Shown: positions 1 to 64,000 of the stretch, in pieces
How positions within the stretch are numbered: the first letter of the stretch is position 1
Layout of the letters: each line of letters starts with the position of its first letter
Assembly: GCA_963706195.1 (NCBI GenBank)
Contig: OY970156.1
Location: forward strand, 4,187,651 to 4,251,650
Direction of reading: 5' to 3'
From: an uncultured Pseudomonadota bacterium
GTDB taxonomy: Bacteria > Pseudomonadota > Alphaproteobacteria > Acetobacterales > Acetobacteraceae
DNA: 64,000 nucleotides
Translations under genes and position numbers: made by a program
Notes under the pieces: model-generated
Told to the model about the DNA's origin: nothing
The model's input: only the letters and a program-made list of their open reading frames with translations
The model's database searches: none

Positions 1-2
1 CC

Positions 3-95
3 GGCGTGCTGCGCGCAGCCGGCGCTCCCGGGCGGCGGCGGCTGAGCGCGATCGAGGCGGCGCACGACGCGCTGGAGGAGATCGAGAAGCCTTGA
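3..95 (+). CDS. 3' end of an unidentified CDS entering from the left edge
   Basis: Frame 3 is open from the window edge to TGA at 93-95 (...AIEAAHDALEEIEKP*). It is too short to assign a family. Confidence 0.2.
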   Translation, partial: GVLRAAGAPGRRRLSAIEAAHDALEEIEKP

Positions 96-353
96 GCGAG
101 GCACCGTCGTTTGCGCCGAAGCGAGGCTGGGTGCGTCGTCGGGCCGCGCGTCTTTTCGGGTGCGGGTCTTTGGTCGTTGCCGGCGTGTTGCGTTGGCATG
201 TCGGCAACCGCGCGGACGATGGCGGATAAGCAAGCGGGTTCCGGGGCGGCTCCCGACCTGGCCTGCTGCTGGATTTCTAACCCGTCCTGCTGAAGGATGG
301 GCTGCACCGCATCATCGCATAGGCATCTTGCCTTATCGCGGTAGGGACGCGCA

Positions 354-1886
354 TTACTGCGCGCCCCCCGCACAGAACCGTACGGGCGGGATTCCCGCAT
401 ACGGCTCCCACCTTGGGTATTTGACGGCGAAGCGTGCGCCTGGCCACGGATGCGTGATACGCGGTTTCGGAAGCCACCGGTCGGCGAGCACGGTGATCCG
501 TTCCCACGACGTCCGGTCCTTCTGGCTGCGGCGCCGGAGCGTCCGCTGCCAGAGGCGCCGCACATGGTGGCGGAACGCCGCCAGGGCAGCGGAGTTGGTC
601 GGCACTGCGTGGTAGGCGAAGAACCCGCCCACCACCTGCCGCACCCACGCGCCCTGTTCGTCGACCGTGGTGTGCAGCCGGCGTCGCAACCCATCCTGAA
701 TCGCCCTCAACCGCGCTTGCACCCGATCGCGCCGGGACTTCCGCCGTAGCTGGAAGTCCCCGCATCGGCTGCGCCCGCAGATATGGGTGAACCCGAGGAA
801 GTTGAACGTTTCCGGCTTGCCTTCACCACGCTCCGCCCGGTTCAGCGCCGCAAAGCGGCCGAACCGGATCAGGCGTGTCTTCTCCGGATGCAAGGTCAAC
901 GCAAACCTTGCCAGCCGGTCCCGCATATCCGCCAGGAACCGCACGGCGTCGGCCTGGTGCTCGAAGCCGACGACGATGTCGTCGGCGTAGCGCACCATGA
1001 TGACGTCCCCGTGGGCATGGCGCTTGCGCCATTGTTCCGCCCACAGGTCGAAGACGTAATGCAGGTAGATGTTCGCCAGCAACGGCGAGATCACCGCACC
1101 TTGCGGCGTGCCCACCGTCCCAGGCGTCACCACCCCGTCCTCCGCCACCCCGGCCTTCAACCATTTGCGGATCAGGCGGAGTACCCGCCGGTCACCCACA
1201 CGGTGTTCCACGAAACGCAGCAGCCATTCGTGGCTGACCGCGTCAAAGAAACCGGCGATGTCGGCGTCCAGGACCCAGTTCACCTTGCACCGGGTGATCC
1301 CCACCGCGAGTGCGTCCAGCGCATCGTGCTGGCCGCGCCCAGGTCGGAACCCGTAGCTGAACCCCAGGAAATCCTGCTCCCAGATCGCGTTCAGCACTTC
1401 CACCAGCGCCCGCTGGACGATCTTGTCCTCCAGCGCCGCGATCCCCAACGGCCGCCGCCGTCCGTCCGGCTTCGGTATGAACACCCGCCGCGACGGCTGC
1501 GCTCGGTAGGCACCGCGATGGATGCGCTCATGCAGGTCTGCAAGCTTGCGCTCCAGACCGTCACCATACGCATCCCACGTCACCCCATCCATACCCGCCG
1601 ATGCCTCCCGCCGCAGCCAGCCATAGGCGGACCGCAGTAGATCGACATCCATGTGGTGCAGCAGGGCGGTGAACCGTTCCCCTTTCCGCTCCTTGGCCGC
1701 TTGCCGTACACGATCCAGCCCGTGGGACATGCTTGCCCGGCCCGGTGTCCGGCGCATGCCGTGCCCGATCGTGTTCCCCTCGGCCCCTTCCCTTGGCTCC
1801 ACCAACTCCGCGGGCGGTTGCCCAGCCGCGTTCGCCGGCTTCACAGCTACTATGGAAGGGTCTGACTTCTCAGCTCCGTGCATCAT
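354..1886 (-). CDS. Group II intron-encoded reverse transcriptase/maturase
   Basis: 510 aa from ATG 1886. The 959-aa track ORF extends antisense into the MFS gene and is rejected. RT blocks are present: RRVFIPKPDGRRRPLGI, QGAVISPLLANIYL and RYADDIVV (YADD). A maturase/X region follows and there is no HNH endonuclease tail. The ORF reads through domain V. Confidence 0.9.
   Translation of the reverse strand: MMHGAEKSDPSIVAVKPANAAGQPPAELVEPREGAEGNTIGHGMRRTPGRASMSHGLDRVRQAAKERKGERFTALLHHMDVDLLRSAYGWLRREASAGMDGVTWDAYGDGLERKLADLHERIHRGAYRAQPSRRVFIPKPDGRRRPLGIAALEDKIVQRALVEVLNAIWEQDFLGFSYGFRPGRGQHDALDALAVGITRCKVNWVLDADIAGFFDAVSHEWLLRFVEHRVGDRRVLRLIRKWLKAGVAEDGVVTPGTVGTPQGAVISPLLANIYLHYVFDLWAEQWRKRHAHGDVIMVRYADDIVVGFEHQADAVRFLADMRDRLARFALTLHPEKTRLIRFGRFAALNRAERGEGKPETFNFLGFTHICGRSRCGDFQLRRKSRRDRVQARLRAIQDGLRRRLHTTVDEQGAWVRQVVGGFFAYHAVPTNSAALAAFRHHVRRLWQRTLRRRSQKDRTSWERITVLADRWLPKPRITHPWPGARFAVKYPRWEPYAGIPPVRFCAGGAQ
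374..407 (-). ncRNA. Group II intron domain V (catalytic hairpin)
   Basis: A 34-nt hairpin with the conserved GAGCCGUAU...GUACGGUUCU arms and the AGC triad. Confidence 0.85.
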
Positions 1887-2489
1887 CGGCTTCGGCCCTC
1901 CGGCCTTCCCGATGCGGGCCGTCCCTCGCGGGGCGGCCGGACCTGAGATTTCCCGGTTCCCGGACAAGAGGTTTCGCCGACGTGCCAGGGTCTCAGACCA
2001 CGCGGGACCGGCAGGGCACTCGCGATAACGCGCCCCACCGTGCTGCCTTCCGTCACAGAGACAACGTCGGCATCCCGGAACAAGAGACTTTCGCGGCTCA
2101 ATACCTGGCCCAGCGGCGCCCCTGTCAACGCTTCGCCCCGCACCTCGCGGTGGGAGGCGCATGAACTCGGGGCCGATGTGGTTCGCTCTACCTTTCATCG
2201 TGAAGGACTTGCACCCTCTCCTCTTGCCGGTCTCCCGGCGCACCTCTGCGACCTCTGGTCCTCTGCGCCCTCTGCGTTGAAACGCAAGAAGCGACGGGGA
2301 CGAACCTCCCGGGCGAACCGATACGACGCAAGCGGCCATCGCACGGCAGCCGCCCCATCGCTCCTCGAACGGGCAGCCCCCGGATCCACAGAAATCAGCT
2401 TTTCTATACCACTTTGCACGAAATATGCTTTTCATGCCCTCCGCAACCCCCGCGCAGCCACGCCCCGGGGCCACATCACGGAGGTATAA

Positions 2490-3944
2490 ATGCCCGACCA
2501 TGACCCCGCGTCGCCGCCCGACCCGCCGCGCTTGCGCGCGCTCGAGCGCGCCTTGAACAGCATCGGCACCACCGGCGCCCATCGCAGCATCCTCGCGCTG
2601 GTGATCGCCGGCTGCGTGTTCGACAGTTTCGAGCAGAACACCATCGGCATCGTCGGCCCGGTGCTGCACCAGGCCTGGGGCATCGGCGCCGCCGCGATCG
2701 GCCTGCTGAACACCGTCACCTTCGCCTCCGCCGCCGTCGGCCGGCTGCTGTCGGGCTATTTCGGGGATCGCTACGGGCGGCGGACGATGCTCACCATCGA
2801 CCTGACGCTGTTCACCCTGGGCGCCATCATTTGTGCAGTTGCCCCGAATTTCGGCACGCTTGCCGGCGGGCGCGCCATTGTCGGCTTCGGCCTCGGCGGC
2901 GAGATTTCCATTGCCGTCACCATGCTGGCCGAGTTCTGCTCGGCGCGCTTCCGCGGCACCGCGGTCGGGCTGATCAATGTCGGCGCCGGCGGGGTGGGCA
3001 ATTTCCTCGCCCCTGCCCTCGGCCTGCTGGTGTTCGCGCTGTTCCCCGGCCCGGACCGGTGGCGCTTCCTGTTCGCCGTCCTGGTGCTGCCGGCGGTGCT
3101 GGTCGTGTTCTACCGCCGTTTCGTGCCCGAAACACCGCGCTTCCTGCTCTCCCGCGGCGATGTGCGCGGCGCCAATCGCGTGCTGTCCGTGCTGGCGTCG
3201 GGCCGGTTGTCGGCGCGCGAGGTTACGGTGCACGACTACATTCCCGCAGGCGCCGCCGCGGCCGAACCGTCCGCGCCGCCCACCCGGCTCGGCGAGATCT
3301 TCCGGGGCCCGTTCGCCCGGCGCACCATTCCGGTCTCGATCGCCACCTGGATGACGTACGGCGCGCAGATCACCGTGCTCACCCTGATGCCGACGGTGCT
3401 GGTGTCGGAGGGCTACACGATCACCCGCAGCCTGGTGTTCACCATGGTGATCCAGGCGGGCAGCCTGCTCGGCACATCAGTCGCCTCGGTGTTCGGCTTC
3501 CACCTGCCGCGCAAGCCGGTGCTGACCGCGGGTGCGATCCTCGCGTGCCTGGCCGCACTCGGGTTCGGCTTCCTCGGCGCCAACGTCGGGCTGGTGCTGT
3601 TCTTCGGCGCCACCTTCCAGTTCTTCGTCCTGCTGCTCAACACCACGGTGTTCATGTATGCGCCCGAACTCTATCCGACCCACATCCGTGCCTTCGGCAC
3701 CGCCTTCATCCTGGCCGTCGGCACGGCGTCCGGCGCGCTGATGCCGCTGATCTCCGGGCGATTGTTCCAGAGCTTCGGCATGGGCGCCGTGTTCGTCCTG
3801 ATCGCCGCGATGTACGCGGTGTTCGCGCTGAGCGTGCAGCTTGCACCGGAGACCTTCGGCCGCTCCCTGGAGGACCTGCGCCTGCCCGCCACGCCGGCGG
3901 CGGTGGCGGCGGGCGTCTTCGCCACGACCGCCGCCCGGCTATGA
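2490..3944 (+). CDS. MFS transporter (metabolite:H+ symporter-like)
   Basis: 484 aa. GGAGG lies 8 nt upstream of the ATG. There are many hydrophobic spans and the MFS loop signature GDRYGRR. Confidence 0.85.
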   Translation: MPDHDPASPPDPPRLRALERALNSIGTTGAHRSILALVIAGCVFDSFEQNTIGIVGPVLHQAWGIGAAAIGLLNTVTFASAAVGRLLSGYFGDRYGRRTMLTIDLTLFTLGAIICAVAPNFGTLAGGRAIVGFGLGGEISIAVTMLAEFCSARFRGTAVGLINVGAGGVGNFLAPALGLLVFALFPGPDRWRFLFAVLVLPAVLVVFYRRFVPETPRFLLSRGDVRGANRVLSVLASGRLSAREVTVHDYIPAGAAAAEPSAPPTRLGEIFRGPFARRTIPVSIATWMTYGAQITVLTLMPTVLVSEGYTITRSLVFTMVIQAGSLLGTSVASVFGFHLPRKPVLTAGAILACLAALGFGFLGANVGLVLFFGATFQFFVLLLNTTVFMYAPELYPTHIRAFGTAFILAVGTASGALMPLISGRLFQSFGMGAVFVLIAAMYAVFALSVQLAPETFGRSLEDLRLPATPAAVAAGVFATTAARL

Positions 3945-4615
3945 TCCGCCCAGCCATGATCCGCATCGTCCTGATCAACCCCAACACGTCGGCGGCCACG
4001 ACGGCGATGATGGTCGGGATCGCGCAGGCTGCCGCCCCGCCCGGGGTCGGGATCATCGGTGCGACGGCGCGCCGGGGCGTGCCGATGATCCTGGAGGCGG
4101 CGGAACTCGCCGCGGCCGCGGCGGAGGTGGTGGAAATCGGCCTGCGCCATGCGGACAGCGCGGACGGGATCGTCATCGGCGCCTTCGGCGATCCCGGCCT
4201 CGTGGCGCTGCGCAGGCGGACGACGGTACCGGTGGCGGGACTCTGCGAAGCGGCGATGCGGGAGGCCGCCGCCGGCGGCCGCCGCTTCGGGGTGGCCACC
4301 GTGACACCGGGCCTCGCCGGCCCGATCGCCGCGCGGGCGCGCGACCTCGGGCTTGCCCACCTCTACGCCGGCATCCGCCTGACGCCGGAGCCGCCGGCCG
4401 CGCTCGCCGCCGATCCGCCGGCGCTGGAGGCGGCGCTCGCCGCGGCGGTCGAACTCTGCATCCGCCGCGACGGCGCCGCGGCGGTCGTGATCGGCGGCGG
4501 CCCGCTCGGCGCGGCGGCCAGGGCGCTCGCGGAGCGCTGGGAGGTGCCGGTCATCGCCCCCGTCCCGGCGGCCCTGCGCGCGTTGCTGCGGGCGTTTGCG
4601 GCCGGCGGTGCATGA
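3941..4615 (+). CDS. Asp/Glu/hydantoin racemase family protein
   Basis: 224 aa with an ATGA overlap onto the MFS stop. The blocks VLINPNTS, AFGDPGL and PVAGLCEAA are typical of HyuE-like racemases. Confidence 0.75.
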   Translation: MIRPAMIRIVLINPNTSAATTAMMVGIAQAAAPPGVGIIGATARRGVPMILEAAELAAAAAEVVEIGLRHADSADGIVIGAFGDPGLVALRRRTTVPVAGLCEAAMREAAAGGRRFGVATVTPGLAGPIAARARDLGLAHLYAGIRLTPEPPAALAADPPALEAALAAAVELCIRRDGAAAVVIGGGPLGAAARALAERWEVPVIAPVPAALRALLRAFAAGGA

Positions 4616-4894
4616 CGTGGGCAGCGGTCTCCCTCCCCGCGCGGAGAAAAGCGGTCTGGAGCCGCCTGGCCGCGCGGCGCGATCAGCCTGCCCTTGTATC
4701 GGGGAGATCGCGTTGTCTCCGGTGCGGACGTCCCGCATCGATGCCGCACGTGCCAGCGCAGGGACCCCGGGCGCGCCGACTGACACGGTTTGGTCACGAA
4801 GCTGTGCCTGCCGCCGTACCCTCTTGTTTCCTGCCGGGCGCTCGGCAACCATGCGCGGCTCTCCATATCTCCACGTGGCATCAAGGCAGGTTGA

Positions 4895-5701
4895 GTGGAC
4901 GGGGACGAACACACCGCCTCGGTTGCGCCCACCGGCCTTGAGCATCCGCAGGCGGAGCTTGAGCGTCTGCAGGCGGAAATCGCGGAGTTGCGCGAGGCCG
5001 TGCGTGCGCGCGACATCTTCATGTCCGTCGCCGCGCACGAGCTGCGCAACCCGATGGCACCGCTGGTCGGCCGGATCAGCCTGCTGCAGGCGCAGGTGGA
5101 CCGCGCCGGCGACAAGGTGCCGCCCAGGGTCGCCCAGGGCATCCGCCAGCTCGACGTGATCCTGCGCCGCTATGTCCGCCGCACGATCACCCTGCTCGAC
5201 ATCTCCCGCCTAACCTCCGGCCGGTTCGCCCTCGATCCGACCGAGATCGACGTCTCCGCCGTGCTCGCCCGGCTGGTGGAGGATTTCGCGGCGCATGCGG
5301 AATTGGCCGGCTCGGTCGTCGCGGCCGCGATCGAACCCGGGATCGTCGGGATGTTCGATCCCACCGCGATCGAGGAGATCGCCGAGAACCTGATCTCGAA
5401 CGCGGTCAAATACGGCGAAGGCAAGCCGATCGACGTGACCGTGGCGCGCGAAGGCGGCGCGCTCCGCCTGCAGGTGCGCGATCACGGCCCCGGCGTCTCC
5501 GCCGACGACCGCGGCCGCATCTTCGAACGCTTCGAACGCCTGGCCGGCACCCGGCCCGCCAACGGCTTCGGCCTCGGCCTCTGGGTCGTCGGGCAGTTGA
5601 CCGAGGCGATGGGCGGCACGATCGCGGTCGAGGCGGGCGACGGCGGGGGATCCATCTTCACGGTCCGGATTCCGCTGCGGACTGCACCCGGGGGCGCATG
5701 A
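4895..5701 (+). CDS. Cytoplasmic histidine kinase without sensor or TM domain
   Basis: GTG start. A short coiled-coil precedes the H-box SVAAHELRNPM. N-box LISNAVKYG, G1 DHGPGV and G2 GFGLGL are present. Confidence 0.85.
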   Translation: MDGDEHTASVAPTGLEHPQAELERLQAEIAELREAVRARDIFMSVAAHELRNPMAPLVGRISLLQAQVDRAGDKVPPRVAQGIRQLDVILRRYVRRTITLLDISRLTSGRFALDPTEIDVSAVLARLVEDFAAHAELAGSVVAAAIEPGIVGMFDPTAIEEIAENLISNAVKYGEGKPIDVTVAREGGALRLQVRDHGPGVSADDRGRIFERFERLAGTRPANGFGLGLWVVGQLTEAMGGTIAVEAGDGGGSIFTVRIPLRTAPGGA

Positions 5702-7314
5702 ACGTGACGTCAGACCCGTCCGAACCGGCCCGGCGGCTGGATAAAGTGCCGAGCGGGCTGGGCGGCCTGGACGCGATCCTGCGCGGCGGGTTCCTCGAAG
5801 GCGGTATGACCATCATCCAGGGCCGGCCGGGCAGCGGGAAGACCATCTTCGGCAACCAGCTCTGCTTCAACCACGTCATCGCCGGCGGGCGCGCGCTCTA
5901 TGTGACCCTGCTCGCGGAAAGCCACGCGCGGATGCTGCTGCATATCGGCGGGCTCAGCTTCTTTCGCGCCGAGGTCATCCCGGACCAGCTCTCCTATGTC
6001 AGCGCCTTCCCAGTGCTGGAAAGCGACGGCACGGGCGGCCTGCTCACCCTGCTGCGCCAAGAGATGCGGCGCCGCGACGTGACCCTGCTGGTGCTGGACG
6101 GGCTGGCCGCCGCCGAGCAGGCCGCCGGGTCCAACATGGCGTTCAAGAAGTTCATCCACGAGCTGCAGACGCTGGCCTCCGTCGCCGGCTGCACCATGTT
6201 TCTGCTGGCGGGCAGCGGCGGCGACCGCGCCGACGTGGCGCCGGAACACACGATGGTCGATTGCGTCATCGAGCTGAGAAGCCGGCTGCACGGCTGGCGC
6301 GCGCAGCGCACGCTCGAGATCCTGAAGCGCCGCGGCGACGGCTACCTGCGCGGGGCGCATGCGTTCCGCATCGACGACGACGGCATCGTCGTGTTCCCCC
6401 GCTTCGAGGCGCTGCTGGGTGCGCCCGCGGGCGGCGACCGCGGCGAGCGGGCGGACGGACCCAGGGCGTCCACCGGTCTCGCGCCGCTCGACGACATGCT
6501 GGACGGTGGCCTGCCGCGCAATTCGAGCACCTTGCTGCTCGGTCCCCCGGGCAGCGGCAAGACGACGCTCGGCCTGCATTTCCTGAGCCCGTGCAGCGCC
6601 GAGGAGCCGGGCCTCTTCTTCGGCTTCTACGAGACCGCCGGCGTGATCCGCGCCAAGGCCGAGGCGCTGGACCTGCCGCTCGCCCGCCACTTCGCGACCG
6701 GCGCGGTGGAGATGCTCTGGCAGCCGACGACGGAGGCGCTGCTGGACGAGGCCTGCGCCCGACTGCTCGCCGCCGTGCGCGCCCGCACGGTGCGCCGGTT
6801 GTTCCTGGACGGGATCGGCGGGCTGCTGAAGCTGGCCGACGACCCCGATCGGGTCGGCTACGTGCTGACCGCCTTGTTCAACGAGCTGCGCGGCCATCGG
6901 GTGGCAAGCGTCGTGACCAAGGAAACCGAGGATCTGCTGGGCAGCCCGTGGTCGGCGCCGGGCAGCGGCCTCGCCGGCGGCAGCGTGTCCGACATCGCCG
7001 ACAACATCCTGCTGTTCCAGGTGGTCCGGCAGCGGTCCCGCTTCTGGCGCACGGTCTCCACCTTCAAGGCGCGCGACAGCCGGATCGACGACCGGACGCG
7101 GCTGTTCGAGATCGGCCGGCACGGGCTCGCCATCGACCCGTCCCCGGACCGAGCCGAGGCCGTGCTCGGCGAAGCCCCGGGGGATGCCCCCGGGGATGCC
7201 CTGGGGGATGCCCTGGGCGAGCCGGATGGGGACAACGGGCCGCCGGCCGGGGGAGCGCGGCCCGAGGGAGCGCGGCCCGGGGGCGCGCAGCACTGGCGGC
7301 GCCGGGGCGCCTAG
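5698..7314 (+). CDS. KaiC-like double RecA-fold ATPase
   Basis: 538 aa with an ATGA overlap onto the kinase stop. There are two tandem KaiC/RadA-like domains, each with GGLD/LDDMLDGG followed by Walker A (GRPGSGKT at 5821-5844, GPPGSGKT at 6541-6564). The C-terminal tail is low-complexity GDAP/GDAL repeats. Confidence 0.8.
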   Translation: MNVTSDPSEPARRLDKVPSGLGGLDAILRGGFLEGGMTIIQGRPGSGKTIFGNQLCFNHVIAGGRALYVTLLAESHARMLLHIGGLSFFRAEVIPDQLSYVSAFPVLESDGTGGLLTLLRQEMRRRDVTLLVLDGLAAAEQAAGSNMAFKKFIHELQTLASVAGCTMFLLAGSGGDRADVAPEHTMVDCVIELRSRLHGWRAQRTLEILKRRGDGYLRGAHAFRIDDDGIVVFPRFEALLGAPAGGDRGERADGPRASTGLAPLDDMLDGGLPRNSSTLLLGPPGSGKTTLGLHFLSPCSAEEPGLFFGFYETAGVIRAKAEALDLPLARHFATGAVEMLWQPTTEALLDEACARLLAAVRARTVRRLFLDGIGGLLKLADDPDRVGYVLTALFNELRGHRVASVVTKETEDLLGSPWSAPGSGLAGGSVSDIADNILLFQVVRQRSRFWRTVSTFKARDSRIDDRTRLFEIGRHGLAIDPSPDRAEAVLGEAPGDAPGDALGDALGEPDGDNGPPAGGARPEGARPGGAQHWRRRGA

Positions 7315-7318
7315 GCTC

Positions 7319-7696
7319 GTGGCCAGGATCCTCGTCGTGGACGACGAATTCGGCGTCGGCGAATTGCTGCGGGAGGTGCTCGACGAGGAGGGCCACGCCG
7401 TCCGGCTGGCGATCAACGGCCGGCAGGGGCTCGAACTGATGGCTGCGGAGCGGCCCGACCTCGTGATCCTGGATTACATGATGCCGGTGCTCAACGGCGC
7501 CGGCGTGCTCAAGGCGATGCGGGAGGACCCGAAGCTCGCGGATATCCCGGTCATCGTCACGAGCTCCCTGCCGGAAGCGACGGTCGCCGAGCGGGCGCCG
7601 GGATATGCGGGGTTCATCCGCAAGCCGTACCAGATCGGCACGATCGTCGCGCGCGTGGCGGCGGCGCTGGACGGCGCCACGCGGGACCCCGGCTAG
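7319..7696 (+). CDS. Single-domain response regulator (CheY-like receiver)
   Basis: GTG at 7319, 5 nt after the kaiC-like stop. ILVVDDE, the acceptor Asp in DLVILDYMMP, and IRKPY are present. There is no output domain. Confidence 0.85.
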   Translation: MARILVVDDEFGVGELLREVLDEEGHAVRLAINGRQGLELMAAERPDLVILDYMMPVLNGAGVLKAMREDPKLADIPVIVTSSLPEATVAERAPGYAGFIRKPYQIGTIVARVAAALDGATRDPG

Positions 7697-7810
7697 ACGA
7701 CGACGGCGGTCTGCGGCTCGGGCGGTTGCCACAAATCGTCACATGTCGGGCATGCGGATGCCACATGAAGGCACCCAATATGGGGCGTCCAACAGTGGTG
7801 GGTTGCGCTC

Positions 7811-8053
7811 ATGTCTTCTGAGATTCATGCGGATTGCGGCCTGCGGGCGATCGTCCGGGACCCGCTGGTGCGGCTAGTGATGGCGAGCGATGGCGTGGCC
7901 GAGGCCGACCTGGTGGCGCTCATGCACCGGGTCAGGCGGGCGCTGCGCAGCGACGAGGCGGGCACGACCCGCGAGATCGGGTTCGGGGCCGCCCCCCTGC
8001 CGCCGGTCGCGCCGGGGTGGGGCCGCGTGCTCGGATCGTCCTGCTGGCGGTGA
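7811..8053 (+). CDS. Hypothetical small protein
   Basis: An 80-aa ORF in an otherwise empty 550-bp gap. No recognisable motif. Confidence 0.25.
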   Translation: MSSEIHADCGLRAIVRDPLVRLVMASDGVAEADLVALMHRVRRALRSDEAGTTREIGFGAAPLPPVAPGWGRVLGSSCWR

Positions 8054-8244
8054 CGCGGCGTGGGGTGGGCTGCTCCTTCACCCCTCCCGCGCTGCGGAAG
8101 GGGTAGCGGGGCGGGCGAGGGTCCTGGCGGGACCTCCAGGGGATTTGACAAACGGACCCGGACCCATAGCTTACGGCCCCCGTCGCGGGCGCCGGGCGAG
8201 ACTGCCGACCGCGCCGGCGTCCCCCTCCCAGAAGGACATCCCCC

Positions 8245-9444
8245 ATGCCCATCCTGTCCGGGCGCATGAGCCAACTCGGCACCGAATCCGCCTTCGAGGT
8301 GCTGGCGCGCGCCAATGCGCTTGCCCGCGCCGGGCGAAGCATCATCAACCTCGGCATCGGCCAGCCCGATTTCGCCACCCCGGCGCATATCGTCGAAGCC
8401 GGAATGAAGGCGCTCGCCGACGGGCATCACGGCTATACGCCGGCGAACGGCATCCTGCCGCTGCGCGAGGCGGTGGCCGCCGACCTGCACCGCCGCCACG
8501 GCGTAAGCATCTCCCCCGATCGCGTGCTGGTGGTGCCGGGCGGCAAGGTGACGATGTTCTTCGCCATCATGATGTTCGGCGAGCCCGGCGCAGAGATCAT
8601 CTACCCGAACCCCGGCTTCCCGATCTACGAGAGCGTGATCCGCTTCTCCGGCGCCACCCCGGTGCCGATGCGCCTGCACGAGGCCAAGGGCTTCTCCTTC
8701 GATGCCGACGAAGTGCTGGCGCAGATCACGCCGCAGACAAGGCTGCTGATCCTGAACAGCCCCGGCAATCCGACCGGCGGCGTCGCGCCCAGGAGCGAGA
8801 TCGACCGCTTGGTCGCCGGCCTCGCGCGCCATCCGGACGTCGCGGTCATGTCGGACGAAATCTACGGCGAGATGCTGTACGAAGGCACGCACGTCAGCCT
8901 GACCAGCTATCCCGAGCTGGAGGACCGGCTGATCCTGCTCGATGGCTGGAGCAAGACCTACGCGATGACCGGCTGGCGGCTGGGCTACGGGGTGTGGCCG
9001 GCGGCGCTGTTCCCGTATGCGGAACGGCTGGCGATCAATTCGCACTCCTGCGTCAATGCGTCGGCGCAATATGCCGGCATCGCCGCGATGACCGGTCCGC
9101 GCGAGCCCGTTGCGCGCATGATGGCGGCCTTTGCCGAGCGCCGGGCCTATATCGTTCCGGCCCTGAACGCGCTGCCCGGCTTCCGCTGCGCGACGCCGGG
9201 CGGCGCGTTCTATGCGTTCCCGAATGTCACGGCGACGGGGTTCGATGCGCGCACCCTGCAATCGCGGCTGCTGGACGAGGCAGGCGTCGCCACGGTGTCG
9301 GGCACCAGCTTCGGCGCGCTCGGCGATGGGCATCTGCGCTTCTCCTACGCGGCGAGCCTGGACGCGCTGAAGGAGGCCGTCGGCCGCATCGGCGACTGGC
9401 TGGGTAAGCAGAACACGGACGCGCAGGCGCGCGCCGAGGCGTGA
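8245..9444 (+). CDS. Class I/II PLP-dependent aminotransferase (aspartate aminotransferase-like)
   Basis: 399 aa. NSPGNPTG and the PLP-lysine block SKTYAMTGWRLGY are present. Confidence 0.9.
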   Translation: MPILSGRMSQLGTESAFEVLARANALARAGRSIINLGIGQPDFATPAHIVEAGMKALADGHHGYTPANGILPLREAVAADLHRRHGVSISPDRVLVVPGGKVTMFFAIMMFGEPGAEIIYPNPGFPIYESVIRFSGATPVPMRLHEAKGFSFDADEVLAQITPQTRLLILNSPGNPTGGVAPRSEIDRLVAGLARHPDVAVMSDEIYGEMLYEGTHVSLTSYPELEDRLILLDGWSKTYAMTGWRLGYGVWPAALFPYAERLAINSHSCVNASAQYAGIAAMTGPREPVARMMAAFAERRAYIVPALNALPGFRCATPGGAFYAFPNVTATGFDARTLQSRLLDEAGVATVSGTSFGALGDGHLRFSYAASLDALKEAVGRIGDWLGKQNTDAQARAEA

Positions 9445-9564
9445 GGCCGCGCCGATGTTCCGGGTCAGGCGATTGCCCTGGCCGGATACCCACATCGCTT
9501 GCATCGGCGCGCCCGGTCTGCGACCTTCCGGTGCCATCGTAATTAAACCAGCCGGAGGTCGGAC

Positions 9565-10833
9565 GTGGACGAGCAGAGTTCAGGGCCGGGCGGCAGCGAA
9601 AGCCCCGCTGGGGTTGCCCCCGCTGGGATCGCTCCCACTGGAATCGCACTATCGGCGTTCAACCCCGAATTCCGGGAATGCCCGCACCAGGTCCTGAACC
9701 GGCTGCGCGCCACCGAGCCGGTGCACCAGGACCGCCAGTTCGATCGCGTGGTGCTGACCCGCCACGCCGACATCGAGGCGGTGCTGGGCGATCGCTCGCT
9801 CGGCGCCGATCCGCGCAAATCCCGCCCCGGCTCGTTCGTGCGCATGGCGCAGATCGTGGACGAGACCTACCAGCCGACCATGCTCAACACCGACGACCCC
9901 GAGCACAAGCGCCTGCGCAGCCTGGTCGCGCAGGGCTTCAACCTGCGCGCGGTCGAAGCGATGCGCCCGCGCATCGCCGCGGTCGCGACCAGCCTGCTCG
10001 ACGGCCTCGCCGGGCGCGCGAGCTTCGACCTGGTGGAGGAATTCGCCGGCCCGCTGCCCACCATCGTGATCGCGGAGATGCTCGGCGTCGACACCGCCGA
10101 TCAGAAGGATTTCAAGCGCTGGTCGGACGCGCTGGTGATGTGTCTCAATCCGCGCCGCTCGCCCGAGCAGGACGCGGCGCTGGCCTGGAGCCGGGAGAAT
10201 CTCGGCGCCTATTTCCGCCGGGTGATCGGGGAACGGCGCGCGCAACGCGGCACCGACCTCATCAGCGCGCTGGTCGCGGCGGAGGAGGACGGGGAGAAGC
10301 TGACCGAGCAGGAGGTCATCAACACCGCCAACCTGCTGCTCGCGGCCGGTAACGTCACCACCACCGACCTGATCGGCAATGCCGCACTTTGCCTGCTGCG
10401 CCATCCCGACCAGATGCAGAAGCTGCGCGCGCGGCCCGAACTGATCCGCAACGCGATCGAGGAGGTGCTGCGCTTCGATCCGCCGGTCGCCTCCACCTTG
10501 CGGATCACGCATGTGGAGCGCGAGATCGACGGGGTGACGGTGGCGCCGGGGCAGACGCTCGATTGCGTGATCCTGGGCGCCGGGCACGACCCGGCGGTGC
10601 ATGCGGATGCCGAACGGTTTGACATCGAACGCGCCGATACGACCCATTCGGCGTTCGGCGGCGGGGCGCATTTCTGCCTCGGCGCGCCGCTGGCGCGGGC
10701 GGAAGCGCAGATCGCGATCCCGCTGCTGCTGGCGCGGTTCCCCCGCCTGCGGCTCGATCCGGAGCGGCCGGTGACGCACAAGGTGGCGCCGCCGTTCAAC
10801 GGGCCGGCGGCGCTTTGGGTGCGCACGGACTGA
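9565..10833 (+). CDS. Cytochrome P450
   Basis: GTG start with GGAGG upstream. I-helix LLAAGNVTTT, ExxR (EEVLRF) and the heme loop FGGGAHFCLGAPLA are present. Confidence 0.92.
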   Translation: MDEQSSGPGGSESPAGVAPAGIAPTGIALSAFNPEFRECPHQVLNRLRATEPVHQDRQFDRVVLTRHADIEAVLGDRSLGADPRKSRPGSFVRMAQIVDETYQPTMLNTDDPEHKRLRSLVAQGFNLRAVEAMRPRIAAVATSLLDGLAGRASFDLVEEFAGPLPTIVIAEMLGVDTADQKDFKRWSDALVMCLNPRRSPEQDAALAWSRENLGAYFRRVIGERRAQRGTDLISALVAAEEDGEKLTEQEVINTANLLLAAGNVTTTDLIGNAALCLLRHPDQMQKLRARPELIRNAIEEVLRFDPPVASTLRITHVEREIDGVTVAPGQTLDCVILGAGHDPAVHADAERFDIERADTTHSAFGGGAHFCLGAPLARAEAQIAIPLLLARFPRLRLDPERPVTHKVAPPFNGPAALWVRTD

Positions 10834-10947
10834 ACGGGATCGCCCCGAAGCTGTCATGCAACCATCACTGCCCGCGGCAGGCACGAACCCTGGGGTCGCC
10901 CCTACATGAGGCGCGCGGACGAACGGTTCGCAGCACAGGAGCGCCAC

Positions 10948-11172
10948 ATGGAACACGCGACAACGATCGCCGACCACCACGAGAAGGCGGCCGAGCATCA
11001 CGAGCACGCCGCGACGCACCATCGTCACGCCGCTGAACAGCACCGCGACGGCAATCCTGCCGAAGCCGCCGAACATGCGCACACCGCGCACGGCCACGCC
11101 CTGCACGCCGAGCATCACGCCGCAGAGGCCACCAAGGGCCACGCCGAGCACCACGCTCCGACCGAGGCCTGA
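10948..11172 (+). CDS. Histidine-rich small protein (74 aa)
   Basis: ATG 10948 has AGGAG 8 nt upstream. The sequence is repetitive, with HHE/HA motifs (MEHATTIADHHEKAAEHHEHAATHHRHAAEQH...), and roughly a quarter of residues are His. Confidence 0.55.
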   Translation: MEHATTIADHHEKAAEHHEHAATHHRHAAEQHRDGNPAEAAEHAHTAHGHALHAEHHAAEATKGHAEHHAPTEA

Positions 11173-11222
11173 GCGAACCACGGTTCACGCAGGCATCCGG
11201 TGGGGCGGTGAGTACGGAGGCG

Positions 11223-11255
11223 GGACGTCGGCCGAGACCTTCACGGCCGACGTCC
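11223..11255. terminator. Bidirectional terminator-like hairpin between convergent genes
   Basis: Perfect 12-bp stem GGACGTCGGCCG / CGGCCGACGTCC with a 9-nt loop. It lies between the His-rich ORF and aqpZ. There is no clear U-tract. Confidence 0.45.
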
Positions 11256-11348
11256 GCTATGTATGGTGAGGGGGGAGCGGCGTGACGCGCCGCTCCGGGG
11301 GGCCGGCGGCGAAGAAGGGTGCCCCCTCCGCCATGCCGTAGGGAACCC

Positions 11349-12092
11349 TCAGGCCTTGCTGCCCGCCACCGGCAGGCTGATCGCCGCGGTCGCCTGCAAC
11401 TCCGGCTCCGGTTGCACCTGCAACAGGCGCGCGGCCCAGCCCGCCAGCAGCGCGCCGGCGAGGGGTGCCAGCCAGAACAGCCAGAGCTGGGCGATCCAGG
11501 GCCCGCCTGCGAACAGCGCGGGACCCAGGCTGCGCGCCGGATTGACCGAGGTGTTGGTCACCGGGATCGAGACCAGGTGGATCAGGGTGAGCGACAGCCC
11601 GATCGCGATCCCGGCGAAGCCGGCCGGGGCGCGCGGCGATGTCGCGCCGAGGATGACGGTCACGAAGAAGAACGTCATCACGACCTCGCACACGAGGCAG
11701 GCGAGCAGCCCGTAATGGCCCGGGCTCAGCACGCCGTACCCGTTCGCGGCGAAGCTGCCGGCGACGAAACCGGGTTTGCCGGCGGCGATCACATAAAGGA
11801 CCGAGGCGGCGACGATCGCGCCCAGCACCTGCGCGACCCAGTAGGGGACGATGTCGGAGGCAGGAATGCGCCCGCCAGCCCACACCCCGACCGTGACGGC
11901 GGGATTGAAGTGGCCGCCCGAGATGTGGCCGACCGCATAGACCATCGTCAGCACGGTGAGCCCGAAGGCCAGCGCCACCCCCGCAAAGCCGATGCCGAGG
12001 GCCGGGAACGCCGCAGCCAGCACGGCGCTGCCGCATCCACCGAAGACGAGCCAGAACGTGCCGATAAACTCGGCGGCGAATTTTCGGGGCAT
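11349..12092 (-). CDS. aqpZ: Aquaporin Z
   Basis: 247 aa from ATG 12092, with GGAGG upstream. Two NPA boxes are present ([18 protein letters not shown]). Confidence 0.92.
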
Positions 12093-12325
12093 GATGCAAT
12101 CCTCCCGGATGCACCGGGTCGTGCATCCTTTTCTGGCCGGGTCCAGGATGCGCGCGGGCCTGTCGCGTCGCGGCCTGATCGGGCTGATCGCCAAGCTTCA
12201 CGCAGTAATCTATACCAAGCCGGCCCAATTTGAAACCAATTTATCGTATGCGGAGGGCGGGCAGCCGCCACCGGAACGCGAGACATGGGCCGGGACGAAG
12301 CGCGCACGACCCGGCCCGCGTGCGG

Positions 12326-13258
12326 CTACGCCTGCCCCGTGTCCGGGCGCAGGATCCCCGGTGCCGGCGCCATGAAACCGTCGGCGTCGGACAGAACCCG
12401 TTGCAGGACCGGGGAGCCGTTGGACCCGTGGTAGCCGAGTGCGAGCGTGATCGTGGGTGCCCGCCCGTGCAGCCGCCGACCCACCACCGACGGCGGCAAC
12501 AGCCTTTGCGCATAGGCCGGCAGCAAGCTGAATCCGCCGGTCGAGAGGACCAGGGAGATCACCATCGGCAGGGTCTCCGCTTCATGCGCGGAGGCGACGG
12601 GGAGCCCCGATCGGGCCAGGTAGTCGTCGATGACCCGCCGCAGCGCAGGGGCATAGGCCGCGGGGAAATTGATGAAGGGTGCATCGGCGATCTCCTCCAG
12701 CCGGAGCGACCGGCGCGATGCCAGGCGATGGTCCGCCGGCAGCAGCACGAACAGGGCTTCCTCGGCGACCGGCCGGAACGCGAGGCCCGGCGCGGTCGGG
12801 TCCGGACGGAGGAACGCCATGTCGATCCGTCCCTCCAGCAGCGCGTGCGTCAGCTCCGGCGAGGACGCGCTATGGATGGTGAGATCGGTGGTCTGCAGCG
12901 CCTCGCGCAGGATCGCCAGGACCTTCGGCAGCCACTCCAGCTCGTAGCCGGTGAGGAAGCCGACGGTGAAGGAGGTCTTGGCCGGCCGGCCCGCCCGCCG
13001 CGCCGCCTCCCGCGCCGTTTCGACCTGCAGCAGGATCATCCGCGCATGGTCGAGGAAGACGCGTCCCGCCGGCGTCAGTTCGATCGCGCGCGGACCGCGG
13101 AGGATCAGCGGCGTGCCCAGCTCCGTTTCCAGGTCGCGGATCTGCCGGCTCAGGGAGGGCTGGGCGGTGTGCAGCCGCTTCCCGGCGGCGTGGGTGAAGC
13201 TGCCTTCCTCCGCGACCGCGACGAAGTAGCGCAGGTGCCGGAGTTCCATGCATGCCAT
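12326..13258 (-). CDS. LysR-family transcriptional regulator
   Basis: N-terminal wHTH MELRHLRYFVAVAEEGSFTHAA...PSLSRQIRDLE. It is divergent from the SDR gene. The start may be 13249. Confidence 0.9.
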   Translation of the reverse strand: MACMELRHLRYFVAVAEEGSFTHAAGKRLHTAQPSLSRQIRDLETELGTPLILRGPRAIELTPAGRVFLDHARMILLQVETAREAARRAGRPAKTSFTVGFLTGYELEWLPKVLAILREALQTTDLTIHSASSPELTHALLEGRIDMAFLRPDPTAPGLAFRPVAEEALFVLLPADHRLASRRSLRLEEIADAPFINFPAAYAPALRRVIDDYLARSGLPVASAHEAETLPMVISLVLSTGGFSLLPAYAQRLLPPSVVGRRLHGRAPTITLALGYHGSNGSPVLQRVLSDADGFMAPAPGILRPDTGQA

Positions 13259-13408
13259 GCCTTTGCGGTCTGGTGCTCAGCCTACAAAGTCTTTTTCCGC
13301 CGCGCCAGGAACCCCTAGATGCCGCCCTGCACCGGCGCAGCGCGCGCCGGGCCGGCAGGTCCCACCACCCTGGTGCGATACCCCGGCGCTATCGAAGGAG
13401 CGATCGCC

Positions 13409-14155
13409 ATGACATCCCAGGTTGTGCTCGTCACGGGGGCCCTGACCGGCATCGGCCGCGCCACCGCGTTCGCCTTCGCCCGCAAGGGCGCGCAGATCGT
13501 CGTCTCCGGCCGCCGCGACGAGGCCGGCGCGGCGCTGGCGCGCGAACTGAACGCGATCAGCGGGGCGGCGCACTATATCCGCGCCGACGTCCGCCATGAG
13601 GACGACGTGCGCGCCCTGGTCGAGGCGACCGTGGCGCGCTTCGGCCGGCTGGATGTGGCCGTCAACAACGCCGGCACCGAGGGCACGCCCGGCCCGGTGA
13701 CGGAACAAACCGCGGAGAGCTACGCGGCGACGTTCGACACCAACGTGCTCGGCACCGTGCTCAGCCTGAAGCACGAGATGCGCGTGATGGCGGCGCAGGG
13801 GCACGGCAGCATCATCAACCTGTCGTCCACGATGGGTCACAGTGCTGCGTCCGGCGCCTCGATCTACACCGCCAGCAAGCATGCGGTCGAAGGCCTGACC
13901 AAGGCGGCGGCGCTGGAAGGCGCGGCCTTCGGCGTGCGGGTCAACGCCGTCGCTCCCGGGCCGGTCGATACGGAGATGCTGACCCGCTTCACCGGCAGCC
14001 CCGACCGCAAGGCCGGGCTGATCGCCGGCGTGCCGGTCCGGCGGTCCGGGACGCCGGAGGAGATCGCGGGGGCGATCGTGTTCCTCGCCTCCGACCAGGC
14101 GTCGTTCGTCACCGGGCAGATCCTGTCGGTGGACGGCGGCAAGTCGGCGCAGTGA
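13409..14155 (+). CDS. Short-chain dehydrogenase/reductase (SDR)
   Basis: ATG 13409 with GAAGGAG upstream. TGALTGIGRA, NNAG and YTASKHAV (YxxxK) are present. Confidence 0.9.
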   Translation: MTSQVVLVTGALTGIGRATAFAFARKGAQIVVSGRRDEAGAALARELNAISGAAHYIRADVRHEDDVRALVEATVARFGRLDVAVNNAGTEGTPGPVTEQTAESYAATFDTNVLGTVLSLKHEMRVMAAQGHGSIINLSSTMGHSAASGASIYTASKHAVEGLTKAAALEGAAFGVRVNAVAPGPVDTEMLTRFTGSPDRKAGLIAGVPVRRSGTPEEIAGAIVFLASDQASFVTGQILSVDGGKSAQ

Positions 14156-14340
14156 AGGCGGGGCGCGCGCTCATAACACGGTCCCAAGCGGGCTATCCCG
14201 GCGCGCCTGACCTGAACCGCTGGGCGGCGCTCGCCGTGCTGCCGACGGGTGTGTTCCTGGCCCCGCATGATTTCTTCATCGGCAACGTGGCCCTGCCGTC
14301 GATCACGGGGGGCTGCGGGCGCGGCCCAGCGTCCGTCTGC
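14152..14340 (+). pseudogene. N-terminal fragment of a DHA2/EmrB-type MFS transporter
   Basis: ...NRWAALAVLPTGVFLAPHDFFIGNVALPSI... matches the conserved TM1 start of EmrB-like exporters. Only about 60 codons remain before the homology stops. Confidence 0.5.
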
Positions 14341-14634
14341 CTTTCGGACCGATGACCCGCAAGCAGCCAGTCCGCATCCGGCCACTCTCAGTCTGCCCAG
14401 CGCCCATCTCCGTCTTTCACGCGAACCGGAGCTTCGCCCAGAAGCGGATGTCGGTTTGGTCGCTTACCCGGCGCAGCGGGACCAGCAGCAATGAATACCA
14501 GCATGCACTGACGCCTCGGCCGTGATTGCGAGGCAAATCGAGTCCTGCCGGAGTTGGTCTGCTAGACGAAAGGGTCGGGGGGTGGAATAGTTCGCCGTCA
14601 ACAGGGGGCGGCGACGGTGGCAACAGGAAAAGAG

Positions 14635-16641
14635 ATGTCGCCGTCCGGCCAGGGGACGTTCTTCGACAGCCGTTTCCTCGGGCTTTACGCCGGTCCGATC
14701 ATGTCCGACCCGACCACCGCCCTGGTCGAACTGGTCGCTAACTCGTGGGATGCCTACGCGACCAAGGTCGAGATCACGTGGCCCGAGCGAGAGACCGGCG
14801 ATGTGTTCCAGATCCTGGACAACGGGATCGGCATGACCCCCAAGGAGTTCGAACAACGCTGGCGTACGATTTACTACGACCGCGCCAGCTGGCAGGGGCT
14901 GACCGTCAAGGCGCCACCCGAGATCCCGAATGGACCCATCCGGCATGTCTACGGCCGGAACGGCAAGGGGCGGACCGCAGGATTCCAGTTCTCGTCGTCT
15001 TACCGTGTTCGGACCTGGCGCGACGGTCGCGAGGCCACTTTTCTGGTCAAACAGGGTCTGACTGACCCGATAAATCCAAAGCTAGAGAAGGAGCGCGACG
15101 AGGTCCAGGGACACGGTACCCACATATCTGGGATCGAAACCCGCCGCATCCTCATGTCCGCGGAGCAAGCGCGGTCGGCCTTGAGCACCCGATTCCTAAC
15201 TGATCCCGCTTTTTCCGTGTCTGTGAACGGCGTTAAAGTAACATTCAATGACGTCCCGGTCGAATGCTTAGCGGAGATGGACGTCGCCGTACCCGACTTC
15301 GGGACGGCGCACCTCCAGGTCATCGACAGCCAGACCTCCGATCGGACCGTGAAGCAGCACGGACTCGCTTGGTGGGTGAACCGGCGACTGGTCGGACAGG
15401 TTGGTTGGCGTGGATCCGACCACGAGAAGATCGTCGACGGTCGCACGGAGGAGGCAAAGCGGTTCACGTTCATCGTGCAAGCCGACTTCCTGGAAGACTC
15501 CGTTGAAGCGGATTGGTCGGATTTCAGGGAAGACGATGCCGCCTGGAGGGCTACGCAGCCGCTCGTGCAAGCAGCCGTGCGGGAAAAATTCGGCCTGTTT
15601 ACCGCCAAGCGCCGGGCGGAGACGAGCGCATACGTCCGGAATACCTATCGCCGTCAGGTCGAAGCGATGCCGCTCATCAGCCGGTCGAGATGGGAGAAGT
15701 TTCTTGAACAGGTGGTCGTGCAGTGTCCCGGCATGGGCGAGCGGCAGATCATGCAATTGATGGGTATCCTGGCGACGTTAGAAACCTCAGAGTCGCAGTA
15801 CGCCATCCTCGAAAAACTTCATGGTTTCAAATCGGGTGAATTTGACGGGTGGAACTCGGTCCTGGAGTCGTGGACGATCCACGCCGCCAAGGTTGCGCTG
15901 GACGTCATTCGAGACCGTCTACGACTAATCGAGGAAATACGTGCGAGGGCGGCAGACCCGAACAGCGACGAGGTACAGCAGCTTCAACCCCTGTTCAAAA
16001 GCGGCCTCTGGATTTTCGGCCCTCAGTTCGAGGCGATAGAATTCACCTCCAACCAAACAATGAACTCGGTCGTGAAGAAGATTTACGACAAAAGGATGAA
16101 GGCCTCGAACAATCGGCCCGACTTCGCCGTCACTCCGGACAGTACCGTCGGGTGCTATTCAATGCCCGCCTGGGATAAAGATTTCGTCGAACGCGGAACT
16201 GCAACTCTCGTCATCGTCGAACTCAAGCGACCCGGCGTGCAGATCGGATCCGAAGAAAAGGAGCAGATATGGAAGTACGTGCGCGAGTTAAAAGAGCTGG
16301 GTCTCGTAACCGACACAACCAATGTCATTGGCTTCGTGCTGGGTGACCGGATACACCCTCAGGAGCAGGAAGACCGGACCTACGGTAAAAATGTCAGGGT
16401 CCAACCGATGCTCTACAGCGAATTCGTCAATCGGGCACAGGCCCGGATGCTTACGCTGCACGCCAAGCTGATCGACTCCCCCATGATGAAGGCAGCAATC
16501 GAAGAGTTCGCTAAGGTACCGGTCGTGCCAGTGCAGGACTCGCTTAGGCTCGTCGTAGAACCAAAGAAAAGAAGGAAATCGGAGGTGCCTCCGCTTTCGC
16601 TGCCATCTGCCGAAGGTCAGGAAGCTCCCGCCAGTCTCTAG
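14635..16641 (+). CDS. GHKL (HATPase_c_3/MORC-like) ATPase fused to a PD-(D/E)xK (Shedu/DUF4263-like) nuclease
   Basis: 668 aa from ATG 14635, with AGGAAAAGAG upstream. Bergerat motifs: VELVANSWDA (14725-14754), LDNGIGM (14815-14835), GRNGKG (14953-14970). C-terminal nuclease motifs: RPDF (D at 16120), VIVELKRPG (ExK at 16219-16227), QIWKY (16264-16278). The CDS call is firm. The functional call rests on motifs only. Confidence 0.8.
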   Translation: MSPSGQGTFFDSRFLGLYAGPIMSDPTTALVELVANSWDAYATKVEITWPERETGDVFQILDNGIGMTPKEFEQRWRTIYYDRASWQGLTVKAPPEIPNGPIRHVYGRNGKGRTAGFQFSSSYRVRTWRDGREATFLVKQGLTDPINPKLEKERDEVQGHGTHISGIETRRILMSAEQARSALSTRFLTDPAFSVSVNGVKVTFNDVPVECLAEMDVAVPDFGTAHLQVIDSQTSDRTVKQHGLAWWVNRRLVGQVGWRGSDHEKIVDGRTEEAKRFTFIVQADFLEDSVEADWSDFREDDAAWRATQPLVQAAVREKFGLFTAKRRAETSAYVRNTYRRQVEAMPLISRSRWEKFLEQVVVQCPGMGERQIMQLMGILATLETSESQYAILEKLHGFKSGEFDGWNSVLESWTIHAAKVALDVIRDRLRLIEEIRARAADPNSDEVQQLQPLFKSGLWIFGPQFEAIEFTSNQTMNSVVKKIYDKRMKASNNRPDFAVTPDSTVGCYSMPAWDKDFVERGTATLVIVELKRPGVQIGSEEKEQIWKYVRELKELGLVTDTTNVIGFVLGDRIHPQEQEDRTYGKNVRVQPMLYSEFVNRAQARMLTLHAKLIDSPMMKAAIEEFAKVPVVPVQDSLRLVVEPKKRRKSEVPPLSLPSAEGQEAPASL

Positions 16642-16719
16642 GGTGTGTCGTCATTTAGGGGATTCCCACGAAGGGAATTGCGTGATTCCTAACGGGTCAA
16701 CCGATTCGGAGGTTGACCT

Positions 16720-17091
16720 GTGCCCCGTTATGCCCTGCGCGATGATCAATGGGACCGCATTCGCGATCTGCTGCCAGGCCGGGAGGGCCACGTGGGCGTG
16801 ACGGCGGCGGATAATCGCCTGTTTGTGGAGGCGGTGCTCTATCGCTATCGGGCTGGCATTCCCTGGCGTGACCTGCCGGAACGCTTTGGTGATGGGGTGC
16901 AGGTGCACCGGCGCTTCAGCCGTTGGGCCAAATCAGGGGTCTGGGAACGCGTGTTCAAGGTGCTCGCCGCGGATGCCGACAATGAATACGCGATGATCGA
17001 CAGCACCATCGTACGCGCCCATCAGCACAGTGCCGGCGCCCAAAAAAAGCCGGCGAGGATCAGGCGATCGGACGATCCCGCGGCGGATTGA
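16720..17091 (+). CDS. IS transposase OrfA
   Basis: GTG start with GGAGG upstream. The N-terminal DUF4096-like block MPRYALRDDQWDRIRDLLPG is present. It ends just after the A-run. Confidence 0.85.
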   Translation: MPRYALRDDQWDRIRDLLPGREGHVGVTAADNRLFVEAVLYRYRAGIPWRDLPERFGDGVQVHRRFSRWAKSGVWERVFKVLAADADNEYAMIDSTIVRAHQHSAGAQKKPARIRRSDDPAAD

Positions 17092-17477
17092 GCACCAAGA
17101 TCCACGCCTTGGTCGATGCGCTCGGCAACCCGATCGGCTTCCACCTGACCGGCGGGCAGGCCCACGATCTGGTCGGGGCGGATCATCTGCTGCCCGGGAT
17201 GCAGGCCGACACCCTGATCGCCGACAAGGGCTTCGACGCCGATCAGCGCGTCATCAAACCGCTGCAAGCCGCCGGCAAAACAGCGGTCATCCCGCCCAGA
17301 GAGCATCGCCGCCTGCCGCGCGACTTCGACAGAGACCTCTATAAAGCGCGCCACCTGATCGAGAACTTCTTCGCCAAACTCAAGCAGTTCCGCGCAATCG
17401 CCACTCGCTACGACAAAACTGCCCGAAATTTCCTCGCCGCCATCCACTTGGCCGCCACAGCCATTTGGCTCAATTGA
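17088..17477 (+). CDS. IS transposase OrfB (DDE part, expressed as OrfAB by -1 frameshift)
   Basis: Slipping -1 at AAAAAAAG gives ...GAQKKAGEDQAIGRSRGGLSTKIHALVD..., the typical IS5-family junction. The DDE C-terminus YKARHLIENFFAKLKQFRAIATRYDK is present. Confidence 0.85.
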   Translation: MSTKIHALVDALGNPIGFHLTGGQAHDLVGADHLLPGMQADTLIADKGFDADQRVIKPLQAAGKTAVIPPREHRRLPRDFDRDLYKARHLIENFFAKLKQFRAIATRYDKTARNFLAAIHLAATAIWLN

Positions 17478-17695
17478 CGACACGCCCTAATATCGACACT
17501 CCGGCCCCCGAGCGCGACCCGCCGACCCGGCTTGCACCTACCCTCCTGCGACACAGAGAAATTCGTTAGAAGGTCTGGTTCTCGTCGTTGTTCACCCCAA
17601 AGCGGGCGTTCCGCTCTCGGCCATCATAAGACCGACTGTCGGGGGCCGCAGCGAACAGCGATATTCGCAGATGCCGCCGTGCCGCCCCGATGGAC

Positions 17696-18541
17696 TTACA
17701 AGGGAGTCCGCGGCGACCAGCGATAGGCCTTGGCGCAGGCGCCGCCCATGAGCATTGCCCGCTCCGTGTCGCTCAGGCGGTCGGTGCCAAGAAAGGGCCC
17801 GACGGCCTGCTCGTAGTTGACGACAGCGAACGCGCGCGTCCAGTCCGTGCCCCACAAGCAGCGATCGAAACCCCAGGCATCGAACACGCGGGCAAGCGGA
17901 TCCCAGATGTCCGCGAAGGGATACGGCTCCCGCGACAGCGTGCAGGCGCCGCTGACCTTGATCACCGCGTTCGGGCGCCTGGCGAGTTCCAGCACCTTCG
18001 GCAGGTCGGCCCAGGGCTGCGGCGGCGCCGGCGGCACGCGCGGCTGCAGGATGCCCAGATGGTCGATGATGAAACGCGCGTCGGGATGGCGATCGATCAG
18101 CGCAGTGCCCGCGTCCAAGTTGTCCCAGCATAGGATGTTGACGGGAAAATCGTGACGAACGGCCGCACGCAGGATCCGGCCGAGGCCCGGATCGTTCGGG
18201 TCGCGCGGTGCCTCCTTGCGAAGCATGATGCGGACTCCGACCGCGCCCGGCGTCCGCTTCCAGTCGGCGATGACATCGGCCACCGCCGGATCGTCCGGGT
18301 CGACCGGCTTGACGATGGCGAACCGGTCGGGATGCGCCTGCTGCACTTCCACCGCATAGCTGGCGTCGTAGCGGTACATGGAAAAGGAGGAGATGAAGAT
18401 CGCGCCGTCCACGCCGACTTTGTCCATGGCCGTCACCATCTCGTCACCCGTGACGTGATCGGGCCAGTTCGGCACGCTGTCCCAGGGCCGCTTGGGCGTG
18501 TTCGCCTCATAGGCATGGACCTGCGAATCGATGATGGTCAT
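17696..18541 (-). CDS. Amidohydrolase-2 family metal-dependent hydrolase
   Basis: 281 aa from ATG 18541 (MTIIDSQVHAY...). The TIM-barrel hydrolase pattern is conserved (DSQVH, IIDHLG, GTDW). Confidence 0.7.
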   Translation of the reverse strand: MTIIDSQVHAYEANTPKRPWDSVPNWPDHVTGDEMVTAMDKVGVDGAIFISSFSMYRYDASYAVEVQQAHPDRFAIVKPVDPDDPAVADVIADWKRTPGAVGVRIMLRKEAPRDPNDPGLGRILRAAVRHDFPVNILCWDNLDAGTALIDRHPDARFIIDHLGILQPRVPPAPPQPWADLPKVLELARRPNAVIKVSGACTLSREPYPFADIWDPLARVFDAWGFDRCLWGTDWTRAFAVVNYEQAVGPFLGTDRLSDTERAMLMGGACAKAYRWSPRTPL

Positions 18542-18822
18542 CGCGGACGCTCCCTTGTGCGACGAGAGTTTGGCGATCACGGCAGGTTCGTGTCCAGAGG
18601 GCCGCAGGCTTCGTGCGTTGCTTCGGTGTCTTGCGGGCCTATTCCCCGAGGTTATCGTCCGCTTTGCCGTGCTACGTGTCCGCAAGCGGACAGCCCGCTC
18701 CCGGCCAAATAGCGCCGTCCAACACGGCTGAGCCTGCCGGCGTGCTAAACGGCGAAAATAAGTCATGAGCGGGCCATGTGGACGGCAACAGCGGATGTCC
18801 ATCCCGCCAATCTCTGCGGGCA

Positions 18823-19788
18823 CTACCCACGCACCGCCCCGTTCACGAGCGCCGGTGTCCCTGTCGTGAACCCCTGGGACGCGGCCTGACCCGCTACCCC
18901 TCCCCCTCCGGCTCCCCCGCCGCCATCCCCGCCCGCAGCACCGCCAGCAGCCCGTCCAACTGATCCGAGATCCGCATACCGGATCCGCACGATCCCCCCC
19001 CGCCCCGACGGCAGCAGATCGACCCGCAGCCCGAGCTGTTCCGACAGCTCCCGCTCCAGCGCCTGCACATCCGGATCGAGCCGCGGCCGTCGCTTCGGCT
19101 CGACCAGCCCTGCCCCCAGCCGCATTGCCAACGCCTCGGTCTGCCGCACGGACAGCCCGCGTTCCAGCACCAGCGCCAGGATCGCCTCCGGCGCCCGGTG
19201 CGCGATCAGCGCCCGCGCGTGCCCGGCGGAGATGGACCCCGCCCGCAGCGCGGCGCGCACCCGCTCCGGCAGCCCCAGCAGGCGCATGGTGTTGCTGATG
19301 TGCCCGCGCGACTTGCCGACCGCGAGCGCGAGCGTGTCCTGCGTCAGCCCGAACTCGTCCAGCAGCCGGTTATAGCCTTCGGCCTCTTCGAGCGGATTGA
19401 GGTCGGCGCGCTGCAGGTTCTCCACCAGCGCCGCGGCCATCGCGTCGCCGTCGGCAAGCGGGCGCACCAGCGCCGGCACCTCGTGCAGCCCGGCCAGCGC
19501 CGCGGCCCGCCAGCGCCGTTCGCCGGCGATGATCTGGTAGCGCCCCGCGTCCGCCGGGTCGGGCCGCACCAGCAGCGGCTGGAGGATGCCGCGGGCGCGG
19601 ATCGAGTCCGCCAGTTCGTGCAGCGCGCCGGGATCCATCGCCCCGCGCGGCTGGAACGGCCCGGGTTCCAGCAGGTCGAGCGGCAGGTTCCGCACCCCTC
19701 CCGCCGCCGGGTCCGGGGCCAGCGCGGAATCGCCGAGCAGCGCCGCAAGTCCCCGCCCCAGCCGCTGCGCCGGCTCGCGCGGGCTCAT
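18823..19788 (-). CDS. parB: Chromosome partitioning protein ParB (one frameshift near the 3' end)
   Basis: [21 protein letters not shown] and the [22 protein letters not shown] are present. An extra base near 18965 diverts the frame. Removing it restores ...[19 protein letters not shown]... with a stop at 18894. Confidence 0.9.
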
Positions 19789-20609
19789 GCGCCGGCTCCC
19801 GCAGCGCGTTCGCGGCGCAGCAGTTCCGCCGCCAGCCGGACGTAGGCCTGTGCGCCGGGAGAGCGGAAGTCGTAGAGCAGGACGGGCTTGCCGTAACTCG
19901 GCGCCTCGGTGATGCGGATGTTGCGCGGGATGACGGTCTCGAACACCTTCGTGCCGAAGAAGCCGCGCGCGTCGGCGGCCACCTGGTCGGCCAGGTTGTT
20001 GCGCTTATCATACATGGTCAGCACGATCCCGGAGAGACGGAGCGAGGGGTTGTAGCCGCGCTGCACCGCCTCGATGGTGCGCATGAGGCCGGAGATGCCC
20101 TCCAGCGCGTAGAACTCGCATTGCAGCGGCACTAGCACCGCGGAGGCGGCAACCAGCGCGTTGACGGTGAGCAGCCCGAGGCTGGGCGGGCAGTCGATGA
20201 TCACGTAGTCGTAACGTGGCTGGCCCGCTCGCAGCGGTGCCAGCGCGTCGCGCAGCCGGGTCTGGCGCCGATCGAGCGCGACAAGCTCGATTTCCGCCCC
20301 CGCCAGGTCGGGTTCCGCCGGAATGACATCGAGATTGGGGATCCCGCTCGGCCGCACCGCATCCTCGGGGGGGGTATGCAGGATCAGCACGCAATAGCTG
20401 CCCAAGGTGCGCTGGTCTGCCCCGATGCCGAGCCCGGTGGAGGCGTTGCCCTGGGGATCGAGGTCGATCAGCAGCACGGTGCACCCGCTGGCGGCGAGCG
20501 CGGTGGCCAGGTTGACGGCGGTGGTGGTCTTGCCGACTCCGCCTTTCTGATTCGAAATCGCAATAATCTGCGTGGGTGCGGCGGCCGGGTCAGGGGCGGG
20601 CTGGGGCAC
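19785..20609 (-). CDS. parA: Chromosome partitioning ATPase ParA/Soj
   Basis: Deviant Walker A NQKGGVGKTTTAVNLA. There is a 4-nt overlap with parB. Confidence 0.95.
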   Translation of the reverse strand: MPQPAPDPAAAPTQIIAISNQKGGVGKTTTAVNLATALAASGCTVLLIDLDPQGNASTGLGIGADQRTLGSYCVLILHTPPEDAVRPSGIPNLDVIPAEPDLAGAEIELVALDRRQTRLRDALAPLRAGQPRYDYVIIDCPPSLGLLTVNALVAASAVLVPLQCEFYALEGISGLMRTIEAVQRGYNPSLRLSGIVLTMYDKRNNLADQVAADARGFFGTKVFETVIPRNIRITEAPSYGKPVLLYDFRSPGAQAYVRLAAELLRRERAAGAGA

Positions 20610-21192
20610 GTGCGATCTCTGTGATGCGGAGGATGACGGCTCCGGCGGCGGTGCGGCTCGGGATTTGCTCGACGTGCATGTGCCATCCTTCCCGGGCAGC
20701 GGTCAATTCCGCGGCGGCTCCGGCGCCTTTGGGGAACAGCGCAACCCCGCCGGGGGCGAGCAGCGGGGCGGCCAGTTCCAGCAGACGGGGCAGGGGTGCG
20801 AGGGCGCGGGCGGTGACCAGGGGGGCCAGGGGCAGGGCGGCGGCTTCGATCCGGACCGCGTGCACCTGGGCCGGAGCACCCAGGACCCGGGCGGCCTCGC
20901 GGAGGAACGCCGCCTTGCGCTGGTCCGCCTCGATCAGGTCGAACGGGATGCCGGTGGCGGCGGCAAGTACCAGCCCAGGGAACCCGGCGCCGGAGCCGAG
21001 GTCGATCCCCCGGGTGGTCCCCGCCGGAATCAGCGGCACCAGTTGCAGCGCATCCGCCAGGTGGCGGTCGGCCGCGTGGGCGATATCGCCGCGGCCGATC
21101 AGGTTGATGGTGCGGTTCCAGCGCTCCAGCAGCGCCAGATAGGGGGCGAATGCTTCACGTGAAGCATTGTTCGATATCGAAGAATGCTTCAC
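20590..21192 (-). CDS. rsmG: 16S rRNA m7G527 methyltransferase RsmG (GidB)
   Basis: ...YLALLERWNRTINL... and the SAM motif IDLGSGAGFPGLVLA are present. The proposed GTG start and first 14 codons lie inside a parS super-palindrome, so the start is uncertain. Confidence 0.85.
   Translation of the reverse strand: MKHSSISNNASREAFAPYLALLERWNRTINLIGRGDIAHAADRHLADALQLVPLIPAGTTRGIDLGSGAGFPGLVLAAATGIPFDLIEADQRKAAFLREAARVLGAPAQVHAVRIEAAALPLAPLVTARALAPLPRLLELAAPLLAPGGVALFPKGAGAAAELTAAREGWHMHVEQIPSRTAAGAVILRITEIARAPARP
21151..21166. promoter_or_regulatory. parS-like site 1
   Basis: TGCTTCACGTGAAGCA is a perfect 16-bp palindrome. It differs from canonical parS TGTTTCACGTGAAACA at the symmetric positions 3 and 14. 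Confidence 0.7.
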
Positions 21193-21200
21193 GTGAAGCG
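21185..21200. promoter_or_regulatory. parS-like site 2
   Basis: TGCTTCACGTGAAGCG (15 of 16 palindromic). Confidence 0.65.
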
Positions 21201-21291
21201 CTCCGGGATGGCCGCTGGCGGGATCGGCGCGCCCCGGTGGTTGGGGGCAAACGGCGGCGCGAGAAGTCTATCAGGGCCGCCGCGAATCGAC

Positions 21292-21307
21292 CGCTTCACG
21301 TGAAGCA
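21292..21307. promoter_or_regulatory. parS-like site 3
   Basis: CGCTTCACGTGAAGCA. Confidence 0.65.
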
Positions 21308-21325
21308 TTCTTCGATATCGAACAA

Positions 21326-21341
21326 TGCTTCACGTGAAGCG
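21326..21341. promoter_or_regulatory. parS-like site 4
   Basis: TGCTTCACGTGAAGCG. The mnmG stop codon TGA lies inside its CACGTGA core. Confidence 0.65.
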
Positions 21342-23199
21342 GTCCGCGACACCCCATCGGCGGAGGTGTGCGGCCAGGGTCGCCAGGGCCGCCGGGGTGA
21401 CCCCCTCCAGCCGGGATGCCGCCCCGAGGGAGGCGGGTCGGCTCTGGATCAACCGTGCCCGGACCTCCGCCGATAATCCGGGCACCTGCTCGAACGGGAC
21501 GGCGGCGAGGGACAGGTCCTCGGTCCGCCGGAAGGCTCGCATCTCGGCGATCTGGCGGGGGAGGTAGCCCTGGTATAGCGCTTCCGTTCGGAGGTGGGCG
21601 GCCACCCGTGGCGGGAGGTCCCGCAACCACGGGAAGGCGGCGGCCAGCGCCGCCTGGGGCACGGCGTCCGAGCCCAGCAGGTCCAGGACCGAGCGGCGGC
21701 GGCCGTCGGCCCGCACCTCGATTCCGCGTCGGGCCAGGTCGGTGGGCAGGCCGCCCTCGACGCCGGCGCGGTCCTTCGCGGCGGCGACGGCGGCGGCGTA
21801 GGCGCCGAAATGGCGCGCCCGCTCGGGGCCGACGCAGCCCCAGGCCAAGCCGATCGGGGTGAGACGGTGGTCGGCATTGTCCGCCCGCAAGGTCAGCCGG
21901 AACTCGGAGCGGGAGGTGAACATGCGGTAGGGCTCGGTCACCCCGCGCAGGGTCAGGTCGTCGATCAGGACGCCGATATAGGCCTCCGACCGGTCGAGAC
22001 CCACTGGAGACGTGCCGCCCGCGCGGCGGGCGGCATTGATGCCGGCGATCAGGCCCTGGGCGGCAGCTTCCTCGTAGCCGGTGGTGCCGTTGATCTGGCC
22101 GGCGAGGAACAGGCCGGGGACCGCGCGGACCTCCAGCGACCGCGTCAAGGCGCGGGGGTCTACATAATCGTACTCGACCGCGTAGCCGGGGCGGAGCATC
22201 TCGCGCCCGCTCCAGGCCCGGGATGGTGTGCAGCAGCGCGCGCTGGATATCCTCCGGTAAACTGGTTGAGATTCCGTTGGGATAGACGGTCGGATCGTCC
22301 AGACCCTCGGGTTCCAGGAAAATCTGGTGGCGGGCGCGGTCGGGGAAGCGCGTCACCTTGTCCTCGATGGAGGGGCAGTAGCGCGGGCCGCGACCGGAAA
22401 TCGCGCCGCCGTAAACTGCGGAGCGGTGCAGGTTGGCGCGGATCAGGGCGTGCGTCGCCTCGGTGGTGGCGGTCACCCGGCAGGCGATCTGGGGGGTCGC
22501 GATGCGCTCGGTCAGGGGGCTGAAGGGCTCGGGAGGGTCGTCGCCGCGGTCCTCGGGCAGGCTGTCCCAGGCGATGCTGGCGCGGTGCAGCCGGGGGGGG
22601 GTGCCGGTCTTCAGGCGGCCGAGCGGGAGGTTCAGGCGGGCCAGGGTGTGCGCCAGGCCGATCGATGGGGCCTCGCCGACCCGTCCGGCCGGGGTCTGGG
22701 TGGTGCCGATATGGACCATGCCGCGCAGGAAGGTGCCGGTGGTCAGGACCGCCGCGGCGCAGGGGTGGCGGGCGCCGTCGGCCGTGCGGACCGCGGCCAG
22801 GCTGCCATCCGGGGCGAGTTCCAGGTCTTCGACCGCGGCTTCGGCGATGGTGAGGTTCGGGGTCTCGGCCAGCAGGTCCTGGATGGCGGCGCGATACAGG
22901 GCGCGGTCGGCCTGGGCGCGCGGGCCGCGGACCGCGGGGCCCTTGCTGCGGTTCAGGAGCTTGAAATGGATCCCCGCCCGGTCGGCGGCGCGGGCCATCA
23001 GGCCGTCCAGCGCGTCGATCTCCCGCACCAGGTGGCCCTTGCCGATGCCGCCGATGGCGGGGTTGCAGGACATCTCCCCGATCGTGGCGCGGCGATGGGT
23101 GAGCAGGAGGGTGCGCGCGCCCATGCGGGCGGCAGCGGCGGCGGCCTCCGTGCCGGCGTGGCCGCCGCCGATGACGATGACGTCGTAGGGGAGGGGCAT
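21330..23199 (-). CDS. mnmG: tRNA uridine-5-carboxymethylaminomethyl synthesis enzyme MnmG (GidA), one frameshift
   Basis: FAD motif [14 protein letters not shown]. The N-terminal part is in one frame (about 22204-23199) and the C-terminal 289 aa in another (21330-22199). The junction is ...IPGLERA / [12 protein letters not shown] near 22203. Confidence 0.9.
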
Positions 23200-23279
23200 G
23201 GGGGTCTCTGTCCGCTGCGTGTGGGGGGAGCTATAGCAGAGGGCGAGGGGTCTCGCGCGGGCGGGGCAGATGCGGCAGA

Positions 23280-23781
23280 TTGGGTTTCATGAGGCTGGAC
23301 CTGACGCCTTTGGATCGTTCCATTGCACGCCTGGCGGAGGCGTTGGACATCTATGCGCGGGATCCGTCGCAGACATTGATCCGCGATGGATTGGTGCAGC
23401 GGTTCGAATTTACCTACGAAGTGGCGCACAAGATGCTGAAGCGGGCGCTGGAGACGACGTTCGCCTCGCCGGAGCAGTACGATCGGATGAGCTTTGCGGA
23501 TTTAATACGTTCGGGCAATGAGCAGGGATTTCTGCCGGGCGACTGGCCGCAGTGGCGCACGTATCGCGACATGCGGGCGCGGACAAGCCATTCTGATAAC
23601 GAATCAGTCGCGCTGGAGGTGGTGGGCGGGATCGGTGGCTTCCTGCGGGAGGCGGAGCACCTGCGCGACGCGCTGGCCGCGCGCGGACGAATCAGTCGCG
23701 CTGGAGGTGGTGGGCGGGATCGGTGGCTTCCTGCGGGAGGCGGAGCACCTGCGCGACACGCTGGCCGCGCGCGGGATATGA
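23280..23781 (+). pseudogene. HI0074-type HEPN (nucleotidyltransferase substrate-binding) toxin gene interrupted by an 88-bp tandem duplication
   Basis: GLVQRFEFTYEVAHKMLKRAL and the Rx4H motif RARTSH are present. The duplication shifts the frame, so as sequenced the ORF runs on in frame into the MNT gene (track ORF 23280-24095). Confidence 0.7.
23601..23776. repeat. Tandem duplication, 2 x 88 bp
   Basis: 23601-23688 and 23689-23776 are identical except for one internal substitution (g/a at repeat position 70) and the last two bases. Confidence 0.9.
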
Positions 23782-24095
23782 GTGCTGCGGGCACGCTGGA
23801 CGTACCGGCCGACGCGCTCGCGATCGTGCGCGCCATCCTGCGGGCGCATCTGCCCCCGGGGGCGCGCGTGTGGGCGTTCGGGTCACGCGCGGGCGGGCGG
23901 GCGAAGCCGTTTTCGGACCTCGATCTGGCGATCGACGCGGGGCGGGCGCTCGGGATCGACGCGCTGGCGGCGCTGGGGGAGGCGTTCTCCGAGAGCGATC
24001 TGGCGTGGAAGGTGGATGTGGTGGACTGGCGGACGGCGGAGGCCGGGTTCCGGGAACGGGTGGGGGCGGGGATGGTGCCGGTGGCGTGGGAATGA
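23778..24095 (+). CDS. Minimal nucleotidyltransferase (MNT, HI0073-like antitoxin)
   Basis: ATG 23778 sits in an ATGA overlap with the undisrupted HEPN stop. The motif is VWAFGSRAGGRAKPFSDLDLAID. Confidence 0.75.
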   Translation: MSAAGTLDVPADALAIVRAILRAHLPPGARVWAFGSRAGGRAKPFSDLDLAIDAGRALGIDALAALGEAFSESDLAWKVDVVDWRTAEAGFRERVGAGMVPVAWE

Positions 24096-24162
24096 GGCGG
24101 TGGGCGTTGCCGCGATAGGCGCCGCCGCGCCCGTGGGGTAATCTCGCGATCGGAGACCTGCC

Positions 24163-24471
24163 ATGATCCCGCTCCTCGACGCCCACCGCGCCGACATCGC
24201 CGCGCTTTGCCGGCGGTTCCACGTGCGGCGGCTCGATCTTTTCGGCTCCGCGGCGCGTGGGGACGATTTCGATCCGGCGCGGTCGGACGTGGACCTGCTG
24301 GTGACGTACCAGCCGGAGCACGCGCCCACGATCTGGGCGCATCTCGCGCTGCGCGACGCGCTCGCCGCCTTGCTGGGCCGGCCGGTTGATCTCCTCAAGG
24401 ACGGGGCGGTCGAAAACCCCTTTGTCCGGGCAGGGATCGAGCGCTCGCGGCAGCCGTACTATGCAGCATGA
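24163..24471 (+). CDS. Nucleotidyltransferase (MntA-like antitoxin)
   Basis: 102 aa with GGAGA upstream. The motif is LDLFGSAARGDDFDPARSDVDLLV. Confidence 0.8.
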   Translation: MIPLLDAHRADIAALCRRFHVRRLDLFGSAARGDDFDPARSDVDLLVTYQPEHAPTIWAHLALRDALAALLGRPVDLLKDGAVENPFVRAGIERSRQPYYAA

Positions 24472-24545
24472 TCCGCGGGCGTTTCTCTGGGACGTGCTGC
24501 GGGCGGTGGATGCGATTGTAGGCTTCGCGCACGGGCGCATGTCCG
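24461..24545 (+). pseudogene. 5' fragment of a DUF86/HepT HEPN toxin gene
   Basis: MQHDPRAFLWDVLRAVDAIVGFAHG is the usual HepT N-terminus, overlapping the MNT stop by 11 nt. Homology stops after about 28 codons, where the GC content visibly drops. No Rx4-6H motif is present. Confidence 0.55.
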
Positions 24546-24820
24546 ACTATCGTGCAGCCGTTCCAGAGGTCGCACCAACTCCACGGTTCAAGAATCTCAA
24601 ACCATCCGGCGGTGTGGGCCAAGCACTGGTAGTCTATGCCCGTGCTCAATCCCAACGACGATTGCCCTGCGGTATTCCGCAGCCAAATGGTGACCACGCC
24701 GGATAGAACGGCAGCCTCCAGTGACCAGCGACCGAGTGTGGGCCGCTCTGGGCGGCGGTAGCCAAGCGCGATGCCAACGACTACCCTAATGGTATCCGAC
24801 CTGCGCCGCTGGGGAAGAGT

Positions 24821-27307
24821 ATGCCGAAAACGCCGCGTAACCGCCCGAAAGCGAAGCCGTCCTCGCCCTTCCCGCCTGCTCCCGCCTCGCTCCATCGCGA
24901 GGGAAACTGGCTCTGGATACCGCTGCGGGAGGAATGGCGGGACGTTTCGGCGAAGCCTGAGGAGATCGTCCGGCAGGCATTTATCCGCCATCTCGTGGAC
25001 AATTACGGCTACATCCTGGCCCAGATGGATCAGGAGCGGCGCACAATGCACGGGCACAAGAGCCCGCGCGCCGATATCGTCATCTGGGAGACGCCGAATA
25101 AGAAGGCGAACAACCATACCCCGGTGCTCATCGTTGAATGCAAGGCCGAAGGCGTCGATATCAACATCAAGGACTATTATCAGGGCGAAAGCTACACGCG
25201 CGCAGTCGGCGGCGAGTTCTTCATCGCCCACAACACGCGCTTCACGGCTGTCTTCAAGCTTGTTCCGGGTCTGCCCGGCGATTTCGTCCAGATCAACGAA
25301 ATCGCCAGGGCGACCGACTGGGGCGACACCAAGCGGATTGAAGAGATCAAGAACAGACTCCGGGCGTTCAACCGCAAGGAGTTTCAGGACCTTCTCTTCA
25401 AGTGCCACTCGATCCTCCGCGACGTGCACAAAATGGAGCCCGGCCGGGCGTTTGATACGATCTCAAAAATACTGTTCGTCAAGATGTACGTCGAGCGTTC
25501 GGGCCTTCACGGTACCTTCACGGTGGACTTTCTCGATCGGCGTGCCTCCACGCGCATGCCGACCGATCCCCCCGTACATGACGGCCTCTTCGAGCAGACA
25601 AAGAACTACTATAAGACCGACGACCTCTTCACGGCGAACGACCGCCTTGAAATCTCCGAGGAGACGTTCCGCCGGCTGGTGAAGGAGCTGGAGCGGTTCG
25701 ACCTTTCGAAGACGGGGGACGACATCAAAGGCCTCGCGTTCGAGCGGTTCCTCGGAAGTACATTTCGTGGCGAACTCGGCCAGTTCTTTACGCCACGCCC
25801 GGTCGTGGATTTCATGGTTAGCCTTCTCGACCCCAAAGAGGGTGACCTCATCTGCGATCCGGCCGCCGGGTCAGGCGGATTCCTTATCCGCGCCTTCGAG
25901 CATGTGCGCGCCCAGATCGGCGCAGCGATTCAAGAAGAGAAGGACAAGGCCCGCGCCGAGATCGAAGCGCGGAGCTTGGACCCCGAAGAGGAAGAGCGCC
26001 AAGTGAACGCGGCCTTCGCCGCTTTCAACAAGGAGCTATTGCCCTCCGACCACGAAAATCGGCCCGTCGATACCCGCGTCGGACGGCTCGCCTGGAACTG
26101 CATCTTCGGCTGCGACGCCGAACCGCGCGCTGCCCGCACCGCCAAGATGAACATGATCATGCATGGCGACGGGCACGGTGGTATCCATTACCACGACGGC
26201 CTTGTCGACATTAACGGCATCTTCCCGGGTCGGTTCGATGTCGTCATCACCAACCCGCCATTCGGCTCCAACGTTGGCGACGACCAGAAGGTCGGCGGCA
26301 GCGATGAAACACGAGTCCTCAACGATCCTGCTTATCGTGCCCGCTGCGCGCAACGCTACGGCACGCCCTGGCAGGAGAGCCACGACCGGATGCTCGCCGC
26401 TGCGACGGCGAAGACCAACATTCTCGACCTCTTCGAGATCGGCAAAGGCAAGGCCAATCGTGCTACCGAAATCGTCTTCGTGGAGCGCTGCCTCGACCTG
26501 CTGAAGCCGGGCGGGCGCATCGGGATCGTGCTGCCGGACGGCAATCTCAACAATCCGTCGCTCACCTGGCTACGTCGCTGGTGCGAGGGGAAGGCCAAAC
26601 TTCTCGCCGTCGTCAGCCTGCCGGAAGAGACTTTCCGATCTGCCGACGCCACCGTGAAAGCATCGCTTGTCTTCCTGAAGCGGTTCACCAAGAAGGATCA
26701 GAAGGCGTGGGATGCGGCATGGACCGCCGCCTATGCCGCGCACGACGCCACCTTCGACGCCGAGCGCGACACGCTGTGTGCGACCTATGGCCCCAGGATC
26801 GTCTCCGGCGACGATAAGAAGGCCGCCGGCATTCTGACCAAACTGGCGGTGCTCGGCGTGAAGCGGATACCGCCGGCATGGCTTTCGGCCGATCCGCCAC
26901 CCTATCCCAAAAGCATCGGTGCGACGAAGCTGAGGCGCGTCGCGTGGCACGATGACGCCAAGGATCGGCCGAAGGTCGCGGCTTTGAAGAAGGCGTACAC
27001 AGCGGCGTTCACCGAGGCGGTGGGAAAGACCGCCGATTTGCTGACTCGCGAGTTGGCAGCTTCTCTTCGGGCGCTGGACGAGCGCCACAACGCGGCGCTG
27101 TGGGCGCATGTCCGCGAAGCATTCGATTACCCCGTCTTCGTCGCCGCGCCCAAATCGGTTGGCATCACCTCGACGGGTGAGACCGGGGAGAACGTGCCCA
27201 ACGACCTCCCCGATGTGCTGACCGCTTTCCGACATTTTCATTCCTGGGCGGCGACCGGGGCCAAGCCCAAGGACATCCCGGTTTTTCACCTGCCCTCCGC
27301 TGCCTGA
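24821..27307 (+). CDS. hsdM: N6-adenine DNA methyltransferase (type I HsdM-like) with N-terminal HsdR-N-type PD-(D/E)xK-like domain and long C-terminal extension
   Basis: 828 aa. The N-terminus has ADIVIW (D at 25073) ... LIVECK (ExK at 25136-25144). Motif I is DPAAGSGGF and motif IV is NPPF (26252-26263). Confidence 0.88.
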   Translation: MPKTPRNRPKAKPSSPFPPAPASLHREGNWLWIPLREEWRDVSAKPEEIVRQAFIRHLVDNYGYILAQMDQERRTMHGHKSPRADIVIWETPNKKANNHTPVLIVECKAEGVDINIKDYYQGESYTRAVGGEFFIAHNTRFTAVFKLVPGLPGDFVQINEIARATDWGDTKRIEEIKNRLRAFNRKEFQDLLFKCHSILRDVHKMEPGRAFDTISKILFVKMYVERSGLHGTFTVDFLDRRASTRMPTDPPVHDGLFEQTKNYYKTDDLFTANDRLEISEETFRRLVKELERFDLSKTGDDIKGLAFERFLGSTFRGELGQFFTPRPVVDFMVSLLDPKEGDLICDPAAGSGGFLIRAFEHVRAQIGAAIQEEKDKARAEIEARSLDPEEEERQVNAAFAAFNKELLPSDHENRPVDTRVGRLAWNCIFGCDAEPRAARTAKMNMIMHGDGHGGIHYHDGLVDINGIFPGRFDVVITNPPFGSNVGDDQKVGGSDETRVLNDPAYRARCAQRYGTPWQESHDRMLAAATAKTNILDLFEIGKGKANRATEIVFVERCLDLLKPGGRIGIVLPDGNLNNPSLTWLRRWCEGKAKLLAVVSLPEETFRSADATVKASLVFLKRFTKKDQKAWDAAWTAAYAAHDATFDAERDTLCATYGPRIVSGDDKKAAGILTKLAVLGVKRIPPAWLSADPPPYPKSIGATKLRRVAWHDDAKDRPKVAALKKAYTAAFTEAVGKTADLLTRELAASLRALDERHNAALWAHVREAFDYPVFVAAPKSVGITSTGETGENVPNDLPDVLTAFRHFHSWAATGAKPKDIPVFHLPSAA

Positions 27308-27345
27308 TCCGTCAGTGGAGGGCTCTTGAGCCCTGGATCGAAACT

Positions 27346-28702
27346 TTGGAGGCCGCCTCACAGGGCTACTCTCATACAACCGTCGCCCTGCGGAACCTAT
27401 TCACGCGCCGTGTCGCCCCAATCGACAAGGTGACGCGACCGCTCGATACGCTCAACGTCATCGCGAAAGTCACCTTCGGCGGCGAGTTGTTCCTTCGCGG
27501 CGACAAGGAAAAGCACGGATACAGGGGGCCGTTATTCGAGGCACTGCCGGGCGATCTAATTATCTCAAAGATCAGGGTCGGACAAGGCTCGTTTTGCGTG
27601 ATCGACCATACAGTCGATCATGTGGCTGTCAGCCCGGAATATCCAATATACATTCCGGATCCATCGCAAGTGTTGCCACGCTTCCTCGCAATGGTGCTGC
27701 GCACGCCGGAATTCATGCGGCGCCTCACTGGCTCGGCTTCAGGGAACACGACGAAACAACGCATCCGGACCGCGTTCTTCGAGAGTTTGAAGATTCCCCT
27801 GCCACACATCTCCGAACAGCAAGCGATTGTCGCCGCCTACGACGCTGCATTGGCGAACGCTGCCGAGAAGGAGAAGGTGGCGGACGCGGCGGAAGCAAAA
27901 GCGATGGCTGACTTCGAGGCTGCACTCGGTTTCGCTCCGCCAGTGCCATTGCCCGACCGCCCGATCTTCGTCGCTTCGTTCAAAGATCTCGATCGTTGGA
28001 GCCATGACGGCGTGCTGCGGCGTCTCCTCCCAGAAGAGCCAAGCACATCAAAATGGCCAGAAATCTGCCTCTCCGACGTTGCAGAAGTCGTTTACGGCTT
28101 GCAAAAACACCCTGGTAATCGGCCTGGATTGAATGCCCGACCCTATCTTCGCGTCGCGAATGTGCAGCGCGGGAATATAAACATCGATGAGATGAAGAAA
28201 ATCGATGTTGATGACGCCACTTTCAAACGATTGAATTTGATCAAAGACGATTTGCTATTCGTTGAAGGAAATGGAAGTCGCGCAAACCTAGGACGGGTCG
28301 CAATCTGGCACGGCGAGATCGAAGGATGCATTCATCAGAACCATTTGATCCGCGCTCGTCTGGACCTGGAGCGAGCCACGGCCGGATTTGTCGCGGCTTG
28401 GTTTAACTCTGATGCAGGCCGGGCGCACTTTTTCAAAGAGGGGAAGACGACCAGCGGCCTTGGGACCATCAACTCGACGGTTGTTCGTGACGCGCCACTT
28501 CCGCTCCCGCCCATCGACGTACAGAACGCGCTTATGAACGCACTCGAACTCCGGGCGTGCCGAAGCCGTCGGTCTTCGGGCCGAAGCTGCCGGCGCACGA
28601 GCCGGTGCTTGGTGCGCGTTCGAGGCCGCCGTCTATGACGCCGAACCGACGGCCCCGACGAGTAGCGGCGAATTGGAGACCGAATTGGCGGAGGCAAGAT
28701 GA
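27346..28702 (+). CDS. hsdS: Type I restriction-modification specificity subunit HsdS (one frameshift near the 3' end)
   Basis: Two target-recognition domains are separated by a helical spacer (ISEQQAIVAAYDAALANAAEKEK...). Near 28550 the helical C-terminal region continues in another frame (...GLRAEAAGARAGAWCAFEAAVYD...) to a TGA at 28700-28702, which overlaps an ATG at 28699-28701 (ATGA), the first in-frame ATG of the DUF2283 ORF 28699-28965. Confidence 0.8.
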
Positions 28703-28749
28703 GCGCGCACAACGCCTTCTTCGACCGAGGTTACCGCGAGGCTCCCCCC

Positions 28750-28965
28750 ATGAAGCTCCACTACGACCCGGAAACCGACAGCCTCTACATCGAGCTGAAA
28801 CCCATCCCAGGCACCGAGGTGCGGGAAATCGCGAACGGCCTCAACGTCGATCTCGACGCCGCCGGCCACGTGGTCGGCTTCGACATCGACCACGCCTCCA
28901 CCCGCCTCGACCTCACCTCCCTGGAAACCGTCGCCCTGCCGGTGTCCCCCATCCGCGCCGCCTGA
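28750..28965 (+). CDS. DUF2283 domain protein
   Basis: MKLHYDPETDSLYIEL... is the characteristic DUF2283 start. The track ORF begins at 28699. Confidence 0.65.
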   Translation: MKLHYDPETDSLYIELKPIPGTEVREIANGLNVDLDAAGHVVGFDIDHASTRLDLTSLETVALPVSPIRAA

Positions 28966-29005
28966 TCCGGCTGCCGCAAGCCGCCGCGGGGTGGTATAAA
29001 TCGCC

Positions 29006-29326
29006 ATGGTCCCGCCCCGCGTCCCCCCCGCCCTGCTCGACCCCGTGGTGGCCTATTTCCACCCAAGCCGCATCATCCTGTTCGGCTCCCACGCCCGCGG
29101 TCAGGCCGGCCCGGACAGCGACATCGACCTGCTGGTCGTGGTCGATGACGACACGCCGGCGGAGAAGCTCACCCTGCAAGCCGGCTACGAAGCCCGCCGC
29201 GCCTACCACGAACCGGCCGACGTGATCCCGGTGCGGGAGGCGACGTTCCGCCGCAAATCCCGCATCCCCGGCACACTCTCCCGCGCCGCCACCCTGGAAG
29301 GCGTGGTCGTCTATGAACGACCCTGA
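29006..29326 (+). CDS. Nucleotidyltransferase (MNT antitoxin-like)
   Basis: The motif is IILFGSHARGQAGPDSDIDLLVVVDD. Confidence 0.8.
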   Translation: MVPPRVPPALLDPVVAYFHPSRIILFGSHARGQAGPDSDIDLLVVVDDDTPAEKLTLQAGYEARRAYHEPADVIPVREATFRRKSRIPGTLSRAATLEGVVVYERP

Positions 29327-29552
29327 CCCCGCGGAACTGTGGGAAGAGGTCCGCGGCTGGCTCCGCGTGGCGCAGGCGGATCAGCGCACCGCCCGCCTCG
29401 GCCTCACGGCCGATCCGTCGTTGTGCGGTGTGGCGGCGTTCCATTGCCAGCAGGCCGCCGAGAAGCTGCTGAAGGGCTTCCTGGTCCGCGGCCTGGTCGA
29501 TTTCGGCAAGACCCACGACCTGGACCGGCGGCGCCCCGTGCGAGAGGTTTGA
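29313..29552 (+). pseudogene. HEPN domain protein, C-terminally truncated
   Basis: AAFHCQQAAEKLLKGFLV...GKTHDL is the HEPN core. It overlaps the MNT gene by 14 nt. The ORF ends about 50 codons short, and the downstream DNA has no matching frame. Confidence 0.6.
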
Positions 29553-29988
29553 AACCACCTCGCCCCTACACACCGATCCGTCGTTTCCTCTGCCAGGGAA
29601 GTGAACCTGCCCTCCCCGCCGCCCCGCACCGAGCCTCAGGCCGGCGCGCAGCAAGACAATCCCGGCTGCCGTCCCCCGCGCGCCCGGTTCCTATCGACCC
29701 AAACCCGCGTTCGGAGCGCCGTCCGGGTCGCACACGATCGAGAAGAAAGGCAAGATGGACTCCGGTCGCCCCCTGTCCGAAACTACCCTCGGCAGCTTCC
29801 GGCCGACCGGTGCCGCGACCGCTCAAAGCCTTGCGGGAAAACCCTGCAGCCGAGGATCAGGCGCGCCCCATGATCCAGGACCCAGGGAGGCTCAGGTGGA
29901 TTTTCCTCGCCCGCCCGGCGCCGCGTCCTGCGCGGCCGACCGGAGCCCGCGAACCGCAGACCCGACGTGCCCGGGGCAGGAGCCCCCG

Positions 29989-31513
29989 ATGGCCCGCGGC
30001 GCCGCGCCCGATCTCCCGCTCGCGAGCGGCGCCGGGCCGGCCGACACGCACGCCGCCCCCCACGCCGAGGACACGTGCCGGGCGCAGCAGGATGCGCCCG
30101 CCCCGCACCAGGCGCCCGGGCCGACCGCGCCGGACATCTGGGCCGCCGCGATCGCGGGCAGCGGCACGGGGGTCTGGGACCGCAATGCCGTCACGGGCGA
30201 GATTCTGGTATTCGCCGAGCTGGCACGCGATCCTGGGCTATGCGGACCAGGAACTCTCCAACCGCATCGAAGTGAGCTACACGCGCGTCCATCCCGACGA
30301 TCTCGCCTACGTCCAGGCGACGATCCAGGCGCATTTCGACGGCAAGACCGAAAGCTATGAGGTGGAGCATCGGCTGCGCTGCAAGGACGGCAGCTACAAA
30401 TGGGTGCTGACCCGCGGCAAGGTCGTCTCCCGCGATACCACCGGGCGCGCGCTCCGGATGATCGGCACCACGACCGACGTCACCGCGACGCGGACCCTAT
30501 CGGAGACGCTGCAGCGCAGCGTCACCCTGATCACCGACCTCACCAACCAGATCCCCGGCCTGGTGTTCCAGTATCGCCGCAGCGCCGGCGGCCGGGCGGG
30601 CTTCTCCTACGCGAGTGTCCGCCTGTGGGATATCTACGAGGTCACGCCCGAGCAGATCGCCGACAGCGATGCGCTCATCCTGGACCGCATTCATCCCGAA
30701 GATCGTGCGCGCTACCAGATGTCCCTCACCGTCTCCGCTGCCGGCCTGACGCCCTGGCATCTCGAGTTCCGGACCGTGCTGCCGGTGCAAGGCATCCGCT
30801 GGCGGCAGGCGGCGGCCCAACCGACGCGGCTCCCCGACGGCGGCACCGTGTGGCACGGCCTGATCACCGACATCACCGAACGCAAGCAGATGGAGAACGA
30901 GCTCAAGAAACTCGCCAGGATCGACGACCTGACGCAGTTGCCGAACCGGCGTCATTTCCGGGATCGCATGGAAGCCGAACTGCGCAGGCTGAAGCTGGAC
31001 GACGATGACCGAACCGCGGTCATCATGATGGATATCGACTGCTTCAAGACGGTCAACGACACCTCCGGCCATACGGTCGGCGATGCGGTGATCCGGCATT
31101 TTGCCGAAGCGCTCAGGAAAAACCTGAGGAAAGATGATATCGTAGGCCGCCTCGGCGGCGACGAATTTGCCGTCGTCCTGCCCTCCGCGGGGCTGCGGGA
31201 GGCCGTCGCCTTCGCGAAGCGGACAAAGCTTGAACTCGACGGGACTCCTGCCGTTGTCAACGGCAACACGATGGCATTCACCGTCAGTATCGGCATCACC
31301 ACCATGGATGGGACGAACGCCAATACCGACGAGCCGCTCGCCCGCGCCGACATCGCCCTCTACCGGGCCAAGGAGCGGGGACGCAACCGCATCGAAGTCA
31401 ACGCCGACTGCGGACGGCCTGGCTGCCGTTCGCGAGGATCATCCGGAAATGCTGGGGACGCGGCGGACGTGGTTCGATACGTAGGGGACGACACCAGCGA
31501 CGCCCGGCGGTAA
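29989..31513 (+). CDS. PAS-PAS-GGDEF diguanylate cyclase (one frameshift near 30203)
   Basis: The N-terminus ...IWAAAIAGSGTGVWDRNAVTGE is in one frame. It continues as FWYSPSWHAILGYADQEL in the next frame. A second PAS follows, then RLGGDEFAVVL with an RKDD I-site. The start codon is uncertain. Confidence 0.8.
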
Positions 31514-31579
31514 CGGTGGCCCGGGCTCCGGTCGCGATCTCGCTCCTGATGGAATCCTGTGCCGCCTCGGTTGGGAAAC

Positions 31580-32513
31580 CTACGCCTGCTTCAGCTCGAT
31601 CAGGCTCCGCCGGATCTTCCGCCCGCGTTCCACCTTGTCCTCGATATACGCCGCGTCGCCCCAGCGCACCGCGCGCGCCATCGCCTGCGCGTCCTCCATG
31701 AAGCGTGCCAGCATCTCCAGCAGCGCTTCGCGGTTGTTCAGGAACACGTCGCGCCACATCACCGGGTCGGACGCGGCGATGCGGGTGAAATCGCGGAAGC
31801 CGGAGGCGGCGAACCGCAGCACTTCCTGCCGGCTTTCGTCCGCCAGATCGTCCGCCGTGCCGCAGATGGTGAAGGCGATCAGATGCGGCAGGTGCGAAAC
31901 GATCGCCAGCACCCGGTCGTGGTGCGCCGGCTCCATCCGTTCCACCATCGAGCCGCAGCGGCGCCACAGTTCGGCCACGCGCTCGATCGCGTCCTCGTCG
32001 GTGCCGGGCGGCGGCGTCGATCAGGGTCCAGCGGCCCTGGAACAGGGTGGTGAAGCCGGCGTCGGGGCCGGAATATTCCGTCCCCGCCAGCGGGTGGGCC
32101 GGCACGAAATGCACGCCCGCCGGCACCAGCGGGCCGACGTCGCGGATCACCGACTGCTTGGTCGAGCCGACATCGGTCAGGATCGCGCCCGGCGCCAGGT
32201 GCGGCGCGATCGTCGCCGCCAGCGCGGCGAAGGCGCCCACCGGCGCGCACAGCATCACGCAGTCGGCGCCGGCCACGGCGCGCGCCGGGTCTTCTTCCAC
32301 CCGGTCGGCGAAGCCCGAGTTCCGCGACCCGCGTCCAGCGTCCGCGCGGTCGGTGCGCAGGCCACCACCTCGGCCGCGAGGTCGCCGCGCTCGCGCGCGA
32401 TGCGCGCCACGGAGCTGCCGATCAGCCCGACGCCGATCAGCGCCAGCCGGCGGAACAGCGGCTCGGCGCCAGGCAACTCAGCCACGGGACGCGGCCGCCG
32501 GAGACTGACGCAT
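31580..32513 (-). pseudogene. tyrC: Prephenate/arogenate dehydrogenase, multiple frameshifts as sequenced
   Basis: Pieces lie in three frames: LALIGVGLIGSS (NAD motif), VMLCAPVGAFAALA...HFVPAHPLAGTE, and VAELWRRCGSMVERMEPAHHDRVLAIVSHLPH... Confidence 0.75.
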
Positions 32514-33618
32514 GGAAGACGGTGCATGAACGCGCTCAGCGCCTCGACCACCAGCCCCACCTCCTCGGCGGTGCCGACGGTGATGCGCAGGCAGTGCGGC
32601 AGCCCGTAGCCGCCGACCGCGCGGACGATGATCGCCGCGCGTGCGCAGGAACGCATCCGCCGCCTGCGCCCGCTCCGGCGCGCCGAAATCGGCCAGCACG
32701 AAATTGCCCTCGCTCGGCCAGACCTTGATGCCCGCCGTCGGTCCAGCCCGCGCGGCGAGCTTCGGCCGGTATTCGGCAGGTTGTGAGCGCGGCCCTTCTC
32801 CACCCAGCCCGGCTCGGCCAGCGCGGCGATCGCGGCGGCCTGCGCGGCGATCGAGACGTTGAACGGCGCCGCGCACCCGGTTCAGCACGTCGATCACCGC
32901 AGGCGGCGCGTAGGCCCAGCCGATGCGCATGCCGCCCAGGCCGAACACCTTGCAGAAGGTCCGCGTCATCACCGTGTTGTCGCTGGCATCCACCAGCCGC
33001 GCGCCCGGCGTCGTAGTCCGGCCGGGTCGACGTATTCGGCATAGGCGGCATCGAGCACCAGCAGCACGTCCGGCGGCAGGCCGGCGCGCAGCCGCGCGAC
33101 CTCCTCATACGGCAGCATGGTGCCGGTCGGGTTGTTCGGATTGGCCAGGAACACCAGCCGGGTCGACGGCCGACACCGCGGCCAGCATGCGCGTCCACGT
33201 CGGCGGTCAGGTTGCGCTCCGGCGCCTTGATCACCCGGCTGCCGGCGTAGGTCGCCGGCGATCTGGTAGATCGAGAACCCGTGCGCCGACATCACGATGT
33301 CGCGCCCCGTGCCCGCCATAGGCCAGGCAGAGCTGGTAGATCAGGTCGTCCGACCCGGCGCCGCAGACGATCCGCGCCGGGTCCAGCCCGAAGCGCGCGC
33401 CGATCGCGCGCGCGCAGCTCGACCGCGCCGCCGTCCGGGTAGCGGTACAGCTCCTCCGCCACGCGCGCGATACGCCGCCTGCGCGCCGGGCGGCACGCCG
33501 AACGCGCCCTCGTTCGACGACAGCTTGATGGTGCGGTTCACGCCCTGGCAGCGTCGACTCGCCGCCGACATAGGGGGAGATGCGCAGGATTTCCGGGCGC
33601 GGGCGCGGGGCCGGTCAT
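32514..33618 (-). pseudogene. hisC: Histidinol-phosphate aminotransferase, at least five frameshifts as sequenced
   Basis: Fragments in different frames: [77 protein letters not shown] and GLPHCLRITVGTAEE. Confidence 0.75.
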
Positions 33619-34562
33619 GCCTCGGCTCCTTCGAACGGCACGGCATAGGCGCCCAGCACCACCGGGCGGGCGCAGCGCCGCGCGAGCCGCGCCAGCCGCG
33701 GATCGTCGTCGGCCACGTAGCCGTCCACCTCCACCAGCGCCTGCGCCACCGGCGCAGCCGGGTCGCGGCGCAGGATCACCCGCCCGGCTGGCGCTGGCCG
33801 AGCCCGGCCGCCGCGGTCGCAGCGCGGCGGCGAGCCGCGCGCGGCTCATCTCCGCGGTCCAGTTCCAGCCCGAGCAGGGAGCGGTCGGCTCCGCACGGGT
33901 CGGGCGCGACCGCGGCGACCACCAGGGCCTGCACGTCGGGCGCGCCCTCCGGCGCGGCGGCGCCCAGAACGGCAGGCGGCCGACGATGTGGATGCGCGGC
34001 TCGTCCTTGTGCAGCAGCGCAGGTCCACCAGGCGTCGCGCGGCGGCTCGGTCTCGGACGGCAGCGGCAGCACGGCGACCGCGGCGCGGCCGGCGCTGACC
34101 TCGGCGATCGCCTGCGCCGGGCTGCGATGCGCGCGCAGCGGCGTCAGCGCGCCGAAATGCTCGCGCGCGGCCTGGGTGAAGCCGCGCCGGGGCCAGGCTC
34201 GCACACCGCGATGCTGAACGGCGCCCTGCATCGACGGTGGTGCCGGCCAGCAGCTCCCGCCAGATGCGCACGATCGCCTGCGCCGGCAGCGGGCCGGTGT
34301 GGCGGGCGAGCAGGCGGCGGATGATCGCGGCCTCCCGCCCCGGGCGCAGCGCACTGGCCCGCGCTTGCCGGCTGCGGCGCCGACATGCTCCACCACCTCG
34401 GCGCGCCGCATCAGCAGGTCGTGCAGGGCATCGTCGATCCGGTCGAGCTCGGCCCGCAGCGCCGCAAGATCGCCGCGCCAGCGATCCGGCGGCGGCGGCG
34501 GCTCGGCCCCGGCCGGAACGGGCACGGGGGACGTCAGGCGCAATGGGGGAGGGGCTGGACAT
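33615..34562 (-). pseudogene. Chorismate mutase (alphaproteobacterial long form), frameshifted as sequenced
   Basis: LAALRAELDRIDDALHDLLMRRAEVVEHV and RPGREAAIIRRLLARHTGPLPAQAIVRIWRELLAGT lie in different frames. The stop overlaps the hisC ATG (ATGA at 33615-33618). Confidence 0.65.
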
Positions 34563-34741
34563 GAACCTTCGGGGGCAGGTTTCGGGCCTCCCCGCGGCGC
34601 CGCACTCACGCAGGCAGCGCAGCAGGGGGCGGAACAGATAGCAGGAAGCGAAGCCGGGCTGCAAACCCGCCGGTTGCGGGGCAGCCGCACCTGCGCCTAA
34701 GTGCGGCTGACGCATGGATCAGATCGTGCCACCTCGCCGCG

Positions 34742-35885
34742 ATGTCGCGCACCAGCCACGTCGTGTTCGCCGACGGCATGGCGCTCGACTGCGGCGTCGC
34801 GCCTGCCGCGCCTGACCGTGGCCTACCGCACCTACGGCACGCTGAACGCCGGCGCGCAGCAACGCGGTGCTGGTCTGCCATGCGCTGACCGGCGACCAGT
34901 ACGTGGCGGAGCCGCACCCGATCACCGGCAAGGACGGCTGGTGGGACGCGGTGGTGGGGCCGGGCCGGCCGGTCGACACCGACCGGTTCTTCGTCATCTG
35001 CGCCAACGTGCTGGGCGGCTGCATGGGCTCGACCGGCCCGCGCAGCGCCGCGCGACGGCGACGGCCGACGACGGTCTGGGGCACCGATTTCCCGCCGGTG
35101 ACCATCCGCGACATGGTGCGCGCGCAGAAGCGGCTGATCGACCATCTGGGCATCGCCCGGCTGTTCGCGGTGCTCGGCGGCTCGATGGGCGGGATGCAGG
35201 TGCTGGAATGGGCGGCGCTGCTACCCGGACGCGGTGTTCGCCGCCCTGCCGATCGCCACGCGCGTCGTATCACTCGGCGCAGAACATCGCCTTCCACGAG
35301 GTCGGGCGGCAGGCGATCTTCGCCGATCCGGACTGGCGCGGCGGACGCTACTGGCGAGGCCGGCACGATGCCGGCGCGCGGCCTGGCGGTGGCGCGCATG
35401 TGCGCGCACATCACCTATCTGTCCGAGCAGGCGCTGACCCGCAAGTTCGGCCGCCGGCTGCAAGGCGCGCCGAAGGACCGCCGACGAGGCCATCAGCCTG
35501 TTCGGCGACATGTTCGAGGTCGAGAGCTACCTGCACCACCAGGGCAGCACCTTCGTGCAGCCGCTTCGATGCCAATTCCTACCTGACGATCACCCGCGCG
35601 ATGGATTATTTCGATCTCGGCGGCCGACCACGGCGGCGACCTGGCCGCCGCGTTCCGCGGCACGAAGACGCGGTTCCTGCTGGTCTCGCTTCAGCTCCGA
35701 CTGGCTGTTCCCGACCGCCGAGAGCCGCGCCGTCGCGCGCGCGCTGAACCGCGCCGGCGCGAACGTGAGCTTCGTCGAGATCGCCATCCGACAAGGGCCA
35801 CGACGCGTTCCTGCTGGACGAGCCGGACTTCCACCGCACGCTGGCCGGCTTCCTGGCCGGCTGCGCCGTGCACGCTGCGCTGTGA
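34742..35885 (+). pseudogene. metX: Homoserine O-acetyltransferase, at least five frameshifts as sequenced
   Basis: Fragments: [86 protein letters not shown] and [15 protein letters not shown]. Confidence 0.8.
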
Positions 35886-35895
35886 CCGGGGCGGG

Positions 35896-36210
35896 CGGCA
35901 AGCAAGCAAGGCCAGGGGGCGCTGCCCCCTGGACCCCCGCCAGGGAACAAGTCCCCTGGACCCCTTTCTATTGGGTTCCGTGCGTGCGGGGGGTGTCTCG
36001 GGTCCGGGGTGGGGCTGCGCGAGGCGGGTGGGTTTGGGCGGAAGCAGGGCGCCTTAAGCGCCCTGCTCCCGCCCAAACCCACCCGCCTCGCGCAGCCCCA
36101 CCCCGGACCCGAGACACCCCCCACACGCACGGAACCAACGGAAGGGTTCCAAGGGCTTGCCCTTGGCGAGGGTCCAGGGGGCAGCGCCCCCTGGCCTTGC
36201 TTGCTTGCCG
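35896..36210. repeat. 315-bp near-perfect palindromic element (MITE/REP-like) between metX and metW
   Basis: The outer arms 35896-35936 and 36170-36210 are perfect reverse complements (41 bp). Inner arms of about 79 bp have 2 mismatches. The centre is at CTTAAG, 36053-36058. Confidence 0.85.
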
Positions 36211-36225
36211 CCGGGTTCGATTTGC

Positions 36226-36870
36226 ATGAGTTCGCACGATCCGGTTCGGTTCGTCGCCAAGAACCTGCGGGTCGATCTGCGGCTGATCGCCGAGATGATC
36301 GCGTCCGGGCACGCGGGTGCTGGACATCGGCTGCGGCGACGGCACGTTGATCGATGAGTTGTTCACGCACCAAGGGCTGCGACGCGCGCGGGATCGAGAT
36401 CGACATGGCGTTGGTGACGCGGGCGGTGGCGCACGGGCTGCCGGTGATGCATGGCGATGCCGACTCCGATCTGTCGCACTACCCGGACGATGCGTTCGAC
36501 TATGTGGTGCTGTCGCGCACGTTGCAGGCGGTGGAGCGGCCGCGCGAGGTGCTGCGCGCAGATGCTGCGCATCGGCGCGCGCGCGGTGGTCAGTTTCCCG
36601 AATTTCGGCCATTGGCAGGTGCGCTGGCAGTTGCTGCGGCGCGGGCGGATGCCGATGACCGCGACGTGGGACCGGATGTGGTACGAGACGCCGAACATCC
36701 ATCCGTGCACGATCCGCGATTTCTTCGATCTGTGCGCGGCGGAGGGCTATGCGGTGGAGCGCTGGCTGGCGGCGGACGACGCCGGGCGGCGGGCGCCGTG
36801 GCGGCGGTTTCCCCGGCTGGCGAATCTGTTCGGGGAGCAGGCGTTGTTTCTGCTGCGGCGGGAGAGATAG
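36226..36870 (+). pseudogene. metW: Methionine biosynthesis protein MetW, about three frameshifts as sequenced
   Basis: Successive frames give LRVDLRLIAEMIASG, LDIGCGDGTLIDEL, ARGIEIDMALVTRAVAHGLPVMHGDADSDL and RIGARAVVSFPNFGHWQVRWQLL...YETPNIHPCTIRDF. Confidence 0.8.
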
Positions 36871-37367
36871 GGCTGGATTGCAGCCGCTGGTTCGCTCCGT
36901 CTTCGTCGCCGCCCTGTGGGCAGGCCGGATTCCTGTCCAGCGTGATCGTGCGCGGAGTGACGGCACGTGACCGCGTCTCCTTCACCTCACCCGCGCTGCG
37001 GGCTTGGGCCGCGAAGCGGACCAAGGTCGGTTCGCAGAGCGAACCGGGTGAGGGAACCGTGCCTCCGGCCTTCACCCGCAGCGCGCGAAAGGTGACGCGC
37101 CGGAGGTTCGCCCGATTACCCTGCCTGCGGCCTGCCATGGGGGTGGGCCTCCTTGATCGGGGCTGCGCGCGGGGCCGGGGGCGTTCAGGGCCGGGATGGC
37201 GGAGCGGGTCGACTGCCGAACCAAAAAACATCCTCCCGAGGGCGCGCGGAGAGTCGCACCAGGACGCACACAAAAAAAGAGACAAACGTCTTGAAATTGA
37301 AGCTTGACGTCCGTCGCGGTTGCAGCTTACTCAATGTTAACGGTTGTCGGGTGTAAAGGAAATTTCC

Positions 37368-38219
37368 ATGTCATTCAGACGGGTTCTGGCGGTGGGTGTG
37401 TCGGCCATTGCGCTATCCGGCTTCGCCCACGGAGCGTACGCGTATCCTGCGCTACCGAATTTGGTCAATCTGAATTTCCAACAGTACACTGGCCTGGCGC
37501 CCAAAAACTCGTTCCAGAACGTCGATCCGGTCGGCTGGACCGGCGGCACCGGGCTGATCTCCATCGACAGCACGACGGCGGGCGCGCAGGCGACCGACCC
37601 CGGCGGCATCGAGACCTACGGCAATCCCGGCGGCTCCTATACCGGGAACTATGTGGAAGCCGACGGCAATCCCACGTTCGAAAGCGGCTTCAACTATACC
37701 GTGACTGGTCTGACCAAGGGGCAGACCTACACGCTGACCTTCTACCAGGGGGCCAGCGAGCAGACGGGCTACGGCCTGATCAACGGGAACCCTATCCCCA
37801 CCACGAACCAGTGGATCGTCTCGCTGGGTACCTCGGGACTCACCCTCAACGGACCCGGGTCCGGTCCGACGGACCCGACCTATGGCCCGACGGAAACCTA
37901 TTCCAACGCGGACGCGACCGCGAGCATCGAAGCCTCGCCGCTGATGACGGTTCCCTACCAGGGCACCGTCGGATTCAACTTCGTTTCGATGAACCTCACG
38001 GCCGATGGTACCACCGACATCCTGAGTTTCCTCGCCTGGGGCGACAACGGCAGCACCGTCAACCTGCCGCCGATCGCCTTCCTCGCCGGGGTCAATTCAG
38101 CGAACGGCCTCGGGGCTCCAGTGCCGGAGCCGGCGAGCCTCGCGATCCTCGCCGTCGGCCTCGCGGGCCTGGGCGGCGTGGTGCGGCGCCGGCGCAAGAA
38201 GGTCGCCACGATGGCCTGA
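37368..38219 (+). CDS. Secreted PEP-CTERM sorting-domain protein
   Basis: Signal peptide MSFRRVLAVGVSAIALSGFAHGAYA. The C-terminus is VPEPASLAILAVGLAGLGGVVRRRRKK (PEP motif, TM helix, Arg cluster). Confidence 0.85.
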   Translation: MSFRRVLAVGVSAIALSGFAHGAYAYPALPNLVNLNFQQYTGLAPKNSFQNVDPVGWTGGTGLISIDSTTAGAQATDPGGIETYGNPGGSYTGNYVEADGNPTFESGFNYTVTGLTKGQTYTLTFYQGASEQTGYGLINGNPIPTTNQWIVSLGTSGLTLNGPGSGPTDPTYGPTETYSNADATASIEASPLMTVPYQGTVGFNFVSMNLTADGTTDILSFLAWGDNGSTVNLPPIAFLAGVNSANGLGAPVPEPASLAILAVGLAGLGGVVRRRRKKVATMA

Positions 38220-38231
38220 ACCGCCTATGAG

Positions 38232-39179
38232 ATGCGGCAAGCCGGACCGGCCGCCACGCCTAAGGGCGCGGCGGCCGGTTCGGTCCAAGCCCGCTCGATC
38301 AGGACCGCCCCGGTGCCCGCATTCCTGCATCACCATCCGCATCTGCTCGCCTATACGCTGAGCGTGATCCGGCTCTCCCTCTGGCTGCTGATCATCGCCA
38401 TCATCTTCCTGCCGTTGGAACGGCTGTTCGCGGTCCGGCCACAGAAAATCCTGCGCCGTTCGGTCCTCGGCGACCTCGGGTTCTATTTCATCAGTGGACT
38501 GGTGCCGAATCTGCTGCTGACGGTGCCGCTGGCACTCGCCGCCTACGTCGCCTACCATTTCGTTCCGTGGCGCATCCACGCCGCGGTCGCGGCCTGGCCG
38601 CTCTGGCTGCGCGGGGTCGCGGCGTTCGTGGTCGGCGACCTCGGGTTCTACTGGGGCCATCGCTGGACTCACGAAATCCCCCTGCTGTGGCGCTTCCACT
38701 CCATCCACCACAGCCCCGAGCACGTCTATTTCCTGATCAGCGCGCGCGCCCATCCGGTCGACTTCGTGTTCATCCGCCTGTGCGGCCTGATCCCCATCTA
38801 CATCCTTGGCCTGGGCGCCCCGCAGAGCGTCCAGGGCACCCTCGTGGCCACTCTGGTCATGCTGCTCGTCACGGTGTGGGGATTCTTCATCCACGCGAAC
38901 GTCCGTTGGCGGCTGGGCCCGCTGGAATGGCTGGTTTCCACCCCCGCCTTCCATCACTGGCACCACACACGCGCCGAACCGCGGGACCGCAACTATGCGT
39001 CGATGCTGCCGTGGATGGATCGGCTGTTCGGAACCCATTATCTGCCCCGCAACCAATGGCCGACGACCTACGGGATCGATGCCGAGCTGCCCCGTTCGCT
39101 GGCCGGGCAACTGATCTACCCGTTTCGCGCGCAACCGGAACCGGCCACGCGCCAGCCTGCCGCCGCCAACCCGCGCTAG
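38232..39179 (+). CDS. Fatty acid hydroxylase/sterol desaturase family membrane protein
   Basis: His boxes HRWTHE, HSIHHS and HHWHH lie between hydrophobic spans. Confidence 0.8.
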   Translation: MRQAGPAATPKGAAAGSVQARSIRTAPVPAFLHHHPHLLAYTLSVIRLSLWLLIIAIIFLPLERLFAVRPQKILRRSVLGDLGFYFISGLVPNLLLTVPLALAAYVAYHFVPWRIHAAVAAWPLWLRGVAAFVVGDLGFYWGHRWTHEIPLLWRFHSIHHSPEHVYFLISARAHPVDFVFIRLCGLIPIYILGLGAPQSVQGTLVATLVMLLVTVWGFFIHANVRWRLGPLEWLVSTPAFHHWHHTRAEPRDRNYASMLPWMDRLFGTHYLPRNQWPTTYGIDAELPRSLAGQLIYPFRAQPEPATRQPAAANPR

Positions 39180-39341
39180 TGGTCCGACGCCAGCGCCCGC
39201 TTCAACGCGTTGGCGTCGGACCACAAAACCAAGCCAGTGCTCTGGCGCATGATGAATCACCTGTTTGTGTCAGAGCCTAGGCGTCCGACGGCCGCGTGAT
39301 CGGCGCGACAGACCGAAGGCGGCGGGCGGGCATCCCGTTGT

Positions 39342-41435
39342 TCAGCCGTCCGCCAACGCCTCCAGCAACGGCCGCAGCAACGCGGCATCCGGTCGCCACC
39401 GCCCGACGGAGCTGCGATAGATTGGCTGACGCACCTGGGTCATGCTCGCGGTGTGCACCGGCCGGGACGTCTTGTAGAATTCCAGGCACGCCGGGTCCCA
39501 CTCCAGGCCGCAATACGCCACCATCCGGCGCGCCTGCGCGTCGAAGTCCGCCACCAGGGTCTCGTACTCCACTTCCAGCATCGCGCCCGCCGGCAGGCTC
39601 GACCGCCAGTGCGCCATCAGGCGCTGATACGCGCGATAATAGCGGCCCAGCTCCGCGAGGTCGTAGGCGAACGGCTGCTCGCCGGTGAACAGCTTCGAAA
39701 AGCAGGAAAGACACGTATCCATCGGATCGCGCAGAACATGGATGATCCGCGCGTTCGGCAGGATCAGGCGGATGAGCCCGACGAAAAGAAAGTTGGCAGG
39801 CATTTTGTCGGTGATGCGGGCGGCACCGGGGGCCAGCGCCTGCAGCCCGGCCACATAGTCCGCTCCCATCGCGTGGAACTCGGCGCCGGCCATCGTCCAC
39901 ACGGCTTCCGGAAACGCCGCCGCACCGAGCCGCGTCGCGCCCAGGCGGGCGATCGCCTGCGACAGGTCTGGCCGCTCTCCGGCGCCGAACACCGCGTTGT
40001 GGCTGGCCAGGGTCTGTTCCACGAGCGTGGTGCCGGAACGCGGCATGCCGACGATGAACACCGGGACAGGTGACGGCTCGCCCAGGCCCTGGCGGGCCGC
40101 CATCAGCTCGGTGGTGAGAACCCGTGGGATATGGGCCATCGCCGCCGAGGTCGCCGCCTCGTCGTATGTCGTTTCGGAACGTTTGAGTGCATTGCCTTCC
40201 AGCAGATGGCCGAAGCCCCGATCGCGATCCCCGGTATCGTCGCACGCCTTGGCCATGGCGAAATGCAGCAGGCACCGCTCCCGCAGCGGGAGCGACTCAC
40301 GTCCCGGCAACGTCGCTTCCAGGGCACGCAGCACGTCGTCGCCGGGCCGGACCTTCGCCAGTTGCACGAGATGGTAGAGGAATTCCGGCCGCCCAGGCGC
40401 GAGCGCCAGCGCGCGCCGGAACTGCGCCAGAGCCTCGTCCATCGATCCGATTTCCGCGAGGACGGACCCCAGCAGACCGGCAGCCGGCGGGAGGTCCGGC
40501 CGCAACGCAACCACACGGCGCGCCGTCGCCAGCGCCTCCTCATGCCGGCCGATGTTCTTCAAGGCGTTGGCCAGGCCCGCCAGGGCGTCGACATGGTCCG
40601 GGTCGCGGACCAGGGCGGTGCGGTACTGCGCGATAGCGTCGGCGTGACGTCGCTGGCGGTCCAGCAGGATGCCCATCCCGTTGTGCGCGTCGGGATGTTC
40701 GGGGTCGACCGCAAGCATCGCGCGAAACGCGGCGAATGCCTCATCGTCACGGTGCAGCCGGGACAGCGCGGCGCCGAGCCCCGCGCGTGCCTCCACATAA
40801 TCGGGATCGACATCGAGCGCCTGGCGGAAGCACGCCAGGGCTTCTTCCTGCGTATCGCCGCGTGCGAGCAGCTTGCCCAGCCCGTAGCTCGCCTCGGCAA
40901 AGTCCGGATCGGCGGCCAGCGCCGCGCGATACCGCACTGCCGCTTCGTCCGCCCGGCCGACCTGCGCGAGTAGCGTTGCCAACCCGTAATTCGCCTCCGG
41001 GTGAGCCGGCGCGGCAACCAGAATGGTCTCGTAACAGATCATCGCCGCGTCGGCGCGCCCAGCCGCCTGCAGGCAGGCGGCCAGGCCGAAACTTGCGTCC
41101 ATCATCCCCGGCTTGCGTGCGAGCGCGCGTTCGTAGTGCGCGGCGGCCTCCTCGTGGCGGCCCTGCGCCTGCAGCGCCGCAGCGAGGTTGCCGAGCGCTT
41201 CGGCGGAGTCGGGCGATAAGGCGACGGCTCGCCGCAGCAACGCCTCCGCCTCGCCGGCCCGGCCCTGACTCAGGCGAAGCGCCCCGAGGTGGATCAAGGC
41301 ATCGAGATGTGCCGGCTCGGCCAGAAGGATCTGTTCATAGGCGCGGGCGGCGGCGTCCGTTTGACCCTGGCGATGCAGCGCGCGGGCCTGCTGGAATTCC
41401 ACCGGGGCGATCCCGCTTCCGTTCATCCGGGTCAT
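39342..41435 (-). CDS. TPR-repeat protein with C-terminal sulfotransferase domain
   Basis: About 10 TPR units are followed by the PAPS-binding block VFIVGMPRSGTTLVEQTLASH. The start is ATG 41435 or TTG 41486. Confidence 0.85.
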   Translation of the reverse strand: MTRMNGSGIAPVEFQQARALHRQGQTDAAARAYEQILLAEPAHLDALIHLGALRLSQGRAGEAEALLRRAVALSPDSAEALGNLAAALQAQGRHEEAAAHYERALARKPGMMDASFGLAACLQAAGRADAAMICYETILVAAPAHPEANYGLATLLAQVGRADEAAVRYRAALAADPDFAEASYGLGKLLARGDTQEEALACFRQALDVDPDYVEARAGLGAALSRLHRDDEAFAAFRAMLAVDPEHPDAHNGMGILLDRQRRHADAIAQYRTALVRDPDHVDALAGLANALKNIGRHEEALATARRVVALRPDLPPAAGLLGSVLAEIGSMDEALAQFRRALALAPGRPEFLYHLVQLAKVRPGDDVLRALEATLPGRESLPLRERCLLHFAMAKACDDTGDRDRGFGHLLEGNALKRSETTYDEAATSAAMAHIPRVLTTELMAARQGLGEPSPVPVFIVGMPRSGTTLVEQTLASHNAVFGAGERPDLSQAIARLGATRLGAAAFPEAVWTMAGAEFHAMGADYVAGLQALAPGAARITDKMPANFLFVGLIRLILPNARIIHVLRDPMDTCLSCFSKLFTGEQPFAYDLAELGRYYRAYQRLMAHWRSSLPAGAMLEVEYETLVADFDAQARRMVAYCGLEWDPACLEFYKTSRPVHTASMTQVRQPIYRSSVGRWRPDAALLRPLLEALADG

Positions 41436-41576
41436 ATAGCTTGAGCGGCGGTGCAAAGCCCAGGGCGCGTGGGTGAGGTTACGCAACGGGGGCCCGGCGG
41501 CTTCATACGTTCTGCCGGGCAGATGGTTCCCCGGGCGTGATCGCGGCGGACGAATGCTCTACCGGCGTGCGCCGCC

Positions 41577-42788
41577 CTACCCCTCGAACGCCAGGATCGA
41601 CAGCCCGCCGTTGTTGTCGGTCAGGTACAGCGTCCCGTCCGCGGCGACGAACACGTCCGACGATTGGGTAATTTGTTCCGCTTTGGGATCCATCATCCGT
41701 TCCGGCGGCGGCGGCACGTAGCGGGCGATCTCCTTCGGGGCATAGGCGTCGGCGAGGTCGAACACGCGCAGGCCGGCGTTCTGATAGGTGGCGAAGATCA
41801 GGGTCTCGCTCACCAGCGAGCCGGGGCGGTTTTCGTGCAGGTTGTGCGGGCCGAACTTGCCGCCTTTGGAGCAGAAATCCTCCTCTGCGGGGCTCGGCAG
41901 CGTGGCAATGGTGACGGGATTTTCCGGCGCCCGCATGTCGATCACCCAGGTGTAGGCCATGCCTTTGGCGCAGCGGGGCGCGGTCGCCTCGTCGGCGACC
42001 ACCGCGAGGCTGCGGCCGGGCAGCGGCAGCGGCGTATGGGTGCCGCCGGCGTAAGGGGGCGCCCAGCGGCGGTGCGAAACAAGTTTCGGGGCGACCGGAT
42101 CGGCGAGGTCCATCACCGTGAAGCCACCGTCGCGCCAGGCGGCGTAGCCGAGGGTGCCGGCCGGGATCATGTGATGCAGCGCCCAGCGCTGGCCGGGCGG
42201 GGACATCGGCGTCTCGCCGCCGGCGGCATGCATGCCCGGCAGCCACCACTGCCCGGCGACCCGGGGCTGCGTCGGATCCGCGAGGTCGATCACCGCCAGG
42301 ATGTGGTCGGTGAAGCCCTCGAAATGCACCGAGGCGTAGGCGTAGCGCCCGCCCGCCCACCAGATGCGATGCGGCCCGAGGCCGTCTATCGGCAGGAAGC
42401 CGATCTCGCGCGGGCTCGCCGGATCATCCAGGCTGAATACCCGGATGCCGGCGGTGAAGTCGCGCGTCCGCCCGGCCAGAGTCTGGGTCAGCGACTGGCC
42501 GAAATAATCCCCTTTCATCGCCGCCGGCTGCGCCCATACCGCCGGCGCGTTCACCGCCAGCAGCAGCCCGTCGTGCACCTGGATGTGGTGCGAGCGCGTA
42601 TTGGGCGGGCAGGCGATGAAATGCACCGCGCGCGGCGCCCGCGGGTCGGACACGTCGAGCGTGGTGACCCCGCCCGACAGCATGTGCCCGACATAGGCGT
42701 GGCCGCGCGCCGCCATCACCTGCACCCCATCCGGCCGGCCGCCCTGGTCGGACCGGCCGAGCAGACGGAGGCGCGCTTCGTTGGCCAT
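41577..42788 (-). CDS. LVIVD-repeat beta-propeller protein
   Basis: Repeated units such as VTTLDVSDPRAPR, LAVIDLADPTQPR, FTVMDLADPVAPK and LRVFDLADAYAPK. ATG 42788 has GGAG upstream. Confidence 0.75.
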   Translation of the reverse strand: MANEARLRLLGRSDQGGRPDGVQVMAARGHAYVGHMLSGGVTTLDVSDPRAPRAVHFIACPPNTRSHHIQVHDGLLLAVNAPAVWAQPAAMKGDYFGQSLTQTLAGRTRDFTAGIRVFSLDDPASPREIGFLPIDGLGPHRIWWAGGRYAYASVHFEGFTDHILAVIDLADPTQPRVAGQWWLPGMHAAGGETPMSPPGQRWALHHMIPAGTLGYAAWRDGGFTVMDLADPVAPKLVSHRRWAPPYAGGTHTPLPLPGRSLAVVADEATAPRCAKGMAYTWVIDMRAPENPVTIATLPSPAEEDFCSKGGKFGPHNLHENRPGSLVSETLIFATYQNAGLRVFDLADAYAPKEIARYVPPPPERMMDPKAEQITQSSDVFVAADGTLYLTDNNGGLSILAFEG

Positions 42789-42804
42789 CGTTTCGGTCTC
42801 CGGT

Positions 42805-44145
42805 TCAGCCGGTCGGCGGCGCAATGACGTCGAGCGATAGCCCGCGCGCCTCCGGTCCCAGCAACGTCACGGTCCAGGCGGCGATCACCAGCAGCACGGC
42901 GACGCAGCCGAACACCGCGCCGACGCCGTAACCGTTCTCGATCCACAGGATCGCCGGGATGATGAACGCGGTGGCGAGCCGCCCGGTGCCGGCGGCGACG
43001 CCGAAGCCGGAGGCGCGCGCGTTGGTCGGGAACACTTCGGAGGCGAAAATCTGCGCCGAATTGCCCGCCAACTGGATAAAGAACATCATCCAGAAGCCGA
43101 CGATCAGCAGCATGGTGGCGCTGGTTGCGTTGGCAAAGGCGGCGGCGAACAGACCGGCGAGCAGGAACGCGATCACCGAGACCGGTTTCCGCCCGAACCG
43201 TTCCAGGGCGAACATCATGAACAGGCTGGCGCAGGGGAAGGCGAGCTGGATGATCAGCGTGTAGGTCAGCGACTTGGTGATCGTCATGCCGCTGCGCGCC
43301 ATGATGTTGGGCAGCCAGACGCCGAGCCCGATCGCCACGCCGAAGAAGGCGACGAAGCAGAACATGCCCGCCAGCACCCGACCGCGGTAGTCGCGGAACA
43401 CGACCGCGAAGGGATCGCGGTGGGTATCGCTCGCCGCGTCGTGCGAGAGCACCACCCCCGGCGCCGGCCGCGGTAGCCCCATGCGCTCCAGCAGACCGAG
43501 CGCGCGCTCCCCCTGGCCGTGCGTGGCAAGCCAGCGCGGCGATTCCGGCAGGGAGAAGCGGAGGACGAACACGATCAGCGCGCCGATGCCGAGCACGATC
43601 CAGATGCCGCGCCAGCCGATCGGCCCCAGCGCGTACAGCGCGAACAGGGTGGACAACGGCCAGACCAGCGCCCCGCCGATCAGTTGGATGCCGGCCAGCA
43701 CGCGCCCGCGGATGCGCTTCGGCGCATATTCGCCAGCATAGGCGAAGCACAACGGCTGCTCGGCGCCAAGGCCGATGCCGGCGATGAAGCGCAGCAGCGC
43801 CAACCAGGCGTAGTTGGGCGTGAAGGCCGACAGCACGGTGGCGACGCCGAACAGCAGCAGGTTGAACTGGTAGACCGCCTTGCGGCCGAACCGGTCGGTG
43901 AACTCGCCCTGCCCCACGGTGCCGACGAACAGCCCGAAGGTCTGCGCGCTGGCGACGGTGGCGACCTGGCCGGCGGTCAGGAAGTTACTATGGATCATGT
44001 TCGGCACCAGCGCGCCGAGCACGATGAAATTGGATACGTCGAAGAAGTAGCCGGCGGCGATCAGCGCGAAGACGCGGTAGTGGATCGGGCTGAGTTGCGC
44101 ATCGTCCATCGCCGCGCCGACGTAGCCCTCGATCGTCTGGGCCAT
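42805..44145 (-). CDS. MFS transporter
   Basis: 446 aa. TDRFGRK loop motif, 12 hydrophobic spans, and a strong RBS (AAGGGGGAA). Confidence 0.88.
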   Translation of the reverse strand: MAQTIEGYVGAAMDDAQLSPIHYRVFALIAAGYFFDVSNFIVLGALVPNMIHSNFLTAGQVATVASAQTFGLFVGTVGQGEFTDRFGRKAVYQFNLLLFGVATVLSAFTPNYAWLALLRFIAGIGLGAEQPLCFAYAGEYAPKRIRGRVLAGIQLIGGALVWPLSTLFALYALGPIGWRGIWIVLGIGALIVFVLRFSLPESPRWLATHGQGERALGLLERMGLPRPAPGVVLSHDAASDTHRDPFAVVFRDYRGRVLAGMFCFVAFFGVAIGLGVWLPNIMARSGMTITKSLTYTLIIQLAFPCASLFMMFALERFGRKPVSVIAFLLAGLFAAAFANATSATMLLIVGFWMMFFIQLAGNSAQIFASEVFPTNARASGFGVAAGTGRLATAFIIPAILWIENGYGVGAVFGCVAVLLVIAAWTVTLLGPEARGLSLDVIAPPTG

Positions 44146-44336
44146 CGTTTCCCCCTTTTCGACAGGTCGTGCCTGCCTGTTGTCATTGCTATTTAGTTGG
44201 ACGGTACGCTAGCGGCCGCCCAACGCGCGGTCAAGCGGATCGTCGCCGACCGTTGGCAGCGCGTCATGTGTCTGCGTTCGGCGCAGCGTCGGGGGGCGGA
44301 CAGGGGTCGGTGGCTGCCGAGGCGGAGCAGCCTCGC

Positions 44337-45125
44337 CTATTCCGTGACGATCGCCACCGCCCGCGTCCATCCGGCCGAGGCGCGATGCAGCTTCACGGGA
44401 AAGCACACCACCTCGAACCCGTCCGCCGGCAGCACTTCCAGGTTGTGCAGCTTCTCCAGGTGCGAATAGCCGATCTCCCGCCCGGCGCGGTGGCCTTCCC
44501 AGATCAGGCCGGCGTCGCCGGTCTCGGCCACTTTCTTGCGCGTGAAACTGAATGGCGCATCCCAGCTCCAGGCGTCGGTGCCGACCAGGCGGATGCCGCG
44601 CTCCAGCAGCCACAGCGTGGCGGCCTTGCCCATGCCGCAGCCGCGATCGACGTAGTCCGCTTCGCCGTAGCGCATGCCGGCGGCGGTGTTGACAACCACG
44701 ATTTCCAGCGGGCGCAGGGTGTGGCCGATCCGTTTCAGTTCCGCTTCCACATCGCCGGGCGTCGCGACGTAGCCGTCCGGCAGGTGGCGGAAGTCGAGTT
44801 TCAGGGCGGGCTGGAAGCACCAGTCGAGCGGCACCTCGTCGATCCGCCAGGACTTCTCGCCGCCGGGTTTCAGGGCGTGGTTCATCGAGGAGAAATAGTG
44901 GTACGGCGCATCGAGATGGGTGCCGTTGTGGCTGCTGATCTGCACCTTCTCCACCGCGGCGTATTCGCCGTCCGGCAGGTCGGCCACCCGCACGCCCATA
45001 TATTCGGCCATCTGCCCGGCGGTCTGGTGGTGGTCGAAATATTCGATCTGCGGGAGCATGTACGGCGGATCGCTGGCGATCCCGGCTTCGAGCGGGACGG
45101 AGATGTCGATCAGGCGGCGGGGCAT
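44337..45125 (-). CDS. Cyclase-family protein (kynurenine formamidase-like)
   Basis: The HxGTHxDxPxH motif SSHNGTHLDAPYH is present, with GGGAGG upstream. Confidence 0.85.
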   Translation of the reverse strand: MPRRLIDISVPLEAGIASDPPYMLPQIEYFDHHQTAGQMAEYMGVRVADLPDGEYAAVEKVQISSHNGTHLDAPYHYFSSMNHALKPGGEKSWRIDEVPLDWCFQPALKLDFRHLPDGYVATPGDVEAELKRIGHTLRPLEIVVVNTAAGMRYGEADYVDRGCGMGKAATLWLLERGIRLVGTDAWSWDAPFSFTRKKVAETGDAGLIWEGHRAGREIGYSHLEKLHNLEVLPADGFEVVCFPVKLHRASAGWTRAVAIVTE

Positions 45126-45203
45126 GGCGGATCCTCCCGTGGCGGTCGGGGCGCAGCATCCGCGCCGGCGGCGGGGCGCGCAATCCCGGGGGCGGCACAG
45201 CCT

Positions 45204-45455
45204 TCAGGCCGCGGCGGGTGCGCAGCCCGCGGCCTTGACGACCCGCCTGGTGGACGCCGGATGACGCGCGAGCATCGCTTGTGGGCGGATCGGTCGCGGA
45301 ACGAGGTTCCCCCCGCAGTTGGGGCAGATACCAGCGAGCACCCCGTCCGCGCAGTCGGCGCAGAACGTGCATTCATAGCTGCAGATGCGGGCCTCCGCGC
45401 TGGAAGGCGGCAGGTCGCGATCGCAGCACTCGCAGCCAGGACGCAGTTCCAGCAT
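45204..45455 (-). CDS. DUF1272 Cys-rich zinc-ribbon-like protein
   Basis: 83 aa: MLELRPGCECCDRDLPP...CSYECTFCADCA...CPNCGGNLVPRP. Confidence 0.7.
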   Translation of the reverse strand: MLELRPGCECCDRDLPPSSAEARICSYECTFCADCADGVLAGICPNCGGNLVPRPIRPQAMLARHPASTRRVVKAAGCAPAAA

Positions 45456-45617
45456 GTCCAACTCCCCGCGGTCGTATGCGAGCAGGCTAGCAGCGGACGA
45501 GGGGCCGTGCACACCGCGGTTTGCACGCCGGGGCAAAGCTGCGCAGGTTTGCGGCATGCGGCTTCCGTGCCCCACCCTGCCCTGCCCGCGGCCCCGGCCG
45601 GCGCACTGCGCCCGCCC

Positions 45618-49449
<3,832 letters not shown>

Positions 49450-49514
49450 GCGCCGCTGTTGTAAAGCGACACATAATCCTGCAATCGCGACAGATAACTT
49501 CGCAATGTCCGCCG

Positions 49515-49859
49515 TGTGCATCGGCGCCCAACTTTGACCCCGCTTCGATCTGACTCCAATGCGTTGATAAGATTTGAAGAATCGGCAGTCGGCCGGGGTC
49601 AAGATTGGGCGCCGATCCTGACCCCTCCGAGCTACCGAAAAATCGAGCCACATCAGGGCCCTATGTCACGATGCTGTAAGAGGGGCAAAACCCCGGGCAC
49701 GCAGGTGCAGCATGAACGAGGGTCAGGCGACGGAATGGCGGAAATCCGGCGCCGTTACGGTGACGGCTATCGCAACAAGGGCTGACTTTCCATAACTTGC
49801 CCGGGGTTTTGCCCCTCTTACACGATGCGAGCGGGTTCAAACTTCGACGCCGATCTACA
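49515..49859. mobile_element. MITE-A copy 1 (191-bp type element split by a nested insertion)
   Basis: 49515-49672 plus 49823-49859 align with 54278-54468. Imperfect terminal inverted repeats TGTGCATCGGCGCCCAACTTTGACCCC / GGGTCAAACTTCGACGCCGATCTACA, plus a third internal copy of the same motif. Confidence 0.75.
49673..49822. mobile_element. MITE-B, 150 bp, nested inside MITE-A copy 1
   Basis: Perfect 25-bp terminal inverted repeats TGTAAGAGGGGCAAAACCCCGGGCA (49673-49697 and 49798-49822). It is flanked by a direct CGATGC duplication and is absent from MITE-A copy 2. Confidence 0.85.
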
Positions 49860-49860
49860 C

Positions 49861-49953
49861 CTTCGGATAAAGTGGTTCTATGGCACATCGGAGAACGCGG
49901 TGAAGACGCAAATCTGGATCGCCGTGTCAGTGTACGTTCTGATCGCCATGGTC
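49861..49953 (+). pseudogene. C-terminal remnant of an IS4-family transposase
   Basis: LRIKWFYGTSENAVKTQIWIAVSVYVLIAMV matches the conserved IS4-family C-terminal block. There is nothing upstream of it. Confidence 0.5.
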
Positions 49954-50047
49954 AACGACTTCGTTCAGTCTGACGAGCCGGCAACGCAGGACAAGGTAAA
50001 GCCGCCAGGGCCTCCTGGCGGCTTTACGGTCGAGACCTCAGCTTGTC

Positions 50048-50584
50048 CTACGCGACCCAGCGCGCAGCCCAGCCGCTGACGATTTCCTCGCCGTGAACGA
50101 GCGGCCCGCCTCGTGCAACACGGCTCTTGCGGATGCGGTCCGACAGGAACCCCAAGGTGGACGGCCCCGTCTGCCTCAGCTCGTCCGGCGAGCGTACGTC
50201 CCTTGGCAAGCCCACGCCACGAATGATGTCGCGCAGCTTGTCGGTTCGCATGCGTGCCAAGACCTTGCACTCCTCGTCGGTCAGCGCCCGGAGGTAGGCT
50301 CGGAGCTCCTGGGAGAGCGCCTCGATGGCCTCCTCCGGCATCCGCTCGCCGCCACCACGCGTTGCGGTGCAACGTCGGAACGCCGCGATTTGCGTACGTT
50401 CGTCCGCGGCAACGTCGGCCCGGAGTTCGGCTTCGTTCGCGCGTGTGGCTACCTCCTGCGCGGCCTGCTGTTCGTCACCGCCTAAACCGTGGCGATCGAG
50501 GCCGAAGAGTCTCCGGACCAGGGCGAGCGGCAGCATGACAGTGTTCCACCCCGCTTGCAGCACGCCGAAAAGGGTCTCCGCCAA
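50048..50584 (-). CDS. Hypothetical protein (178 aa)
   Basis: An ORF 46 nt downstream of the exonuclease-like gene on the same strand. No recognisable motif. Confidence 0.4.
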   Translation of the reverse strand: MAETLFGVLQAGWNTVMLPLALVRRLFGLDRHGLGGDEQQAAQEVATRANEAELRADVAADERTQIAAFRRCTATRGGGERMPEEAIEALSQELRAYLRALTDEECKVLARMRTDKLRDIIRGVGLPRDVRSPDELRQTGPSTLGFLSDRIRKSRVARGGPLVHGEEIVSGWAARWVA

Positions 50585-50629
50585 CCGGGCAAAGAATGCG
50601 CGCGTGATCCCCTCCTTTGGTCGTGCGTT

Positions 50630-51322
50630 TCAGTTGCTCAGAAGGTAGCGACCGTGCTTGCAAGGAACCATCATCGCTGTCCCGCGCCCATGGGCACGGT
50701 GTTCCTCCGATACAATGTGGCGGAATAAGGTGCGAGAGTTCAGAAGTCTGACTTCCTCGACCATCTGCTTGAGATCAAGCCACACGCGCCACAGGCTTTC
50801 GGCATCCGGAGCGGCCCGGTGGCGCGTGCGGGGACGCGCTGCCCCCTCGGTTTGGACCAAGTTCAGGATGCGTCTTCCGATTGCTTCCACAGTGAACGCC
50901 CGGCGCTCCACGGCGCGCTCGTCTTCCGGAATCGGGTCGCGGCGGAGCAGGGTCAGGATTTCTTGGCGGTATAAGAGGTTGACATCAAGCATCCCCACGC
51001 AGATGGCCGGAGGCTCGGGAAGGACGGCCAGCAATTCGCGAAGCCGCGCGCCGTCGACGTCGGGTGCATCGGAATACACCTCGCTTCCCGCGAGGACCTC
51101 GACCGCGCGTTGCGCCATCCATACGGCGTCTCGGCCCTTCTGGGCGAGGCGCCCACGGGAAATGCCGTGGACGGGCTCGCTGGCGATGCTCCAGTTGTCC
51201 CACCCCTTCGCTGGACGGATCAGGTGCGCCTCCCCGTGGCCGTTCTCGTCCACCCATCCGATTTCAATCGGAACGCCATCCGGTTCGGGACTGCTCGCTA
51301 CGATGGCGACGAAGTACTTCAT
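50630..51322 (-). CDS. DEDDh exonuclease-like protein, paralogue lacking the ExoI acidic residues
   Basis: It is a paralogue of 53056-53635. The start is MKYFVAIVASS where the partner has MKYFVDFEASS. It retains YSDAPDVDGARL (ExoII-like) and HRAAPDAESL (ExoIII HxAxxD). Confidence 0.65.
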   Translation of the reverse strand: MKYFVAIVASSPEPDGVPIEIGWVDENGHGEAHLIRPAKGWDNWSIASEPVHGISRGRLAQKGRDAVWMAQRAVEVLAGSEVYSDAPDVDGARLRELLAVLPEPPAICVGMLDVNLLYRQEILTLLRRDPIPEDERAVERRAFTVEAIGRRILNLVQTEGAARPRTRHRAAPDAESLWRVWLDLKQMVEEVRLLNSRTLFRHIVSEEHRAHGRGTAMMVPCKHGRYLLSN

Positions 51323-51330
51323 TGGTCGCA

Positions 51331-51885
51331 TCAGCGCTCCAATAGCTCCCTTGGACGGACGGCGAACCTCGTGATCTCGAGGTGTCGGACGTTCCTGCAG
51401 TCCACCCCGCGCCGCGGCCATCGCCATTGCTCCGGCAGGTTGCCGTGCGAGCGCCCGCAAAGACGTGGCCTGCCATGATGGTCCGCGGCCCGGGCCCAAA
51501 TTTTGTAGGGTGAGTACGTCGGCCAGCGGTCCCCAACCGCGGTTCCGTCCGTCGTTTGCGAGCGTGCCTACCGCCAGGATATCCGCCCAAGCCTCCGGCT
51601 GTGATGGAACGACTTCAACCGGACTGCGACCTGCGTCGCCACGGGCCTTACGAGCGAACAGCGAACCATCTCCTTGTGTCACGGTGCCCACAGGCACGAC
51701 GCACCGGCGATGGCGCACGGGTGTCTCGGCTCGGGAGAAGATGGCCGTTCCTTCATGTCTGGTTCGTCTTGCCCTACACCGACCGCTGAGGGACAGCGGC
51801 CGAAGAGCGGCAGTGGTGGAGCTTCATCCTTCTCGCCGCCCGAGTGGCGGACAAACGAGAGCGACCGCTGATCAAGGACCTTCAT
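51331..51885 (-). pseudogene. Degenerate metallophosphoesterase paralogue
   Basis: It starts MKVL... (compare MKVW... in 53632-54153). A different frame reads ...YKIWARAADHHGRPRLCGRSHGNLP...GVDCRNVRHLEI..., matching ...WPKSHHGSLHLYGHSHGAVP...GVDCWNLRPVGLDEI of the intact copy. It needs several frame changes and the GNHD motif is not recognisable. Confidence 0.5.
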
Positions 51886-52079
51886 AGTCACCACTCAGCG
51901 GAATCTCGTGGCAGCGGATCTCGTGATCATCGCCTGGAAGTTCGTTGGTCAAAGGAAGTAGACGGCGCCAAGGCGCTCGCCCGGGCGGCATGTGTTGCAC
52001 TCCATTCGAGGGTGCGCTAGTGCAATTTTGTGCCGAGCGAAGGCGTCGGCGCACCAGTGAGCGGCTCGGGTCTGTAGCG

Positions 52080-53000
52080 ATGACGAACGAAAGTGGCGCG
52101 AAATCCAAGACGATACCAGCGGCCTGGGACGACGTTCGCGTATTTCTCGCAATTGTAGACTATGGGTCGACCCACCGAGCAGCTCAAATGCTTACGCTGG
52201 ATCATACCACGGTGGGGCGGCGGCTGCGAGCATTTGAGCAGCGCCTTAATGTTGTGCTTTTCGAGCGGCGGCGAGGGCGTTTGGAGCTCACTCCTGATGG
52301 CGATGCAATCCTTGCCCACGCGCGGCGCATGGAAGCCGCTGCCCGGGACCTGATGGCCGAGGCCGCTCAGACAGGGGGGCTTCGCGGCGAGGTGTCCTTA
52401 AACGTGAGCGAAGGCTTGGCCAGCTACTGGCTGATCCCAAGCCTGCGGCCTTTCCTAAGCAATCATTGCGAAATTGCTATCCGCTGGCAGACGATGGACC
52501 AGGAGTACCTGGTTCCCGGGCAGCAGACAGACATGGCCATTTGGTGGTGGCGCCCCAAGGATGGCAACCTTGTTCAAAGGAAGCTCGGGAATGTACGGTT
52601 CTCTCTGTTTACGACACGAGAGTACCAGGAGCAGTTCGGCATCCCGCGCTCAGTGGACGAACTCGACGCGCATTCGTTTCTGCAGTTCGATGCGTACGAG
52701 AGGAACCCGGCATTCACCCGCTGGAACGCTCTCGTACACAGGATCGGCCCGTCGGTGCGGCTTGGGAACAGCACTCTCACCCCGAGCATAATAAAGGGCG
52801 GGCGGGTGATCGCATTGCTCCCTGAATACGTCCTTCTCATCGAGCCCGAACTTCTGGTGCCGGTCCCGGTCGATGTTGGCGTGACCCTGGAGGCGTGGCT
52901 CGTCTACCATCAAGACCAGCGGGCGGTCCCGAGAATCAGGGCGCTCTCCGATGAGATTGCGCGATTGGCGAAGCTTGGGGCAGGAACCTGGTTCGCCTGA
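52080..53000 (+). CDS. LysR-family transcriptional regulator
   Basis: 306 aa from ATG 52080. wHTH WDDVRVFLAIVDYGSTHRAAQMLTLDHTTVGRRLRAFE. It is divergent from the degenerate phosphoesterase module. GC is visibly lower. Confidence 0.85.
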   Translation: MTNESGAKSKTIPAAWDDVRVFLAIVDYGSTHRAAQMLTLDHTTVGRRLRAFEQRLNVVLFERRRGRLELTPDGDAILAHARRMEAAARDLMAEAAQTGGLRGEVSLNVSEGLASYWLIPSLRPFLSNHCEIAIRWQTMDQEYLVPGQQTDMAIWWWRPKDGNLVQRKLGNVRFSLFTTREYQEQFGIPRSVDELDAHSFLQFDAYERNPAFTRWNALVHRIGPSVRLGNSTLTPSIIKGGRVIALLPEYVLLIEPELLVPVPVDVGVTLEAWLVYHQDQRAVPRIRALSDEIARLAKLGAGTWFA

Positions 53001-53055
53001 ACATGGGTCGCTGCCAGTACCATTCCTCAGTGCGTTGGAGAGCGATGACCCGTCC

Positions 53056-53635
53056 TCAAATGGTGACACTGGCCACGCGCTGACGGATGTCGGTCCAAGT
53101 TCGCCACAAGCTCTCCGCGTCCGGCAGCGCCCGGTGGTGCGCCCGCGCGCCGCGCCTCCTCGGCCCTGGCGCGAATCAAGATGCGGCTGCCAACGGCCTC
53201 GACTGTCGCCGCGCGGCGCGCCAGGGCGCGCTCGCCTTCGGGCAACGGCTCCCGGCCGAGCAGTGTCAGGATCTCTTGGCGGTAGAGCGCGTCGACATCC
53301 AGCAGCCGCAGCGCGATAGCTGGGGGATGGGGCAGCACCGCCAGCAGTTCGGCAAGCCAAGCGCCATCGAAACTAGGTGTATCGGAGTAGGTTTCGTTGC
53401 CAGCCAGGACTTCCACAACCCGGGCTGCGACCCATTCCGCGTCGCGACCATCCCTGGCGATGCAGCCCCGACTGATGCCGTGGACCAACTCGCTGGCGAT
53501 GCTCCAGTTATCCCGACCCTCCCCCGGGCGGATCAGGTGCGCTTCCCCGTGGCCGTTCTCGTCCACCCAGGCGACCTCGATAGGGACGCTGTCGGGCTCC
53601 AGGCTGCTGGCCTCGAAGTCGACAAAATACTTCAT
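53056..53635 (-). CDS. DEDDh-type 3'-5' exonuclease (one frameshift near 53150)
   Basis: ExoI MKYFVDFEASS and ExoII YSDTPSFDGAWL are present. After a frame change, AHHRALPDAESLWRTW (ExoIII) runs to a stop at 53056. There is an ATGA overlap with the phosphoesterase stop. The track ORF is 53027-53710. Confidence 0.7.
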
Positions 53636-54153
53636 TGATTGCCTCCGCGCTCCGGCAGTGTCCCGAGATGGGCGATGATTTCGTCCAGGCCGACGGGTCG
53701 TAAATTCCAACAGTCAACGCCGACATCGCAGCTCTGCCGGTCGCCCGGCACCGCCCCGTGGCTGTGGCCGTAGAGGTGCAGCGATCCGTGATGGCTCTTC
53801 GGCCACGTCCTCATCGCGTAGTGCAATAAAACCACGCCGTGGCCTTCGACCGCGATTTCCGCCATCGGCTGGGAACTCGCCCACAGCCGGGACGAACGCG
53901 TCGCTTCGCTATCGTGGTTGCCCACGATCAAGTGCTTGGAGCCGTTCAGCTGCTGCAGGTAGGTCTCCGGTGCCTGAGCGCTTCGATATGCGAAGTCCCC
54001 CAGGTGCCACACGTCGTCGTTCAGGCCCACCACTGCGTTCCACATGGCGATCAGTGCCTCGTCCATTTCTTTGACGCTGCCGAACGGCCTGTCGCAGTGC
54101 TTTAGGATGTTGCGGTGACCGAAGTGGGTGTCGGCGGTGAACCAGACCTTCAT
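53632..54153 (-). CDS. Metallophosphoesterase (calcineurin-like)
   Basis: 173 aa. Motifs: FTADTHFGH, HLGDF, VGNHD, GHSHG. Confidence 0.85.
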   Translation of the reverse strand: MKVWFTADTHFGHRNILKHCDRPFGSVKEMDEALIAMWNAVVGLNDDVWHLGDFAYRSAQAPETYLQQLNGSKHLIVGNHDSEATRSSRLWASSQPMAEIAVEGHGVVLLHYAMRTWPKSHHGSLHLYGHSHGAVPGDRQSCDVGVDCWNLRPVGLDEIIAHLGTLPERGGNQ

Positions 54154-54284
54154 GGCGCTGCCCTCCGCACGGTATGGGCGTTCGGCCCCGCCAGGATTTC
54201 CTGCACCTCGTCGCCGGTCAGCAGACCCTGCTCAAGCAGCCCTTGGGCGATGGCATCCAGGAGGCTGCGGTCGCGCTTGTGCAT
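54150..54284 (-). CDS. Small ORF (44 aa), possibly the 3' remnant of a gene cut by MITE-A copy 2
   Basis: MHKRDRSLLDAIAQGLLEQGLLTGDEVQEILAG... Its stop overlaps the phosphoesterase ATG. Its ATG lies inside the MITE end. Confidence 0.3.
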   Translation of the reverse strand: MHKRDRSLLDAIAQGLLEQGLLTGDEVQEILAGPNAHTVRRAAP

Positions 54285-54468
54285 CGGCGCCCAACTTTGA
54301 CCCCGCTTCGATCTGACTCCAATGCGTTGATAAGATTTGAAGGATCGGCAGTCAGCCGGGGTCAAGGTTGGGCGCCGATCCTGACCCCTCCGAGCTACCG
54401 AAAAATCGAGCCACATCAGGGCCCTATGTCACGATGCGGGTCGGGTCAAACTTCGACGCCGATCTACA
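54278..54468. mobile_element. MITE-A copy 2 (uninterrupted, 191 bp)
   Basis: See copy 1. It contains the inverted pair ATCGGCGCCCAACTTTGACCCCG / CGGGGTCAAGGTTGGGCGCCGAT. Confidence 0.75.
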
Positions 54469-54876
54469 GAATAAGTACCTGATTTAGTTTACTATAGATT
54501 GCGTGGTTATACGTCACCCTACAGCTGTAACGCGACGCGTAATCTTGCAACGTGCGTCGCCTACGATCTGCGATCTCCATCTCCTGCCCGCCGGTATCCA
54601 AGGAATCCGCTCAGCCCACCCGCCGGGACTTCGCGCCGGGCGCCGACGGCAACTCGGCGCCTGCCAACGGCGTATCGAGGATACCGAGACCCTGCCTGCC
54701 TCACCCACAAGCACCGCCTCACCCGCCGTCGGTCCTGTCGCCGGACCGAGGGTCATGCCGGGGGCGAAGCGGCTGGGCAGATCGCGCCGACGTTCTAGGG
54801 CGTGTCGTCATTTAGGGGATTCCCACGAAGGGAATCGCGTGATTCCTAACGGGTCAACCGATTCGGAGGTTGACCT

Positions 54877-55248
54877 GTGCCCCGTTATGCCCTGCGCGAT
54901 GATCAATGGGACCGCATTCGCGATCTGCTGCCAGGCCGGGAGGGCCACGTGGGCGTGACGGCGGCGGATAATCGCCTGTTTGTGGAGGCGGTGCTCTATC
55001 GCTATCGGGCTGGCATTCCCTGGCGTGACCTGCCGGAACGCTTTGGTGATGGGGTGCAGGTGCACCGGCGCTTCAGCCGTTGGGCCAAATCAGGGGTCTG
55101 GGAACGCGTGTTCAAGGTGCTCGCCGCGGATGCCGACAATGAATACGCGATGATCAACAGCACCATCGTACGCGCCCATCAGCACAGTGCCGGCGCCAAA
55201 AAAAAGCCGGCGAGGACCAGGCGATCGGACGATCCCGCGGTGGATTGA
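54877..55248 (+). CDS. IS transposase OrfA (copy 2)
   Basis: As copy 1, with 4 amino-acid differences. Confidence 0.85.
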   Translation: MPRYALRDDQWDRIRDLLPGREGHVGVTAADNRLFVEAVLYRYRAGIPWRDLPERFGDGVQVHRRFSRWAKSGVWERVFKVLAADADNEYAMINSTIVRAHQHSAGAKKKPARTRRSDDPAVD

Positions 55249-55634
55249 GCACCAAGATCCACGCTTTGGTCGATGCGCTCGGCAACCCAATCGGCTTCCA
55301 CCTGACCGGCGGGCAGGCCCACGATCTGGTCGGAGCGGATCATCTGCTGCCCGGGATGCAGGCCGACACCCTGATCGCCGACAAGGGCTTCGACGCCGAT
55401 CAGCGCGTCATCAAACCGCTGCAAGCCGCCGGCAAAACAGCGGTCATCCCGCCCAGAGAGCATCGCCGCCTGCCGCGCGACTTCGACAGAGACCTCTATA
55501 AAGCGCGCCACCTGATCGAGAACTTCTTCGCCAAACTCAAGCAGTTCCGCGCAATCGCCACTCGCTACGACAAAACTGCCCGAAATTTCCTCGCCGCCAT
55601 CCACTTGGCCGCCACAGCCATTTGGCTCAATTGA
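55245..55634 (+). CDS. IS transposase OrfB (copy 2)
   Basis: The protein is identical to copy 1 OrfB. Confidence 0.85.
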   Translation: MSTKIHALVDALGNPIGFHLTGGQAHDLVGADHLLPGMQADTLIADKGFDADQRVIKPLQAAGKTAVIPPREHRRLPRDFDRDLYKARHLIENFFAKLKQFRAIATRYDKTARNFLAAIHLAATAIWLN

Positions 55635-55643
55635 CGACACGCC

Positions 55644-55690
55644 CTAGTGTCCCGACTCGCAAATAGCGTCATCATGCGTCGGGACACTAG
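55644..55690. terminator. Terminator-like hairpin at the IS copy 2 junction
   Basis: CTAGTGTCCCGAC (55644-55656) pairs with GTCGGGACACTAG (55678-55690), leaving a 21-nt loop. It is followed by CTCTTTGTTTT. It lies downstream of the convergent ompA-like lipoprotein gene. Confidence 0.5.
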
Positions 55691-55750
55691 CTCTTTGTTT
55701 TCAGTGGCCTGCTGGTCCCTGATATGGGAAGGCATTTCAGGAGCAGGACA

Positions 55751-56308
55751 CTAGCCGGCGGCCAGCGTAAGCTCCACGCGTCGGTTCTGTGCCCGGCCCG
55801 CCGCCGTGTTGTTCGAGGCCACGGGTTGCGAGTCGCCGTAGCCATGCGCCGAGATCAGATCGGGCTTCACGCCTTGCGATATCAGGTACTGCATGACGTT
55901 ATCCGCGCGCTTCTGCGACAGGATCTGGTTCGACGTGATGCCCTGCTTCGCAAGCGCCGGACCGATCGGAGTGTTATCGGTATAGCCGTTCACCTCTATC
56001 TTTTGTTCCTGGGTCGGGGCGAGCTTTGCCGCCATCCTGGAGATGATCTGCTGCCCGCGCGCACTCAGGTGCCAACCGCCCGGCTGGAACAGCAAGTCGC
56101 TGTTGACCGTATATTTGATGGCGCCCTGCAACCGGCTGATCTGCGCGTGCGCGGCGGCAAGCTCCGCCGACTGCGACGTAACCTGCTGCTGGAGACCCTG
56201 GTTCTCTGACTTCAGCGCGTCGTACTGGCTCTGGGAGACGCATCCCGTCAGGACCATGGCCGAGACCAGCGATCCGGCGATGAGGAAGGATTTGTTTGGG
56301 GTGTTCAC
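55751..56308 (-). CDS. OmpA-family peptidoglycan-binding lipoprotein
   Basis: Lipobox LTGC, a coiled-coil spacer, and a C-terminal OmpA domain (NGYTDNTPIG...SQKRADNV...NRRVEL). Confidence 0.88.
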   Translation of the reverse strand: MNTPNKSFLIAGSLVSAMVLTGCVSQSQYDALKSENQGLQQQVTSQSAELAAAHAQISRLQGAIKYTVNSDLLFQPGGWHLSARGQQIISRMAAKLAPTQEQKIEVNGYTDNTPIGPALAKQGITSNQILSQKRADNVMQYLISQGVKPDLISAHGYGDSQPVASNNTAAGRAQNRRVELTLAAG

Positions 56309-56528
56309 AGGCGTGACTCCTCAGTGTTGCATGGCCTGGGCCGAAGATTCCGCTGATCGGTACTGGGCAGAGGTCTCCGGATCGCGAATTCCGATCAACT
56401 TGACGGCGCATGAAGTCACATGACGAGGGCCGGCGGCTATGCACTTCCGGCAACGACTACCCGCCGTGGCCGGGCGGGATGCCCGAGTGCTCCGTCAGGA
56501 GCGGGACCGAGGCCGTGCGCCGCCGCCG

Positions 56529-56772
56529 CTACCGGTCCAAGTCCAGCCTCCCGCGGTCCTCGTCGGAGTTCCCGAACGTGGCGCAGGGGCGCTTGCCGAT
56601 CGCGAGGTTGATGCCCATCGCTTGGGCGAGATGCCGTACACGCCCTCGGCACAGGCGCGTACGAACGCCTGATCGTCACCGGTGACGATAGAGGTGCGGA
56701 ACCCATTGGCACGCAGATCGTCGATCGCTTTCCGCATCGGGCCATACACGTGCTCGTTGCCCGGTTCGTCGG
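56529..56772 (-). pseudogene. Remnant of a HAD-superfamily hydrolase
   Basis: ...YGPMRKAIDDLRANGFRTSIVTGDDQAFVRACAEGVYGI... After a frame change it reads IGKRPCATFGNSDED. The N-terminal half is missing. Confidence 0.4.
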
Positions 56773-57630
56773 TCAGAAAATCAGCGTGATCTGCGCGCGC
56801 AACTGCCAGGTCGGGCCGAATTCCGGCCGCAGGGCATTGTAGTACGCGCCAATCGCGAGATTGATCGGCAACTTGCCGCCGATCCTGATGACGCGGCCAA
56901 ACTGACCGCCCAGCGGCAGGGTCCAGGCGTTGTTGCCGGCGGTCAGCCAGTTTGCCGTGATGATCGGTGCGCTGCCGACATACCACCCCTTCCCGAAATT
57001 GTAGTTCGCGAATGGCTGCATCAGGAACACGTTGTAACGCGTGCCGGTGGGTCCGGAGGTGCCGCCGAACGACCAGACATCATTGACCAGAACGCCTGTG
57101 ACCCAGGGGCCCTTGATATACACCAGCACTCCGGTCGGACCGCCGCCCCACACGGTGGAGCCGAGGCTCTTGTCGCTGATCGTCGGCACCTGCAACACCG
57201 GCCCGATGCCCCAGAGCCAGCCGTTGACCGGCCTGCTTGGCGAGAGGAACGCCGAGAACGTGGTCGGGCCGGTGCCGAACGGCACGGTCCGTGCCGGCTG
57301 CAGCGACGGCTGCCAGACCAGCGGCAGGATCGTACGGGTGATGAGGTTCCAGTCCTCGTTGAGGTGGATGGGGATCACCGGCTGGACATTCAGGATGTCC
57401 TGGGTGCCCCTGTTCGGGCCATAGTTGAAGTTCGTGTTGTTCTGGAACGGGAAGCTGTAGAGATCGCCGATCGGGTTCTGTAGCTTCTTGGCCAGTGCCG
57501 TCGTGTCGTCCGTGCCGGCGCCGGCCGGCATCGGGCCTGGTGCCGAGGATTGTCCAAGCGCCGCGCCCGACATGACCAGGAGGGCGAGCAGGCCGGCGCT
57601 TCGTGTGCTCAACCGCGACGTGCGCAACAT
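56773..57630 (-). CDS. Outer-membrane beta-barrel protein (possibly MetA-pathway/phenol-degradation-like transporter family)
   Basis: 285 aa. Signal peptide ending ALGQSS, alternating-polarity strands, and a C-terminal ...QITLIF. Confidence 0.65.
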   Translation of the reverse strand: MLRTSRLSTRSAGLLALLVMSGAALGQSSAPGPMPAGAGTDDTTALAKKLQNPIGDLYSFPFQNNTNFNYGPNRGTQDILNVQPVIPIHLNEDWNLITRTILPLVWQPSLQPARTVPFGTGPTTFSAFLSPSRPVNGWLWGIGPVLQVPTISDKSLGSTVWGGGPTGVLVYIKGPWVTGVLVNDVWSFGGTSGPTGTRYNVFLMQPFANYNFGKGWYVGSAPIITANWLTAGNNAWTLPLGGQFGRVIRIGGKLPINLAIGAYYNALRPEFGPTWQLRAQITLIF

Positions 57631-57815
57631 GGTCAGGCGTCCCGAACGAGGTTCCCGACGCGCGAACCGCGAACCGCCAGGCAAGCGAAGAACCGGCGCG
57701 GCGGGCACGTTTCCAAGATGCACGCCGCGCCGGAGTTCGCACAGGTTTTCGCCGGTCGTGCGACGGACCAGCGGACCCAGCCGATCGGCCGCGCGCCTGC
57801 CTGCGAACAGGGAGA

Positions 57816-58595
57816 TCATTGCATGCTGCGAATCAGGTCCAACAGCGGCTGCTGGCTCACGCTGATGATGCCCGCTTGCGGATTGTCGAGGTCGAAGACT
57901 AACATGATCACGCCGGCGATCATCACGGCTACGATCAGCATCGCAATGCGATGCTGCCCGGCCGCCTGCACGGCTCCGTAGCCCGAGAAGCCCAGCGCCA
58001 CGACGGCGATTCCCGCTAGCATGAGGAAGACGCCCGCCGGCACGGTATCGCGTGCGACCATCAGCCTTTTCGCATGCACGTCGATCATGGTGTTCAGGGC
58101 CTGGATGAACAGGCCGGTCGGGACGACGTTCGGGTTCTCTTTCGCCGCCGCCATGGCGTCCCGCCACAATTCTTCCTGGATCCCGGCCGTGTGGCGCAGC
58201 CCCTGAACCGCCGCGGCAGACGTCAACCGAAACCCCCGGCTGGCGACGCGAAGCTGCGCGTACTCCTTGAAAAGAGGCGCGACGGCTGCGGCGCACGGCT
58301 CCGCCAGCATGCGGCCGCGGAGGGCTGCGGTCCCGATCGCATTGGCCTCCTCCAGAACGGCTGCCTTGCGCGCGTCGAAGCGGGCCACGGCCATCACGAA
58401 GGTGAAGCCGATCATCAGCGCGAGCAGGCCCATCGACGGCGCCGCCAGGCTGGAGACGAATCCCGCAGCTTCGCCGGCGCCGCGCGCGCGATGACGCCGG
58501 CCGAGCACCGCTCCGCATTCCACGGAGCCGACCGTGAGGAGGAGCAGCAGCCCGAGGAGGCCCCACTCGTTCGTCGTGTAGAGCCACTCGGTCAT
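57816..58595 (-). CDS. DUF4239 membrane protein
   Basis: 259 aa. The pattern LLALMIGFTFVMAVARFDARKAAVLEEANAIGTA ... VFDLDNPQAGIISVSQQPL is typical of DUF4239. Confidence 0.6.
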   Translation of the reverse strand: MTEWLYTTNEWGLLGLLLLLTVGSVECGAVLGRRHRARGAGEAAGFVSSLAAPSMGLLALMIGFTFVMAVARFDARKAAVLEEANAIGTAALRGRMLAEPCAAAVAPLFKEYAQLRVASRGFRLTSAAAVQGLRHTAGIQEELWRDAMAAAKENPNVVPTGLFIQALNTMIDVHAKRLMVARDTVPAGVFLMLAGIAVVALGFSGYGAVQAAGQHRIAMLIVAVMIAGVIMLVFDLDNPQAGIISVSQQPLLDLIRSMQ

Positions 58596-58758
58596 CCCTG
58601 GCCGGTCGTGTGCCGGGACCGCCGGCGATCACGCCCATGGGGCCAGGGTGCGCGCAGGCCGGTTGCGCCGCGCGCGGCCTGGGCTTGCGGAACCTCCGCA
58701 CGTTCGGCGTGCGAACCGCAGCTTGCCGAGGATGATACCCCGCCGGGCACTGCGGCAG

Positions 58759-59880
58759 TCATTGCAGCACGATCTCGACCCGGCGGTTCTGCGGCTCGCG
58801 CGTGCCCGGGCCTGTCGCAACCAGGAGATGCGTATCGCCGAAACCCCGGACGGTGATGACCTCCCGAGGCACGGCATCCGCCACCAGCTCGGCGGCGACG
58901 GCGTCCGCGCGTCGCACCGACAGGGTCTGATTGTATCGGGACGAACCAGACGTGTCCGTATAGCCGCTGACGTTGATCCGTGTGTACTGGACCCGTGTAG
59001 AGTTCTCCGCCGCCTCCCTGACAACCTGCCGCGCACGGGTCGAGAGGGTCGCCTGGTCCCAGTCGAAGAATACCAGGTACGAGCGGGCCGGCGCCGGTGC
59101 CGGCGCAGCGACCGGCACCGGCGCCGGAGTCGGGGGTGGGGGCGGGACGTTGAAGGCGTATCGGATCCCGACCAGCAGGGCATGGTTGAACTCGCTTCCC
59201 GCCCTGACCGCTGTCGGAATGGAGCCGACCGCCGGTCCGGTGAACGTCGCGCCGTAATTGCGGTTCCCGGCGAGTCCCATGAATCGGTACTCGGCCGTGA
59301 TCGCCAGCCCCGGCGTTTCCTTCATGGGAAACGCGACGCCGACGATCGCCTGATAGGCGAAGGCACCCTGCGTGTCGTTGACGGTGAACCGATCCCCGAT
59401 CGCATCGCCGGCGTTGACGCCTGACCATTGCGCCCACTGATACCCGATGCCGGCCCCCAGATAGGGCGTGACCCAGGGTGCGACGTTGTCGAAATCATAG
59501 AGGACATTGACCATCAGCCCGAACTTCTGCTCAGTCCCGCCCGAATGGATGCTGAGGCCGTTGACGGTTCCCTGCACGCTGCCGACGCTATTGTTCCGAT
59601 ACCCGAACTCGGCCTCCGTCCGAAGCCCGTTGCCGAAGCCCCAGCCAACGCTGACAAGGCCTGCGAAACCCGGACTGAAAAACATGTTCGTCGATCCGGT
59701 TCCGACGGACCCGGGGACCGGAACCTCGGGAGCAACCCGGACATTGTTGCTCTGCATGAAGTTCGCGCCAAGGCCGGCACCGACGTAGAGGCCGTCGATC
59801 GGCTGTGCGCCCGCCTGCGACCCCACGGCGAGGACCGCGGCGGTCATGACCACACAACAGGCGACGACGCGCGTGTTCAC
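58759..59880 (-). CDS. OmpA-family outer membrane protein (beta-barrel + Pro-rich linker + OmpA domain)
   Basis: GTG 59880 with GAGGA upstream. Signal peptide, Omp25-like barrel, PPPPPTPAPVPVAAPAPAPA linker, and C-terminal SGYTDTSGSSRYNQTLSVRRA...NRRVEIV. Confidence 0.88.
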   Translation of the reverse strand: MNTRVVACCVVMTAAVLAVGSQAGAQPIDGLYVGAGLGANFMQSNNVRVAPEVPVPGSVGTGSTNMFFSPGFAGLVSVGWGFGNGLRTEAEFGYRNNSVGSVQGTVNGLSIHSGGTEQKFGLMVNVLYDFDNVAPWVTPYLGAGIGYQWAQWSGVNAGDAIGDRFTVNDTQGAFAYQAIVGVAFPMKETPGLAITAEYRFMGLAGNRNYGATFTGPAVGSIPTAVRAGSEFNHALLVGIRYAFNVPPPPPTPAPVPVAAPAPAPARSYLVFFDWDQATLSTRARQVVREAAENSTRVQYTRINVSGYTDTSGSSRYNQTLSVRRADAVAAELVADAVPREVITVRGFGDTHLLVATGPGTREPQNRRVEIVLQ

Positions 59881-60148
59881 GGCCGGAGATCCTCGGGTGC
59901 TGGGCGCTCCGGCTAGCGTGGCGCAGGGGCCATCCACCCACTATGCAGAACCGGCACGCCTCCAATCACGGACACGTGAGAACGCTATCGCGAGATACGG
60001 CCACCCCATTGCAAGGACCGTCCGCAACCACACCACCGGAATGGAATCGCCGAATCTGCATAGTCGGCGGAGGATATCGCAGCTACGCGGCCAGGGTGGG
60101 GGCTGGGCGATCCCGAGTCCCCCTCCATGAAGGCGGGCTGGGCTCATC

Positions 60149-61030
60149 ATGCAGCCGTGCGGACCGAAATGCCTTGCGCTTGGTACCATCGGGCGGATTG
60201 CGGTCGGCGCGCTGATGGGCATCGCGCTCGGCTTCATGTGCGCATCGGCACAGGCGGACATGCTATCGGCCGGGGACGGCTATGCCGCCGACGGCTCCTA
60301 CAGAGTACAGATCGAACTCACACCGTACCTGTGGCTGCCCGCAAGCCAGACCAACTACACGCTCGGCCCGCGTGGCGGCGTGAGCGGCGGCGTCAGCACG
60401 GGCATCCCGAACGCGCAACAGCTTGCCAACTCGCTGCATGGCGCCTTCATGGGCTACGGGTTGGTGCGCTACGGGCCATGGTCGGCGGAACTCGATATCG
60501 ACTGGGTATCCGCCAGCGGCCACAACACCGTCACCGCGCAGGCCCTGGGAAGATCGGTCAACCTGAACGCCAGCGCCTCGATCGTACGGATTGCCCCGGG
60601 ATTCGGCTATGAGGTACTGAACGGATATGTTGGCGGAACGCCGGTCACGATGGACGCCCGCGCGGGGTTCGCGGTCTTCACCTGGAGCGCGTCCATCAGC
60701 AGCGAGCGTGACCTGCTCGGGGGCATCAGCGGCAATTCGGCCTTCGTGCAGCCCTGGCTCGGAACCCGGATATCCATCTACCCGGCGCATCGCTGGCGTG
60801 TCGAGCTGGGCGCGCTGGTGCAGGGTTTCGGCGTCGGGGGCGGTTCGTGGGGGTGGGGCGCTTCGGCGCTGGTATCCTATGCGGTGAACGACTGGCTGGT
60901 GATCACCGGCGGGTTCCGCGCGCTCAGAAGCTCACGCAGCGAGGAGACGACGCGGGCATTCCTGCCGGCCACGCGCTCGATCGACATGGTTGCGTACGGA
61001 CCCATACTCGGCGTCGGATTCAGATTCTAG
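60149..61030 (+). CDS. Outer-membrane beta-barrel protein, family unknown
   Basis: Signal peptide ending ASAQA, and a C-terminal GVGFRF. Confidence 0.6.
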   Translation: MQPCGPKCLALGTIGRIAVGALMGIALGFMCASAQADMLSAGDGYAADGSYRVQIELTPYLWLPASQTNYTLGPRGGVSGGVSTGIPNAQQLANSLHGAFMGYGLVRYGPWSAELDIDWVSASGHNTVTAQALGRSVNLNASASIVRIAPGFGYEVLNGYVGGTPVTMDARAGFAVFTWSASISSERDLLGGISGNSAFVQPWLGTRISIYPAHRWRVELGALVQGFGVGGGSWGWGASALVSYAVNDWLVITGGFRALRSSRSEETTRAFLPATRSIDMVAYGPILGVGFRF

Positions 61031-61100
61031 GCCGGCCGATGGTATCGACACGGATCCTGGCCTGCGCCGACGCTGCGTTCCCGGAACACGTGAGGGCCAC

Positions 61101-61856
61101 ATGAAATTCCTATCGTTGCCGGTTGTCCTGGCATTGACCGTGGGGGTGATGGTCCCGTTCGTCGCGCGGGCGGAAGACCGGCCGCCGATGATCAGCGAGG
61201 CGGCACGAAGCGCCGTGGTCGCGATGGGCAAGAGCCTGGAAGCCCCAGAGTTCTCCTTCAAGGACAGGACGATCCGGGAATATATGGACCGGGGTGGCCA
61301 ACCGCTGCATATTTTCCATCACGCCACCATCGTCGTGCGGCGCCCGGATCACCTGGCGGTGGTCCTGCGTGGCGACGACGGAACGACCAGGATCGCCTAC
61401 GATGGCGAGTCCCTCACCATCTACGGCGCGAACCTCAACAAATATGCCACCATCCCGGTCTCGGGCGATCTTGGGACCATGCTCAAGGTGGCAATCGATC
61501 GGTTGGGCGTGGATTTTCCGCTCGCCGACTTCCTGGCGACCTCGCCCGACAAGGCCTTCCTCACTGGGGTCACGTCCGGCTACGAGGTCGGCACGGTGCC
61601 GATCGACGGCGTTCCGTGCCGCCATCTGTTCTTCATGCAGCCGCCTGGCATCGAGCTCGAGCTCTGGGTGGAAAAGAACGCTGCCGCGGTGCCGCGGCGG
61701 CTGATCGTCACCTATCGTTCTCTTCCCGGCGAACCGCGCTTCATTGCCGAGATGTGGGGATGGAACATGAGCGCCCGGCCGACGGACGCGGCGTTCGAAC
61801 TGCATGTGCCGGCCGGCGCGACGAAGATCGAACTCCCGCCGGAGAAGAAGCCATGA
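61101..61856 (+). CDS. DUF2092 (LolA-like) periplasmic protein
   Basis: Signal peptide MKFLSLPVVLALTVGVMVPFVARA. Conserved RPDHLAVV...YDGESLTIYG...PLADFL...LIVTYRSLPGEPRF pattern. Confidence 0.75.
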   Translation: MKFLSLPVVLALTVGVMVPFVARAEDRPPMISEAARSAVVAMGKSLEAPEFSFKDRTIREYMDRGGQPLHIFHHATIVVRRPDHLAVVLRGDDGTTRIAYDGESLTIYGANLNKYATIPVSGDLGTMLKVAIDRLGVDFPLADFLATSPDKAFLTGVTSGYEVGTVPIDGVPCRHLFFMQPPGIELELWVEKNAAAVPRRLIVTYRSLPGEPRFIAEMWGWNMSARPTDAAFELHVPAGATKIELPPEKKP

Positions 61857-62191
61857 AGCCGCCCGTCCTCGGGCCGGTGGTTGCGCTGCTGGCCCTGGCG
61901 CTGGCATCTCCGTGCGCGTTCGGCTGGGGCGCGGCCCGCGGACCATATGGCGGCGCCGCCTATCGCGGCCCGATGGGAGGGGTGGCCGTGCGTGGCCCGG
62001 CCGGGGCGACCGCGTATCGTCCGCCCGCATACGGGCATCCCGGCGGGTACTATCGGCCGCCGGCCTATGCCCCGGCCGGCGCTGCCGCCGTCGGGTTCGC
62101 TGCCGGTGCCGCGACGGGCGCCGCCGCGGCGCAGGCCTATGCCGTTCCACCCCCCTATTACCAACCGCCTATGGTTATCGTCGTCCCCTAG
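61853..62191 (+). CDS. Small secreted Gly/Ala/Pro/Tyr-rich repeat protein
   Basis: 112 aa with an ATGA overlap onto the DUF2092 stop. Signal peptide, then repeats such as YRGP, YRPPAY, YYRPPAY and PPPYYQPP. Confidence 0.55.
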   Translation: MKPPVLGPVVALLALALASPCAFGWGAARGPYGGAAYRGPMGGVAVRGPAGATAYRPPAYGHPGGYYRPPAYAPAGAAAVGFAAGAATGAAAAQAYAVPPPYYQPPMVIVVP

Positions 62192-62557
62192 GGAAGGTCG
62201 GATGCGACCGCGGATGGTGCCGACGCCGGGGGCCATCCGGATCGGGCTGCGCTGGCGCCGGCGACCCCGTTCAGCCACGCAGATGATCCGCTGGGCACGA
62301 TGCTGCGGCCGTTCCGAAAAGGCATCGGGATGATACACCTGACACGGCGCCGCGCCGCAGTCCGGTCAACCCGCTGCTGCCTGGCATGCCCACGGCGCTG
62401 CAAATCTACCCCGACGGCCGGTTACAAAACTACCGGCCGACATCATTGATCTATATCATCTTGCCACTGCCGGCTTCACCCTATACCCTCCCCAGTCCGT
62501 ATCGGACGCAACGTACGTATCACTCCAGGGTTCCTCAGGAAGCAGGAGTCGCAACCG

Positions 62558-63049
62558 ATGGGATCGCTCGCAACAGAAACCCGCCTGGTTCTCGCCGTTG
62601 AGGATGCCTTCGCCGGTCTGGAAGCGAATTCGGATGGGCTCGTGCGGCTCCGCGACATCGCAGCCGCAATGGGAATGACCGAAAGAACCCTTCGCAGCAA
62701 ATTTGCGGCGAGCGTCGGCATGCCGCCCATGCGCTATCTTCGGCTATTGCGCCTGACGATGGCGCAGCAGGCCCTCCGCCGCGCGGCAGGCGAAGGGATG
62801 ACGGTCACCGAGGTCGCGTTGCGTTACGGATTCCTCGAACTCGGGCGGTTCGCGGTGACATACCGTAGGCGATTCGGTGAATGCCCCTCGGCCACGCTGC
62901 GGCGATCGATCGACGATCTCGGTGGGGGTGTCCCCGAAGCGGATGGCGACCGGAGCGAGCCCGCTTCGTCCGCAGCGTGCCCGGACAGTGTCAGGCCGGG
63001 TACCTATCCGGCTTCGTCTCGAAGCGATCCACCTGGAGCAGAAAGATGA
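62558..63049 (+). CDS. AraC-family HTH protein (DNA-binding domain only)
   Basis: LRDIAAAMGMTERTLRSKF...RLLRLTMAQQAL...VTEVALRYGFLELGRFAVTYRRRFGECPS. Confidence 0.75.
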   Translation: MGSLATETRLVLAVEDAFAGLEANSDGLVRLRDIAAAMGMTERTLRSKFAASVGMPPMRYLRLLRLTMAQQALRRAAGEGMTVTEVALRYGFLELGRFAVTYRRRFGECPSATLRRSIDDLGGGVPEADGDRSEPASSAACPDSVRPGTYPASSRSDPPGAER

Positions 63050-63555
63050 CAGTCGAAAACGCGGCCTCCGGCCAGGCCCGGCGTCACGAGGTGTGCCTCA
63101 CGGCCATCGCCGCAGCCTTGTCCCTGGGCCTGAGCGGCTGCGCGAGCGGACCGGCGCCCGCCGCAGGAGCCTCCCCGGATGTTGCCGGCACGCCGCCTTC
63201 CGGCACCGTTGAGATGCGACAGGTCCAGGCCGCCTTCATCGGTAGCGGCGGAGGCGGTACCGGGACGCTCCATTTCCGCGGCCAGTCCTACCCGTTCCGG
63301 GTTGCCGGACTGGGTGTCGGCGGAATCGGCGTGTCGACCATCGACGCTCGGGGCGATGTCTTTGGCCTCACCAACGTGGCCTTGTTTCCCGGAGCTTATG
63401 GCCAGGTGCGCTATGGCGCCGTGGCCGGCACGGCGAGCATCGGCGACCTCTGGCTGCAGAACAACAATGGCGTCGTGATGCACCTCAGGGCCAGGCGGAC
63501 CGGTCTGATGCTGAGCCTCGGGGGGGATGCAGTGGTCGTTTCCATGTCTCGCTAG
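63046..63555 (+). CDS. Lipoprotein, family unknown
   Basis: ATGA overlap with the AraC stop. Lipobox LSGC and a Gly-rich beta-type body. Confidence 0.6.
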   Translation: MTVENAASGQARRHEVCLTAIAAALSLGLSGCASGPAPAAGASPDVAGTPPSGTVEMRQVQAAFIGSGGGGTGTLHFRGQSYPFRVAGLGVGGIGVSTIDARGDVFGLTNVALFPGAYGQVRYGAVAGTASIGDLWLQNNNGVVMHLRARRTGLMLSLGGDAVVVSMSR

Positions 63556-64000
63556 GCGAGAACGACCGGTAGCCAAGCGGCCGGTGTTGTCGCACCATCG
63601 GCCAACTCACATCTGGTTCTGGCCGGAATTGCATAGCGCCCGCGTCCGCCGGCGGCTACAGCCGCATCCGAACCGTGGGTACACTGTTCGGTGCAATGGC
63701 AACCATGGATGCCATGCCGATCGCAATTCTTCGGCACCAGAGCGTCAATCCCGGAGAGTACAGCATGGCTTGGGGAGCAGCGCTACGGATTGCGTCAGGT
63801 GCTGCCGAGCGTCGTGAGCCCGAAGCGACGACGCGGCGGCGCAAGACCGCACGCGCGGATGCGACGTGCACCGTGAGCGTGCCGCGCGCGGCCTGTCCCA
63901 CCTCGCCATCGCCGAGCGACTCGCGATGAAAGCTATGGTCGCAGACGGGAGCAGTTCATTGGCAACCGCAGGCATGTCAACCTCGGCCACCCTTGGATGC

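Follow-up and report, generated by a model that had tools for sequence, protein, structure and literature searches.

The window analysed here is a 64,000 nt stretch of contig OY970156.1 from an uncultured bacterium of the Acetobacteraceae, and the gene of interest within it is an intact open reading frame on the + strand. It extends to 16641 (stop codon TAG, 16639-16641) from either a GTG at 14617 or an ATG at 14635, specifying 674 or 668 amino acids; a lookup of the exact protein in either form gave no record. Over 14250-16750 the GC content is 0.54-0.63, down from about 0.70. On its left side the insertion is bounded by the remnant of an MFS transporter gene (14152-14355, + strand), of which there are only about 50 N-terminal codons in an ORF of 67 amino acids. 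A 33 amino acid core of this remnant has tblastn matches at 67-73% identity in 80 plasmid records, all the matches listed being annotated as MFS transporters; a Pfam search with the piece, which is very short, gave no match. Directly 3′ of the nuclease stop codon is an IS of the IS5 family (16642-17488, + strand), which is context and outside the system considered. Its transposase ORFs, 16720-17091 and 17088-17477, overlap (Pfam DUF4096, E 1e-26, and DDE_Tnp_1, E 9e-17), its terminal inverted repeats are GGGTGTGTCGTCA and TGACGACACGCCC, and the target duplication, read from the sequence, is TA. The truncated host gene on one side and the IS on the other, both part of the original prediction, are present as described.

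The start of the gene was originally taken to be the ATG at 14635. Comparison with two homologues that are 80% identical (L004 and L005) makes the GTG at 14617 the more likely start, and the coding sequence is taken as 14617-16641. The position of the GTG is occupied by GTG, GTG and ATG in the window, L004 and L005, and 8 nt before it there is a conserved AGGGGG or AGGGAG (the Shine Dalgarno-like AGGGGG of the window is at 14603-14608, + strand), whereas the codon at 14635 is replaced by ACG and ATA in the two homologues. (Residue numbering throughout is counted from the ATG at 14635.) The sequence 5′ of the Shine Dalgarno also has the appearance of a promoter. The promoter-like element, 14563-14608 on the + strand, comprises TAGACG (14563-14568), a 17 nt spacer and AATAGT (14586-14591), and is shared by the window with L004 and L005; the sequence further upstream is unrelated among the three. 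A promoter role for 14563-14591, travelling with the gene, may be inferred from this. A consensus promoter scan upstream of the gene called no promoter, the element being missed because only 8 of 12 positions match; the two terminator-like matches in the same scan are on the opposite strand, within the ORF.

Similarity to the loci of close homologues is limited to the gene itself and about 85 nt on its 5′ side. The idea of an acquired lower-GC patch is borne out, both by the dip in GC content and by flanks that are unrelated even between 80%-identical copies. On this sequence comparison, horizontal transfer involves a cassette of about 2.1 kb with the gene and its own promoter-like region. The window copy was judged not to be in a prophage because there are host genes on both flanks. 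The gene is best described as a recently acquired, ordinary single-gene defence candidate of this genome.

That it is instead a decaying, non-functional passenger of a dead mobile element is highly improbable. A truncated gene and an IS do flank it, and no promoter passes the consensus scan, but the ORF is intact and full-length with all the catalytic residues of both of its domains kept. The natural C-terminus (...QEAPASL) is retained and is the same as that of homologue P0006; the IS inserted after the last sense codon with the stop codon left in place. The conservation with homologues of the promoter-like element and the Shine Dalgarno sequence also argues against decay.

Four parts in one chain are predicted from the sequence and the structural model: a catalytically complete GHKL ATPase, a transducer of the MORC/Hsp90/MutL type, a helical linker and a PD-(D/E)xK nuclease. 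The GHKL (Bergerat-fold) ATPase domain is at residues about 11-170 (14665-15144, + strand) and was matched, as expected for the N-terminus, by Pfam HATPase_c_3 (residues 27-135, E 4.2e-17). Its motif I is E32-xxx-N36-xx-D39, within VELVANSWDA (residues 31-40, 14725-14754); motif II, D62-x-G64-x-G66, is within LDNGIGM (61-67, 14815-14835); motif III is G107-xx-G110-x-G112, the sequence GRNGKG (107-112, 14953-14970); and motif IV is G161-T162. The first three of these had been recognised at the outset at these same coordinates, and they exceed chance: eight core residues (E32, N36, D39, D62, G64, G66, G110 and G112) are invariant in 69 representatives with 27-46% identity, which served as the conservation set, and G107, G161 and T162 each reach a conservation of 90% or more there. 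The AF2 model has a pLDDT of 77 overall and about 88-94 over most of the GHKL domain. The top Foldseek matches to the whole-protein model were MORC4, MORC2, TRAP1/Hsp90 and MutL LN40 (340-460 columns, E 3e-13 to 1e-11), in keeping with the GHKL/MORC-like assignment first made.

The alignments to these four run beyond the GHKL domain. The original prediction had some 300 residues without a recognised motif between the ATPase and the nuclease, and this no longer holds, as roughly the first 125 of them correspond to a transducer domain, which is followed by a helical region. The beta-rich S5/transducer, or "middle", domain is placed at residues about 175-300 (15157-15534, + strand) from the Foldseek matches and its richness in strands, with an inferred boundary; pLDDT there is mostly 80-95. 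The helical linker or bundle, residues about 302-440 (15538-15954, + strand), is from AF2 secondary structure and has long helices at 302-337, 347-384 and 400-440. W413 and R428 are conserved in it and the region aligns with its equivalent in a sister clade considered below. By analogy with the model of a Vibrio cholerae protein, VcSduA, it may be a clamp or dimerisation element. PDB sequence searches with the protein and with a full-length profile had no matches beyond the GHKL region of MutL, PMS and Hsp90. MORC, MutL and Hsp90 share the GHKL and transducer fold, the first 300 or so residues, at an identity of only 11-15%. They differ in their C-terminal modules (CW and coiled-coil in MORC, endonuclease/dimerisation in MutL, and the C-terminal module of Hsp90), in place of which the window protein has a PD-(D/E)xK nuclease.

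The nuclease domain, of the restriction-endonuclease fold, is at residues about 444-627 (15964-16515, + strand) as judged by motifs, fold and hhalign. Its motif residues are E446; P495-D496 in RPDF (D496 at 16120); E529-x-K531 (16219-16227); and Q544-xxx-Y548 (16264-16278). D496, K531 and Y548 are invariant in the 69 representatives, and the other motif residues (E446, P495, E529 and Q544) are kept in 90% or more. Across the window clade and its sister clade, E446, D496, E529-x-K531 and Q544-xxx-Y548 are invariant down to about 20% identity. Since GHKL matches filled the whole-protein Foldseek list, the nuclease domain was modelled alone (pLDDT 76.7), and the best matches were then Nt.BspD6I, FokI, MspJI, McrC, Can2 and NucS, all of them PD-(D/E)xK nucleases; domains of the Nt.BspD6I and FokI type came first, at E 2.5e-3. 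Bacillus cereus Shedu (8ti8_D) was at rank 44 (E 0.26, TM 0.32-0.36, with a query model of moderate confidence). The PD-(D/E)xK catalytic set that had been proposed is corroborated both by these restriction-type fold matches and by retention of the catalytic residues across clades, and the C-terminal domain is a predicted PD-(D/E)xK nuclease with a complete catalytic set. A PDB search with the sequence profile of the nuclease domain found no nuclease, the solved SduA structures included, and a homologue search with the C-terminal domain alone retrieved nothing beyond fragments from its own family, with no protein that has a different N-terminal domain. The tail that follows, residues 629-668 (16519-16638, + strand), is poorly conserved and predicted to be disordered (pLDDT <50), and its length and sequence vary across the homologue alignment.

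The nature of the fold matches raises the issue of a restriction enzyme. The gene could specify an orphan GHKL-containing type II restriction endonuclease, similar to BbrUII/HgiDII, or a modification-dependent (type IV-like) enzyme, in which case the target would be a sequence or a modification and not a DNA structure specific to infection. The BbrUII/HgiDII enzymes (NCBIfam NF050001) are of similar length, about 660 amino acids, and have a related N-terminal GHKL ATPase. The window protein matches restrict_BbrUII with 104 bits (E 7e-30) and PADLOC REase_II with E 2.6e-9, the latter being matched also in 65 of 69 clade members, and the best nuclease fold matches include Nt.BspD6I, FokI, MspJI and McrC. 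ParaMORCs, considered below, were also placed in restriction-modification contexts by Iyer et al. (PMC2292703). However, the BbrUII score is far under the cutoff of 550 with its best stretch at residues 27-207 only, which is the GHKL region, and the REase_II matches are confined to residues about 20-140. Further, the BbrUII/HgiDII enzymes operate together with a cognate methyltransferase. No DNA methyltransferase was found in 10-22 kb of the window, nor among Pfam-annotated genes over about 8-10 kb at seven annotated loci of homologues, and within 6 kb at 16 loci there was neither a methyltransferase nor any other conserved partner. This rules out a classical restriction-modification pair. The modification-dependent variant stays compatible with the missing methylase because such enzymes need none, and it overlaps with the explanation preferred here, since an enzyme of this kind would also be a nuclease for defence. 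As a whole, the restriction enzyme reading is considered unlikely.

The relationship to Shedu is less direct than had been supposed. The expectation was of DUF4263 or another PD-(D/E)xK family at residues about 440-600; the fold is as anticipated, and what did not materialise is a Pfam match to SduA_C (DUF4263), the direct Pfam matches of the window protein being sub-threshold (HSDR_N_2, E 0.013; SduA_C, E 0.1). On SduA_C, for which the cutoff is 27, the full-length protein scores 13.2 bits and the isolated domain 16.4 bits (E 0.01). The alignment is weak and covers profile positions 2-73, and the order of the motifs, E...PD...ExK...QxxxY, is shared. PADLOC SduA did not match the window protein but did match 15 of the 69 members of its clade, with a best E value of 2e-4. 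The link comes from a sister clade of 586 amino acid GHKL-SduA_C proteins, for instance in Sinorhizobium meliloti (WP_088217884.1) and Martelella, with SduA_C scores of 27.9-28.2 bits, which is above the Pfam cutoff, and one of these 586 amino acid proteins is named Shedu SduA domain-containing protein by NCBI. Full-length hhalign of the window clade and the sister clade gave a probability of 100% (E 1.6e-43) over 560 collinear columns with about 22% identity, and for the nuclease domain alone it gave 99.1% (E 5e-19). Sequence comparison thus connects the window protein to Shedu indirectly, by way of relatives that pass the SduA_C cutoff: the proposed Shedu-like core is upheld only in this indirect way, through full-length homology to an SduA_C-positive clade, and falls short in its own SduA_C score. 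The sister clade has the same ATPase and nuclease motifs as the window clade and is about 80 residues shorter. At the two plasmid loci examined it has an 841 amino acid ResIII/DEAD helicase divergently adjacent, whereas members of the window clade are solitary.

Proteins of this design have been known since 2008, when paraMORC3 was described as having GHKL, S5 and a C-terminal restriction endonuclease-fold domain with E-D-ExK, and as often stand-alone and found in proteobacteria (Iyer, Abhiman & Aravind 2008, Biol Direct 3:8; PMC2292703). In the window protein the GHKL motifs are intact, an S5/transducer domain follows and the C-terminal domain has the restriction endonuclease fold with E-D-ExK; its clade is also patchy in distribution, laterally mobile, mainly proteobacterial and stand-alone (membership was scored against the features of the published description and not a seed alignment). 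The 2008 authors stressed the links of paraMORC3 to SFII helicases and methylases; the helicase link is mirrored in the 586 amino acid sister clade and is absent from the window clade. Shedu type 1D includes HATPase_c_3 and a linked middle domain (Gu et al. 2023; 10.1101/2023.08.10.552793), and the arrangement of its GHKL subclass, HATPase_c_3 and a Hsp90/MORC-like middle domain N-terminal to the nuclease, is also that of the window protein.

The one protein of this architecture to have been tested is VcSduA (A1552VC_00276), a GHKL and DUF4263 protein of type I-D from the VSP-II(WASA) island of V. cholerae (Adams et al. 2025, Nat Microbiol; PMC12137116). It protects both E. coli and V. cholerae, restricting T1-like phages, whose DNA bears no base modification, and the protection is seen at all MOIs and is non-abortive; the substitutions E27A and K557A abolish defence. 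It was modelled with AlphaFold3 as an entwined dimer, the dimer being confident and a tetramer model poorly supported, and 543 homologues were listed (Adams et al. 2025). As in VcSduA, a single polypeptide carries GHKL motifs I-IV at the N-terminus, a middle region resembling a clamp and a PD-(D/E)xK domain at the C-terminus. The window gene is also solitary and acquired, and VcSduA is likewise encoded by itself for defence, on an acquired island. E32 and K531 of the window protein correspond in role to E27 and K557, with 499 residues between the motif I Glu and the nuclease Lys compared to 530 in VcSduA. The VcSduA nuclease is reported as DUF4263, whereas the window domain scores below the Pfam cutoff. 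This comparison is of architecture and Pfam families and not a direct alignment, and of the two proteins only VcSduA is experimentally validated.

In canonical Shedu (SduA of B. cereus, type 1A, and of E. coli) immunity again comes from one nuclease protein that has a PD-(D/E)xK core, and the defence is non-abortive (Gu et al. 2023; Loeff et al. 2023). SduA has, as does the window protein, an N-terminal regulatory or sensor module, and there is the shared motif order and weak SduA_C alignment noted above. However, its N-terminus is of the sPC4/Whirly type or a DNA-end clamp and not an ATPase, and is unrelated to that of the window protein; it forms homotetramers or octamers, while VcSduA-type proteins are modelled as dimers. 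Because the architecture of the window protein matches paraMORC3, the GHKL class of Shedu type 1D and the validated VcSduA, the fusion is not new, contrary to the initial suggestion. The gene is real but not a new kind of bacterial immune gene.

There are more than 600 full-length homologues. The window clade comprises about 300 clusters at 50% identity (E <1e-30), of which the best 150 are mostly full length. Its members occur in alpha- and betaproteobacteria, with one in an acidobacterial MAG, and are found on plasmids and about 20 IMG/VR viral contigs. A locus scan with a single protein query yielded 8 loci, and an alignment query would reach further. At the 16 loci compared no flanking gene family is common to more than 2, which rules out a two-gene system and is why the gene is considered to work alone, in accord with the single-gene system first proposed. 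The neighbours are varied. They include Gabija-like genes, Mrr and AbiE; elsewhere they are AbiTii, a resolvase and an integrase, or an AAA_15/21 ATPase pair. For several other homologues the surroundings are housekeeping genes, and no further defence gene is close by. The defence-island context that had been called typical is therefore seen at some homologue loci in the form of defence or mobile islands, and other loci are simple insertions between housekeeping genes or lie on plasmids or on viral or prophage contigs.

Such housekeeping neighbours could reflect a quite different role in repair or recombination, with the protein being a MutL-like ATPase with its own nuclease that serves genome maintenance and not immunity. 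Iyer et al. (2008) speculated that stand-alone paraMORC3 may have gained functions independent of restriction-modification systems. RusA follows the gene both in Rhizobium lentis and on a Ti plasmid of Agrobacterium, and on the Ti plasmid LigD and ImuA/ImuB/DnaE2 genes are also near it. However, RusA is a neighbour at only 2 related loci of the 16. The patchy distribution, the unrelated flanks of even 80%-identical copies, the low-GC island edged by a truncated gene and an IS, and the homologues on plasmids, on viral contigs and in defence or mobile islands all count against a maintenance function. In addition, the sole tested protein of the same architecture, VcSduA, is an anti-phage factor (PMC12137116). 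A repair role is accordingly quite improbable.

Overall, and as judged from sequence, model and analogy, the gene product probably belongs to the paraMORC3 / GHKL-type Shedu (type 1D) class and acts as a self-contained immune nuclease. It would dimerise through its ATPase domains, as GHKL enzymes do, by analogy with the family and with VcSduA. ATP binding and hydrolysis would then gate a clamp built by the middle and helical regions (the dimer and clamp idea is taken from the AlphaFold3 model of VcSduA and not from a solved structure). The clamp would control access or pairing of the C-terminal nuclease domains, after which foreign, phage, DNA would be cut and the host would survive, the protection being direct and not abortive.

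A more speculative proposal, for which the chances seem rather low, is that the GHKL-nuclease immune proteins of the window clade form a large, solitary branch that Shedu detectors miss and that possibly has a distinct mechanism. In that case the present count of 278 type-1D instances would fall far short of the true frequency of GHKL-gated nucleases. Because the nuclease looks more like domains of the FokI/Nt.BspD6I type than solved Shedu, the clade may work unlike tetrameric Shedu. If this were so, ATP-driven GHKL dimerisation would join two cleavage domains on captured DNA. The GHKL-nuclease class is in any case probably undercounted in defence-system censuses, the clade scoring below the Shedu cutoffs of both Pfam and PADLOC. 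A second clade that is divergent and solitary offers, beside VcSduA, a comparative handle on the gating of an immune nuclease by a GHKL ATPase. The window gene and hundreds of its relatives are annotated only as "ATP-binding protein" or "hypothetical", an annotation gap that a profile made from the window clade would close.

The gene for the GHKL ATPase-nuclease appears in the ORF list as a single long ORF on the + strand, from 14617 (GTG) or 14635 (ATG) to 16641. It is present and intact as in the original prediction, but its start, there taken to be the ATG, is more likely the GTG. In the closest genomic homologues, L004 and L005 (80–81% identity), the ATG position reads ACG and ATA, the counterparts of GTG 14617 are GTG and ATG, and an AGGGGG/AGGGAG sequence 8 nt 5′ of the latter is conserved. 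Since the upstream start and this sequence are kept and the downstream ATG is not, the protein is probably 674 aa (residues here are numbered from ATG 14635). The stretch common to the window, L004 and L005 is only 14549–16640, which is the gene and about 85 nt upstream of it (these contain a conserved TAGACG-17-AATAGT); the flanks of the window gene are unrelated to theirs.

All the motifs named at the outset translate where they had been placed: VELVANSWDA at residues 31–40, LDNGIGM at 61–67, GRNGKG at 107–112, RPDF at 494–497, E529-x-K531 and Q544-xxx-Y548. Relatives of the protein number more than 600 in a 90%-identity library. In a 50%-identity library there are 1336 clusters with E ≤ 1e-3, of which 302 reach E ≤ 1e-30; the best-scoring 150 of the 302 are mostly full length (620–690 aa). 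Among 69 representatives with 27–46% identity, E32, N36, D39, D62, G64, G66, G110, G112, D496, K531 and Y548 are invariant, and G107, E446, P495, E529 and Q544 are kept in at least 90%. Such conservation of ATPase and nuclease motif residues shows that both enzymatic centres are under selection. With the ORF intact and its catalytic residues conserved, it is very improbable that the gene is a dead passenger.

The GHKL/MORC-like assignment of the ATPase holds. Pfam HATPase_c_3 matches residues 27–135 (E 4e-17), and a whole-protein AlphaFold2 model (built on 47 homologues, mean pLDDT 77) aligns in Foldseek with MORC4, MORC2, TRAP1/Hsp90 and MutL LN40 over 340–460 columns (E 3e-13 to 1e-11). Past the GHKL domain, the match to the model runs into a predicted transducer (S5-like) domain. 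Of some 300 residues originally considered to be without a motif, roughly the first 125 are thereby explained; long helices are modelled at residues about 302–440. The nuclease domain, residues about 444–627, was modelled separately (pLDDT 76.7). Its best fold matches are all PD-(D/E)xK enzymes (Nt.BspD6I, FokI, MspJI, McrC, Can2 and NucS/EndoMS), with Nt.BspD6I at the top (E 2.5e-3, probability 1.0), and together with the conserved catalytic residues they bear out the nuclease fold proposed. B. cereus Shedu is only at rank 44 (E 0.26).

The protein itself falls below the thresholds of the Pfam and PADLOC Shedu models, its direct Pfam nuclease matches being sub-threshold (HSDR_N_2, E 0.013; SduA_C, E 0.1). 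Of 69 members of its clade, only 4 give a match to Pfam SduA_C with E ≤ 0.1, and 15 give one to PADLOC SduA (E 2e-4 at best). A plasmid search, however, revealed a sister clade of 586-aa proteins, e.g. in S. meliloti and A. pusense, that combine HATPase_c_3 with SduA_C at 27.9–28.2 bits, just above the gathering cutoff of 27; one of them is named Shedu SduA domain-containing protein by NCBI. Profile–profile comparison aligns the two clades over 560 columns (probability 100%, E 1.6e-43) and their nuclease domains alone with a probability of 99.1% (E 5e-19). RPDF/RPDL, ELKR/EFKR and QxxxY are in register, and both clades keep E446, D496, E529, K531, Q544 and Y548 without exception. When the nuclease domains of the two clades were combined in one sequence profile, it did not find the solved SduA structures. 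The label "Shedu-like" given originally to the nuclease is thus remote and transitively supported, because direct matches are sub-threshold and the sister clade, which does pass the SduA_C cutoff, bridges the gap. On the S. meliloti and A. pusense plasmids (L012, 3027–7779; L015, 1956–6686), the sister-clade gene is divergent from a gene for an 841-aa ResIII/DEAD-box helicase. This resembles the association of paraMORCs with SFII helicases described by Iyer et al., and the system may here exist in a two-gene form.

The fusion could not at first be placed in a named system, but it is not novel: it already has a name and one validated member. The paraMORC3 family was defined by a GHKL domain, an S5 domain and a C-terminal RE-fold domain with E-D-ExK; it was described as a laterally mobile family, common in proteobacteria and Bacteroidetes, whose genes often stand alone (Iyer, Abhiman and Aravind 2008, PMC2292703), and all of these features are seen here. 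In Shedu type 1D, GHKL (HATPase_c_3 with an Hsp90/MORC-like middle domain) is listed as one of the enzymatic domains at the N-terminus (Gu et al. 2023, 10.1101/2023.08.10.552793). The V. cholerae GHKL-DUF4263 protein VcSduA guards E. coli from Drexlerviridae and V. cholerae from phage X29, loses defence in E27A (ATPase) and K557A (nuclease), and protects at all MOIs, and so is not abortive; it is modelled with confidence as a dimer whose subunits are entwined and whose middle domain resembles a clamp (Adams et al. 2025, PMC12137116). Its likeness to the window protein is one of architecture and Pfam families. The window gene is therefore real and correctly read, but without novelty, being a further, divergent member of a class already described. 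Of practical value is that its clade escapes current Shedu HMM thresholds.

The N-terminal region also has similarity to BbrUII/HgiDII and PADLOC REase_II models, which suggests a GHKL-type restriction enzyme (BbrUII/HgiDII-like). Such an identity is unlikely, as the BbrUII match is far below cutoff with its best stretch in the ATPase region only, and no DNA methylase is near the gene in any locus examined; a modification-dependent variant of this reading is possible.

The setting in the window is much as predicted. GC over the gene is 0.54–0.63 versus about 0.70 around, an MFS transporter stub of about 50 codons is on the left, and on the right is an IS5-family IS (16642–17488; ORFs matching DUF4096 and DDE_Tnp_1) with inverted repeats and a TA duplication. 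Its insertion point is the exact stop codon of the nuclease gene, at TA, and a stop remains (the original one, probably TAA, is now TAG through the insertion). The element has two overlapping transposase ORFs, 16720–17091 and 17088–17477, and an A-run at about 17042–17048 suggests a programmed frameshift.

That the gene stands alone also agrees with an all-against-all comparison of ORFs within 6 kb at 16 loci, in which no flanking family is common to more than two. One homologue is between ptsN and a methyltransferase gene (Azospirillum), those in Hyphomonas and a 3.9-Mb metagenomic contig are surrounded by ordinary genes, and another adjoins an integrase fragment. Others are in an island with Gabija-like AAA_21 and UvrD genes, Mrr and AbiE, near AbiTii, resolvases and an integrase, or beside an AAA_15/21 ATPase pair. 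Homologues are also present on rhizobial, agrobacterial and Azospirillum plasmids and, in IMG/VR, on about 20 viral contigs, where most lie within a few kb of a contig end. Contexts as varied as these fit a self-contained gene with an accessory or defence role, not a housekeeping gene.

Two loci, in Rhizobium lentis (L003, 10031–11130) and on an Agrobacterium pTi (L013, 7936–9032), have the same convergent gene pair after the homologue, encoding an AHJR-like/HepT-like protein (217 aa) and a RusA resolvase (148 aa). None of the other 14 loci has this pair, which could stem from a shared origin of the island or from a link in function. RusA here is a hint of a DNA repair role, on which Iyer et al. 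speculated (PMC2292703); gene mobility and the island contexts make it distinctly improbable. Homologues in Azospirillum largimobile (L001) and a proteobacterial MAG (L005), only distantly related to each other, both lie no more than a few kb from rpoN-hpf (sigma-54, ribosome hibernation factor), a region that may be a recurrent integration spot. In L021 (Dongiaceae, 10001–11937) and L022, a gene for a 425-aa AAA_15/AAA_21 (SMC_N/OLD-like) ATPase is directly 3′ of the homologue and overlaps a 220-aa gene without a Pfam match; together they look like a separate candidate two-gene defence system. A hypothetical protein of Yersinia phage P37 (MT239398.1 / NC_070907.1, 1510–2121) matches the window protein with 30% identity (E 2e-13), limited to residues 10–199 in the GHKL region.

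The product of this solitary, mobile gene has a complete ATPase, a complete nuclease and a linking transducer and helical module. By analogy with other GHKL enzymes and with VcSduA, its N-terminal domains would most likely dimerise in an ATP-dependent way, closing a clamp; the closed clamp would license the C-terminal nuclease domains for cutting foreign DNA, and the host would be spared. Canonical Shedu senses free DNA ends (Gu et al. 2023; Loeff et al. 2023), but does so through an N-terminal domain unrelated to that of the window protein.

Elsewhere in the window, mnmG/gidA (21271–23199, − strand) has an apparent frameshift at about 22190–22210, where one frame reads …TIPGLERA, then Pro/Arg-rich nonsense, and the expected continuation is in the next frame; either a GC-rich run was misread in sequencing or the gene is a true pseudogene. 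A composite palindrome, about 48 nt long and with the layout GCTTCACGTGAAGC-ATTsTTCGATATCGAAsAAT-GCTTCACGTGAAGC, is present in two copies (21150–21200 and 21293–21342) around the start of rsmG and the stop of mnmG. Its core, TTCACGTGAA, occurs 4 times versus 0.03 expected; a REP- or MITE-like element is conceivable, as is a regulatory or origin-proximal site.
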